A stretch of 64,000 nt of DNA from Malacoraja senta. Its lineage: Eukaryota. Where the stretch lies: positions 26,848,001-26,912,000 of the forward strand of contig CM075987.1 of assembly GCA_038087875.1 (NCBI GenBank). Reading direction: 5' to 3'. Shown one piece after another: positions 1-64,000 of this stretch (position 1 is the first letter of the stretch; every line of letters starts with the position of its first letter). The notes below the pieces were generated by a model, which saw nothing but the letters and a program-made list of their open reading frames with translations, did not search any database and was not told where the DNA came from. The position numbers were made by a program, and so were the translations under genes.

Positions 1-205
1 CTCCACCCCCCTCTGAGGCAGAGAATTCCACAGACTCACCACTCTCTGTGAGAAAAAGTGTTTCCTCGTCTCCGTTCTAAATGGCTTACTCCTTATTCTT
101 AAACTGTGGCCCCTGGTTCTGGACTCCCCCAAAATCCAACGTGTCCAAACCCTTAACAATCTTATATGTTTCAATGAGATACCCTCTCATCCTTCTAAAC
201 TCCAA
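1..205 (-). mobile_element. CR1 LINE 3' fragment (HER1-like), running off the window start
   Basis: Reverse complement matches the CR1 ORF2 C-terminal segment (FFSQRVVSLWNSLPQR-type) seen in many other copies here. Confidence 0.8.
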
Positions 206-282
206 ACTCCACAAACTCAGTAGCTCAACAGCTATGCTTTATCTGGTGCATTTTGCCTTGTGACTGTCTGTAATAGGTTGCT

Positions 283-600
283 GGGTGACACGGTGGCGCA
301 GCGGTATAGTTGCTGCCTCGCAGCGCCAGAGACCCGGGTTCGATCCCGACTACGGGTGCTGTCTGTATGGAGTTTGTACGTTCTCCCCCGTGACCTGCGT
401 GGGTTTTCTCCGGGATCTCCGGTTTCCTCCCACACTCCAACGACGTACAGGTTTATAGGTTAATTGGCTTGGTATAATTGTAAATAGCGGGTGGTGTGTG
501 TAGGATAGTATTAGTGTGTGGGGATCGCTGGTCGGCGCGTACTCGCTGGGCCAAGGGGGAGTTTTTCCGCGCTGTATCTCTAAACTTAATTAAACCAAAA
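283..600 (+). mobile_element. tRNA-derived V-SINE (HE1-like), full length
   Basis: A-box GTGGCGCAGCGG, B-box GGTTCGATCC, V-domain (GGAGTTTGTACGTTCTCCCCGTG...GGTTTCCTCCCACACTCC), CR1-type tail ending TGTATCTCTAAAC. Confidence 0.9.
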
Positions 601-995
601 TAAAGTTGTTCTTGATTTTGAGGGATATTTCTTTTACACCATCTTACTTTCCCTGTAGTGTCAAGAGAAAGACCCAAACACTGATGTTACACTTGTTTTT
701 TCAACTAACTAGTATGTTTTGCAAAGCTCTCAGTCTACGAAGACATTACCAATTCACCCAGAGCTATACATTCCCCTATTTTGTCACTTAATTAAAGATC
801 TGAAGTGAAAATATGTTCAACCCTGTCTGGTAAATAATACTAATTAAAATGTTAATTAATTAACACTGCAGTTAATTATCATTAAAAGTATTTATATAAA
901 AGAATTGTGAAACTTAAAGTACAGAAATACATTTGTCACAGATCTGATTAAACTGAGAAAGCTTTCCTTTTATGCAGGAAGGAACTGCAGATGTA

Positions 996-1310
996 AGGCA
1001 GCATGGTGGTGCAGCGGTAGAGTTGCTGCCTTATAGCGCCGGAGAATCGGGTTCGATCCTGACAACAGGTGCTGTCTGTACAGAGTTTGTACGTTCTCCC
1101 CGTGACCTGCGTGGGTTTTCTCCAAGATCTTCGGTTTCCTCCCACACTCCAAAGACGTACAGGTTTGTAGGTTAATTGGCTTGGTGTAAATGTAAATTGT
1201 CCCCAGTGTGGGTGGGTAAGATAATGTTAGTGTGCGGGGATCGCTGGTCAGCACGGACTCGGTGGGCCGAAGGGCCTGTTTCCACGCTGTATCTATAAAC
1301 TAAACTATAT
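996..1310 (+). mobile_element. V-SINE (HE1-like) inserted into a PLE-derived short repeat
   Basis: Same SINE consensus with (CTAAA)n tail; flanks rejoin as AGGAAGGAACTGCAGATG...CTGAAAGAAGACGGACACAAAATGCT. Confidence 0.85.
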
Positions 1311-1631
1311 CTAAGATGCTGAAAGAAGACGGACACAAAATGCTCTATAATTGGTGAACTTGTAAATGTAAGCGACTATTAATTTGATGAAATGAAAGAT
1401 CAGCTAATTATTTGTTCTGGAGATAGACACAAAATGGTGGAGTAATTCAGTGGGTCTGGCAGCATCTCTGCAGAAAAAGTATGTGACGTTTCGGGACGTT
1501 TCTTCAGACCTTCCTTGTGTTCTATTGTGTAATTTAGAATTACATATAAAGGGCTGATTAATCTATCCAGTCAAAGTACTGCTTGTGAAGAAGCAGCCAT
1601 TCCCAATCTGTTTGCCTTGCTTGTTCACATA

Positions 1632-2055
1632 TCAGAGTGAGGCTAAACGCAAATTGGAGGAACAGCATCTCATATTTCGCTTGGGCAGCTTACACCCCAG
1701 CGGTATGAATATTGACTTCTCTAACTTCAGGTAGCCCCGGCATTCCCTCTCTCTCCATCCCTCCCCCACCCAAGTCGCACCAAGTTCTCCTCTTCACCCA
1801 ACAAACAGCCCAACAACGGCCTGTTTCATTTATCATCGTTAATTTTTTGCATATCTTTTATTCATTGTTCCTTATCTCTCCGCATCACCATCTATATCTC
1901 TCGTTTCCCTTACCCCTACCCAGTCTGAAGCAGGGTCTCGACCCGAAATGTCACCCATTCCTTCTCTCCAGAGATGCCGCCTGTCCCGCTGAGTTACTCC
2001 AGCTTTTTGTGTCTATCTTCTTTTTAAACCAACATCTGCAGTTCCTTCTGACACA
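1632..2055 (+). mobile_element. Penelope-like element 3' end (GIY-YIG C-terminus + pLTR/3'UTR)
   Basis: Translates QSEAKRKLEEQHLIFRLGSLHPSGMNIDFSNFR*, followed by a UTR with CTGAAGCAGGGTCTCGACCCGAAATGTC. Confidence 0.8.
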
Positions 2056-2134
2056 TTGCTCACATATTTGTTCATTTTCCCCTTAATTATTTCTTCAACT
2101 ACCAGTCTAGCCTCTGGTTAGATGTCTGACTTTA

Positions 2135-2590
2135 TAAGTTCATAAGGTCATATGTGATAGGAACATAATTAGGCTATTCGGCCCATCGAGTCTAATCCAC
2201 GATACAATCATGGCTGATCTATCTCTCCCTCCTAACCCCATTCTCCTGCCTTCTCCCCATAACCTCTGACGCCCGTTCTAATCAAGAATGTATCTATCTC
2301 TGCCTTAAAAATATCCATTGACTTGTGGCCTCCACAGCCTTCTGTGGCAAAGAATTCCACAGGTTCACCACCCTCTGACTAAAGAAATGTCTGCTCATCT
2401 TCTTCCGAAAGGAACGTACTTTAATTCTGGCCTCTGGTCCTAGACTCTCCCACTAGTGTAAACATCCTCTCCACATCCACTCTATCCAGGCCTTTCACAA
2501 TTCGGTAACTTTCAACGAGGTCCCCGCCCCTCATCCTTCTAAACTCCAGTGAGTACAGACCCAGTGCCGTCAAACGCTCATCATATGCGA
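2135..2590 (-). mobile_element. CR1 LINE 3' fragment
   Basis: ORF 2421-2642 includes YDERLTALGLYSLEFRRMRG...YRIVKGLDRVDVERMF (CR1 ORF2 C-terminus), plus the CR1 3'UTR. Confidence 0.9.
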
Positions 2591-3242
2591 TGAACCAGAG
2601 CACCCGGAGAAAATCCACGCTGGTCATTGGGTGAACGTACAAACTCAGTAACAGGTAGCAACCATGGTCAGGATCGAACCTGGGTCTCTGGCGCTGTAAG
2701 GCAGCAACTCTACCCCTGCGCCACCGTGTCGCCCTGTTGTTAAGGAAAAAAACATTGGCTAAGACAAGAAAGGGATTGTTTCCCTTTCAATATGAAACAT
2801 TAAACATTTACATGCTTAGATGTCACATAGATGGTATTAGTATCACTCTTCATTTTAATACATGTTAATGATCTGCACTTAGTTGTAAAAAGATTGGTTC
2901 AAAGCTTGAAAAAGATTCATAAACAATAAGTGGATTAGTATAGCTTTCAGGAGGAAATTATAATTCTATAAATTGGGTGATTCATTTCAAAGTAATTATT
3001 TTCTGAATTTATTTGTGAAACTGTAGATGAAAGCAAAAATGGAAAAACATTTGCTGTAGAGGCAACATTTAGAGAGAGGGCAAAGAAGGGTACAATGAAA
3101 TATTAAGATCAGTTTGCATCGTATTCATGATGTTGCAGAATTAAAATAACCAAAAGAAACAGTTCTCCTTTGTAACCGGCAGCCTCAAAAACATTGATCG
3201 CATAATTCTAGGAATTTCCAGGAATGTTTAATGTATAATCTG

Positions 3243-3740
3243 GGGGGCACGGTGGCGCAGCGGTAGAGTTGCTGCCTTAGACCGGAGACCCGGGTTCGAT
3301 CCCGACTACAGGCGCTGTCTGTAAGGAGTTTGCACGTTCTCCCCGTGACCTGCGTGGGTTTTCTCCGAGATCTTCGGTTTCTTCCCACACTCCAAAGACG
3401 TGCAGGTATGTCGATTGATTGGCTTGGTGTAGGTGTAAATTGACCCTGGTGTGTGTAGGATAGTGTTAGTCCTCACATTGTGTTTCTGAATTTTGTTGTT
3501 GTTGTTTTTTTGGATCGAATTTCTGTCTTTAATTTGTGTATTTGGTGATGTCTTTATAAATTATTTTACTCTGATTATATGTTTCTTTGTTAAATTTTGT
3601 ACGGTGTCCTTGAGACTTTTGTATAGGCGCCCATAAATAAAATTTATTATTATTATTATTATTAGTGTGCGGGGATCGCTGGTCAGCGCAGACTCGGTGG
3701 GCCGAAGCCTCTGTCTCCGCGCTGTATCCTTAAACTAAAC
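3243..3740 (+). mobile_element. V-SINE interrupted by an L2-type 3' tail (~3471-3663)
   Basis: SINE consensus split at TAGTGTTAG; insert ends GGTGTCCTTGAG...AGGCGC...AATAAA(ATT)n. Confidence 0.8.
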
Positions 3741-4034
3741 ATCAAAGCGATGAGGCTTTAGTGCCCTCACTCTCAGCGAGATTTAAATAATTATCGTTAA
3801 GGTGAAAGGAATTACAATTTTCTAATCCACTGAGTGTGAACAGTTAAAGAGAAATGTGGGTAATAATGAAGCCAAAACAAAATGGCTCGAAACGAAACCA
3901 AATTCACAAAATAGACACAAAATACTGGGGTAACTCAGCGGGTCAGGCAACATCTCTGGAGAAAAAGGGTTCCAGCATGAAATGTCGCCTATTCCTTTTC
4001 TCCAGAGATGCTGCTTGACCCGCTGAGTTACTCA

Positions 4035-4565
4035 AGTCAAGTCAAGTGAGTTTATTGTCATGTGTCCCTGGTAGGACAATGAAATTCTTGCTTTGCTTGA
4101 GCACAACAGAACATAGTAGGCATTTACTACAAGGCATTCTATAAATATATACACAATGGTCAATATACTGATAAAGTGCAAATAACAGTATTGGCTAGTA
4201 AAGTTCAGTGTTATGTCCGAGCCAGGTTTAATAGCCTGATGGCTGTGGGGAAGTAGCTATTCCTGAACCTGGTCGTTGCAGTCTTCAGGCTCCTGTACCT
4301 TCTACCTGAAGGTAGTAGGGAGATGAGTGTGTGGCCAGGATGGTGTGGGTCCTTGATGATGCTGCCAGCCTTTTTGAGGCAGCGACTGTGGTAGATCCCC
4401 TCGATGGAAGGGAGGTCAGAGCCGATGATGGACTGGGCAGTGTTTACTACTTTTTGTAGTCTTTTCCTCTCCAGGGCACTCAAGTTGCCGAACCAAGCCA
4501 TGATGCAACCGGTCAGCATGCTCTCTACTGTGCACCTGTAGAAGTTAGAGAGAGTCCTCCTGTAT
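4035..4565 (-). mobile_element. Rex1/Babar LINE 3' fragment
   Basis: LSNFYRCTVESMLTGCIMAWFGN...DPHHPGHTLISLLPSGRRYRS...RFRNSYFPTAIRLLN; 3'UTR ends TGACAATAAA+(CTTGA)n. Confidence 0.9.
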
Positions 4566-5708
4566 GTTGTGCCTATCTTCGGTACAAACCAGCATCTGCA
4601 GTTCCTTCCTATGCATAATTCAGCAGCTTTGGTGTGAAGCGCTGTCATTTTTTTTGACGTCAAACAGAAAATTCTGAGAACACACAGCACCTGGGGGATG
4701 AGAGACAATTAGCATTTCAAATCCAGGACGATTCTTCTCTCCAGAGATGCTGCCTGTCCTGCTGGGTTACTCCAGCTTTTTGGGTCTATCTTCAGTGTAA
4801 ACCGGCATCTGCAGTTCCTTCCTGCACAGTTCGTCTGCTCCACTGTGAAATCTCCTCAGAGTAAGCCTCCTCTCTCCGATGGGAGTTCTGCAGCACCCTC
4901 TCTCACTACTGTTCCCCCTCTGTGATTCTTCCTGCTCTCTTCCTGTCTTTCATTCATTTGTTCTTATATCTCTCGACATCACCGTCTATAAATATTTCTC
5001 GTCTCCCTCTCCCCTGACTCTCAGTTTGCAGAAGGGTCTCGACGCAAAACATCACCTATTCCTTTTCTACAGAGATGCTGCCCGTCCCACTGTTACTCCA
5101 GCTTGTTGTGTCAACCTTCAGTTGAAACCAGCATCTGTAGTTCCTTCCCACACCCACTGCAGAACTGGGGATCATAAGATCATTTATCATAAGCGATAGG
5201 AACTGAATTAGGCCATTCCGCCCATCAAGTCTACTCCGCCATTCAGTCATGGCTGATCTCTGCCATGATTCTCTGCCTCAGAGGGCGGTGGAGGCGGGTT
5301 CTCTGGATGTTTTCAAGATAGAGCTAGATAGGGCTCTTAAAAATAGCGGAGTCAGGGGATATGGGGAGAAGGCAGGAACGGGGTACTGATTGGGGATGAT
5401 CAGCCATGATCACATTGAATGGCGGTGCTGGCTCAAAGGGCCGAATGGCCTACTCCTGCACCTATTGTCTATTGTCTATTGTCTATCTATCTCTCCCTCC
5501 TAACCCCATTCTCCTGTCTTCTCCCCATAACCCCTGACAGCTGTACAGGGGGAAGAGAGAACGAGGATTATTTAGGTTGCAGAGAAGGGGGGAGAGAAAT
5601 GGGTGGAACAAAGATGTGAGTCTGGTTGACCTAATGTGGCAGATAAAGGGGCAATTTTTGTGTTGTGTTGCTGAAGGAAAGACTGAGGTAAATGTCCAGC
5701 TGGACAAA

Positions 5709-5709
<1 letters not shown>

Positions 5710-5745
<36 letters not shown>
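5710..5745. repeat. (CA)n microsatellite
   Basis: Direct observation. Confidence 0.95.
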
Positions 5746-5747
<2 letters not shown>

Positions 5748-6362
5748 TTATAGTGGAAAAATCGAGCCAAAATGCCGGCAAGCAAAATTGCCCAGTTCTT
5801 CTACACACAGGAACCATCTGCTTATTCAATCTAAAGCCAATCGTTGCCTATCTTCTGGTCCAACAACCTCCTGGATTTCTGGAATTTGTCCAAATATGTT
5901 TTCTCCAGAATCAGAAGCTGTTGGCAGAAGCCTGGGATTGGCCGTGACCAAGGAAGGAAAAGAGGATAGTAAGAAACTGTAGATAGAACATCTAATGCTG
6001 GCAATACTTGTTTTACTGCCTAGGTGAGGTCTGCTGTATGATTTAAACGGGTTGTAAGCAAAGCAAAGTATTTCACTGGTACACAAAAATGCTGGTGAAA
6101 CTCAGCGGGTGCAGCAGCATCTATGGAGCGAAGGAAATAGGTAACGTTTCGGGCCGAAACCCTTCTTCAGACTCTGGGCAAGTAGGTACAGTAGGTACAG
6201 TGAAAGTATTTCACTGTACCTACTGTAGGTACATGCGACTATGAAGTATCATTGACTCATTGAATTATTTAATTAACTCAGTGGGTCAGGCAGTATCGCA
6301 GAAGAAAAGGAATAGGTGACATTCTGACAGTCTGAAGAAGGGTCTGAACCCGAAATGTCACC

Positions 6363-6463
6363 TTTAGCGGCGTCCGGTGGTTGGGCCACTTGCCACACGA
6401 ACACTCAGCGGTCGGGGGTAGGGTCACGTGTAGCAAGTGGCCCAACCACCGGGTGCCGCCACA
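6363..6463. mobile_element. ~100-bp palindromic MITE inside a PLE-derived repeat
   Basis: 33-bp inverted repeats 6367-6399 and 6427-6459 (3 mismatches); flanked by ACC/ACCT duplication of the host GTCACCTATTCC. Confidence 0.75.
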
Positions 6464-6668
6464 ACCTATTCCTTTTCTCCAGAGATGCTGCCTGATCCGC
6501 TGAGTTACTCAAGTGTTCTGTGTTCTTTGTCTTGGCCAACTGAGATGGCAGATGGTAGATCCAAAGCATGAGGTGTGATTAAATGCACAATGATCAGTGA
6601 CTTTCTCCTGTGTTACCATTGGATTCCCAACATGTATCCCAAGCGATACGAACATTGACACTAGCACT

Positions 6669-7075
6669 CATCATCATCATCGGCGGTCAGTCGAAACGAG
6701 TATAACCTCTCATGGAGGACGCCTGTGCGTGACTTTGTGTAACGTGGGGAGACTGGTGCACAGACAGCCACCCCACGGTCCTTGACAGATCTGGGTCAGG
6801 ATCCAGTGGCATGGAGTCCAAGATGACCGGAGACCCTTTACTGCTGCAGCCTTCATCCGCCTTCCCAGCCGTTGTGACGCTCCACTAAGGTCAGCCATCA
6901 TCCTCCGCCTGTTCCACCGTTGAGGTCTTGGTTGGATTGCTCTTTGTCAGAGACATCCCCCTCATCCTTACCGCCATGGGTGACCCTACCAGGAGCAGAG
7001 CTCCAGACGGCATCGCTCTCAGGATCTCATGTCCACACAAGCTTCTCCACCACAACAAGGTGACAATCCACGGAA
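6669..7075 (-). mobile_element. RTE-derived non-autonomous retroposon (RTE/BovB-like 5'UTR joined to 3' end)
   Basis: Minus strand begins GGATTGTCACCTTGTTGTGGTGGAGAAGCTTG...GGTAGGGTCACCC...TGACAAAGAGCAATCC (RTE 5'UTR pattern); (ATG)n tail; TSD ACTAGCACT at 6660-6668 and 7076-7084. Confidence 0.8.
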
Positions 7076-7284
7076 ACTAGCACTAGCAGGATGACTAGGG
7101 TGGGGAAGGGACAGACAGAGAGAGAATGCAAGGGTCACTTGCTTAGATAAATCAATATTCCTCTGTTGGAGGACGACTGGACGACCTAATGTGAAGGTTC
7201 TTAAAGGAGAGCGGTGGAAGATCTATTACATTTTGAATAAAGAAAGTGAATAAATATATTTAATTGTTTTCGGTGGTTCATGGA

Positions 7285-7510
7285 ATCAGAGAGTCATACA
7301 GCACAGAAATAGGCCCATCGGATCAATTTGCCACATCCCACCTGCCCATGTTTGGCTCATGTTCCTCTAAACCTTTCATATCCATGTACCTGTCCAAGTG
7401 CCTTTTAAATGTTGGGATAGTCACTGCCTCAACTACCTCTTCCGGCAGCTCGTTCCAAACACCCACCACCCTCTGTGTGAAAAAGTTGCCCCTCAGTCTC
7501 ATATTAAATC
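7285..7510 (-). mobile_element. CR1 LINE 3' fragment
   Basis: RGNFFTQRVVGVWNELPEEVVEA...FKRHLDRYM. Confidence 0.9.
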
Positions 7511-7883
7511 GCCTGGATATATTCCATAAAAACACCTCACGTTTCACTCAGCTTTTCACAATTAAACTTCTGCATAATAATATAAAAGCAGGTAATAGCA
7601 CTGCCTTTCATCTTATACATTTGTTCTAAAAATTCAGATATATCATCGTCTTGAGCACAATTGAACAGTAATCTTTGATCATTACCGTTTGTCCTTTGTA
7701 TTTCAGCTTTTTATCCAGCAGCTATCACCAAATATAAAACGATTTCTAATTGTAGTAATCTTGTTCATTTATATTCTTTATTCCCAACCTGGCTGCTCAT
7801 CTTCCAGTAGTTTGACTTCAAATATTTCACATTCATTGCTTTCCTTTCGGAAGTTAATTTTGTCCGTAATACTCCAGCAGATT

Positions 7884-8560
7884 CTGTGGCACAGCTGGTA
7901 GAGCAGCCGTCTCACCGAGCCAGAGACCTGGGTTCGATCCTGACTTTGGGTGCTGTGGGCTTCTATGTGGAGTTTGCACGTTCTCCCTTGGACTGCGTGG
8001 GTTTCCTCCAGGTGCTCCGGTTTCCTCCCGCATCCCAAAGACGTGTGGGTTTGCAGGTTAATTGGCCACTGTAAACCACGCCAAGTGTGTATGGGGATGG
8101 ATGAGACAGTGGGATAATATAGAATATAGATAATGTAGGCTTTGATAGAGTAATGGTTAAATGAATGGACTTGGAGTTGGATCTGAGATCCAGAGATGTG
8201 AGTTTGTTCCACTGGAGCCACGAGGTAATATAAATTCAAGTTATTAAATAAATCAGAATTTTTCGGTGGCACGATGCACAGCGGCAAATCAACCTGCCTT
8301 ACAGCGCCAATGACCTGTGTTCGATCCTGACTATGGGTGCTTGCCTGTATGGAGGTTGTACATTCTTCCCGTGACCACGTGGGTTTTGTCCGGTTGCTCA
8401 GATTTACCCCCACACTCCATAAAGACGTACGTGTTTGTAGGTCAATTGGCCTCGGTGAAAATTGTAAACTGTCCCCAGTGTGTAGGATAATGCTAGTGTA
8501 TGGGAATCGCTGGTCGGTGCGGACTCAATGGGCCAAAGGTTTCCCCACTGTATCTCTAAA
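7884..8560 (+). mobile_element. Two diverged V-SINE copies (~7884-8100, ~8265-8560)
   Basis: A/B boxes and V-domain are recognisable. Confidence 0.75.
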
Positions 8561-8844
8561 AATAAACTTCTTACATAGGTCAGGACAAAACCCATCAGGT
8601 CCTTGGTTCCGTTCAACCATGGTCTTGTGAATTTCTCTAGCGCCACCTTTAGTGTGTATTGAATTTAGTTGGCTCTTTCTCTTAATTTATTGATAGATTT
8701 CCAATTGCCCCTGACACAATCCTCATCCTCTGTTATGAAGATCAATAGAAAGTAAACATTTAGTAAGCCAAGTACTTCACGTCCAACATTGTGTTTAGTC
8801 TGCCACTTAGTGCCTATATTATTCTCGATGCTCTCTATCTCATG

Positions 8845-9176
8845 TTAGACACAAAATTCTGGAGTAACTCAGCGGGACAGGCGGCATCTCTGGAGAGAAG
8901 GAATGGGTGACGTTTCGGGTCGAGACCTTTCCTCAGACTGAGAGTCAGGAGAGTGGGGTATGGAAGGGTAAGGTGTGAAAACACAGATCAAAGGGGCTCA
9001 ATGAGATGCAGAATGGGGATCGTTGTGAGCTGTTGGGGAAGATGACAACGAGGCATACAATCAGTAAGATTTAATCGGGGGACAGTGAAAAGGTTCGGAG
9101 AACTAGGAAGGGGAGGGATGGAGAGAGGGGGAAAGCAAGGGTTAGTTGAAGCTAGAGAAATCAATATCCATACCAT
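8845..9176 (-). mobile_element. Penelope-like 3' end
   Basis: Reverse complement of the 1632-2055 type, including GGTATGGATATTGATTTCTCTAGCTTC and a hammerhead-like core. Confidence 0.75.
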
Positions 9177-9515
9177 ATGTTCCCGATGTTGGGGAAGTCC
9201 AGGACAAGGGGCCACAGTTTAATGATAAAGGGGAAATCCTTTAAGACCGAGATGAGAAAAACATTTTTCACACACAGAGTGGTGAATCTCTGGAACTCTC
9301 TGCCACAGAAGGTAGTTGAGGCCAGTTCATTGGCTATATTTAAGAGGGAGTTAGATGTGGCCCTTGTGGCTAAAGGGATCAGGGGGTATGGAGAGAAGGC
9401 AGGTACGGGATACTGAGTTGGATGATCAGCCATGATCATATTGAATGGCGGTGCAGGCTCGAAGGGCCGAATGGCCTACTCCTGCACCTATTTTCTATGT
9501 TTCTATGTTTCTATG
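9177..9515 (+). mobile_element. CR1 LINE 3' end (young subfamily)
   Basis: FPMLGKSRTRGHSL...FFTHRVVNLWNSLPQKVVEA...; (TTTCTATG)n tail; near-identical to the 32690 and 46545 copies. Confidence 0.9.
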
Positions 9516-10600
9516 TCTGATACTCGCTATCTCTTTATATATTTTAAAAATCTTTAGCATTTTCCTTGTTATTTAGCCTGCATGAGCTTTCTTGCTTTTT
9601 TGCCGCATCTATTGATGTATTTGGAACACCTTAGCAGTGTTTTAAGTCTCACGCTGTCTCAGAGACCTCCAGTGATTTCCACCTTCAAATAAGCCCTTTC
9701 ACACTAGATTTCTGTTTATTCATGAGTATTTATTCATAGATATTGAATTCTACCAAATGCTCTCCTGTCTCCCAAAGTCCATTCATAGTTTCTCTCAGGT
9801 CCATGCCCCAGTCCTTCCAATACAGCGTAATGTATGTAAGAGTCTGAAGAAGGATCTCGACCTGAAACGTCACCCATTCCTTCTCTCCAGAGATGCTGCC
9901 TGCCCCGCTGAGTTACTCCAGCTTTTTGTGTCTATCTAAGAGATTAGAAGGATGAGGAGGGACCTCATAAGGTCATAACTGATAGAGTAGAGTTAGGCCA
10001 TTTGGCCGATCAAATCTACTCCACCATTCAATCATGGCTGATCTATCTCTCCCTTCTAACCCCATTCTCCTGCCTTCTCCCCATAACCTCTGACACCCGT
10101 ACTAATCAAGAATCTGTCAATCTCTGCCTTAAAAATATCCACTGACTTGGCCTCCACAGCCATCTGATTCACCACCCTATCATCTCCTTCCTAAAAGAAT
10201 GTCATTTAATTTTGAGGCTATGACCTCTAGTCCTAGACTATCCCACCAGTGGAAACATCCTCATTGAAACTTACTGAATAACAAAAATCCTGGATAATAT
10301 ACAAATGCAATGAATGCAGGCAAGTTAAATACAGTAAACCCTCTTTTACGGATCTCTTTATGATGAGCGCTTGACGGCACTGGGCCTGTATTCACTGGAG
10401 TTTGGAAGGATGAGGGGGTACCACATTGAAACTTACCAAATAATGAAAAGCCTGGATAGAGTGGATGTGGAGAGGATGTTTCCACTGGTGGGAGAGACCA
10501 GGACCAGAGGCCACAGCCTTGGAATTAACGGTGTTCCATTAGGATGGAGATGAGGAGGATTTTCTTTCATCAAAGGATGGTGAATCTGTGAAATTCACTG

Positions 10601-12361
10601 TAGGCTGTGGGCCGGGCATCAAAAATGTGTCTGGAATTTACCTTTCCTGACCCATGTCTCGGAACTACATGCAATTTTGCTCAGATTTAGATAAAATATA
10701 ATTGAGAAGGAAGTCATAACTCGTCAGTGCCAAAAGTTGCACATTAACTAATTAAACTAATTAGAAAATGAGATCCTATCTGGGACTCATGACAATAAAC
10801 TCTCTTGACCAATTTGGTCTTGACTTGAGATCGAAAAAGTACGCGCCAACTATTGTCCAATGCCCATATTACACCATGGGGAGCCTAATTCCGTGCTGCG
10901 GTCTATTTAAACCAAGTTCAAGTTCCAGTGAGTTTATTGTCGTGTGTCCCAGATAGGACAATGAAATTCTTGCTTTAATTCAGCACAACAGAATATTGTA
11001 GGCATAAATAAATACAGAATTTCTTATTATTATTAGCCCTATTTATTATATTATATTATATTTATTATATTAACCCTAACCCATATATTATTATACCATA
11101 TATATATATATATGACTTGTGAATATGACTGTAATCATATATAATTATGTATAATTATGTTATATAAAAATAATATAATGAATATAATTGTGAGTGTGTT
11201 TTTTAAATGAGACTGCCGCAGAGATCCGATCCTGAACCAGCCTAATTAATGGGTGAGGGCAGTTCCTGTGGGTTCCCCCGTTTACTGAACCCCACTGACT
11301 GCCAGTGTGCAGAGTGGGGGTCACGGCCATAGTGGGACTGGGGCAGTGCCAGGCTGGGGGAAGGCTAAGGCATCTTCCACTGACAGGAAAACGCCTAACC
11401 CTATACTAACCCTAACTCGCCCCCCCTTCCAGAGCTGCCCGCGGCTGGTGCTGGAGCCACTTTGGGACCGGCTGCGGGCTCCGTATGTGTGGCACCGCAG
11501 CGCGTCCGCCTCGGCCAGCATGCCCTTCTGGATCATGATGGTGATGATGGTGGGGAGCAGCACTGCCCTGCACGCCGCCCGGGCCGCCTTCAGCACCCCC
11601 ATAGCGCCGGCTACGTCAGTCCGCCCGCTCGCTCGCTGCAACACCGGCCTACTGACTGCCCGACCGACCCCTCGCAGCACCCACCGGCCGTCCGACCACT
11701 CTCACCACCCACCGGCTGCCCGACGGCCCGACTGCCCGACTGACCACTCTCACCACCCACCGGCCGTCCGACCACTCGCAGCACCCACCGGTGGCCCGAC
11801 GGCCCGACAGCTTGACCGATCCTCTACAGCATACATCGGCCTACCGACAAGCTCGACCGACAGACTGACCGATTGACCGACTGACCGATTGAATAACCAA
11901 ATGACTGACCCTAACCCTCATCCTAACCCTAGCTCTACATTTGTTAATTATCATTTTTATTTAACAGTTCACATCATAACTTCATAAAGATAAATCAATT
12001 GAAAAACAAAATTATCAGCAAGGTGAGCATTACCTTTATTCCTTGGAAACCTCGCTATTGTTTTGATGTAATGAGGAGGCAGCCATGATCCCAGGGTCCT
12101 CGCTACCTAGCGACCATAAAACAAAGCGTGGGATTGGTCAATTTGCGTCCGACCTCAATGTCAAACGTGCATTGATTGTACAATTACTACTCGGAAAATT
12201 TTAGGTTTTTCTCATATTTAAAAAAAATGTGCAGGTATTGTTCTTGATGAGTTTCAGGTATGATTTATACATAATATTTTAACACAGTATGTTAAAAATT
12301 CAGGTAGTTCCGTGAGTTGGGTCACGAACTTGAACGAAAAAGCTCCTCGGCCCACAGACTA
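10601..12361. mobile_element. Non-autonomous TIR DNA transposon, TAG...CTA termini, 4-bp TSD (Academ-like)
   Basis: Termini TAGGCTGTGGGCCG / CGGCCCACAGACTA; subterminal inverted match TGACCCATGTCTCGGAACTACATGCAATTTT vs the reverse complement of 12294-12324; flanks ACTG/ATTG; host CR1 rejoins cleanly. Confidence 0.75.
11430..11602 (-). pseudogene. Probable captured host first-exon fragment inside the transposon
   Basis: ATG in context GCGCTATGG at 11602; MGVLKAARAACRAVLLPTIITIMIQKGMLAEADALRCH...; 37 of the first 38 codons end in G/C. Confidence 0.5.
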
Positions 12362-13134
12362 ATTGCTACAGAAGGCTGTGGAGGCCAAGTCAATGGATAT
12401 TTTTTAAGGCATAGATAAACAGATTCTTGATTAGTACGGGTATCAGGGGTTATGGGGAGAAGGCAGGAGAATGGGGTTAGGAGGGAGAGATAGATCATCC
12501 AAGATTGAATGGCGGAGTGGACTTGATGGGCCGAATGGCCTAATTCTGCTCCTATAGACTTATGAAGATGTCTACCAGGAAACATTGACTACCAACTTTT
12601 ACATGACTATCACAAAGTCCGCAGTACTACCGCATAAAATCTACTCCAAATCAGATCAAAAAAGGGCACGTCGCAAAAACAGAAGATGCTTGTGGAAAAT
12701 ATTTGCTTGTCCTTTTTATCTTATTGATGATCCGATACAGTGGAGTTTTCAGAATCCGTGTGTAACTCAATAAATATTGTGTTATTGGAGTGGATGACAT
12801 GAGAAGTCCCACGGATCAATCCTCTTTGCACCTAACTGCAACAGTGGGCTTTATGTTATTGCTCAGGCGTGTGACTAAGGACTCAAGTGTTAATATTGCA
12901 ATATTAGCTTCAATGTTCACAGCTCCCTTTCAACTGGTGGGCCCCTTGTGTTTAATTAAGAAATAAAGGGCACATTTTGTATATTCCCCTTCAAAATTCT
13001 CTGGACTCTTTCCCTCAAGGTCTCGTGTTGCAATGACCGACAGACAGTTCCTTGAACAACAATCCATTTTTCTGGAAAATGAATCGTTTTGTACTGAGCA
13101 AAAGCACAATAGCCTGACCTAATCTACCATTCAT

Positions 13135-13452
13135 GGCAGCACGGTGGCTCAGTGGTAGAGTTGCTGCCTCACAGCGCCAGAGACCCGAGTTCGATCCTGA
13201 CTACGGGTGCTGTCTGTACGGAGTTTGTACCTTCTCCCCGTGACCCGCCTGGGTTTTCTCCGAGATCTTCAGTTTCCTCCCACATTCCAATGATGTGCAG
13301 GTTTGCAGGTTAATTGGCTTGGTATAAATGTATATTATGCATAATGTGTGTAGGATAGTGTTAGTGTGCGGGGATCGCTGGTGGGCGCGGACTCGGTGGG
13401 CCAAAGAGCCTGTTTCCACGCGGTATCTCTAAACTAAACTAAAACTAAACCT
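13135..13452 (+). mobile_element. V-SINE (HE1-like)
   Basis: Full SINE consensus with (CTAAA)n tail. Confidence 0.9.
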
Positions 13453-13589
13453 ACACAATAGTTGGCAATGGTCTCAGCTTCAACAAACGGCGACTGATCA
13501 GTTAAAAATCAAGGGTGTTTAATTGTAATATGTACCAATAAAGGTACAATGCAATTCTGACATTCCGAAACTCCTCAACTTATCAGGAA

Positions 13590-14352
13590 GTGGGCTTGTA
13601 TTCACTGGAATTTAGAAGGATGAGAGGAGATCTTATAGAAACATATAAAATTATAGAAGGACTGGACAAGCTAGATGCAGGAAAAAAAATCCCAATGTTG
13701 GGGAAGTCCAGAACCAGGGTCAACACAACCTAAGAATAAAGAGGAACCATTTACATCAAAAATCTGCTCACCCACCACACCACCTCCAGGTCCCTCAGAT
13801 CGGCCGACTTGGGGTTACTGACCATCCCGCGGTCTAGGCATAAGCTCAGGGGCGACCGCGCTTTTGCGGTTGCAGCACCTAGACTATGGAACAGCATCCC
13901 CCTTCCCATCAGAACTGCCCCCTCCATCAACTCTTTCTTGAGGTCCTCTGAGTGAGCGCTGTATGTATGTATTTATGTACGTATTGTTGATCTATGTACC
14001 ACTGTATGTAGCATGTTAGTACCTGCACTGATGTAAAGCACTTTGGTCAACGAGAGTTGTTTTTAAATGTGCTATATAAATAAAATTAACTTGATTTAAA
14101 ACTGAGATGAGAAAAAACCTTTTCACCCAGAGAGTTGTGAATTTGTGGAATTCTCTGCCACAGAAGGCAGTGGAGGCCAATTCACTGGATGGATTTAAAA
14201 GAGAGTTAGGTAGGGGCTAGCGGATTCAAGGGATATGGGGAGAAGGCAGGCATGGGTTACTGATTGTGGACGATCAGCCATGATCACAATGAATGGCGGT
14301 GCTGGCTCAAAGGGCCGAATGGCCTCCTCCTGCACCTATTTTCTATGTTTCT
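13590..14352 (+). mobile_element. CR1 3' fragment with a nested L2 insertion
   Basis: GLYSLEFRRMRGDLIETYKI... resumes after 14095 as KTEMRKNLFTQRVVNLWNSLPQ. Confidence 0.85.
13750..14095 (+). mobile_element. L2-clade LINE 3' end
   Basis: YIKNLLTHHTTSRSLRSADLGLLTIPRSRHKLRGDRAFAVAAPRLWNSIPLPIR; tail TGTAAAGCACTTTGG...GTGCTATATAAATAAA. Confidence 0.85.
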
Positions 14353-14384
14353 ATAAGGAACTTGGAGAATGCCTGTGAGATGGC

Positions 14385-14495
14385 TTCTTAGAACAGATTG
14401 TGGAGGCATTAGTAGTGATATTTCAAGAATAACCAGAGTCAGGAATGGTTCCAGAGGACTGGAAAATCACAACTTAACTCCAATGTTTAAGAGGC
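14385..14495 (+). mobile_element. Old CR1 RT N-terminal fragment
   Basis: IVEALVVIFQE*PESGMVPEDWKI, matching CR1 'VPEDWRxANVTPLFKK'. Confidence 0.7.
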
Positions 14496-14800
14496 GTTGA
14501 TGGGCTTTCTTTGCAATACGTTGGACCATGGAGGTAGTCACAAAGATGCAATCAGGAATAAGGGGTAACATTAACTCCATCCTCCCCACCCGAATATAAC
14601 TGAATAAGGTAATGTCTTAAGGAATAGGAGTAGAATTAGGCCATTCGGCCCATCCACTACTCCACCATTCAATCATCTCTCCCTCATAACCCCATTCTCC
14701 TGCCTTCTCCCCATAACCCCTGAAACCTGTACCAATCATGTATCTATCTATATCTGCCTTAAAAAATATCCACTGACTTGGCCTCCACAGCCTTCTGTGG

Positions 14801-15023
14801 TTGCAGAGGAAGCAGAGGAAGAACAAAGCGGGAAGAGACAGAGACTTTAAGACTTTTGCCTCCATCACAGTGAGGAGGTGCCTGGTGAACTCACTGTGGT
14901 GGATGTTAATTTGTGTTTATTGTGTGTTTTGGTATTTATTATTATATGTATGACTGCAGGCAACGAAATTTCGTTCAGACCGAAAGGTCTGAATGACAAA
15001 TAAAGGAATCTCTAATCTCTAAT
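14801..15023 (+). mobile_element. 5'-truncated Rex1-tailed non-autonomous retroposon (same family as 61515-62376), inside a CR1
   Basis: Shares GACTTTTGCCTCCATCACAGTGAGGAG...CTCACTGTGGTGGATGTTAAT with the 61.5-kb copy; 3' hairpin, then TGACAAATAAA and a short tandem tail. Confidence 0.75.
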
Positions 15024-15394
15024 CTGTGACAAAGAATTCCACAGATTCGCCATCCTCTGACTAAATAAATGTCTCCTCATCTCCTTCCTAAAAGAACTTC
15101 CTTTATATCTGAGGCTATGACCTCTAGTCCTAGACTCTGCCACTAGTGGAAACATCCTCTCCACATCCACTCTATCCAGGCCTTTCACTATTCTGTATGT
15201 ATCAATGATTCTTCTAAACTCCAGCAAACCAATGGTCAAAATGTATGTGTCTATTCCATACCCACAGTTCTTCTTGGTTGGAAATTGCCAGTCTACATCA
15301 GTCTTAAGACTGGTGAGGTTGGAAACTGAGGAGATATATCTCTGCACTCTCCCCATCTGACTTGACGGGTTTAACTCTGTAGATAACACCAATT

Positions 15395-15610
15395 CAATGA
15401 GTTGATGGCCAGGACCCACGTTAGAAAATGTAACACTAAATCTGGGCTGACATTCCAATCCAGTGTCAGAGGTAACACCTTCCAGGAGAGTTGTGAAACT
15501 GAAACACCCTTTGATTCCTGTTCTGGAGGCAATAAATCCAACCGAGCTAGTCATCAATGCACAGGAAAGATCTCAGCGTCATCTTCACCAATATTTACCC
15601 CTTAACCAAC
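15395..15610 (+). mobile_element. Highly diverged DeuSINE (SacSINE1/AmnSINE1-like) remnant
   Basis: TCTGGGCTGACATTCC...TGTCAGAGGT...CCAATATTTACCCCTTAACCAAC resembles the Deu domain as I recall it. Confidence 0.45.
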
Positions 15611-16099
15611 AGATAGACACAAAAAGCTGGAATAACTCCAGCGGGACAGACAGCATCTCTGGAGAGAAGGATTGGGTGACATTTCGGGTCGAGACTCTTC
15701 TTCAGACGGGCAAGACGATAAGTGAGTCAGATGTCAAACTATTGAGATTTCTGAACAATTGGACAGTGAAATATTGGAAGTTTATTGTGCCCTGGTATGA
15801 AATCCATCACCCGCCAATCCTTATTCAGGTCATATACAACATCCACTTAAATTGAGTTCTAATTCCTTTTGAATCAATTGAAACTGAATTACAAATTGAA
15901 TAAAAAACTAGCAGAAGTTTATAATGCGATCAATGAAATATTTCTTTCTCACTTTTTACGAGTTCTCATTTAAAGAATATTGACTCACATCTTCTTCCGA
16001 AGTCTTGCGAATTTCCCATCAATGCAGATTTATATCATGTGTAGGAAGGAACTGCAGATGCTGGTTTATACTGAAGATAGACACAAAATTGTGGAGTAA

Positions 16100-16430
16100 A
16101 AGCCCTGTCCCACTGTACCAGTTCATTCAAAGAGTTCTCCCGAGTTTGCCCTGATTCGAGCTCGGAGGTTTACGGTAATGGCCGCTCGTCGGTACTCGGG
16201 GCTCTCGTGGACATTTTTCAACACGTTGAAAAATCTTCACGAGTCTTCCCGTGCTTACCTGCCGTTAGCGAGTCTTCCCGAGTACCTGCCGTTAGCGTTA
16301 CGAGCCGCTAAGAGACGTCCCCGAGCTCCGACGTACCCGCTACGTTCATTCTCCGTGCTTACCACGAGTTTGATTTTTTTTTTAAACTCGGGAGAGCTCT
16401 TGAATGAACTCGCATCGTAGGACAGGGCCA
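16100..16430. mobile_element. PIF/Harbinger MITE, family A
   Basis: Termini AAGCCCTGTCCCAC / GTAGGACAGGGCCA; TAA TSD; same internal sequence as 53681-53982. Confidence 0.85.
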
Positions 16431-16778
16431 TAACTCAGTGGGTCAGGCAGCATCTCTGGAGAGAAGGGATAAAAGACGATTCGAGTCGAGGCACTTCAAA
16501 AAAGGTCTCCTATTCCTTTTCTCTCGAGATGCTGCCTGACCCACTGAGCCACTCCAGCATTTTGTGTAGATATTTATATTTCTGTTGATCCATTATCTGA
16601 CTCAGAAGGATTAATTAAAATTAAAATATGTATTCAAGATTGCTTTAGCATGGGGGTGAAAGTTTACAATATTTCCACACCATTTTGTTTCGAGCTGTCA
16701 CAACCTTGCAAATTCTTGCTTCTTCAGACAGCCTTTGAAACATTATCGTGGGCTACACTAACATTATAGTCTTACTCT

Positions 16779-17066
16779 TGGTGGAGCAGCGGTAGAGTTG
16801 CTGCCTCACAGCGCCAGAGACCCGGGTTCAATCCTGACTACGGATGCTGTCTGTACGGAGTTTGTACGTTCCCCCCGTGAGTTCTCCCCGAGATCTTCGG
16901 TTTCCTCCCACGCTACAAAGACGTGCAGGTTTGTGGGTTAATTGGCTTGTAATAAGTGTAAATTGTCCCGGGTGTGTAGGATAGTGTTAGTGTGTGGGGA
17001 TCGCTGGTCGGCGGGGACTCGAAGGGCCTGTTTCTGCGCTGTATCTCTAAACTAAGCTAAACTAAA
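16779..17066 (+). mobile_element. V-SINE (HE1-like)
   Basis: SINE consensus with (CTAAA)n tail. Confidence 0.85.
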
Positions 17067-17349
17067 TTGTTAGCTGAAGTAATGAAGATAATTGCTATTG
17101 AGCATCCAGGGAAAAAGCTGCATGATCTGATCCTGACTTTTAGCGGCCTGTCTTTCATGCGTAGACTTAATGTAAGAAATGAGTATAAATTAATAATGGG
17201 TTTGGCAAGCGTCAAAAGGCTTGGCCTTGTAGTGAGGGTTGAAAGCAAGGATCTACTGAAGCCAACAGGCAGATTTCATGGGGCATCCATGGTATAAGCC
17301 AGAGGCAATATATGATCGATTAATAGGAATAGAAAATGCACAAATACTT
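17040..17349 (+). repeat. Dispersed duplication, copy 1 (copy 2 at ~21931-22239)
   Basis: ~300 bp of otherwise unique sequence that is nearly identical between the two sites. Confidence 0.9.
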
Positions 17350-17512
17350 AGCGGGACAAGGAGCACCTGTGAACAATACAGGTCTGCAACTGGGAAAAGA
17401 GGGGATATATTTTTATGTTTTATAACAGCAAGGAAGGTGAGGAAGGCAGGGATAGAACAAAGCAAATATCTCTGATGGGGTTAGATGAAATTAATAGATA
17501 GGATAGTTAGGG

Positions 17513-17815
17513 AGGCACGGTGGCGCAGCGGTAGAGCTGCTGCCTTACAGCGCCAGAGACCAGGGTTCGATCCTGACTCCAGGTTCTGTCTGTACGGAGT
17601 TTGTACGTTCTCCCCGTGACCTGCGTGGATTCTCCCCGAGATCTTCGGTTTCCTCCCACACTCCAAAAACGTACAGGTTTGCACGTTAATTGGCTTTGGG
17701 TATAATTGTAAATTGTCCCTAGTATGTGTAGGATAGTGTTAGCGTGCGGGGATCGCTGGTCGTCGCTGACTCGGTGGGCCGAAGGGCCTCTTTCCACGGT
17801 TGTATCTCAAAAATA
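17513..17815 (+). mobile_element. V-SINE (HE1-like)
   Basis: SINE consensus. Confidence 0.85.
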
Positions 17816-18017
17816 AACATAAAAGTAGATGCGTCTGAAGAAGGGACCCGATCTGAAACGTTGCCCATCCATGTTCTGTAGAGGTTCTGCCTGACCTGCT
17901 GAGTTACTCCAGCACTTTGTGTCACATCTCTCCTAGGATATTCTTGTATACAGTGTACACATGGATATACAAGTAATGGAGGGATAAGGATCATGTGCAG
18001 ACAGAGGAGATGAGTTT

Positions 18018-18370
18018 AAATGATGAGAGGAATAGATCGGGTAGATGCAGAGTCTTTTACCCAGAGTAGGGGAAACGAGGACCACAGGCGTAGGTTCAAA
18101 GTGAAGGGGACAAGATTTAATAGGAATCCGAGGGGTAACTTTTTCACACAAAGGGTGTTGGGTGTATGGAACGACCTGCCAGAGGAGGTAGTTGCGGCTG
18201 GGACTATCCCATCGTTTAAGAAACAGTTGGACAGGTACATGGATAGGACAGGTTTGGAGGGATATGGACCAAGCGCAGGCAAGTGGGACTAGGGTAGATG
18301 GGACATTGTTGGCTGGCGTGAGCGAGATGGGCCGAAGGGCCTGTTTCCACACTGTATCACTATGACTCTA
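18018..18370 (+). mobile_element. CR1 LINE 3' end
   Basis: MRGIDRVDAES...RGNFFTQRVLGVWNDLPEEVV...LDRYMDR. Confidence 0.9.
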
Positions 18371-18889
18371 TCATGTTCAGCACGGATATTGTGGGCTGAA
18401 GGGCCTGTTCCTGTACTGTAATGTCCTATGTTCCTGCTGGAAGATTCCACTTCATTCCTTGAAGTTTGCAACAAGATCACACTAATCCCATCTGCGGGCT
18501 TGATGAATGTTAAGATCAACAATGAGAGATTTTTGCCCCTTATTTGCAATGAACCTCAGGTAGCTGGGAATTCAATTTTCTTCAGAGTTAATTTTCATCT
18601 TATTCCCCTGGAGAACTTTTTTCCTTAAATCAAGCCAATCTGAAATTTAGTAGTTCTTCAATCTTTTAACCCTCCTATTTCCCATCAGATTTCAAATCTC
18701 AATATATTATTGTCCGTGGTGGCTGTGTGGTGATTCAGGTCTTCTCATGGAGCCATATCAATTTAGTAAACCGGAGTTTTAAATGTATATTGAAGCTGCT
18801 TTGTAGCTATTTGTGGCTTTTAATATTGAAGATAAATCACATCAGTGTATTGGTAAACTCCAAACTTCGGAAATCATCCAAGGGGTGAG

Positions 18890-19190
18890 GCGTGGTGGCG
18901 CAGCGGTAGAGTTGCTGCCTCATGGCACCAGAGACCCGGGTTCCATCCTGACCGCGGGTGCTGTCTGTACGGAGTTTGCACGTTCTCCCCGTGATTCGCG
19001 TGGGTTTTCCCCGAGATCTTCGGTTTCCTCCCACACTCCAAAGACGTGCAGGTTTGCAGGTTAATTGGCTTTGGTATAATTGTAAATTGTCCCCTAGTGT
19101 GTGTGGGATAGTGTTGGTGTGTGGGGATCGCTGGTCATCGCGGACTCGGTGGGCCGAAGGGCCTCTTTCGACGGTTGTATCTCGAAGATA
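18890..19190 (+). mobile_element. V-SINE (HE1-like)
   Basis: SINE consensus. Confidence 0.85.
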
Positions 19191-19297
19191 AAAATTGTAG
19201 AAGGGGACACTTATAAACGATGTGTCTGAAGAAGGGTCCAGATATGAAACGTCACCTACCCATGTTCTACAGAGGTGTTGCCTGACCCGCTGAGTAA

Positions 19298-19809
19298 AGG
19301 CCCTGTCCCACGGGCAGGCGGGTCCAGGCGGTAAGCGCGGCGTAGCAGGAAGTGGGGACCGCGGGGTCGGTCCCACGCAGATCGCCGGAGCCGTATGTAG
19401 TTGGTCCCGACACCGCGCGGGGCTCAGAAAAACTGACACTGTCCAAAAATCCTGTGCGGCAACGGCCTGCCGCCCCGCTGCCGCCGCGAGCACCGCCTGG
19501 ACGCCGCAAGCACCGCCTGGACGCCGCAAGCACCGCCTGGACGCCGCAAGCACCGCCTGGACGGCGCAAGCACCGCCTGGACGCCGCAAGCACCGCCTGG
19601 ACGCCGCAAGCACCGCCTGGACGGCGCGCACCATCTCGACGGAGTACGCTAGCGCGTTGCGTTGCGCGATGACGTCATCACCCGACGCCGCGCTCGCCGC
19701 ATGCATTCGCATGCTCGTGGGACAGGCCGTACGGTGGCACCCGCGCGGCAGCCACTTCCTGCTACGCCGCGCTTACCGCCTGGAACCGCCTGCCCGTGGG
19801 AGAGGGCCT
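19298..19809. mobile_element. PIF/Harbinger MITE, GC-rich family B, with internal 20-bp tandem array
   Basis: ~58-bp TIRs (AGGCCCTGTCCCACGGGCAGGCGG...); flanks TAA/TTA; (CACCGCCTGGACGCCGCAAG) x ~7 at 19491-19627. Confidence 0.85.
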
Positions 19810-19839
19810 TTACTCCAGCACTTTGTATCATTTTTTGGG

Positions 19840-20195
19840 CATACGTGCAGGGAGAATGTACAAACTCCGTACAGACAGCACCCGTAGTCAGGATTGAACC
19901 CAGGACTCTGGCACTATAAGGCAGCAACTCTACCGCTGCGCCATCGTGCCGCCCTTTGAATCACTAACACTATCCTACACACACTAGAGCCTATATCCAT
20001 TTTACCAAAGCCAATTAAACTACAAACCCGCACGTCTTTGGAGTGTGGGAGGAAACCGGAGCACCCGGAGAAAACCCACGCAGGTCGCGGGAAGAACGTA
20101 CAAACTCCGTACAGACAGCACCTGTGATCAGGATCGGACCTGGGTCTCTGGCGCTGTGAGGCAGCAACTCTACCGCTGCGCCACCGTGCCGCCCG
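19840..20195 (-). mobile_element. Two partial V-SINE copies
   Basis: Reverse-complement SINE heads ending at ~19955 and ~20195. Confidence 0.8.
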
Positions 20196-20329
20196 CTAAC
20201 CATGTCCAACCACAGTTGCCGAGAGGATAATCCTTCTCAGCTTCTTGCTGTTACTCCGAGCGTGAGATAATGCTGCCTGCAGCTATTTGGATTCACCTCG
20301 CCTGGAATCGAGGAAAGGCTAAGGGACTA

Positions 20330-20480
20330 ATCATCATCCCAGCTATTGGACTGAAGACCTGCACTCCAGAACTAACGGCACCTCCAGCCAAGCTGCTCCA
20401 GTTACTAGACTGGCATGTGGCCAACAGTGCTGGAAACTGCCCAGATATGCCTTGTTCACAAGAACCAGGACAACTCTAAT
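20330..20480 (+). mobile_element. Old CR1/L2-group RT N-terminal fragment
   Basis: LKTCTPELTAPPAKLLQ resembles 'LKTCAPELAAPLAKLFQ', which precedes RT domain 0. Confidence 0.6.
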
Positions 20481-21431
20481 CTTCCTTAATCATCCTCAAT
20501 CATGAGTAAAGAGACAGATACAAAAAGCTGGAGTAACCCAGCGTGTCCAGGCAGCTTCTCTGGAGAAAAGGAATAGTAGACATTTTGGGTCGCGACACTT
20601 CTTGAGTCCGAAGAAGGGTCGCGACCCGAAACGTCACCTATTCCTTCTCTCCAGAGGTGCTGCCTGTCCCGCTGAGTTACTCCAGCAATTTGTGTCTATC
20701 TTCAGTTTTAACCAACATCACCAGTTCCCTCCTCCACCTTTTGTTACTGGATAATAAACAAACTTAGAGACAATCAAAGCTATCCATATGGTCACAGGGA
20801 GAACGTACAAACTCCGTACAGACAGCATCCGAGGTCAGGATCGAACCTGGGTCTCTGGCGCTGTGAGGCAGCAACTCTACCGCTGCGCCACCGTGCCGCA
20901 CACACACACACACACTGGGATGTACAGTAAATAGTATAATAAATGTTCCGGTGAACCAGGTACAGGATGTTTAAAGAGAGTGTGGTAAACAGAGACTCGA
21001 CCCGAAATGTCACCTGTTTCTTTTCTCCAGAGATCCCCTCCGACCCGTTGAGTTACTCCAGCTTTCTGTCCTTGGTGTAACCCCGCCTCTGCAGTTCCTT
21101 CCCTCACGAGGTAAGAGATGGAAGGTGTTGCCCATAATGGTGATGATTGGCACTCCCTCACCAACAACCTGTTGACGGATGTAGACAAAAATGCTGGAGA
21201 AACTCAGCGGGTGAGGCAGCATCTATGGAGCGAAGGAATAGGTGACGTTTCGGGTCGAGACCCTTCTTCAGACTGAAGAATCCTTCAAGAATTTTATATG
21301 TTTCAATACGTTCCAGGCTTTTCTTCAGTCTGGAAAAGGGTCTGGGCCCAAAACGTCACCTATTCCTTCTCCCCAGAGATGCTGCCTGTCCCGCCATAGA
21401 ACAAATTATATAGTTTGTATGTTAATAAGCT

Positions 21432-21830
21432 TATAGAAACATATATAAAATTATAAAAGGACTGGACAAGCTAGATGCAGGAAAAACTTTCCCAATGTTG
21501 GGCGAGTCCAGAACCAGGGGCCACAGTCTTAGAATAAAGGGGAGGCCATTTAAGACTGAGGTGAGAAAAAACTTTCTCACCCAGAGAGTTATGAATTTGT
21601 GGAATTCCCTGCCACAGAGGACAGTGGAGGACAAATCACTGGATGGATTTAAGAGAGAGTTAGATAGAGCTCTAGGGGCTGGTGGAGTCAAGGGATATGG
21701 GGAGAAGGCAGGCATGGGTTATTGATTGGGGACGATCAGCCATGATCAAAATGAATGGCGGTGCTGGCTCGAAGGGCCAAATGGCCTCCTCCTGCACCTA
21801 TTTTCTATGTTTCTATGATTCTATGTTTCT
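21432..21830 (+). mobile_element. CR1 LINE 3' end inserted in a V-SINE
   Basis: LGESRTRGHSLRIKGRPFKTEVRKNFLTQRVMNLWNSLPQR; (TTTCTATG)n tail. Confidence 0.9.
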
Positions 21831-21930
21831 ATATAAATGTAAATTGTATCATGGGTGTGTAGGATAGTGTTAATGTGTGGGGATCGCTGGTCGGCGCGGA
21901 CTCGGTGGGCCTAAGGGCCCGTTTCCGCGC

Positions 21931-22239
21931 TGTATCTCTAAACTAAACTAAACTAAATTGTTAGCTGAAGTAATGAAGATAATTGCTATTGAGCATCCAG
22001 GGAAAAAGCTGCATGATCTGATCCTGACTTTTAGCGGCCTGTCTTTCATGTGTAGACTTAATGTAAGAAATGAGTATAAATTAATGATGGGTTTGGCAAG
22101 CGCCAAAAGGCTTGGCCTTGTAGTGAGGGTTGAAAGTAAGGATCTACTGAAGCCAACAGGCAGATTTCATGGGCATCCATGGTATAAGCCAGAGGCAATA
22201 TATAATCAATTAAAAGGAATAAAAAATGCTTCAATACTT
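21931..22239 (+). repeat. Dispersed duplication, copy 2
   Basis: Matches 17040-17349. Confidence 0.9.
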
Positions 22240-22871
22240 CAAACACTGTCACCTTCAAAACTATGATCATATTTCACCATTAATGAAAAACCCAAAGGTT
22301 TATAATATTTTGATGGGCCAAGTAACAGAGTTCATCTTTGTGGAATATTCCCAATGTTGGTGAGAGTCCAGAACCAGGGGGGTCACACAGTTTAAGAATA
22401 AGGGGTTGGCCATTTTGGACTGAGATGAGGAAATACTTTTTCACTCAGAGAGTTGGAATCGGTGGAATTCTCTCCCACAGAAGGCAGTGGAGGCCAATTT
22501 GCTGGATGTTTTCAAGAGAGAGTTGGATTTAGCTCTTTGGGCTAAAGGAATCAAGGGATATGGGGAGAAAGCAGGAACGGGGTACTGATTTTGGGTGATC
22601 AGCCATGATCATATTGAATGGCGGTTAAATGGCCTACTCCTGCACCTGTTTTATATGTTTCTGGAAGAGTCACAACCCTTGCATAACTTTAAAAGCTTAT
22701 TTTTCCTTCACTGCATTTTAGATTCACTGTTATTTAAATTGGGTGCAATTAGTAGTGAGGCATAAAGACAATCAAGAATACATCAAAATATTCCAAACTG
22801 TAGCAGGGTGTTAATGGCAAGCAATGTATGGTAGTTATTGATATCTTGCTGAGAAGAAAATGTGATAGAAA

Positions 22872-24890
22872 ATACATTGGATCTTTTTCTGGATACAGAA
22901 TAAATTGGAATAAAAGTGAAATTACGTCAATAAAACCGAAAGACTCAACACATCTTTTAAAATTCCCTTAAAATAGCTACAGAAAAATTTAAATACTTGG
23001 GAATCAAAATCACTAGAACATATCAAGGCATGTTTAAAGCAAATTTTGATCCTTTACTTAATAAATTAAATACACTAATTAAATTTTGGAAAACGTTCCC
23101 GATGTCTTTAATAGGCCAAATAAATGCAATAAAAATGATCTTCTTACCACAAATTTTATACCTATTTCAATCGATTCCTATATAACTACCAAAGAAGTTT
23201 TTTTTTAAACTGGATTCAGACATTACTAATTTTATATGGGACTATAAATCACATAGAATACAAAGAACACACTTGAACAAAGCTAAAGTATTAGGGGGCT
23301 TAGCACTCCCTAACTTCATGTATTATTATTGGTCAGTAAACATTAAAAATATGATTCAACTGATGGACAACTCTGCCCAGCAAGTGGATTGGATTGTAAT
23401 GGAGAGAGAAGACTGCTCCTCTGGAAACATTGGAGCGATCCTCCTCTCACCAATGAAACTGAATAACATATATTATAACAAAAACCCAATTATACATAGT
23501 ACAATCAGAACTTGGAAACAAATAAAACAAAATTTAAAATTAAGAAATTTATCGCTTTTATCACCTATAATAAATAACCCTTCATTTAATCCCTCTATTA
23601 CAGACAAATCTTTCATACAATGGGATAGACTAGGAATTTAAACGTTCGGTGACTTGTACGAAACTGGAAAATTACTATCATTCCAACAATTACAAATAAA
23701 ATATAAACTCGGAAATAATCAATATTTTAAATATTTTCAAATATGTGACTATTTGAAAAAATATACAAAAGACCATTATAATATCCCAGCAGATGTATTG
23801 GATGAAGCAATGCAGATAAAAGCTGAATCAGCAAACTTAATATCATATTTGTATAATATTATCTTAAATGTAGAAATACCATCTACGGAAGGTATTAGAA
23901 GAGACTGGGAACAAGAATTGGCTATTAAAATCTCAAAGGAAAGGTGGAATGAACATTTATTAAACGTGCATAAATGTTCGATTAATGTAAGACACAACTT
24001 AATACAATTTAAAATTTTACATAGATTATATTATTCCAAAACTAAAATCAATAACATTTTCCCAAATGTATCATCAATTTGTGATAAATGTCAATCTCAA
24101 GAAGCTACTATAGCGCACTCATTTGTTTTCTGTACAAAAATTCAAACATTTTGGATTGAAATTTTTGAAATCTTTACAAAATAATTTAAAATAAAACTGA
24201 TACCCAAAGCAGAATGGATTATCTTCGGAACAACGGAAGATAGTCCAGAACTAAATGTGTTCCAAAAGAAATTAATAGACTATGGGTTAATAACTGGAAA
24301 AAAGTTAATCCTAAAATTCTGGAAAAACGCTCCAATACCAACTATAAACATGTGGATTTCAAATATGTTCGAAACACTACACCTAGAAGAGATAAGACTC
24401 CTCCTGGCAGGTAAACCAGATCACTTCCACCTGACGTGGTCTGCATTTATAGAATTATTACAAGTATAGGGTGCAAAAGTACTAAAAAAAAACTGAGGTT
24501 AGGTAAGGTGGATGAAAGCTGGAGAGTTGGTATATCCCATTTGCGTGATGCTTACAACAACTATTTGTTTTTCTCTTTTTCCTCTTTCTCTTTTTTCTTC
24601 TTTTTTAGGGTCTATTTCTTAATCCTTTCTTTTTGTTTTTAATTTCTTTCTTATAGGGTCTTTGTTTTTTTTGTTTTTTTTGTTGTCACGTTTTTTACAC
24701 TTTCACTTTTTTTATTCACTTTCTTCTTTCTCTCAATCTCATCCTTTCCCTTTATTAGTGTAAAAAATAAACGGAGTACATTAATTGTAATAAGATATAC
24801 GTGACGAGTACTAATGTAATTGGTTGTAATCTAATGTACTAATAAATACAAATTAAAAAAAATTAAAAAAATTAAAAATAAAATAAAAAA
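22872..24890 (+). mobile_element. L1-clade LINE, 5'-truncated ORF2 pseudogene + 3'UTR + poly(A)
   Basis: SFSGYRINWNKSE, KYLGIKI, GGLALPNFMYYYW, QFKILHRLYYS, CDKC..ATIAHSFVFC (CCHC), split by stops and frameshifts; U-rich UTR; A-rich tail 24850-24890. Confidence 0.9.
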
Positions 24891-26189
24891 CATTCAAAAC
24901 ACTAAAATGTTTTCAATCTTTCAGACGACAGAGATTATTTGTTCAGGAAGGAACTGCAGATGCTGGTTTGCTCTGAAGATAGACACTAAATGCTGGAGTA
25001 ACTCAGCAGGACAGGCAGCTTCACTGAAGGGAAGGGATGGGTGACATTTCGGATCGAGACCCTTCTTCAGACTGAAAGTCAGGGGAGGGGAAACTGAGAG
25101 ATATGAAAAGATAGAACAAATTAATGAAAGATATGAAGGCAGGTACTGTATATCACCACTTTTTTCTTTCTTTCTCTTTTTGTCCTTTTATTTATTTATA
25201 AATAAAAAAATTCTATTCCTCTCTTCTTTCTTTCATTTATTCACTCTTTGGCTCCACCACTTTGGTGGTCTAGGGGTTCTATATTTGCACATCTCACTTT
25301 TTCTCTTTCTTGCTTTTACACATACCCCAAGCCAATTGACCTACAATCCTGTGCGTCTGTGGAGTGTGGGAGGAAACCGAAGATCTCGGGGAGAACGTAC
25401 AAACTCCGTACAGATCGATCCCTGGTCTCTGGTGCTGTGAGGCGGAAACTCCACAACTGCTCCACCGTGCAACGATGATGAAGGAAAGGCGGAGCCCACA
25501 ATGGTCCGTTGCTGGCTGCGGTGAAGGTGATAACGTGTGGATGCAAACAGTGAAACTCAGCAGGACCACAGTGAAACTGGTACGACGACTAGGGTGGGAG
25601 GGGGACGGGGGGAGAGAGGGAGGGGATGCAAGGGTTACTTGAAGTTAGAGAGCTGTGAATATCATCCATAGAATGACAGAAGTAATTCCGCCACGGTTCT
25701 TAATCCTTCCATAAAGTATAAATCTAAACCAGATGAGTATCAGATCTGTTTACTGGAACTTATGCAAGCTCGATGGGATTTATTTTCCTATTACAGATAG
25801 TCTGTAGCCAAGATCACAGGAATTTGACATACCTGATCACGCAGCAACAGGAATGTGATATAAGGCTTGTGTTCTGCTTGAAATCAGGGATGAAGTGGAA
25901 TATTTCGTCGTCTCCTAGTCTGAGTCACAGAGAACACTGGATTTGTTTATCCTCTTTGGGACATCCTCCACACCAGCCATACAATAGCCAGACCCAGGTT
26001 TGATCCTAACTACGGGTGCTGTCTGTACGGAGTATCTACGTCCCCCCTGTGACCCACGTGGGTTTTCTCCGGGTGCTCCTGCACCCACCCACACTCCAAA
26101 GACGGACAGATTTGCAGCTTAATTGGCTTGGTTTAAATGTAAATTGTCCCTAATGTGTGTAGGGTAGTGTTATTGGACGGGGTCACTGG

Positions 26190-26545
26190 TGTGGGGAGGG
26201 GAGGGGTGGGGAGGGGAGGAGAGGAGAGGGGTGGAGAGGAGAGGGGATGAGCAGAGAGGTGAGGGTAGGGCAGGGGAGGAGAGGAGAAGAGAGGAGAGGA
26301 GAGGAGAGGGGTTGAGGGAGAGGGGTGGAGAGGAGAGTGGAGGAAAGAGGTGGAGAGGAGAGGAGAGAGAAGAGTAGAGGGGAGGAGGAGAGGGGAGCAG
26401 CAGAGAGGTGAGGGTAGGGAGTAGAGGAGAGGAGAGGGTGGAGAGGGGTGGGGAGAGTGGTGGAAAGAGTGGTGGAAAGAGGAAGGGGATGGAAAGGAGA
26501 GGGGAGGAGAGAGGAGAGGGGAGGGAGGGGAGAGGAGAGGAGACA
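26190..26545. repeat. Purine-rich (GGAGA)n-like low-complexity expansion at the 3' part of a V-SINE (25975-26190)
   Basis: Direct observation. Confidence 0.9.
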
Positions 26546-26999
26546 GTGAACATGGATGCCTGGCACATTTGTTTTTTTGTAAAAATGTAATTGGAGCCAA
26601 ATGGAAAATTGAACATATGCTGAAAATGGGAGCCATTATATTTTAAAAGGTATTCATTTTTTCCCTTAAATTGTACTTGAAGATAATAAAAAGAGGATTT
26701 TAAAAAATCCATCTCACTTTATGTTCAACTCCCAAAAATTGACAGGCTTAACATTCTGGGAGAACAAGTAGTTTAATAATTCATCATTTGCCACTTGGTT
26801 GCTAATTCCTTTCTGTACATCGAGGTTCAAATATTGGTATAGTGCAAATATAAGAGGTTTGGAAAATGGGATAATTTCTTCGGGCAAGGAGGCACTCCAG
26901 GTTTAAGAAAGAACTGTGGGCTTGAAACTATCAGAAATAATGACCAGTCTAATTATAATTCATCCCTTCCACTTCCATATTCCAGTAGGACTCTGTGTC

Positions 27000-27535
27000 A
27001 CAAGTTCATAGGTTCTCGGAGCAGAATTAGCCCATTCGGCCCATCAAGATTACTCTGCCATTCAATCATGGCTGATCTATCTTTCCCTCTCAACCCCATT
27101 CTCCTGCCTTCTCCCCATAACCCCTGACACCCGTACTAATCTTGAATCTGTCAATCTCTGCCTTAAAAATATCCAATGTCTTGGCCTCCACAGCCATCTG
27201 TGGCAAAGAACTCCACAGATTCACCACCCTCTGACTAAAGGAATTCTTCCTCATCACCTTTCTAAAGGTTTTGTCCTTTTATTCTGAGGCTGTGTCCTCT
27301 GGTCCTAGACTCTCCCACTAGTGGAAATATCCTCTCCACATTCACTCTATCCAGGCCTTTCACCATTCGGTAAGATTCAATGAGGTCCCCCCCTTATCGA
27401 GTACAGGCCCAGTGCCTTCAAAGGCTTATCATACATACGTGAATCCAATCATTCCTGGGATCATTCTCATAAACCTCCTCTGGACCCTCTCCAATGCCAA
27501 CAAATCACTCCTGAGGGCCCAAAACTGCTCACAAT
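27000..27535 (-). mobile_element. CR1 LINE 3' fragment
   Basis: Reverse complement of the CR1 ORF2 end and 3'UTR. Confidence 0.85.
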
Positions 27536-28679
27536 GTCCAGCCTTCTTCTTTTGACATTAAGTTATTGCGATGTTTAATGATGTTATTGGTGTAAACAGG
27601 TAAATTATGTAAATATGACAGTGTTTCGTTGTAATTTTCTCTGAAATTCAGGGACACGTGTTCAATCCAATTTTACAAATTAAAATTCCATGTGCAAAAA
27701 ACTCACACAAGCCTCTCATTATTTTGCCTGTGCAATTTAATTTTTAATCAAACAGCAAGCATTGCCATTTAATGTTTTGTTTCTAATAGCTCCACAACTA
27801 ATTGCATAGTTTTGGAACATATGTAATGATTAAAACTTATTCAAATTTAATAAACCAGAGAGATGAATCCCATTCATAATTTATCACCATAAGGTTTGTT
27901 CTGAGTTGCTTTCATGATGAGGCCTTCATTAAAACGCTCCTAGCTATTGGCTCTAATGAAGGGAGACGTCGGAGATAGAGCTTAACAACATTTCCACTCA
28001 AAAACTATAATTTTGCGTCTTACGAAGCGATTTTGACATTAGTGGAATGTCAAAGCATTTTTTTCAACAGAGCATAAATAAGACGGGGAAAAAATGAGCG
28101 AAAGACAATATCACCAACAGCGAAATAAATTGGAGAGTTTTTGAGCAGATGGGAGGGAAGGTGATGACGTCACCCTTGAGTTCAACTTCTAGATTAGGTG
28201 AAGATAGACCACAGGGTGCTGGAGTAACTCAAAGGGTCAGGCAGCATCTCTGGAAAGAATGGACAAGTGACGTTTCGGGTCGGGACCCTTCTTCAGACTG
28301 ATTGTAGAGTAGGTGAAGATATTACTGGATAAATCAAATTGGAGATGCACCAAAAGACCTACATTGACAAAGTCTAGAGTTTATGGAGTGATACAGAGTG
28401 GAAACAGGCACTTCAGCCAACTTGCCCACACTGGCCAGGGAGATGGCAGGAACGGGGTCCTGATTGTGGATGATCAGCCATGATCACATTGAATGGCGAT
28501 GCTGGCTCGAAGGGCTGAGTGGCCTACTCCTGCACCTATTGTCTATGTTTCTATGTATCTATGACCAACATGTCCCATCCACATTGGTTCCACCAACCTG
28601 TGTTTGGCCCATATCCCTCTAAACTTTTTTTTACTGCAATTTTTGACAACAGCCAGGATTAAAACATCACATGAGAGCA

Positions 28680-28885
28680 GTTCAGTTCAGTATATTGTCA
28701 CGTGTACTGAGGTACAATGAACAGCTTTTGTTGCGTGCTAACCAGTCAGCGGAAAGACAACACATTGATTACAATCGAGCTATTCACAGTGTACAGATAC
28801 ATGATAAGGGAATAACGTTTAGTGCAAGGTAAAGCCAGCAACGTCTGAGCAAGGATAGTCCGAGGGTCTCCAAAGAGGTAGAATA
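28680..28885 (-). mobile_element. Rex1-type 3'UTR
   Basis: Reverse complement matches the UTR downstream of the Rex1 ORF end at 30985-31215; (CTGAA)n tail. Confidence 0.7.
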
Positions 28886-30059
28886 AGGTAGATAGGATAG
28901 AAGGAACAATGGAGGGCTTGGCATGGGGGGGGGGGCATGAGGGGGTGTGGGGAGGGGAGAACAAAGGGGAACCTGTTGCAGTGTACTTTGTGACTGTCGG
29001 TGCCCTTTCTGTGGCAGCTATTTGCATACCTTGGGTATGCAAGCAAAGAATTTCACGTGACTTGTCTATTTTCATGAGTACCGAGGTACAGCATCCTTCT
29101 GATTAATTTGCAGTTTGTGTGCCTCCTTGTCACCTACCCCTCAGCCAATAATGAACCATTCTACATTTCCTTATCATTGCCTGCTTTGCTCTGTCATTTT
29201 CACACCTTACATTCTCTTTGTGCCCTTCCATATCTCTGTGTCTCCCTCGCCCCCGACTCTCAGTCTGAAGAGGGGTCTCGACCCGAAACGGCACCCATTC
29301 CTTCTCTCCGCGGACGCTGCCTGTCCCGCCGAGTTACTCCAGCATTTTGTGTCCATCTCTGGTGTTTACCAGCATCTGCGGTTCCTTCCGACACGTTGAA
29401 GCTACATCTCCTGACATGCCTGAGGGGGCTGTAAATCAGCAAGACCGATCGCAAACTCAGTGAAAAGGGAAGTGGAGGACAAGAATATGGCAAAGGTTTG
29501 CCTTCAGGATCAACTATTGCGCAGGAATTTCGCACAGATTCTCACGGCACTGATCAACTGTTGACAGGCTGAATAAATAATGCAAGGACACAAGGATATT
29601 GTGATGGGACAGGAGCGGATAATGGGATGAATTAACACCAGAAATATATCTCAACAAGTGCGGAGCTCAGCACTTTTACAAGGCTCGTGCATAATTTAAA
29701 AAACGAGCATGGCTTTAATTCAAATCTCACAGCTGTTTAATTACACGACTCATCTGCCATACATTCTCCTCCCACCATCTCCAGAACTATATTTAACCAT
29801 AGCTAATGGGCTAGAACCTGGTTCGAATTGCACCTGATATATGCCCATAATTCGATCTATATTCGAGCTGCAAGGATGAGAGATTCGGTGTTTGTGAGGG
29901 TTATATTTTTCTTCTGCCTTAAACCCCCCATTTAGTTCCTGGACGAACTCAAGAGACGTCCACTTGGGCAAGGTGTTGGAAGTCACTCTATAGTCTATGG
30001 CTACGGTGTGACATCATGAAAAAGTGTCAGAAGGGAAGGTAAAATCTCCAACTTAATTT

Positions 30060-30490
30060 GTGGCAAGGAACTGCAGATGCTGGTTTAAACCAAAGACAGA
30101 CACAAAAAGCTGGGGTAACTCAGCGGGACAGGCAGCATCTCTGGAGAGAAGGAATGGTTGGCATTTCAGGTCGAGACCCTTCTTCAGACTGGTTACGGAT
30201 AAGGGATAAGTGCCTTGGCATTCCCTCTCTCTCTATCCCACCCCCACCCAAGTCACATCAGTTCTCGTTTTCACCCAACAAACAGCTAACAATGGCTGTC
30301 TCCTTTATCATCGTTACTTTTTTGCCTATCTTCTATTCATTGTTCTTTATCTCTCCACATCATCGTCTATATCTCTCGTTTCCCTTATCCCTAACCAGTC
30401 TGAAGAAGGGTCTCGACCCGAAACGTCATCCATTTCCTTCTCTCCCGAGATGCTGCCCGTCCCGCTGAGTTACTCCAGCTTTTTTGTGTA
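30060..30490. mobile_element. PLE-derived inverted pair (minus copy 30060-30210, plus copy 30215-30490)
   Basis: Two oppositely oriented pLTR segments; hammerhead-like core CTGAAGAAGGGTCTCGACCCGAAACGTC at 30400-30427. Confidence 0.75.
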
Positions 30491-30984
30491 TTTCTCCAAC
30501 TTAATTGTTAGCCTGCAGACCATCTTGAAGGCATATTTATATTTATGTCTTGAAGGAATTCTATTTCATATCATTTGGCAACAGCACATCCATAAGTATT
30601 CGTTCCTTTTCACTCTTGAACGCTTCACTAAATTGTGCCTGATAAATTCACTGGGGATCAGCAACCCGAATTGATGGCCTTTAATGGGAAGATGTTAATG
30701 ATAAAGTTAACATTCTGCCTTTTAAAAAACAATTAAGAATTTAAGGACATTGAAATTCATGTTCTGAAATTATTGTCATTCACTTTTCAACAGGAGAAAA
30801 ATTATAGCCTGAATTTATGGTGCATTATTTTTTGAATAATGCAAAGCATTAAATCTTCCACTTACTGCATAATTCACAGGATTAGGTGGTCTTCCTGTGG
30901 CCGGTCTGCTCCATCTCACAGCACTCAGTATTGTGCTGTTTTGCGTTTCACATCTCCACACAGACGGAAACGTTAAACAGCCCC

Positions 30985-31215
30985 CTCTCCCATCGGGCAA
31001 AGGGTACAGGAGTGTGGAAAAACCACACACCTCCAGATTCAGGGACAGTTTCTTCCCAGCTGTTATCAGACAACTGAACCATCCTACCACAACCATAGAG
31101 CAGTGCTGGACTACTATCTACTTCATTTGGAGACCCTCAGACTACCATTTGTTCAGACTTCACTGGTTTTACGTTGCACTAAACGTTATTCCTTTATCAT
31201 GTATCTGTACACTGT
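30985..31215 (+). mobile_element. Rex1/Babar 3' fragment
   Basis: PLPSGKGYRSV...TSRFRDSFFPAVIRQLN. Confidence 0.85.
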
Positions 31216-31329
31216 AAAGGGCCTGTCCCACTTGGCGATTTCTGCAGCGATGCTGCCTGTCCCGCTGAGTTACGCCAGCATTTTGTGTCTATCTTCACCC
31301 TACCCCCACCCCCACTCCTGCCTGCACTC

Positions 31330-32045
31330 AGTCTGAAGAAGGGCCACGACCTGAAACATCACCTATCCATGTTCTCCACAGATGCTGCCTGACCCGCTGA
31401 GTTACTCCAGCACTCTGTGAAACGTCACCTATCCATGTTCTCCACAGATGCTGCCGTCCAGCGGAGTTACTCCAGCATCTTGTATCTGCCAGCCTATTAC
31501 CTGCCTGGCTTTGTCCTGCCCCTCCTCGCTTTCAGTTTTCTCTTTTCTCTCTACAATCAGTCTAAAGAAGGGTCCTGACCCGAAACGTCACCTATCCACG
31601 TTCTCCAGAGATGCTGCCTGACCCGCTGAGTTACTCCAGCACTCTGTGAAACGTCACCTACCCATGTTCTCCACAGATGCTGCCTGACCCGCTGAGTTAC
31701 TCCAGCACTCTGTGAAACGTCACCTATCCATGTTCTCCACAGATGCTGCCTGACCCGCTGAGTTACTCCAGCACTCTGTGAAACGTCACCTATCCATGAT
31801 CCGGCAGCATCTATGGAGCGAAGGAAATAGGCAACGTTTCGGCCCGAAACCCTTCCGGGTTTCGGCCCGAAACGTTGCCTATTTCCTTCAGGGTTTCGGC
31901 CCGAAAGGTTGCCCATTTCCTTCGCTCCACAGATGCTGCCTGACCCGCTGAGTTACTCCAGCACTCTGTGAAACGTCACCTATCCATGTTCTCCACAGAT
32001 GCTGCCTGACCCGCTGAGTTACTCCAGCACTTTGCGTCCTTTTGT
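31330..32045 (+). repeat. 66-bp tandem array derived from the PLE short repeat
   Basis: GAAACGTCACCTATCCATGTTCTCCACAGATGCTGCCTGACCCGCTGAGTTACTCCAGCACTCTGT recurs at 31582, 31648, 31714, 31780 and in flanking copies. Confidence 0.9.
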
Positions 32046-32689
32046 GGAAAATAAACAACAGAAGTTTGGAGAAAGTGGAAGAATGTATTCCCGGTTGAGA
32101 TGATAGTTTTGATAACAGCAGCGTTGCGTCTGTCTACACAACTGTGTTGCACACCGCCGAGTCACCGCAAATGACAACTTCTGCTAAACATGTAATTATG
32201 ATTTTCTCACATCACAATGCGCCAGCTCATAACCTTCATAAATCAGCTCGTAGACTGCGCGACAGGAGAGGATGCATTCAATACCAAACGCACTTTGTTT
32301 CCCATCAAGGGCATTAGCTGGTGGTCTCTCCACATTGAAGCTCATTTGCGTCACGGAAGGATTCTAATTTTAATCACAACTCACAACAGCGTGTGACGCG
32401 GCATTGGTATGAGTTATAGCGGAAAACAGGTTCGGGTGAAATTTCAATCTGCATGAATTATTATGTCAGTGTATGTCAAGAAATGGTTGGAAAATTTTCA
32501 TTATGAAGTCAGAGATGTAATTATTCAGCACAGTGAATTGGAACACAGCGCTTTGTGTGGGAAGCCTCGGAAATGTGCAAGGAAAGAGAATATGAATTTG
32601 TATGGTAAGAAAATCGTGAAAAGTGAGCAAATATTGTCTATGGTTTAATTGAGTCATGCAGCGTGGAAACAGGCCCTTCAGCGGGACAG

Positions 32690-33310
32690 GCAGGGAGTAT
32701 AGGAGCAGGGAGGTTCTACTGCAGTTGTACAGGGTCTTGGTGAGACCACACCTGGAGTATTGCGTACAGTTTTGGTCTCCAAATCTGAGGAAGGACATTA
32801 TAGCCATAGAGGGAGTGCAGAGAAGGTTCACCAGACTGATTCCTGGGATGTCAGGACTTTCATATGAAGAAAGACTGGATAGACTCGGCTTATACTCGCT
32901 AGAATTTAGGAGATTGAGAGGGGATCTTATAGAAACGTACAAAATTCTTATGGGGTTGGACAGGCTAGATGCAGGAAGATTGTTCCCGATGTTGGGGAAG
33001 TCCAGGACAAGGGGTCACAGCTTAAGGATTAAGGGGAAATCCTTTAAGACCGAGATGAGGAAAAACTTTTTCACACAGAGAGTGGTGAATCTCTGGAACT
33101 CTCTGCCACAGAGGGTAGTTGAGGCCAGTTCATTGGCTATATTTAAGAGGGAATTAGATGTGGCCCTTGTGGCTAAAGGGATCAGGGGTATGGGGAGAAG
33201 GCAGGTATGGGATACTGAGTTGGATGATCAGCCATGATCGTATTGAATGGCGGTGCAGGCTCGAAGGGCCGAATGGCCTACTCCTGCACCTATTTTCTAT
33301 GTATCTATGT
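32690..33310 (+). mobile_element. CR1 LINE 3' fragment with open ORF2 C-terminus
   Basis: YRSREVLLQLYRVLVRPHLEYCVQFWSP...IEGVQRRFTRLIPG...RGDLIETYKI...FFTQRVVNLWNSLP. Confidence 0.95.
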
Positions 33311-34824
33311 ATGTATCTCTGGAGAGAAGGAATGGGTGACGTTTCGTGCCGAGACCCTTCTTCAGACTCAGAGTCAGGGGAAAGGGAAACGAGAGATATA
33401 GACGGTGAGGTAGAGAGATATAGAACAAATGAATGAAAGATATGCAAAAAAGTAAAGATGAAACAGGAAACAGGCCGTTGTTAGCAGTTTGTTCGGTCAG
33501 AATGAGTTACAGACAATGAGTCTCATTGTCTCTTTACATCACCGTCTTTGGAGTGTGGGAGGAAACCGGAGCACCCGGAGAAAGCTCACGCAGGTCATGG
33601 GGAGAAGGTACAAACTCCGTACAGACAGCGCCCGTAGTCAGGATTGAACCCGGGTCTCTGGCGCTGTGAGGCAACTTTACCGCTGCGCCACCGTGCCGGC
33701 CCGAGGTGTCCAACTTGTGAAGCCAGGGAACGCACAGGTCAGACGTAACATGAAACCTTATTCATCTGTGCTGGCAGTACATTCTGTCTGCATTGTGAGT
33801 CGAGTGTTTGCCAGTGGGAATTTTCCATTCTTGATATCAGCAATACATGTGCCCTATTTGAAAGAGGGAGCCAATTCAGTCCCAATTAGTGCTTGGAGAA
33901 GCTGAATGCATTTCAGCTTTGGAGTCAGACCACTCCTGAACTGGTGAACTTGCCAAAGTAACTAATTGTATGGGAGTATATGGACAGGATATTATTCCAT
34001 TAATCCCTATATAAATATCCCTGTAATAGGCACACACATATATGCTCATGAAAGTTGCTCCTTTAATGAGGAATTTAGCATTCGGAAGAATGCTTGATAA
34101 CTTCTTCCTGGTTTATTAAGAATAATATTCTCTCTTGGACAGCACAGCTTCTGTCAATTTTCCCCAAGACTGAGAAATACACTTGTTGTAGTGGAAAGAA
34201 TAGTGCGGGCTAATAACTAGTAAATAGGGATGTGTCGGAAGGAACTGCAGATCATAAGATTATAAGTGATCATGTCATGGTAGTGTTTAAGAAAGAACTG
34301 CAGATGCCAGAAAAATCGAAGGTAGACAAAAATGCTGGAGAAACTCAGCCGGTGAGGCAGCATCTATGGAGCGACGGAATAGGTAACAGTTTGGGTTGAG
34401 ACCCTTCTTCAGACTTAAGGATAGTTTAATTAGGCCATTAGGCCCATCGTCTACTCTGCCATTCAATCATGGCTGATCTATCTCTCCCCCCTGACCCCAT
34501 TCTCCTGCCTTCTCCCCATAACCGCTGACACTAATCAAGAATCTATCTTGTTGACAGGCAGCATCTCTGGAGAGAAGGACAAGGTGACGTTTCTGGTTGA
34601 GACTCTTTCTCGACCCGAGACGTCACCCATTCCTTCTCTCCAGAGATGCTGCCTGACCCGCGGAGGTACTCCAGCATTTTGTGTCAGTCTTCTAAATAGG
34701 GATTCGGATGGTGCTAATGTGGTGACAGGCAACTGCAGGCAAAACTGACTGCAAACGTAGAGACATGGAAAGCTGCAGCTATGACACCCAAGTTTCAGGA
34801 ACCTCATTGATGATGTTATAGTCA

Positions 34825-35575
34825 TTGTCTTCATCATTGTGGCTATCCCCCGAGGTCGAGGATGATGGTCCACGTTCTGTTGTTTTTATGGATATAAGCC
34901 TCTCAGGAGGCTTATGAGTCCAATCCTGGCTTTGCAGCTCACAGAAGGAAGACGCCTGTGCGTGTGTGTGTTTAACGTGTACTTGATGTTGCGCGCCAAG
35001 AAGCACACGGTCCTTCACAAATCAATCAACTCATTCTAATGGCACGGGAACCTAGACGATTGGAGCTGATAGATCCGTTCCAGCCTTCATCCGCCTTCAC
35101 AACCTTCTGAACCTCCTGAATTTTGTAGTCGGCAGGGCAGTACTCTGCATATCGCCAACTTGGACAATTTAACATTTTTATCAAGCCAATTAACCTACAA
35201 ACCTGTATGTCTTTGGAGTGTGGGAGGAAACCGAAGATCTCGGAGAAAACCCACGCAGATCACGGGGAGAACATACAAACTCCATACAGACAGTACCCGT
35301 AGTCGGGATCGAACCCGGGTCTCTGGCGCTGCATTTTGCTGTAAGGCAGCAACTCTACCGCTGCGCCACCGTGACCGCCGTTGAGTTCAAGATAACTTTG
35401 TCTGCCTGGTCCACCGTTGAGGTCTTGCAGGTTGGATCGTTCTTAGTCTGGACCCTCATCCTCGACCTTACCGCCATCGGTGGCCCTACCAGACGCTGGT
35501 GCTTCCGGCGGCATCGCTCTCGGTACCATGCGGTCACGCAAGCCTCTTCACCACCACAAGGTCAACGATCCGAAG
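34825..35575 (-). mobile_element. RTE-derived retroposon (related to 6669-7075) interrupted by a V-SINE (~35155-35378)
   Basis: Shared blocks GACGCCTGTGCGTG, CAGCCTTCATCCGCCTTC, CCACCGTTGAGGTCTTG, CCTTACCGCCAT, GGCATCGCTCTC. Confidence 0.8.
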
Positions 35576-36647
35576 ATGTTATACCATGCACCCATTGTTG
35601 TAACAGAGAATTGGATCTACTGTCAACAAAGGTAGACTTGTGGATGGTCATCCTTTCTCAGTCTGAGGGAAGGGTCTCGACCTGAAACGTCACCCATTCC
35701 TTCTCTCCAGAGATGCTGCCTGTCCCGCTGAGTTACTCCAGCATTTTGTGTCTACTCCTGGTGTAAACCAGCACCTGCGGTTCCTTCCTGCACTAAACCT
35801 CTTCCATTGCAGGCGGGCCGATCTGACAGAGCCGAGGTGAGTGTGGACACTCCGGTCCGGTGCAGTAACAGGGCCCTGGCGCTCCTCGGCTGCCAAGTTT
35901 TCAGGTAGTGCAGAGGGAGGGTAATTAATCACGACAAGGCAGGCTGTCCAGTATCGCTCCGCTTGCTGTTGGATCTTGTGTTAATCCAGCTGAGGCTGCC
36001 ACTTGAAGTACCATCGGTGGGCACGGCTGTAAGATGAGGCAACACGCTGCCAGAGGCTGCGACTGCTCCGGGAACATTCAACACTTCAACCACGGGGATT
36101 TACACTTTGGTATCCTCATGTCAATCGGGCTGTTCGCCTGAAGTGTCCGGTTTTTTTACGAGTGCGCATAAAATAAACATAAAAGATAACAAGTTTTCTC
36201 ACACAATGCAGTAAAAGAATGTTGCCGGAGTTGCCAGCAATGAATGTCATTTATATAACTTTCCACTTCATTGAATGATGAACTAAAGATACTGATTGGC
36301 AAAAGTAGACACAGAATGGTGCAGTAACGCAGCGGGTCGGCCAACGTCACCCATCCCTTCTCTCCAGAGATGCTGCCTGTCCCGCTGAGTTACTCCAGCA
36401 TTTTGTATCTACCTTCGATTTAAACTGGCATCTGCAGTTCTTTCCTACACATACTGATTGGCGACCCCGTCTGAAGGCCATTTTAGTTTGCATCATGAAC
36501 TTGCAGTTGGATCAAGTTCTTTAAAATTAACGCCCCCTAACACTGATCCCGACCTGATGGAGGGAAGTTATTTAGTATTTGTTTAGAGATACAGCGCGGA
36601 AACAGGCCCTTTGGCCCAGCCAGTCCGCGCCGACCAGCGATCCCCGC

Positions 36648-37143
36648 TCGGGTTGCCAACTTTCTCACTCCCAAATAAGGGACACAAGGTCAAAATACGG
36701 GACAAATTCCCGACGGCAATTCGTTGACCGACTGGGCCGTGGCTGGGTGAATGATGAGTTGGCCCCAGGTGCTGGACTGCACACAAACCCAGCCGGCGGG
36801 CGGGCCAGCTGAGGAGTTTTGGCCCGGGCCGCGCGACATCGTGCGCAAAGTCCGGCGCACCGTCCAACTCATGAACCGATGATCGTCCATTAGAAGGGGT
36901 GGGTGGTGGTGTCGGCGGTAAGCGAAGGTCTGGACAGCTGGCCGGGCTGCCGACCGACGGGGCCACGGGCGAGGCGCTGCTGCTGCTGCTGCTGCACTCC
37001 ACGGGCTGCACTATGTCGGGACAGGTGACAGGCTCCGACCCGACAGTCCCCTAGACCCGAGTAGTAGCAGTCAAGTACGGGATAAACCAAGTTAGCCCAA
37101 TATATGGGATGTCCCAGCTAATACGGGACAGTTGGCAACCCTA
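36648..37143. mobile_element. hAT-type (Blackjack-like) MITE with GC-rich interior, inside a V-SINE
   Basis: Termini T(C)GGGTTGCCAAC / GTTGGCAACCCTA; subterminal AAATACGGGACA repeats. Confidence 0.75.
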
Positions 37144-38194
37144 AGTGCTAGCGTTGCCAACCCTAAGTTGCCAACACTAGCACTCTCCTACACACACTGG
37201 GGACAATTTACAAATTCTTGACCAAAGCCAATTATCCTAGGAACCGGAGGATAGACACAAAATGCTGGGGTAACTCAGCGGGACGGGCAGCATCACTGGA
37301 GAGAAGGAATGGTTGATGTTTCGGGTCGAGACCCTTCTTCAGACTGAGAGGGAGACACAGAAGGGTCACAGAAGAGATATGGAAGAGTATGGTGTGAAAC
37401 CGAGACATCAACGGGGAGGAAGGTCAAGGATAATGCAGATTAGATCACTGTTAGCTAGGGGAGGTGTCAACAAAGCATAAAGGGATTAAAAACCTAACAA
37501 ATCAGCACGTCTGTGGGAGGAAACCGGAGCACCCGGAGAAAACCCACGCAGGTCATGGGGGGGAAGGTACAAACTCCGTACAGACAGCACCCGAGGTCAG
37601 GATCGAACCCAGGTCTGTGGCGCTGTGAGGCAGCAACTCTACCGCTGCGCCACCATCCTGCCCAGATGTCATTGCTATAATTTCCACTCCAATGAATGTT
37701 CAAGTGCAGATGCTGGTTGGCGACCTGTCTGAATGGCGTTTTATTTTGCATCATGTACTTACGCAGTTGGATCAAGTTTTTTGTAATTCATTTCCCCTAA
37801 CTCTGACACCCACCAGATGGAGGGAAGTTATTGCTGTGTTCTTTCTTGGCTCCTGCACCACTCTGCTAATTTATGGACACCAAGTGCAGCCAGCACAGAA
37901 TCGCATCCGTTCCAAAAACATACAGGAAGCTGCACATTTTATCTTTGGCAGCAGGATCGGAGCCAGGTGAAAACTTTTTTTAAAATTTCTTCCCAGTGGT
38001 TTGGATCAATCTAATAATGTGTTCGTAATAAGTTGTAGTCGTAGAATTAGGGCCATTCGGCCCATCAGGTCTACTGCGCCATTGAGAAGTCAGGAGAATG
38101 GGGTTGAGAGGAAAGATTGGTCAGCCATGATTGGATGGGCAGAGTAGACTTGATTGGCCGAATGGCCTAATTCTTCTCCTATCGCTTATGAACT

Positions 38195-38510
38195 TGGGGC
38201 AGCGGTAGAGTTGCTGCCTTACAGCGCCTGCAGCGCCAGAGACCCGGGTTCGATCCCGACCACAGGCGCTGTCCTGTACGGAGTCTGTACGTTCTCCCCG
38301 TGACCTGCGTGGGTTTCCTCCGAAATCTTCAGTGTCCACCCACACTCCAAAGACGTACAGGTTTGCAGGTTAATTGGCTTGGTGTATGTGTAAATTGTCC
38401 CTAGCTTGTGCAGGACAGTGTTAGTGCGCGGGGATCGCCAGTCGGCGCGGACTCGGTGGGCCTGTTTCCCGCGCTGTATCTCGAAAACTAAAATTAAAAA
38501 CCAAAACTTA
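38195..38510 (+). mobile_element. V-SINE (HE1-like)
   Basis: SINE consensus. Confidence 0.85.
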
Positions 38511-38924
38511 TGATGCGTATTATAGCTTCACCCTGGTTTTCCCCTTTGATAGCAGAGTCACAGCCGTGATCGTGTAAATTGCCTGTAAAGTTCCACCTGC
38601 CTTGATTCATCCCCTTTGTGTTAGTAAAAGCACTTTACAGCCTTTATTGTCACCCTGCCTGCAATTGCGTTACCCGATTTTCCTGACAATTCCTGCATGA
38701 ATCTGGCTCTGTCATTCCGTTTTAGTTTACAGGTTCAGCTTGGAACAAGGCCCTTCGGTCCACCGTGTCCAGACTGACCACCCATTCACACGAGTTCTTT
38801 CTCATCCACTCCCTACATGTTAGGGGGCGATTTACAGAGGCCAATTAACCTGTAAACCTGCATGTCTTTAGGATGTATGAGGAAACCAGAGTAACCGGAG
38901 AAAACTCACATGGTTAGTTCTTAA

Positions 38925-39485
38925 GGTAGACAAAAATGCTGGAGAAACTCAGCGGGTGAGGCAGCATCTATGGAGCAAAGGAAATAGGTGACGTTTCGGG
39001 TCGAGACCCTTCTTCAGACTGATGTGAGGGTGGGGAGAATAACAATATTAATATAATAATATTATTAATAATAATAATATTCGCAATAACCAACCTGATC
39101 TCACGGTGGCTCAGCACTTCAACTCCCCCTCCCATTCCGAATCCAACCGTTCTGTCCTGGGCCTCCTCCATGGCCAGAGTGAGGCTCACCGTAAATTGGA
39201 GGAGCAGCACCTCATATTTCACTTGGGTAGTTTATTCACTTGGGCAGTTAGTCCCTGCTTTCTCCCTCTTTCCCCTCCCCTTGCCAGCTCTCCCACAGCC
39301 CACTGTCTCCGCCTCTTCCTTTCTTCTTCCCGCCCCCCCCCCCCCACCCTCACATCAGTCCGAAAAAGGGTCTTGACCCGAAATGTCACCTATTTCCTTC
39401 GCTCCATAGATGCTGCCTCACCCGCTGAGTTTCTCCAACATTTTTGTCTACCTTCGATTGTCCAGCGTCTGCTGTTCCTTCTTAA
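38925..39485 (+). mobile_element. Penelope-like 3' fragment with inverted pLTR
   Basis: VAQHFNSPSHS...LGLLHGQSEAHRKLEEQHLIFHLGS (GIY-YIG C-terminus); inverted copy of the terminal segment at 38925-39030. Confidence 0.8.
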
Positions 39486-39659
39486 ACTGGTTAGTTCTTG
39501 TTCATAAGTGATAGGAGCAGAATTAGGCCATTTGGCCCATCCAGTCCACCGCCATTCGATCATGGCTGATCTATCTCTCCTTCTCAACCCTATTCTCCTG
39601 CCTTCTCCCCATAACCCCTGACACCCGTGCTAATCAACAATCTCTCAAACTCTGCCTTA

Positions 39660-39836
39660 TGGGCCTGTCCCACTTAGGCGACTCTTTAGGCGACTGCCAG
39701 GGACTAATTTGAATGGAACTCACCTACGACACCTGGCGACAACCTACGACAGCAAAAATTGTCGCCGGAAAATTGTGAACATTTTACGACAGTCGCCTGT
39801 AGTCACCCAAAAAATCGCCTAAGTGGGACAGGCCCA
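39660..39836. mobile_element. PIF/Harbinger MITE, family C, inside a CR1 fragment
   Basis: TGGGCCTGTCCCACTTAGGCGA / TCGCCTAAGTGGGACAGGCCCA; TTA TSD. Confidence 0.85.
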
Positions 39837-41549
39837 TTACAAGTACCCCATGACAGCCTTCACAGCCTTCTGTGGCAATGGATTCCATAGATTCACCACT
39901 ATAACTCAAGCAGTTCATCCTCATCTCCTTTACAAAAGTATGTCCTTTTAGTCTGAGGCTGTGGCCATGTATCAAGGTTACATATTGCAAGGACAAAGTG
40001 GATATGCTCTATGGAGAGCTCCCAAACACGGGATCGAACTTGGTCTGGTCAAGATTCCAGCATCCAGCAGAGATTTTACAAGTTTACTAGTTCACAAGTT
40101 ATAGGAGTAGAATTAGGCCATTCGGCCCATCGAGTCTATTCCGCCATTCAATCATGGCCGATCTCTGCCTCCCAATCCCATTTTCCTGCCTTCTCCCCAT
40201 AACCCTTGACACCCGTTCTAATCAAGAATTTGTCTATCTCTGCCTGAAAAATATTCACTGACTTGGCCTCCACAGCCCTCTGTGGCAATGAGTTTCACAG
40301 ATTGACTAAAGAAGTTCCTCCTCACCTCCTTTCTAAAAGAGCGCCCTTTAATTCTGAGGCTGTGACCTCTGGTCCTAGACTCTCCCACCAGTGGAAACAT
40401 CTATCTATGCTTTTCATTATTCTGTAAGTTTCAATGTCCCCCCCTGCCCCCCCCCTACAACCTTCTGAACACTGTAGCTCACGATTCCAGCATCTGCAAT
40501 TCCTTGTGTCTCTATTGTTCAGGCCATATTATTTCAGTCAGGCATTCAATGCCAATAGAAAGGTTGCTATTTATTTGGAGTGAAGCGTTGAAGGCAAAAT
40601 ATAGCTTTATCAAATTTCATTTTCATCCTGAGGTGTTTCATTAAACTACAGAAGCTGCTTTTTGCCACGGGAGGGTTGAGTGATGGGGGCAAACAGCCAG
40701 CAATAATCTTGGAATATGTCTTCCTCAAGAACTTTAAAAGAAAAGTCAGTTGTAAAATTTGGACTCAAACCTGCTCAGTCACATATTCAATTCAAGTGAG
40801 TTTATTGTCATGTGTTCCCTGATAGGACAATGAAATTCTAGCTTTTCTTCAGCACAACAGAATATTGCTACCGTTATAGAGTCACACAGACCTTTCGGCC
40901 CACCTTTAGTTTTTGGTTCAGGAGATACAGGGCGGAAACAGGCCCTTCGGCCCACCGCGTACGCGTCGTCCAGAGATCCCCGGCACGGTGGCGCAGCGGT
41001 AGAGTTGCTGCCTTACCGAAGACCCGGATCGATCCCGACTACGGGTGATTTCTGTGCGGAGTTTGTACGTTCTCCCCGTGACCCGCGTGGGTTTTCTCCG
41101 AGATCTTCGGTTTCCTCCCACACACTCCAAAAAACGTGCAGGTTAATTGGCTTGGTATAAATGTACAAATTGTCTCTTGTGTTTGTAGTGTAGTGTTAGT
41201 TTCTTTTATTTTTTTAGTTTAGGTTACTTTAATTTGGAGATACATCGCGGAAACAGGCCCTTCGGCCCACCGAGCCCGCACCGACCAGCGATCCCCGCAC
41301 ATTAACTCTAAACAAAACTAAACTCTTTCCAAAGAGAGACACAAAAAGCTGGTTGTATCTCAGCGGGACAGGTAGCATCTCTGCAGAGAAGAAATGGGTG
41401 ACGTTTCGGGACCGAGACCCTGTCCCTCTGAGTTAATCCAGCTTTTTGTGTGTATCAAGTTCCGCACTACACGCTACGAATCCCAGTTGTGGAGACACTG
41501 GTACCGTTGTCTCATTGTAGGACATTGATCAATCTTTTATTCTGGATTT

Positions 41550-41950
41550 TTGTTTTTGAAAATATTTTTATTGGAGATAAGTACACAACATATTATCATC
41601 ATTACCAGTCTTACATTTTTAAATTGATAATATTGTCAATTATTATTACATTGTCTCCAATACCTTTTGCCTTTTTTTTGTTTGTTTTTTAAACTAGATA
41701 GAACTAAAAAGATAGATGAAGTAAAGAAAGAAAAGAGAAAGAAAAAAAAAAAAAAAAAAAAAAAACAGAAAAGAAAAGATAGTTAAAGAAGATTGGAAAC
41801 ATTTATTAAGATAAAAAACTTCGTTTGAGATATATTCGTACATTTCAGAGTATAACATTTCATCCATTCTTTAGCCCGAGTGCTAGTCAGGTTCTTGTGC
41901 TGAACCATTCTGACCCTTTAAATAATCAATAAAGGGAGACCATGTTCCAA
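41550..41950 (-). mobile_element. L1-clade LINE 3' end
   Basis: Minus strand: ...TWSPFIDYLK end of ORF2, U-rich UTR, AATAAA near 41560. Confidence 0.65.
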
Positions 41951-42842
41951 CGTTATTCTGGATTTTAATTCATGTATTGTGTTTTTTTTTAAATATATAA
42001 TTTATGATGCTTTTATAAGTGATATACTAAGATTTTATGATGTTTTTAATATGCAATGCATTTTTATGTAATATTCTCCCTTGTCTGGACCTTGAGTCCG
42101 AAATAAAGCTTATTATTATTATTATTATTATCCTTGGATTAAACCAGCATCTGCAGTTCTTTCTTACACACAAACTCTTTCCGGGCCTTTCACTATTCGG
42201 TAAGTTTCAATGAGAGTCGCCCACTCATCCTTCTAAACTCCAGCGAGTACAGGCCCACTGCTGTCAAACGCTTTTGAGAGCCTTCAAATCTATGTTAGCT
42301 ATAAAATCTACAATAGTGAACATTTTTACCTGGCATATTCACGTTTCATTTCCATGCTGAAGTCAGAGGTAGCGAAAGATATCACGGCAAACAGCAGGTA
42401 AATCAGCACCAGCAACGTACAGAATAATGAAAGGCCAGGATAGAGTGGATGTGGAGAGGATGTTTCCACGAGTGGGAGAGTCTAGGAGTAGAGATCATAA
42501 CCCCCAAGTTAAAGGATGTTTCATTAGGAAGGAGATGAAGAGGAATTTTTTTAGTCAGAGGGTGGTGAATCTGTGGAATTTTTTGCCATAGAAGGCTGTG
42601 GAGGCCAAGTCAGTGGATATTTTTAAGGCAGAGATAGATAGATTCTTGATTAATACTGGTGTCAGAGGTTATGGGGAGAAGGCAGGAGAATGGAGTTAGG
42701 AGAGATAGATCAGCCATGATTGAATGGCGGAGTAGACTTGATGGGCCGAATGTCCTAATTCTACTCCTATTCTTATGACCTTATGAAGTAGAGGAAGGGA
42801 GATGCAAGCCAGATCGGCGACATGAGACGAGTTATAGAACCG

Positions 42843-43042
42843 NNNNNNNNNNNNNNNNNNNNNNNNNNNNNNNNNNNNNNNNNNNNNNNNNNNNNNNNNN
42901 NNNNNNNNNNNNNNNNNNNNNNNNNNNNNNNNNNNNNNNNNNNNNNNNNNNNNNNNNNNNNNNNNNNNNNNNNNNNNNNNNNNNNNNNNNNNNNNNNNNN
43001 NNNNNNNNNNNNNNNNNNNNNNNNNNNNNNNNNNNNNNNNNN
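42843..43042. other. Assembly gap (200 N)
   Basis: Run of N. Confidence 1.
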
Positions 43043-43471
43043 CGCCCTTAGTTATCCCCATATCTCCAGATTGTGGCAAAGGGCTTAGATTTGGGGGGGA
43101 AACAAAGGCTTTTCATTGTACCATGGTACATGTGACAATACACTAAACTAAACTAAATGGACAGAATTAAGAATCACGTAGATATGAAACAAGATCAGAA
43201 CAGAGTTGGAGTTTAAATTTTATGCAGGAAAAGTTCAACTAGTAAAAAAAATTAATTTCTAGATAGGAATCAGAGAGTTTTCCTAGAACGCTATGTTCCC
43301 GAACTGACAAGTGTGTCTGGTCGTAGAAGATTTACTGATGAGCAATTGAACAGAGATCACTAACAGACTGACAGCAATAGAACTTCTTGCAAATTGTCAA
43401 TGGAATATTGAGAATTAGATGTGAGTTTTTGGTGAGGCTGAGCTTGTTGAGGAGGGAATAGCACAAGGTTA

Positions 43472-43697
43472 AGGGCCTGTCCCACTTTCACGACCTAATT
43501 CACCACCTTTTTTACTCGTGGACATTTTTCATCATGCTAGAAAAACGCCCCGACCTACTTGATGCCACGAGTACCTACGACTAGCATCACGGCCTGCTAC
43601 GACCTACCTACGACCTACCTACGACCTTGTGACGACCATGCTGCGAGTATGAGTCAAGGGCAAACTCGGCAGAGGTCGTGAAAGTGGGACAGGGCCT
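43472..43697. mobile_element. PIF/Harbinger MITE, family D
   Basis: AGGGCCTGTCCCACTTTCACGACC / GGTCGTGAAAGTGGGACAGGGCCT; flanks TTA/TAA; internal CGACCTAC repeats. Confidence 0.85.
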
Positions 43698-43939
43698 TAA
43701 GGCTTTACACTTAATTGAGACACAGACTGATGCCCAGAAATATTGAAGGAAGGACCAGTCAATTGAAAGAACCGAGAACAAAACTGTTATGTGGTCAGTC
43801 TACTATAATGTGAACAACGTTATACAGTGTATCGTGTAGAAAGGATCTTCTGCATGAGGAATATCATAGTCTTACAGTGTGGAAACAATAGAGTGGGAAA
43901 ATAGAGTCATCAGTCGCAGTCATAGAGTCATCAAGTCAT

Positions 43940-44410
43940 GGAGACACAGAGACACAGGGACACAGGGACACAGGGACACAGGGACACAGGGACACAGAGT
44001 CACAGAGTCACAGGGACACAGGGACACAGGGACACAGGGACACAGGGACACAGGGACACAGGGACACAGGGACACAGGGACACAGGGACACAGGGACACA
44101 GGGACACAGGGACACAGAGACACAGGGACACAGGGACACAGGGACACAGGGACACAGGGACACAGGGACACAGGGACACAGGGACACAGGGACACAGGGA
44201 CACAGGGACACAGGGACACAGAGACACAGAGACACAGGGACACAGGGACACAGGGACACAGGGACACAGGGACACAGGGACACAGAGACACAGGGACACA
44301 GAGACACAGAGACACAGGGACACAGAGTCACAGGGACACAGGGACACAGGGACACAGGGACACAGGGACACAGGGACACAGGGACACAGGGACACAGGGA
44401 CACAGGGACA
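43940..44410. repeat. (GGGACACA)n 8-bp tandem expansion
   Basis: ~58 units, grading from (ATAGAGTC)n, the CR1-type tail motif. Confidence 0.95.
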
Positions 44411-44717
44411 TAGAATCAATAGTCAAAAGTTCCAGCTTGGAAAATTAGCCATAGAGCGATACAGCATGGAAACTGACCCTTTGGCCAAACTTGCCCACAC
44501 CACCCAACACCTCCCATCTACAGGCAGGTGGAAGTAGATTGGGCATGTTGGTCGGCATGGGCAAGTTTCCACACTGTATGATTCTATGACTCTATCACCC
44601 GACTTATAAAAACAGAAACACAGTGGGATATATTCAAAATAAATTTGCCAATGTTTCATATCTCTCGTAGAAGTTGAGGTTGTTTAAGAGGCAAAGTTAG
44701 TCAATATAGTGAGATAT

Positions 44718-45010
44718 AGTGGCACGTTGGCATAGCGGTAGAGTTGCTGCCTTACAGTGCCTGAGACCCGGGTTCGATCTCGACTACGGGTGCTGTCTGT
44801 GAGGAGTTTGTACGTTCACAACGTGACCTGCGTGGGTTTCCTCCGAGATCTTCGGTTTCTTCCCACACTCCAAAAGCGTATAGGTTTGTAGGTTAATTGG
44901 CTTGGTATAAATGTGAATTGTCCCTCGTGTTAATGTGCGGGGATCGCTGGTCGGCGCCGACTCGGTGGGCCAAAGGCCCTGTTTCCGCGCTGTATCTCTA
45001 AACTAAACTT
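44718..45010 (+). mobile_element. V-SINE (HE1-like)
   Basis: SINE consensus. Confidence 0.85.
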
Positions 45011-46075
45011 GGCTAAAGAGACAGATGCATGGATAGGACAGGTTTAGTGGGATATTGGCCAAATATCGGCTGGTGGGACTAGTGTAGATAGGACATGTTG
45101 GTCGGTGTGGTCAAGTTTCCACGCTGTATCTCTAAGCTAAACTAATGTAAACTAGACTAGACCCAAGGCAAACAAGCTGACACAAAGGTTGAGAATTCGC
45201 CAGATTGGGAAAACAATTTCTGCTTCTTGACAATCGAGAAAATTAAAACCCATCAAGGCTCAGGAGGAGGCTTACGGCCTCTCAGGGCCGTGCCAGAGTT
45301 TTGTTCACGGGGTAAAGTTAATAGAAAGATAATGAGGTGAACAAAGAGAGAGATGCAGTGATATCATTCCATTAACTCAAACCCCCCCCCCGGGGATGGA
45401 TGGGTGGATCTTGCTTAGACTGAACAAAGGCATAAGTGGATTTTCTTTGAACATGATCAGGAGGCTTCACTTTACCACTGGAATGAATCAGTAAGTAGAT
45501 CAGAAAATAAATCTGGAGGACGGCGTTCCTTTCAGAAACAGGCCCTCCTTCAAGTTTCGCAACCTGATTATTAACTGGAGTAGCGTTATGTGAAGTCATG
45601 TCCTTGGCGCATAATTTTATTCAGAATATAATATTTCGCGACGAAAAGGTGTATTTATATCGGAGTACCTGCTACCCACACTATGTGGAGATTTCAACCT
45701 GCTGTGAGTTTAATGTATCTGAGTGCGTTGAATGCTAGGTAGCTGGCTGAAAGCTTCAAAAACAATTTTGCACATCAAGTTACCTGCCCTTTTCAAGTTA
45801 CCTCCTGGCTGTGACTTTACCATTTCCCTTCAATTAAATGAGACAAGGTGTGCTGGTACTCAGCGATGTCTTCATACAGTCGTAGAGTGATACAGCGTGG
45901 AATGCAGGCCCTTCGGCCCAACTTGCCCACACCGACCAACATGTCCCCGGCTACACCAGTCCCACTTGCCTGCGTTTGGCCCATATCCCTCTAAACCTGT
46001 CCTATCCATGTACCTACCTAATTCTTTCTTAAACGTTGTGCCTCAATCACCTCCTCTGGCAGCTCGTTCCATACA

Positions 46076-46212
46076 GTGGGGGTGGGAGATTGCAACCTTC
46101 AAGTGGCCCGCCCTGTTTCGACGAATGCAATCAACCCGGCATGCAAAATCAAATAAGATCGAATAGAACAAGTGGCCGCACAGCTTTAGGCTGTGCACGC
46201 CATACGCAAGAA
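46076..46212 (+). mobile_element. ~135-bp short retroposon, copy 1 (inside a CR1)
   Basis: TSD GTTCCATACA (46066-46075 / 46213-46222); homologous to 60682-60814. Confidence 0.8.
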
Positions 46213-46544
46213 GTTCCATACAACCACCACGCTCTGTGTGAAAAAGTTACCCCTCAGATTCCTATTCAATCTTTTCCCCTTCCACTTATCATTACGTCTT
46301 CTGGTTCTCGATTCCCCAACTCTGGGCAAGAGACCGTGTGCGTCTACCCGATCTATTCCTCTTATGCCTTTATACATCTTTATAATGAATGGCACGGTGG
46401 CGCAACGGTACAGTTGCTGCATCACAGCGCCAGAGACCCAGGTTCGATCCCGACTACGGGTACTGTCTGTGTGGGTGTTTGTACGTTATCCCCATGACCT
46501 GCGTGGGTTTTCTCTGGGTGCTCCGGTTTCCTCCCAGACTCCAA

Positions 46545-47360
46545 CTTGTGAGGTTATCCACTTTGGTGGCAAAAACAGGAAAGTAGACTATTATCTAAAT
46601 GGTGGCCGATTAGGAAAAGGGGAGATGCAGCGAGACCTGGGTGTCATGGTACACCAGTCATTGAAAGTAGGCATGCAGGTGCAGCAGGCAGTGAAGAAAG
46701 CGAGTGGTATGTTAGCATTCATAGCAAATGGATTTGAGTATAGGAGCAGGGAGGTTCTACTGCAGTTGTACAGGGTCTTGGTGAGACCACACCTGGAGTA
46801 TTGCGTACAGTTTTGGTCTCCAAATCTGAGGAAGGACATTATAGCCATAGAGGGAGTGCAGAGAAGGTTCACCAGACTGATTCCTGGGATGTCAGGACTT
46901 TCATATGAAGAAAGACTGGATAGACTCAGCTTGTACTCGATAGAATTTAGAAGATTGAGGGGGGATCTTATAGAAACTTACAAAATTCTTAAGGGGTTGG
47001 ACAGGCTAGATGCAGGAAGATTGTTCCCAATGTTGGGGAAGTCCAAGACAAGGGGTCACAGTTTAAGGATTAAGGGGAAATCCTTTAGGACCGAGATGAG
47101 AAAAACATTTTTCACACAGAGAGTGGTGAATCTCTGGAACTCTCTGCCACAGAGGCCAGTTCATTGGCTATATTTAAGAGGGAGTTAGATGTGGCCCTTG
47201 TGGCTAAAGGGATCAGGGGGTATGGAGAGAAGGCAGGTACAGGATACTGAGTTGGATGATCAGCCATGATCATATTGAATGGCGGTGCAGGCTCGAAGGG
47301 CCGAATGGCCTACTCCTGCACCTATTTTCTATGTTTCTATGTTTCTATGTTTCTATGTTT
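46545..47360 (+). mobile_element. CR1 LINE 3' ~0.8 kb inserted into a V-SINE (46390-46544 + 47361-47515)
   Basis: CEVIHFG...QRDLGVMVHQSLK...LVRPHLEYCVQFWSP...; (TTTCTATG)n tail; SINE rejoins at CTCCAA|AGAC. Confidence 0.95.
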
Positions 47361-48550
47361 CCAAAGACATACAGGTTTGTTGGTTAATTGGCTTAGTAAT
47401 ATTGTAAAGTTGTCCCACGTGTGTACAGGATGGTGCCAGTGTGCGGGGATCGCTGGTCGGCGCGGACTCGGTGGACCAGAGGACCTGATTCCACACTGTA
47501 TCTCTAAACCAACACTAAAGTAAACCTCTGTGAGATCACGGTAAACAAAAGTGCTGGGAAACTCAGCGGGTGCAGCAGGATCTATGGAGCGAAGGAAATA
47601 GGCAACACTATAGATGCTACTGCACCCGCTGAGTTTCTCCAGCACTTTTGTCTACCTTCTATTTTCCAGCATCTGCAGTTCCTTCTTAAACTCTATCAGA
47701 TCACCCCTCATCCTCCTGTGCTCCAAGGAATAGAGTCCCAGACTGCTCAACCTCTCCCTATAGCTCAGGGTATGGTCATCTTCATAGAAACATAGGTGCA
47801 GGAGCAGGCCATTCGGCCCATCGAGTCAGCACCGCCATTCAATATGATCATGGCTGATCATCCAGAATTAGCACCCCGTTCCTGCTTTCTCCCCATATCC
47901 CTTGATTCCGTTAGCCCGAAGAGCTAAATCTAACACTAAGTGATGTCTTCACTGAGCTTGCTCTGACGTAACCAGCAATGGCCACACTAACTCCTCCTCA
48001 AACAGCCTGCGGTGCCCAGAGATACAAAGGTGAAAGTTGCAGCAATGTCCGATGGTAATGCTGCCCCTGCCTTCAGGTCAGACTATCTCATACCGTGACG
48101 TATTCCAAGGGCAGAAGGTACAGGAGCCTGAAAACTGCAACGTCCAGGTTCAGGAACAGCTTCCTCCCATCAGCCTATTAAACACTACAACCTCAAATAA
48201 GCTGTGAACTACAAGGACTATTGTTGTTATTATTGCACGATTATTGCTGTTTGCTTTTCATATGTACATATGTGTGTGTGTATATAAACATATATATGTG
48301 CGTGTATACAGTATATATATGTGCGTATATTATATATATATATATATATAGGCATATAGATATATATATGTGTGTGTATGTGTAGGACAGAACAGCAGAT
48401 GCTGGTTTAAACCAAAGATAGACACACTCAGCGGGACAGGCAGCAACTCTGGATAGAAGGAATAGGTGACATTTCGGGTCGAGACCCTTCTTTAGACGTC
48501 ACCCATTCCTTCTCTCCAGAGATGCTGCCTGTCCCGCTGAGTTACTCCAG

Positions 48551-48684
<134 letters not shown>

Positions 48685-49584
48685 ATACTGTATATGTGTG
48701 GATATATATATGTGTGCATGTATATGTGTGTGTGTGTATATATATGGTCTGTGTATGTATATATACACACACACACTTCACATTTTTTCTCATTTATTAC
48801 CCTGTTTACAGAGCACCATGTTTCCCTATTGTGTCGTGCTGCTGCAAGTAAACATGTCAGTGTTCTGTCTGGGACACATGACAATGAAACACTCTTGCCT
48901 CTTGGCGAGGTGACATGTCTGGATGACATCTTATCAGTCGCTGCCCCTATGGTGCTTCCGTATGTCCCGTCTAATTAACCCAATCAAACAGCTGTAGCGT
49001 ACAGCACAAAGGTGTGTTGTCTCTCTTGCACGTCTCAGTGTGTATGGCAAGGATCTATTATCCTTGGCACAGCTGCTTCCTGTAGAATACAAAGCAGGTG
49101 CCCGGGAGACAGCACGCCAGCATTTCAGTTCTAATCCTCTCCGCTGTTTTCTCCTCCCATCTCCTGAGGCCACTAACCTGTCTCTGGACCCCACCCAGGT
49201 GGCCCTCAATCAGCTGCAGCCTTAGATTCAGTCTCAAGAAGGGTCCCGACCCGAAACGCCACCCATTCCTTCTCTGCAGAGATGCTGCCTGACCCGCTGA
49301 GTTGGTCCAGCATTGTGTGTCCAGCATCTGCAGCTTTAGACCCGATTGTTTGACCAGGCTATCTGTTGAAGAACATCCATCACAACCCAAGCCCCATCCA
49401 ACACCCGTTCACTTCCATATTATATGCGGTAGAGATGGTCAGATATCGATCAGCTGTGATGAACATCGTCCAATTTTCCCTACGGTTGTAGACAACCTCA
49501 GGCCAAGCCCGTTTGGGATTGGTGACGGTCTCCTGAGCCCAGACTAGGAACAGACATTCATGAGCGACAGGATCCCACCTTCAC

Positions 49585-49795
49585 AGGATCACATCTTCCC
49601 ATCTCCACCGTGTTCCGCAGAGACCGTTCCCTCCACAACTCCCTGGACCACTCATCCCTTCCCGCCCAAACCTCTCCATCCCCGACTACCTTCACCTGCA
49701 AGAGATGCAACACCTGTCGCTATACCTCCTCCCTCGACTCTGTCCAGGGACCCCGACAGTCCTTTCAGGTTAGGCAGATGTCCACTTGCACCTCA
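49585..49795 (+). mobile_element. Penelope-like ORF fragment (RT-endonuclease linker)
   Basis: FRRDRSLHNSL...CKRCNTC...GPRQSFQVRQMSTCTS, the typical PLE Cys linker before GIY-YIG. Confidence 0.75.
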
Positions 49796-50384
49796 TAAGG
49801 TTAAAAGTGATAAGAGCAGAATTAGGCCATTCAGCCCATCGAGTCTACTCCGCCACTCAATCATGGCTGATCGATCTCTCTCTCCGAACCCCATTCTCCT
49901 GTCTTCTCACCGTAACCCCTGCAACCCGTGGTAATCAAGAACCTATCTATCTCTACCTCAATAATATCCATCGACTTGGCCTCCACAGCCGTCTGTGGCA
50001 ATGAATTCCTCAGATTCACCACCCTCTGACTAAATAAATTCCTCCTCATGGTGAACTTTGTCCAATCTTCCCAACAGCTGTTGATATCAAAGTGCTGGAG
50101 TAATTCAGCGGGTCGGGCAGCATCTCTGGAGAAAAGGAGTACGTGACGTTTCGGGTCAAGACCTTTCTTCAGACTGAGAGTAGAGGGGAGGAAACTGGAG
50201 GTGCGGAGAGGCCAGAATAAATCAGGGCCGGTAACAGATGACCAAGGAATAGTGGAGCCCACAATGGTCCATTGTTGGCTGGGGAAGAGGTGATAACGAG
50301 ATGCTGCTTGACCCGCTCAGTTACTCCAGCACTTTGTATCTATCGCCAGTCAGCTATTTGGCTGGTAGTGGGTGCAATTGCTTC

Positions 50385-50690
50385 AGTTTAGAGATACAGT
50401 GTGGAAACAGGCCTTTCGGCCCACCAAGTCCACGTGAGCCAGCGATCCCCGCACATTAACACCATCCTACACACACTGGGGACAATTTTACATTTATACC
50501 AAGCCAATTCACTTACAAACCTGTATGTCTTTAGAGTGTGGGAGGAAACCAAAGATCCCGGAGAAAACCCACGTGGTCACGGGGGAGAACGTACAAACTC
50601 CATACGGACAGCACCCGTAGTCGGGATCGAACCCGGGTGTCTGGTGCTGTGTGGCAGCAACTCCATCGCTGTGCCACCGTGCCGCCCCCA
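50385..50690 (-). mobile_element. V-SINE (HE1-like)
   Basis: Reverse-complement SINE consensus. Confidence 0.85.
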
Positions 50691-51769
50691 TTCCTTGGCA
50701 TTTTTTAGCTGCCATTTCCAATTAAGGTTGCGATCTGGCAAGCCAGGTTAGGAGTGAGACTCAGCACGACCAACAATAAGGACTGAATCCATTCATCATT
50801 TAAACCAGACATAAATCTATCCCCCAAAGAGCAGTTTAAGAACTCAAAGAGGTTGTCGAGACCGAGTAAATCTTTCAATGCAACACAAACCGGTGAGTGG
50901 TTCTGCTGTTGATTGGTTCCTTGAACCATACTTGCAAGTGGCTGCGGATTGAAATAATCGCTGATTTCTACGCTGTTTCAGTGCAGGGAGCACCTTTGGC
51001 CTTCTGTGTGGCTGGTTGGAGTGCAGTAATCCTGACGCCGATCTATGTCAACATATTGTGTAAGAAGAAACTGCAGATGTTGGTTTAAAACCGAAGATAG
51101 ACACAAAAAGCTGGAGTAACTCAGCGGGACAGGCAGCATCACTGGAGAGAAGGAATGGATGACGTTTCGGGCCGAGTCCGAAGAAGGGTCTCGAGCCGAA
51201 ATGTCACCCATTCCTTCTCTGCATGGATACTGCCTGTCCCTCTGAGTGACTCCAGCATTTTGTGTCTATCTTTGTTGGGCCGAAGGGCCAGTTTCCGCGC
51301 TGTATTTCTAAAACGAAACTAAAAACCAAACACTTTTCTTTCAAAGTATAACTACCTTGTTTCACAGCTCGTTAATAATACAGGTTCAATGTTGACAATA
51401 TATCACACATCAAGCATGAACGGTTCATAATTCAGGAGATCCAGGGTAAGAATGAATGATTCTGATGCTTTTTGCTTCAAGACTGGCAGTAAGTCATGTC
51501 ATTGCAATAATGATCTTTACATCCCATGGTCTTCACTGTGTGATTTACTCTCCACTCTCCCAGTCTTCAATCTAATCACTTTTTTTTTGTCAAGACAACT
51601 TGTAAAATTTTACATAGACAAAAGTGACAAACAATGATCATCAGGTCATCAGGAAGTGGAGTAGAATTAGACCATTCGGAGGGATGAGATTCATTTTCAC
51701 ACCTCACCCTCCCATATTTTCCCACTCCCTTGACTCTCAGTCTGAAGTTCATAAGTTCATAGAAACAAA

Positions 51770-52745
51770 ACACATGGAAACAGAGAAAAATAGATGCAGG
51801 AGTAGGCCATTTGCCCTTTGAGCCAGCACCGCCATTCAATATGATCATGGCTGATCATGAGAGGGGATCTCATTGAAACATATAAGATTGTTAAGGGCTT
51901 GGACGCGCTAGAGGCAGGAAACATGTTCCCGATGTTATGTTTAACAATAAGGGGTAAGCCATTTAGAACGGAGACGAGGAAACGCTTTTTCTCACAGAGA
52001 GTGGTGAGTCTGTGGAATTCTCTGCCTCAGAGGGCGGTGGAGGCGGGTTCCCTGGATGCTTTCAAGAGAGAGCTAGATAGGGCTCTTAAAAATAGCGGAG
52101 TCAGGGGATATGGGGAGAAGGCAGGAACGGGGTACTGATTGGGGATGATCAGCCATGATCACATTGAATGGCGGTGCTGGCTCAAAGGGCCGAATGGCCT
52201 ACTCCTGCACCTATTGTCTATTGTCTATTGTCTATTGATCATCCAAAATCAGTACCCTGTTCCTGCTTTCTCCCCATATCCCTTGATTCCGTTAGCCCTA
52301 AGAGCTAAATCTAACTCTTTGAAAACATCCAGTGAATTGGCCTCCACTGCCTTCTGTGACTGAGAATTCCACAGATTCATAATTCCCTGCGTGAAAAGAT
52401 TTTTCCTCATCTCAGTCCTAAATGGCCTACCACTTTTTCTTCAACTGTGACCCCTGTTTCTGAACTCCCCCAACATCGGGAACATTTTTCCTGGATCGGG
52501 AACATTTCTCCTGCATAGTTCATAGGGTGATGGGATAAGAATTAGGCCATTTGGCCCCATCAAGTCTACTCTGCCATTCAATCATGGCCGATCTATCTCT
52601 CCCTCCTAACCCCATTCTCCTGCCTTCTCCCCTTAACCTCTGACACCCGTATTAATCAAGAATCTACCTATCGCTGCCTTAAAAATATCCGCTGACTTGG
52701 CCTCCACAGCCTTCTGTGGCAGAGAATTCCACAGATTCACCACAT
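51770..52745. mobile_element. Cluster of nested CR1 3' fragments (plus copy 51857-52237 inside minus copies)
   Basis: MRGDLIETYKIVKGLD...FFSQRVVSLWNSLPQRAVEA; (CTATTGT)n tail. Confidence 0.85.
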
Positions 52746-53680
52746 GGTCCATTGTTGGCTATGGGCTAGGAGAAACTGAGCAGGATGACAGTGAAACTAG
52801 TACGACGACTAGGATGTGGGAGGGACAGGAAGAGAGAGCGGGGAAGCAAGGGTTACTTGAAGTTAGAGAAATCAATGTTCATACCGCTGGGGTTGTAAGC
52901 TGCCCAAGCGAAATATGAGGTGCTGTTCCTCCAATTTGCAGAAGTCTTTGTTGTTCACTGCCTCCAGGTGGCCACCTCAGTGCAGTAACCATCATCTGCC
53001 TCTCAGGTCCATCCGTGAACCAACACTCAACCGGGCAGAAGTTTTAATGAGCATTGATATGTAGAAGAAATAAAGAAAATCGGAGAGCCCCAATGAAAAC
53101 AAACAGAAATGATGTTGGTGGGAGGAAGAATTTTTAAATGAAAAACCTTAGACCAACCAACAAAAACAAAAACAAACAGAATCCAACGTTGAATAGACTG
53201 ACAGAAAAGCTCTGGCTTAGAAGACGACTTTGAAGTTACCGTTGAGAAATTTCATTAAATTCTTTGACAATTGTTGCATCGCCTTCAGGAAGTCAAAGAG
53301 ATCAGTGCTGCCCTGCAGTTCAAATAAACCTTCACAGATGTGATAGTCTTTGAACAGTACTGCAGTACACAGCTCTGATGCTGGAGAAAGTGGGATTTAA
53401 TTGATGGAAACTACAGAGGGCCACATGAATTTTTTCTACATAATTTTAATGGAAATACTGTAGTTTTCTGCTCGAGAGATTATTACTTACAGAGAAGATC
53501 TCTATTGATAAAATTGTAGAGATACACAAGTGTGGAAACAGGCCCTTCGGCCCAACTTGCCCACACCGGCCAACATGTCCCAGCACAGCACAGAAACATC
53601 ATATCTATACTGACAACTTATTTATCCAAATGCCTCGACAATTCATGTTCTCACCTTGTTACTTCAAGAGTCAAGAGTTA

Positions 53681-53982
53681 AGGGCCTGTCCCACTGTGCG
53701 AGGTAATTCAAGAGTTCTCCCGAGTTTCCCCTGATTCGAACTCAGAGAATTACGGTGATAGCCGCTCGTCGGTACTCGGGGCTCTCGTGGACATTTTTCA
53801 ACATGTTCAAAAATCTTCACGAGCTTACCGCGTTACCGCGTTAGCGTTACGAGCCGCTAAGAGACGTCCACGAGCTCCGACGTACCCGCTACGTACATTC
53901 TACGTACTTACCACGAGTTTGATTTTTTTTTTTTTAAACTCGTGAGTGCTCTTGGGTGAACTCGTATAGTGGGACAGGCCCT
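53681..53982. mobile_element. PIF/Harbinger MITE, family A, second copy
   Basis: AGGGCCTGTCCCACT / AGTGGGACAGGCCCT; interior matches 16100-16430. Confidence 0.85.
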
Positions 53983-54985
53983 CTAAGAGTCAAGAATGTT
54001 TAATTGCCAATTGCCATTATTTACTGGCAACAGAATGTTGAAATTCTTACTAACGGCCCGTGGGGGCAATAACACACAGTTAACCCATTCTTTCTTTCCT
54101 TCTCTCCAGAGATGCCACCTGTCCCGCTGAGTTACTCCAGCATTTTGTGTCTATCTTCGATTTAAACCAGCACCTGCAGTTGTTTCCTACACTCAGATAA
54201 ATATATAATGATCAATAATTCAATCAATTAATAATTGTAATGCTAGGTAACCATAATAGTGTAATAGTCAGCTTTGCTCCGGTTTCCTCACACCTGCCAA
54301 AGATGTACAGGTTTATATGAATGAATAGGTTTATTGGCCAAGTATGTACACATACAAGGATTTTGCCTTGGTGCTCCACTCGCAAGTAACAACACGATGT
54401 AAGGACTATTAAGAATAAAACATAAAACATCAAGAATAGTAAGATTAAACGAGAACTTACCAGTTTGAAGTTTGATCATTATTTTATGAGGAGTTACGTT
54501 GGTGATTACGTGAAGAACCCCGTCAGGGCGCATGCGCGTCAATCTTCAAAGCAGCGGTATGAAATCACAGACAAAACCATAATTGAAGTAACATATTAAG
54601 ATGAGGAACATGAGAACTACCATTACGACCTTTTTTCTATGAGAGAGGGTTGGGCCGTGGCGGGCACGTAATCACCAACGTAACTCCTCATAAAATAAAG
54701 ATCAAACTTCAAACTGGTAAGTTCTCATTTAATCTTACTATTTTACTTCGGAGTCACGTGAGTGACTGCGTGAAGATTTTAAAGCTCTGTGATTTTTATG
54801 CCGCAGATCAAAATCCCGGCTTCTCACTGCATCGATTGACTGAGTATCATCAATAATGCTGTAAACATGACATTGCATATCATGCAAAAACAAAACAGTT
54901 TTATTTTTGGTCATAAAACAACCAATAAACCCTCTTAATGTAGGGCAACAAACGAAACAGAATGAAACAGTATTGAAAACAGACT

Positions 54986-55935
54986 TTAAACAATAGCAAC
55001 AGCACTCAATATTGAGTTGGCAAACAGCCCTCCATCGGCAATCGGCCGATGGTAGTATTGCTGAAACACAAGTTCATTTTTCCAACCTGCGGCTTTTAAT
55101 ATATGGTCGATGGGAACGTCAATCGCCCTGGCCGCGGATGTTGCTACTGCGCTAGTGGAATGAGATGTAAACACATAAATGTTAATTCCTGCCTGAACCA
55201 ACTCTTGCTTTAACCACCTTGAGATAGTCTGAACTGCCACTCTTTTATGTTGGCTTTTTGTAACTGACAAATAATCCTGTTTCTTCTTGTCTTAAAGCCC
55301 TTGTGGCTTCAATGTAATGTAACAAATGTGTCCTTACACATAAACATGGAGCTGTAGGATATGCTGAGAACACAATCTTAAAACCTGTCACACCTGGCCT
55401 GCTTTGTTTGAGCAGGTCAGAAATATAAAACAGAACATTCTCTGTATTCACTTCCATTCTCTCGAACTGAAGTTTTTTGGAAAGTCTGCACTCTCTGTAC
55501 TGACACCAATGCCATTAGCATAGCCAATTTCATGGTTAATTTTAACAAAGTTATAGCCGTGACAGGGACCCAATGTTACGAACAACGCTTACCTCGCAGA
55601 TTACCATATACCTAGGCTTAGGCGGTTTGGAATTAGATTCCTTTCATCAACCTAGATATGAGAGGGTGAGAACCTATACTTTGTGTCCGTGTACCTATTA
55701 CAAGATATGCGGACAAAGCACTTCTAGCTGTATTGATAGCAGTATAGCTAAGACCTTCATCATAATAAAGTGTAGATAAACTCTAACACATTTTCAATAA
55801 CTACAGTATCATATTGAATATTCTTTTGAACACAATATTGTTCCTTTTTTTTTTCATGTCATATACTGTTTTTGAGTACTCTTTCTCCAGACTGCAGCGA
55901 GTATATACACCGTTGGCCTAGAAAGTCCTCGACCA
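54986..55935 (-). pseudogene. DIRS tyrosine recombinase (frameshifted)
   Basis: RGLS...WRKSTQKQY; KLAMLMALVSVQRVQT; LLKQSRPG; TISRWLK..L..AGI...FTSHSTS..ATS...ILKAAGW...FQQYY. Confidence 0.9.
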
Positions 55936-55949
55936 ATGTAAGGCATTCT

Positions 55950-56345
55950 TGAAACCTGCAAACTAACAGATCCATACCGTCACATAACGGATGAACTTAA
56001 TGCGTTACTGGATGCTCCAGCAAATTCCTACTGTTTGGAATCAGCAAAAAAAAAAAAGGTTGGATCGCTATCTGTAACATCAAAGGGAACCATGGTTGAA
56101 TCAGGCAATTTGGTATCACCAAAACCCCTGAAGCGGCATCCTGCTTGATTTTCTCAAACACCGACCTATGAGGCAGAATGGTGGGAAAATGTACACAAAC
56201 ATATCATCCCAATTTAGTGAAAAAGCATCAATTGCCACTGCCCCTGGATCTGGTGCCTATGAAACATATTTTGGCCTTCCATATAGAAGTACTATGTTCT
56301 TGAACACATCCTGGTTCCACATCCACTCTGTGTTATGATGGAATT
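55950..56345 (-). pseudogene. DIRS N6-adenine methyltransferase-like domain (degraded)
   Basis: NTEWMWNQDVF...YVS*APDPGAVAIDAFSLNW...YIFPPFCLIGRCL...QPWFP (FPPF = motif IV-like). Confidence 0.8.
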
Positions 56346-57600
56346 TTCGTGAGCTGCCATCTGGTACTACATTAAGTTTCCCTGGCAGATAGATAGCTCC
56401 AATCCAAATCTCTCTATCCCTACTCCAGGTCCAATTGTATTTGCCAACCTGTCACATGATAACGATTTGAGTCCACCCATGTGATTCATATCAGCAACTG
56501 CTGCAGTGTTGTCTATTTTGCACTGCACATGCAAACTAGTTTAGTTAGTGCCATAAGCCTCGAGTCCATAAAATACTCTTGGTTAATTCCCCATGTATGC
56601 AGAAGCAATGTTCATCTGTCTCCACAGCTCGATCTTGTATCAGTAGCACCCTACCCAAGTGCTCTGACATCTATCTGCAAATCATGGAAGCTTGGTCCAA
56701 TAACACTTTGGAACTACTAGTGGACACATGCTGAATCCACCATTGTACATCAGCAACAGCCTCTATTGATAGAAGCATAGGTCTATTATAATGACCCCAA
56801 TGTATCCTCAATGCTTGTTCCTTTGACCTTTGTAATTGTAGATAATAAAGTGGCCATATTGAACTGCTGGAAATGCTGCCAGCCATTACCACAGCAGTCT
56901 TGTCACCTGGCTAATTGAAGGCTGTGTGTTAGCAATTAACTTGATATAGCTCTTAATTAGCTGTACCCTTTTTTGCCTGGGCAAGGTCACAATGATGTTG
57001 ATTAAGTCCATTGTGAACCCAACTAGTCAATTTGTGTCACAGGTATAAATTTAGATTCCTCAGAATAGCTTATAAAGCCCAATTAAAATTGGTTTTTACC
57101 AACTGCCACTGATGCTTCAGCTGTTTCCTTTGATTGTCCTACAATCAAGATATTATCTAGCTAAGCCATGAGCACATGACCTTGACTTCTCTTCATGCCT
57201 AGAATAGGTTTTAACAACTTTGTAATCCCTCTAGGAGCTGAAGACAAACCATTAGGCAGTGGATTGTATTGGCATAATTCCCCATCCAGCTGAATTTTAA
57301 ATCTTCTATCCTGCAAATGAACAGACACTGAATCCGCATCTTTAAGATCTCCTTCACAAACGTTTCCATCTTAAAATGTCTATACCGTACAAAAGGGTTA
57401 AGCCTATTCAGGTCTGTATAATTCTGCATCCCCCCATCCTTTTTTGGTCTGGGAAAGATATTGGACACAAACTGATGGCTTTGGTAAACTGCCTTAGCAA
57501 TTACACCTTTATTACATAAGCTTGCAAGTTCCAGCTGAACTTCCAATTGTTCAGTGATACTGAAGTCAAACTCCTTTTTTGGAACATGTTGCATGGGTAA
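56346..57600 (-). pseudogene. DIRS reverse transcriptase / RNase H (degraded)
   Basis: FVSNIFPRPKKDGG...DLNRLNPFVRYRHFKMET; active site reads A*LDN at ~57152-57166; IDVRALG*G (TDASxxGWG-like); YLPGKLNVVPD. Confidence 0.9.
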
Positions 57601-57719
57601 ATCAGAATTTGCATTTAAGCCCTTGAATAACCTTCAGTATAAACATATCTGAGGTAAACATTTAATTGTATCACATTAGATCTGTCTACATGAGAACCAG
57701 ACCCTCTTACCTCCTTACC

Positions 57720-58950
57720 ACCTGGCATTCTTCCCCGGCCTTGAGCTGGATATCTCACCTCCGTGGCGGTGCTACAGCCGAACGCCAACTGCGCTGCATC
57801 GTAGCTGGACTCGTCCCTTGCCCGGACCAGTCTGCTCCCTTATAGGGATACTTCCGCTTTGGTGAATATGTGGCTGCCGTCTTAGCCTCCTCCTCCAGCT
57901 CCTTCACCTGCTGTGCGAAATCCTCGCCAAACAGCTGTGCCAGTTGCACTGTGCCAGGCTGGCAGAGTGAAGCATATTTAGCATTGATGGTTGGTCTAAT
58001 CGCATCTTGCGGAGGCAATTGATCTCAAAGTGGGCACTCCACAATAGCGCCTTTTGTTGTAATTTGTCATGCCCTCTCCATCCACCATCCTGGCAAAGCT
58101 CGTTATACCAGATGCCAGCAACTTTAAAAATATGCTGGAGCTTCACATGCTCCTGGGCTTTCTCCCCACAGTTGATTGGGGCTTAATACTTCGTTACTGT
58201 CTCATCCATTGTCAGCTCCTGTAGCTGATGTGAGACTTGGTAATTTATGCTGGTGGCAAGTTCCTCACCCAGAGGCTCACCAGCATCCGACGACATGGCA
58301 AACCGTGCTGCACACGGTGTCAGCTCTGACAGCTGCCTGCCCTCCCTTTGGAAGTCGTCGGACTCAGGATCAGAGCGTATCTGCCCTTCTGCACTCACCT
58401 CTTGCAAAGAGGGTGCTTTCAAGCAGGCCTCTACTAGGCACTGCCAGCGGAGCCGTCCCCACGGCCTCCCGCCTGCACAACTCCTCCTGGAGTATGGCTT
58501 TATGAAGCAGGCCTCTCCAAGGCACTGCCAGCGGAGCCTTCCCTAAGGCTTCCCGCCTGCACAACTCCTCCTGGAGTTGTGGCTTTATGAGGCAGACCTC
58601 TCCTAGGCACTGCCAGTGGAGCCTTCCCTATGGCTTCCCTCCTGTATTACTCCTCCTGGAGCGTCTCTGTGGAGCAGCCCCTGTATGAGCTGCTCCTTTT
58701 GGATAACCGCTGGGGAACGGTATCCTGTCCCCGACGGGACTCTCGTGGCCCGACTCTACGGAGTCTTTAGCCCTTACAGACTTGGCGTATGCCGACCGCC
58801 CGACTGGCGTTGGCTGTGTACCCGGCTGGGCACTTTGCCAAGTCTGTCGCCGCACCGCTACCGGCTTGCGACTCCCCCGAGGTGACAGGCTGCCTTTCAG
58901 AGACTGCGCCCCGCAGCTCTCTCTCCCCTTGTCGGCAGCAGCCTGCACCT
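57720..58950 (-). pseudogene. DIRS gag-like ORF1 (degraded) with 84-bp tandem repeat
   Basis: AIRPTINAKYASLC...LFGEDFAQQVKEL is typical of DIRS gag; ~3 repeat units at ~58420-58660. Confidence 0.7.
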
Positions 58951-59179
58951 TTTACTTGTTCCTGTCTATGGGGGGAAAAAAAACCCAGCAGAAACAATTT
59001 ATTTACTTTTTCCTAACTCCTCCAAAGTCTCCCCGACTTTGGTGGAGCTGTATTTACTCACGTTGCAGAAGGAGCTCCGAGCTCCCGCTGCCGTTGTCGC
59101 CAATGCGTCCGACGTAATGACGCGCATGCGCCCTTACGGGGTTCTTCACGTAGTCACTCACGTGACTCCGAAGTAAAAT

Positions 59180-59535
59180 TAAAAATTATAGTTTAAACCC
59201 TTGAATGAAATAAAATACCAGAGCAAAAGGAGGCTGCAGACTTTTGGTTATTGAGTAGAGCTACTACTCGTGGGAAAAAGTTGTTTTTATGTCTGGCTGT
59301 GGTGGCTTTGACAGTCCGGAGTCGCCTTCCAGAGGGAAGTGATTCAGAGAGTTTGTGGCCAGGGTGAGAGCGGTTAGAGATGATCTTACCCGCTCACTTC
59401 CTGACCCGTGCAGTGTACAGTTCGTCGACGGGGGGAAGGCTGCAGCCAACAACCTTCTCGGCTGATCGGACGATTCGCTGCAGCCTCCGGATGTCGTGCT
59501 TGGTGGCTGAGCCAAGCCAGACCAAGATGGAGTCT
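59180..59535 (-). mobile_element. Rex1/Babar 3' fragment hosting the DIRS (its 3'UTR continues at 54317-54434)
   Basis: SILVWLGSATKHDIRRLQRIVRSAEKVVGCSLP...LPSGRRLRTVKATTARHKNNFFP on the minus strand. Confidence 0.85.
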
Positions 59536-60344
59536 GTCAATTCTGTAAGTTGTTCCTAGTGTGCAGGAGAGAACTAGAACTTTGTTGGCTGGCGCGGCAT
59601 CGATGGGCCGAAGGGCCACGCTGCATTTCTAAAACTAAAACTAAAAAACAAAGCAAAAAGAGCTGTATTCAAATTAGAACGGTATGCAAAAGACCATATT
59701 TCAGAATGAAAAGTGTTAAAAAAAGTGTTCAACTGCACAAATATATCTTCCCCGATGATTCATTGAGATTCAAGGTTTTATGTGGCTTTAGTTTTGGAGT
59801 CAATTTCTTTCAATGTAATTTTTTGACATGGACATCTTTTCTATTGCTGTGAAAAGAATACTTTTTACACGCAAAGTCTGTCTGCTCAAGCCACAGAATT
59901 AAATCGACTCCTATCACTCTCCCCACAGCCAGACAATGCCACTGATTTTCTGTTCCAGAGCAAACAAAAGCAATTGGCGTTTTATTGTTCTTTTTCCCAC
60001 ATGTTTGACAGTTTGTGACATTACTTACGAAAGGAGGCACAGAGGGAATAATGGAACTATTGACCAGATCGCAGTAAAATGTTGAATTGTTGTGTCTGAA
60101 GAAGGGTCTTGACCCAGAACATTACCAATCCAGGTTCTCCAGAGATGCTGCCTGACTAGCCGAGTTCCTCCAGCATCTTGTGTCTTTGTTTCTCCATCAG
60201 AAAGGATGTGGATAAACAAGCATTTAGAAAATCATATGATTTCGCAGAGACAACCAGGAAAAAGTAGTATAAATGTCTTTTTGAAGATGAAGTGGCAGTC
60301 AACATAAAAATGGACCAGTGAGTGGGGAAGAGCAAGTTTGGTTT

Positions 60345-60850
60345 AATGATATGGCATGGAAATACGCCCTTCGGCCAACCGAGTCCGTGCCAACAAGCGA
60401 TCCCTGTACATTAGCACTATCCTACTTACTGGTTCTGGTTTTGTTTGATTTCTGCGCAAACTCCTCATCAGTGGTTATCTCGCGCAGGCTTACGTTGGGG
60501 ATAATTTACAATTTACAAAAGACAATTAACCTACAGACTTGTACGTCTTTGGAGTGTGGGAGGAAACTGGAGCACCCGGGGGAAAACCCACGCAGGTCAC
60601 GGGGAGAACGTACAAACTCTGTACAGACAGCGCCCGTAGTCGGGATCGAACCCGGGTCTCTGACGCTGTGAGGCAGCAACTGGGTGGGAGATTGCAACCT
60701 TCACGTGGTCCACCCTGTTTCGACGAAGGCGATCGACCTGGCGTGCACAAATGGAAAATCAAACAAAACAAGTTGTCCTGCAACTTTAGGCTGTGCACGC
60801 CATATGCATGGAGAAGGCAGCAACTCTACCGCTGCGCCACCGTGCCGCCC
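60345..60850 (-). mobile_element. V-SINE carrying the ~135-bp retroposon copy 2 (60682-60814)
   Basis: TSD AGGCAGCAACT (60671-60681 / 60815-60825). Confidence 0.8.
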
Positions 60851-60989
60851 GCTATGGTAGATGGAAAATAAACATGTTCCTTTAATATCCGAACAAGTCC
60901 TGTGGTTGCAAGAATTCAAACTAAAACCAAAAAAATAATGAAGGATCTCGATGAAAAGTTGAGCAGTGGATTTGGGATCTGTGGGTTTT

Positions 60990-61300
60990 TGGGCAGCATG
61001 GTGGCGCAGCGGTAGAGTTGCAGCCTCACAGCGCCAGAGACCCGGGTTCGATCCTGACTACGGGTGCTGTCTGTACAGAGTTTATACGTTCTCCCCGTGA
61101 CCTGCGTGGGTTTTCTCCGGGTGCTCCGGTTTCCTCCCACTCTCCAAAGACGTGCAGGTTTCTAGGTTAATTGGCTTCGGTAAATTGTAAAATTGTCCTA
61201 GGTGTGTATAGGATAATGCTAGTGTGTGTGGAGATCACAGGTCAGCGCGGACTCGGTGGGTCGAAGGGCCTTTTTCCGCGCTGTATCTCTAAACTAAACT
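60990..61300 (+). mobile_element. V-SINE (HE1-like)
   Basis: SINE consensus. Confidence 0.9.
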
Positions 61301-61514
61301 GAAGCATTCATGAACAACTTCTGTTGCCAAGTGAGCTATTGAATCAGTGTGCAGAAGGTGAAATTACCATTTTATCAGCGGGTGTGTTTGGATTTGGTAG
61401 TGTGTACCTATCTGGTAAAATACTTCAATCCTTAGCAACACCAGCCACTTGCTGAGATCTTAAGATGAAGGGTGATTACACAACCAGTGTTACTCTGTCA
61501 CTCAGAGTAAAAGT

Positions 61515-62376
61515 CAGAAGAATAGCCTTTTATTGTCATTCAGGCCGAAGTCTGAACGAAATTGAAGCAGTCGTACATAAAACAACAATAAACACACATT
61601 AACATCCACCACAGTGAGTCCACCCAACATCTCCTCACTGTGATGGAGGCAAAAGTCTTAGGTCTGCAGTCTCTTCCCTCCTCTTCTCCCTCTGCGCTGA
61701 GGCGATACCCCCCGGGCGATGTTTCCCGCGGCTCAAACACCGCAGCCCGGGGTGGTCGAAGCTGCCGCCCACCAGTCCTGCAAACGCAGCCGCTGGCCCA
61801 CGGCCGAACCCCGGACTCAGGCCACCACCGCCAGAACACCATCCCAGCCACCCTCACGTGAGTACCATCTTCAGCCTCGGGCCGGGCCGCCCCGACATGG
61901 GCGCCGCTTCTTCCCCCGGCCGGGCCACCCCGACCTGGGCGCCAAACCTCCCTCGGGCTGCGAGCGCCGCACCTCCCCGAGCTCGGCCGCTCCAACGGGA
62001 GCCTCGTTCCACCCTTGGGCTGGCCGCCCTCACGAGAGCGCCACAACCTCTCACGGGAGCAGTGTTCCAGCCCTGAGCCGGACCACCCTCACGGGAGCGA
62101 GCTCAGGGCGAGTCTTGACAGGCTCTGCCTCCAGAGCCTCGAGGTCATCAACTCCATTTAGGCCTCAACGCAGACGGAGGCAGAGAAGGGGAATACGACA
62201 AAAAAGTCGCATTCCCCCGCAGGGAGAGACTGCAAACCCCGTTACAAACCCCCACCCCCCCAAAACACAAACTAAAAACCAAAAACTAGACTAACCAAAA
62301 CAAAATAAACAACACAAAAAACACAAACAAACAGGACTGCTGATGAGCCGCTGCAGCCAGGGCCGCGCCGTCAGTC
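61515..62376 (-). mobile_element. ~860-bp GC-rich non-autonomous retroposon with Rex1-type 3' tail
   Basis: Minus-strand 3' end ...TTTCGTTCAGACTTCGGCCTGAATGACAATAAAAGGCTATTC; shares its 3' part with 14801-15023; no RT ORF. Confidence 0.7.
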
Positions 62377-63084
62377 ATCAGCCAAAGAGAATTTAGCGCA
62401 CTTAATGTAGACACAAAAAGCTGGCGTAACTCAGTGGGCCAGGCAGCATCTTTGGAGAGAAGGAATGGGTGACGTTTCGGGTCGAGACCCTTCTTCAGAC
62501 TAGTCTGGGGAAGGGGAAACAAGAGATATAGACGATGATGTGGAGAGATATAGAACAAGGAATTTAGCACCCTTAATCCTACCTGCCACAAACTTTAATA
62601 TCAATCCCTCCATCCTCTCTTGTTAAATATTGCTTTATTTAACTTTTATTTCAAAGAGTTACTGGAGTCACTGGAATATCTCAGTGGGCCAGGCAGCATC
62701 TCTGGACATTAGTTTAGTTTAGTTTTGCGATACAGCGCGGAAACAGGCCCTTCGGCCCACCGAGTCCGCACCGGCCAGCGATCCCCGCACACTAACAATA
62801 TCTGACACACACTCGGGACAATTCACATTTATATCAAAGTCAATTAACCTACAAACCTGTACGTCTTTGGAGTGTAGGAGGAAACCAGAGCACCCGGGGA
62901 AAACCCACGCAGTCCCGGGGAGAACATCTTGCAGATGCTAGCATAGACTCAAAGCTTTCAAGGGTCTTTTATTGTCACCTGTACCAATTAAGGTCCAGTG
63001 ATATGCGAATTACCATACAGCCATACAAAAAAAAGCAACAAGACACACAACTACGTAAAAGTTCACATAAACATCCACCATAGA

Positions 63085-63555
63085 GAGATATGGCTTGGAA
63101 ACAGGCCCTTCAGTCCAACTTGCCCACACCGGCCGGCCAACATGTCCCAGCTACACTAGTCCCACCTGCCCACATTTGGTCCATATCCCTCCAAACCTGT
63201 CCTATCCATGTACCTGTTTAAATGTTTCTTAAACATTGGGATAGCCCCAGTCTCAACTACCTCCTCTGGCAGCTTATTCCATACACCCACCACCCTTTGT
63301 GTGAAAAAGTTACCCCTCAGATTCCTATTAAATCTTTTCCCCTTCACCTTAAACCTATGTCTGCTGGTCCTCGATTCACATACTCTGGGCGAGAGACTCT
63401 GTGCGTCCACCCGATCTATTCCTCTCATGATTTTGTACACCTCTATAAGATCACCTCTCATCCTCCTACGCTCCATGGAATAGAGACCCAGCCTGCTCAA
63501 CCTCTCCCTATAGCTCAGACCCTCTAGTCCTGGCAACATCCTCGTGAATCTTGTC
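63085..63555 (-). mobile_element. CR1 LINE 3' fragment
   Basis: RFTRMLPGLEGLSYRERLSRLGLYSMERRRMRGDLIEVYKIM...FFTQRVVGVWNKLPEE. Confidence 0.95.
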
Positions 63556-64000
63556 GGTACAACTATCCAGCTCGGCAACATGGTGGTGTGAATTGGGATT
63601 GGGAATAGTCGGGACTGAACCCGGGTCTCTGGCACCGCGAGGCAGCAACTCTACCGCTGCGCCACCACGCCATCGGTTCCGAGCAGGTTAAACGTCCTGT
63701 TCCAAATACAATATTTTTTTAAATCACTTACAAACTATTGTAAGCAGCCGTGTTATGCAATTCTGACAGTACTTGCCCATCTAGAATCATTGTGGAATTT
63801 TTCTTTCAAGATCCAACCTCCACCATAGAATAAGGCAGCATAAAAGGATTCCATACGCCGCAATGAAAGATCTATTCAACCTGTCCCTCAAATATTTATC
63901 TCTTTCCCCTATTGAAAGCTGCTGTTAGACTCGATTCCATCGCCCGCTCACGCATTTAGTCTCATAACATCGCATCGCGTGGATGGAATACAATTATCTT

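Follow-up and report, generated by a model that had tools for sequence, protein, structure and literature searches.

A skate element of 1,761 bp very probably represents a family of cut-and-paste transposons that carry the 5′ end of a host gene, CHST14. It lies in a 64-kb window (64,000 nucleotides of Malacoraja senta contig CM075987.1), to which all coordinates refer.

A non-autonomous TIR element interrupts a host LINE

The element occupies positions 10601 to 12361, starts with TAG and finishes with CTA, an extent and termini that agree with the preliminary description of this DNA. It is non-autonomous and has terminal inverted repeats (TIRs) and a 4-bp target-site duplication (TSD). Its ends, its target site and the repeats nested in it are as follows.

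10601..12361, no strand: TIR DNA transposon, non-autonomous, Academ-like, TAG...CTA, placed by its ends, its TSD and gapped contigs
10601..10750, plus strand: left imperfect TIR, about 150 bp
12221..12361, minus strand: right imperfect TIR, matching the left end and tracked to 12357 by one X1 contig
10597..10600, plus strand: left TSD copy, ACTG
12362..12365, plus strand: right TSD copy, ATTG
10360..10600, plus strand: host LINE, 5′ side, end of ORF2, sharing 60-68% identity with ORFs 32653 and 46190 of the window
12362..12570, plus strand: host LINE, 3′ side, collinear with the left flank elsewhere in the family
10769..10825, no strand: nested 57-bp insertion with a 7-bp duplication, TGAGATC; fragment of a very high-copy repeat
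10913..11005, minus strand: second nested high-copy repeat, with a depth of 2.4-3.6 million in runs X1, X3 and X5

Between the two ends 14 of the 16 terminal bases are identical, and the inverted likeness extends over about 150 bp, with 93 matches in 152 alignment columns and a score of 111 (maximum among 2,894 random pieces of the window: 57). The TIRs are therefore imperfect, as had been noted, but twice the length of about 75 bp first given to them. The TSD was read at this locus only and its two copies differ by one mismatch; it is backed by four uninterrupted host-LINE copies within the window, in which the four bases occur once. Contigs of four runs (among 23 listed) were also compared with the element at 80% likeness, and in all four some contigs skip 1,765 bases (1,761+4), the empty form of the site. 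The TSD thus stands as originally read, as does the clean split of a LINE, since other copies continue across the site. The insertion lies in the 3′ end of the LINE, which we take to be of CR1 type from its motif, the label it had been given, and Pfam returned no match for ORFs 32653 and 46190.

The 57-bp insertion is missing from the other contigs, which join 10768 directly to 10826 in all four runs compared. The second nested repeat, presumably a LINE 3′ tail, has more copies in the window at 4033-4123, 40786-40867 and 48827-48888. About 2.2 kb away, a second host-LINE 3′ end lies inverted with respect to the first (9985-10166 versus 12369-12551), forming a 151-bp inverted repeat of 90% complementarity. 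Inside the element, a 130-bp segment at 11236-11365 reaches a depth of 235,000-344,000 in X1, above that of the arms, and about that of the arms in X3 and X5; it has no codon periodicity and may be sequence common to other families or a second captured piece.

The two longest stop-to-stop frames, of 195 and 126 aa, both overlie the captured block described below, and none of the five element frames compared with Pfam gave a significant match, in line with the earlier view that a transposase is absent. Academ transposases have no Pfam model (PMC5751038), so decayed remnants may persist. An Rfam search of the element gave five matches, all far below gathering scores, and four other segments tested had no codon periodicity (p 0.17-0.93).

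The carrier is probably an Academ element of the AcademX type

TAG termini characterise Academ, and the element combines TAG...CTA ends with a 4-bp TSD. A TTAA site or TGT, CAC or GRG ends mark piggyBac, Kolobok, Sola3, Ginger, EnSpm and Sola2, which are disfavoured because both the site and the ends differ here. AcademX elements make 3-4-bp TSDs (PMC10045372), and we consider it reasonably likely that the carrier belongs to this type. A different superfamily with 4-bp duplications, such as Sola1 or an unclassified group, is a possibility that we hold more tentatively: neither a transposase nor an autonomous partner was seen for the element, and TAG ends are not given for Academ in the literature consulted for superfamily assignment, while the TSD length of AcademX and the mismatch of site and ends with the groups named above count against it. 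A search of metagenome contigs with the TIR pattern gave no match, and no autonomous partner with the same ends was found there. The Repbase rule for such an assignment allows no more than one mismatch to a classified family over terminal positions 1-11 (PMC4455052).

The GC-rich frame derives from the 5′ coding region of skate CHST14

Within the element, the preliminary description had singled out a GC-rich minus-strand frame with a good Kozak ATG at 11602, in which 37 of the first 38 codons end in G or C. Both features held on recomputation. The ATG has G at -3 and +4, and the codon bias (37/38, and 55/60 over a longer stretch) is the strongest found when the 64 kb were scanned in six frames with windows of 38 codons; one of 200,000 shuffles matched it. 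Since the mirrored plus-strand frame likewise scores 37/38, the bias does not fix the strand of the captured frame; the protein match does.

When the 60-aa minus-strand peptide was compared with 458 candidates, the sole match was skate CHST14 (D4ST1, dermatan 4-O-sulfotransferase), with E=3.8e-11 and 49 of 60 residues identical. Over these 60 residues identity is 49 with Leucoraja, 49 with Amblyraja and 46 with Rhinoraja (XP_055491781.1, XP_032885055.1 and XP_078254507.1), 35-41 with five other batoids, and 32-37 with sharks and chimaera. In a tree of 23 rows the element grouped with the skates with support of 97/97, its own row being flagged for odd composition. Judged by sequence, the frame is the N-terminus of skate CHST14, so that the parent gene that had been sought is found, and the earlier idea that the 5′ end of a gene for a secreted or membrane protein had been captured holds for a membrane protein. 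The block and its edges are laid out as follows.

11416..11602, minus strand: captured CHST14 5′ coding fragment, covering roughly the 75 N-terminal codons of a protein of 350-354 aa and missing 11 codons in frame at 11540/11539
11603..11908, minus strand: upstream part of the subfamily block, with the ATG context, a GC-rich leader, and 76-bp and 8-bp tandem repeats (11654-11892)
11394..11415, minus strand: TTAGGG-like tract right after the coding breakpoint, the junction being bridged by contigs in all four runs
11909..11932, minus strand: second TTAGGG-like tract, oriented like the first and bounding the block on its opposite side, read from the sequence

The tblastn match of CHST14 runs from 11602 to 11420, and a C run that is one base shorter in most contigs would carry the coding fragment on to 11416. 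Relative to its skate orthologs the fragment lacks 11 codons (33 nt) of the membrane anchor in frame, is truncated before the catalytic domain and has private substitutions. The lost segment is conserved as far as lungfish and bichir, and the transfer therefore ran from gene to element. The reverse, a CHST14 N-terminus derived from the element, is ruled out by this conservation across chondrichthyans and beyond.

The hydrophobic stretch once described as signal-peptide-like reads instead as what the 11-codon deletion has left of the conserved N-terminal signal anchor of CHST14, not a cleavable signal peptide; the anchor presumably confers a type II Golgi topology. The ADALRCH motif after it is a decayed form of VDALSGH in CHST14. 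The catalytic domain, Sulfotransfer_2 (PF03567), covers parent residues 118-343 and is absent from the fragment.

Nor did the proposal of a captured first exon survive. The match stops at WKGG, inside the open reading frame, and passes directly into the TTAGGG-like tract; between 11602 and 11100 the sense strand has no donor motif of the GT[AG]AG type; and the human CHST14 gene consists of one exon (PMC9421425). For these reasons the captured piece is the 5′ part of the coding region and not a spliced first exon.

Residue 2 of the element peptide is Gly, as in Rhinoraja and most chondrichthyans, where both Rajidae have Val. The short Ser tract is also that of Rhinoraja, and Leu4 and RGQ are those of Rajidae. 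This mixture faintly suggests a capture early in the skate lineage, residue 2 being variable in Pristis too.

Other searches for the source gave little. The sense peptide had no match in the PDB and the antisense peptide had one, at E=0.42, while phmmer against 50%-identity representatives returned three weak, repetitive and unrelated matches and missed the donor. Four distant loci with 31-39% identity to CHST14 in metagenome contigs were set aside. The plus-strand frame (P0003, with the acceptor-like site described below) was compared with PDB and Pfam and rejected as the source, as only the minus frame has a homolog. In one Logan protein, P0009, the 11-codon deletion of the element is joined to an intact catalytic domain of the Leucoraja CHST14 type; this is probably an assembly chimera, a converted allele being the alternative.

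The block lies between two telomere-like tracts

The course that we propose begins with a fragment of skate CHST14 passing from the gene into the element. The block, at about 11416-11908, is bounded by two TTAGGG-like tracts of the same orientation, with an imperfect 11-bp direct repeat around it (11405-11415 and 11904-11914). The copy is a 5′ fragment followed at once by the tract, with neither a poly(A) nor a 3′-anchored part, and in this it departs from a processed retrocopy. A template switch would be the simplest route. We lean towards copying at the DNA level, during repair or replication, within the TTAGGG-like tract of an older element: from a break or stalled fork in the repeat tract, synthesis would have moved to the GC-rich 5′ region of CHST14 and then returned to the element. 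The outcome would be a fragment that stops in mid-ORF, has no poly(A) and is flanked by telomere-like sequence at either end.

The main rival alters this capture step only. It holds that, in an ancestral skate, an element inserted immediately 5′ of CHST14 and picked up the adjoining promoter together with the 5′ coding region, in which case the native gene would keep an element arm. A second Logan protein, P0012, is what such a donor site would yield, being a CHST14 without the deletion, ahead of which sequence matching 11941-11603 runs in one frame and crosses the TTAGGG tract into sequence of arm depth. P0012 may show the true region upstream of CHST14, in which case an arm of the element sits at the donor site, or it may be chimeric; it is a single contig, and P0009 looks like a chimera of the same kind. 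We therefore rate adjacent capture as unlikely, though worth keeping in view. A few bases just before the ATG do look gene-derived, with outside support from a shark prediction, P0040, that also reads GAGAM into Met, like the bases ahead of the element ATG. The remainder of 11603-11908 may be either CHST14 leader and promoter or filler.

An RNA route, with a fragment of the CHST14 transcript reverse-transcribed into the element by LINE machinery, seems to us distinctly improbable. LINEs are abundant in the window, two retro-like pieces are nested in this very copy, the 11-bp direct repeat surrounds the block, and an intronless gene offers no intron test. The fragment, however, consists of the 5′ end only and has no poly(A), whereas LINE products are typically 5′-truncated (PMC12001565), and whatever inserts into a TTAGGG tract would be expected to end up between direct repeats.

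One capture appears to have been followed by amplification

The founder appears to have lost the 33 nt of membrane anchor before it spread. Evidence for the spread comes from 31-mers and from contig depth. Between 29 and 32% of the element's 31-mers were present in 15 DNA or unlabelled runs from eight organisms, and half was reached in none. All 30 bins of the element were covered in each of the four runs compared. Over the CHST14 bins the mean summed depth was 74,815 in X1, 53,124 in X3 and 28,599 in X5, the median depth of the eight contigs listed per run being 30, 41 and 29, respectively. The block thus stands at about 2,500 (X1), 1,300 (X3) and 1,000 (X5) times the median listed-contig depth, although summed depth is no copy number, has no single-copy control here and can be inflated by overlapping short contigs. 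A firm floor is given by the mean depth per contig at 11441, which is 42x in X1, 12x in X3 and 9x in X5.

From these depths we infer a copy number roughly in the hundreds to low thousands. With the host LINE as calibrator the estimate was about 2,200-4,300 or 8,500-29,000 copies depending on the bin, and is too unstable to be read beyond an order of magnitude; its inputs were the LINE density of the 64-kb window and a 2.2-Gb genome, the size given for a skate in bioRxiv 10.1101/2025.06.08.657570. The previous supposition that the element had spread is borne out in the sense that it is multi-copy in several organisms by 31-mers and depth.

Contig details were available for 32 of about 99,000 pieces, picked by length, a choice that favours insertion-free contigs. 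Among these 32 the coding junction is bridged by seven (organisms A, C and E), and the 11 listed contigs that bridge the deletion site (organisms C and E) all lack the 33 nt. Since these nucleotides are missing in every such contig, the deletion is older than the spread. Together with the shared junction and the depth, this points to a single capture and a large amplification after it. Depth over the arms is 1.4-3.7 times that over the block, a ratio that fits a loaded subfamily within a larger family with the same arms. Six majority differences from this copy were found in the coding part (among 40 of 274 rows); four of them alter a residue, each to one that occurs in a skate ortholog, and this copy has therefore decayed privately.

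It is very improbable that the high depth reflects a tandem array or segmental duplications holding the block, this copy then being a rare, single-copy, gap-filled Pack-TIR. Most animal Pack-TIRs are indeed single-copy gap-filling products (PMC8277862), only one TSD was read, and none of the 32 contigs listed spans the whole element. But the contigs are diverse, most of them aligning at 90-95% identity; the block is tied to the inner arm on both sides in X5 (records 26 and 30); the junction is common to three organisms; and in one X1 contig the right TIR runs to 12357 and is followed by 421 bases of unlike sequence, the only listed terminus with another flank. Dispersal by transposition thus remains our preferred reading: a transposase acting in trans would have produced the hundreds or thousands of copies, a rough number, and this copy would have entered the LINE with a 4-bp duplication.

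The captured fragment is probably a passenger

The likeliest function of the CHST14 fragment is none. We regard it as probably a passenger because it has no catalytic domain and a shortened anchor, its decay looks neutral and its CpG content is unremarkable. Peak 19-residue hydropathy falls from 1.98 in the parent to 1.64 in the fragment. CpG protection of the block was considered and rejected, as its observed/expected ratio is 0.94 and five of 13 GC-rich window tiles, the block among them, exceed 0.9. A near-length search with the 93-aa ORF found no separate protein record of the fragment among 28 candidates, and among the runs listed with element 31-mers there was no RNA run, X16 being flagged as probably DNA. 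The copies would thus decay neutrally, and any effect would be regulatory.

Recruitment of dispersed copies as promoters, start codons or antisense exons of host transcripts appears doubtful to us. The ATG context and the GC-rich leader are retained, and on the plus strand the TTAGGG-like tract and C run at 11410-11432 together resemble a splice acceptor (branch point, pyrimidine tract and CAG) that is followed by an open antisense frame, and copies inside introns could thereby undergo antisense exonisation; bat Helitrons with captured promoters also feed into transcripts (PMC4224331). Against this, the differences of this copy look neutral, its CpG ratio is ordinary, and the protein search was empty. 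Just as doubtful is a bolder account, in which an Academ family acquired the promoter of CHST14 with its leader and start codon at a site still visible upstream of the gene and reached more than 1,000 copies early in the skate radiation, some of them driving or splicing transcripts. If true, this would be the TIR-transposon counterpart of promoter shuffling by bat Helitrons, and the donor site, the founder deletion and the species tree would allow it to be dated.

Other features of the window

The second-highest GC3 bias in the window (34/38) lies at 36938-37050, which could be another captured or repeat-borne fragment; it falls in one of three other GC- and CpG-rich blocks with open frames (19200-19890, 36580-37050 and 61540-62300). 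A 140-aa minus-strand frame at 57211-57633 has no Pfam match at E 0.01 and resembles a DIRS/Ngaro-type reverse transcriptase. At 23186-24184 on the plus strand an AT-rich ORF2 remnant, presumably L1/Tx1-like, gave a weak zf-RVT match below the cut-off. A long tandem array with a short unit, open in several frames, extends over 43870-44450.

Relation to known systems

Like the animal Pack-TIRs of Tan et al. 2021 (PMC8277862), the element has TIRs at both ends, an internal host fragment and a TSD, here with empty-site support at one locus, and an identifiable host parent, CHST14, at the protein level. That survey reports 370 Pack-TIRs in 100 animal genomes, four of them multicopy; most are hAT or Tc/Mariner, there is no Academ column, and the elephant shark, the only cartilaginous fish, has none. 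Multicopy cases tend toward GC-rich captures, and Pack-hAT-N8_XT carries the 5′ UTR of CAPSL. The model proposed there, fork stalling and template switching followed by transposition, resembles the capture that we propose. The scale is where they differ, since the frog example has three copies and the fly Ssk-FB4 four, whereas hundreds to thousands are estimated here, in several species.

Closest in scale is HelibatN3 of bats, which carries the NUBPL promoter, 5′ UTR and first exon in about a thousand copies (PMC4224331, PMC12001565). It too is the 5′ end of a host gene amplified in a vertebrate lineage, with a 5′ capture bias, but it is a rolling-circle Helitron, whereas the element described here has TIRs and a 4-bp TSD. 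With the AcademX lineage the element has a TSD of 3-4 bp in common (PMC10045372). It also has the TAG termini of Academ, but carries neither a transposase nor a nuclease gene. The Pack-MULE and Pack-TYPE elements of plants (PMC8903248) are likewise non-autonomous TIR elements that spread gene fragments, although here the host is a vertebrate, one donor is recognised, and the TSD is 4 bp and not the 9-10 bp of the MULE-like FB4. In the literature searched, which leaves Repbase Reports and most subscription journals outside and so allows for an entry in a repeat library, we found no report of gene capture by Academ and no paper joining CHST14 with skate.

Significance

Gene capture by TIR elements is already known; the departure here lies in how large the amplification seems to be, in the host, a cartilaginous fish, and in the Academ-like nature of the carrier. 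At the 5′ end of skate CHST14, copies of the family will in practice disturb the mapping of reads, primers, the masking of repeats and assembly, and P0009 looks like an example. The family may be present, unrecognised, in repeat libraries, and such cases are perhaps hidden more generally, the captured piece being absorbed into consensus sequences. With one founder, a diagnostic deletion and a single named donor, it becomes possible to test in public skate assemblies how the capture took place and what became of the copies. According to the survey discussed above (PMC8277862), nearly all animal Pack-TIRs arose as by-products of gap filling and are single-copy. If the family has amplified to hundreds or thousands of copies across skates, it would represent plant-style Pack transposition at scale in vertebrates and would add Academ-like elements to the known carriers.
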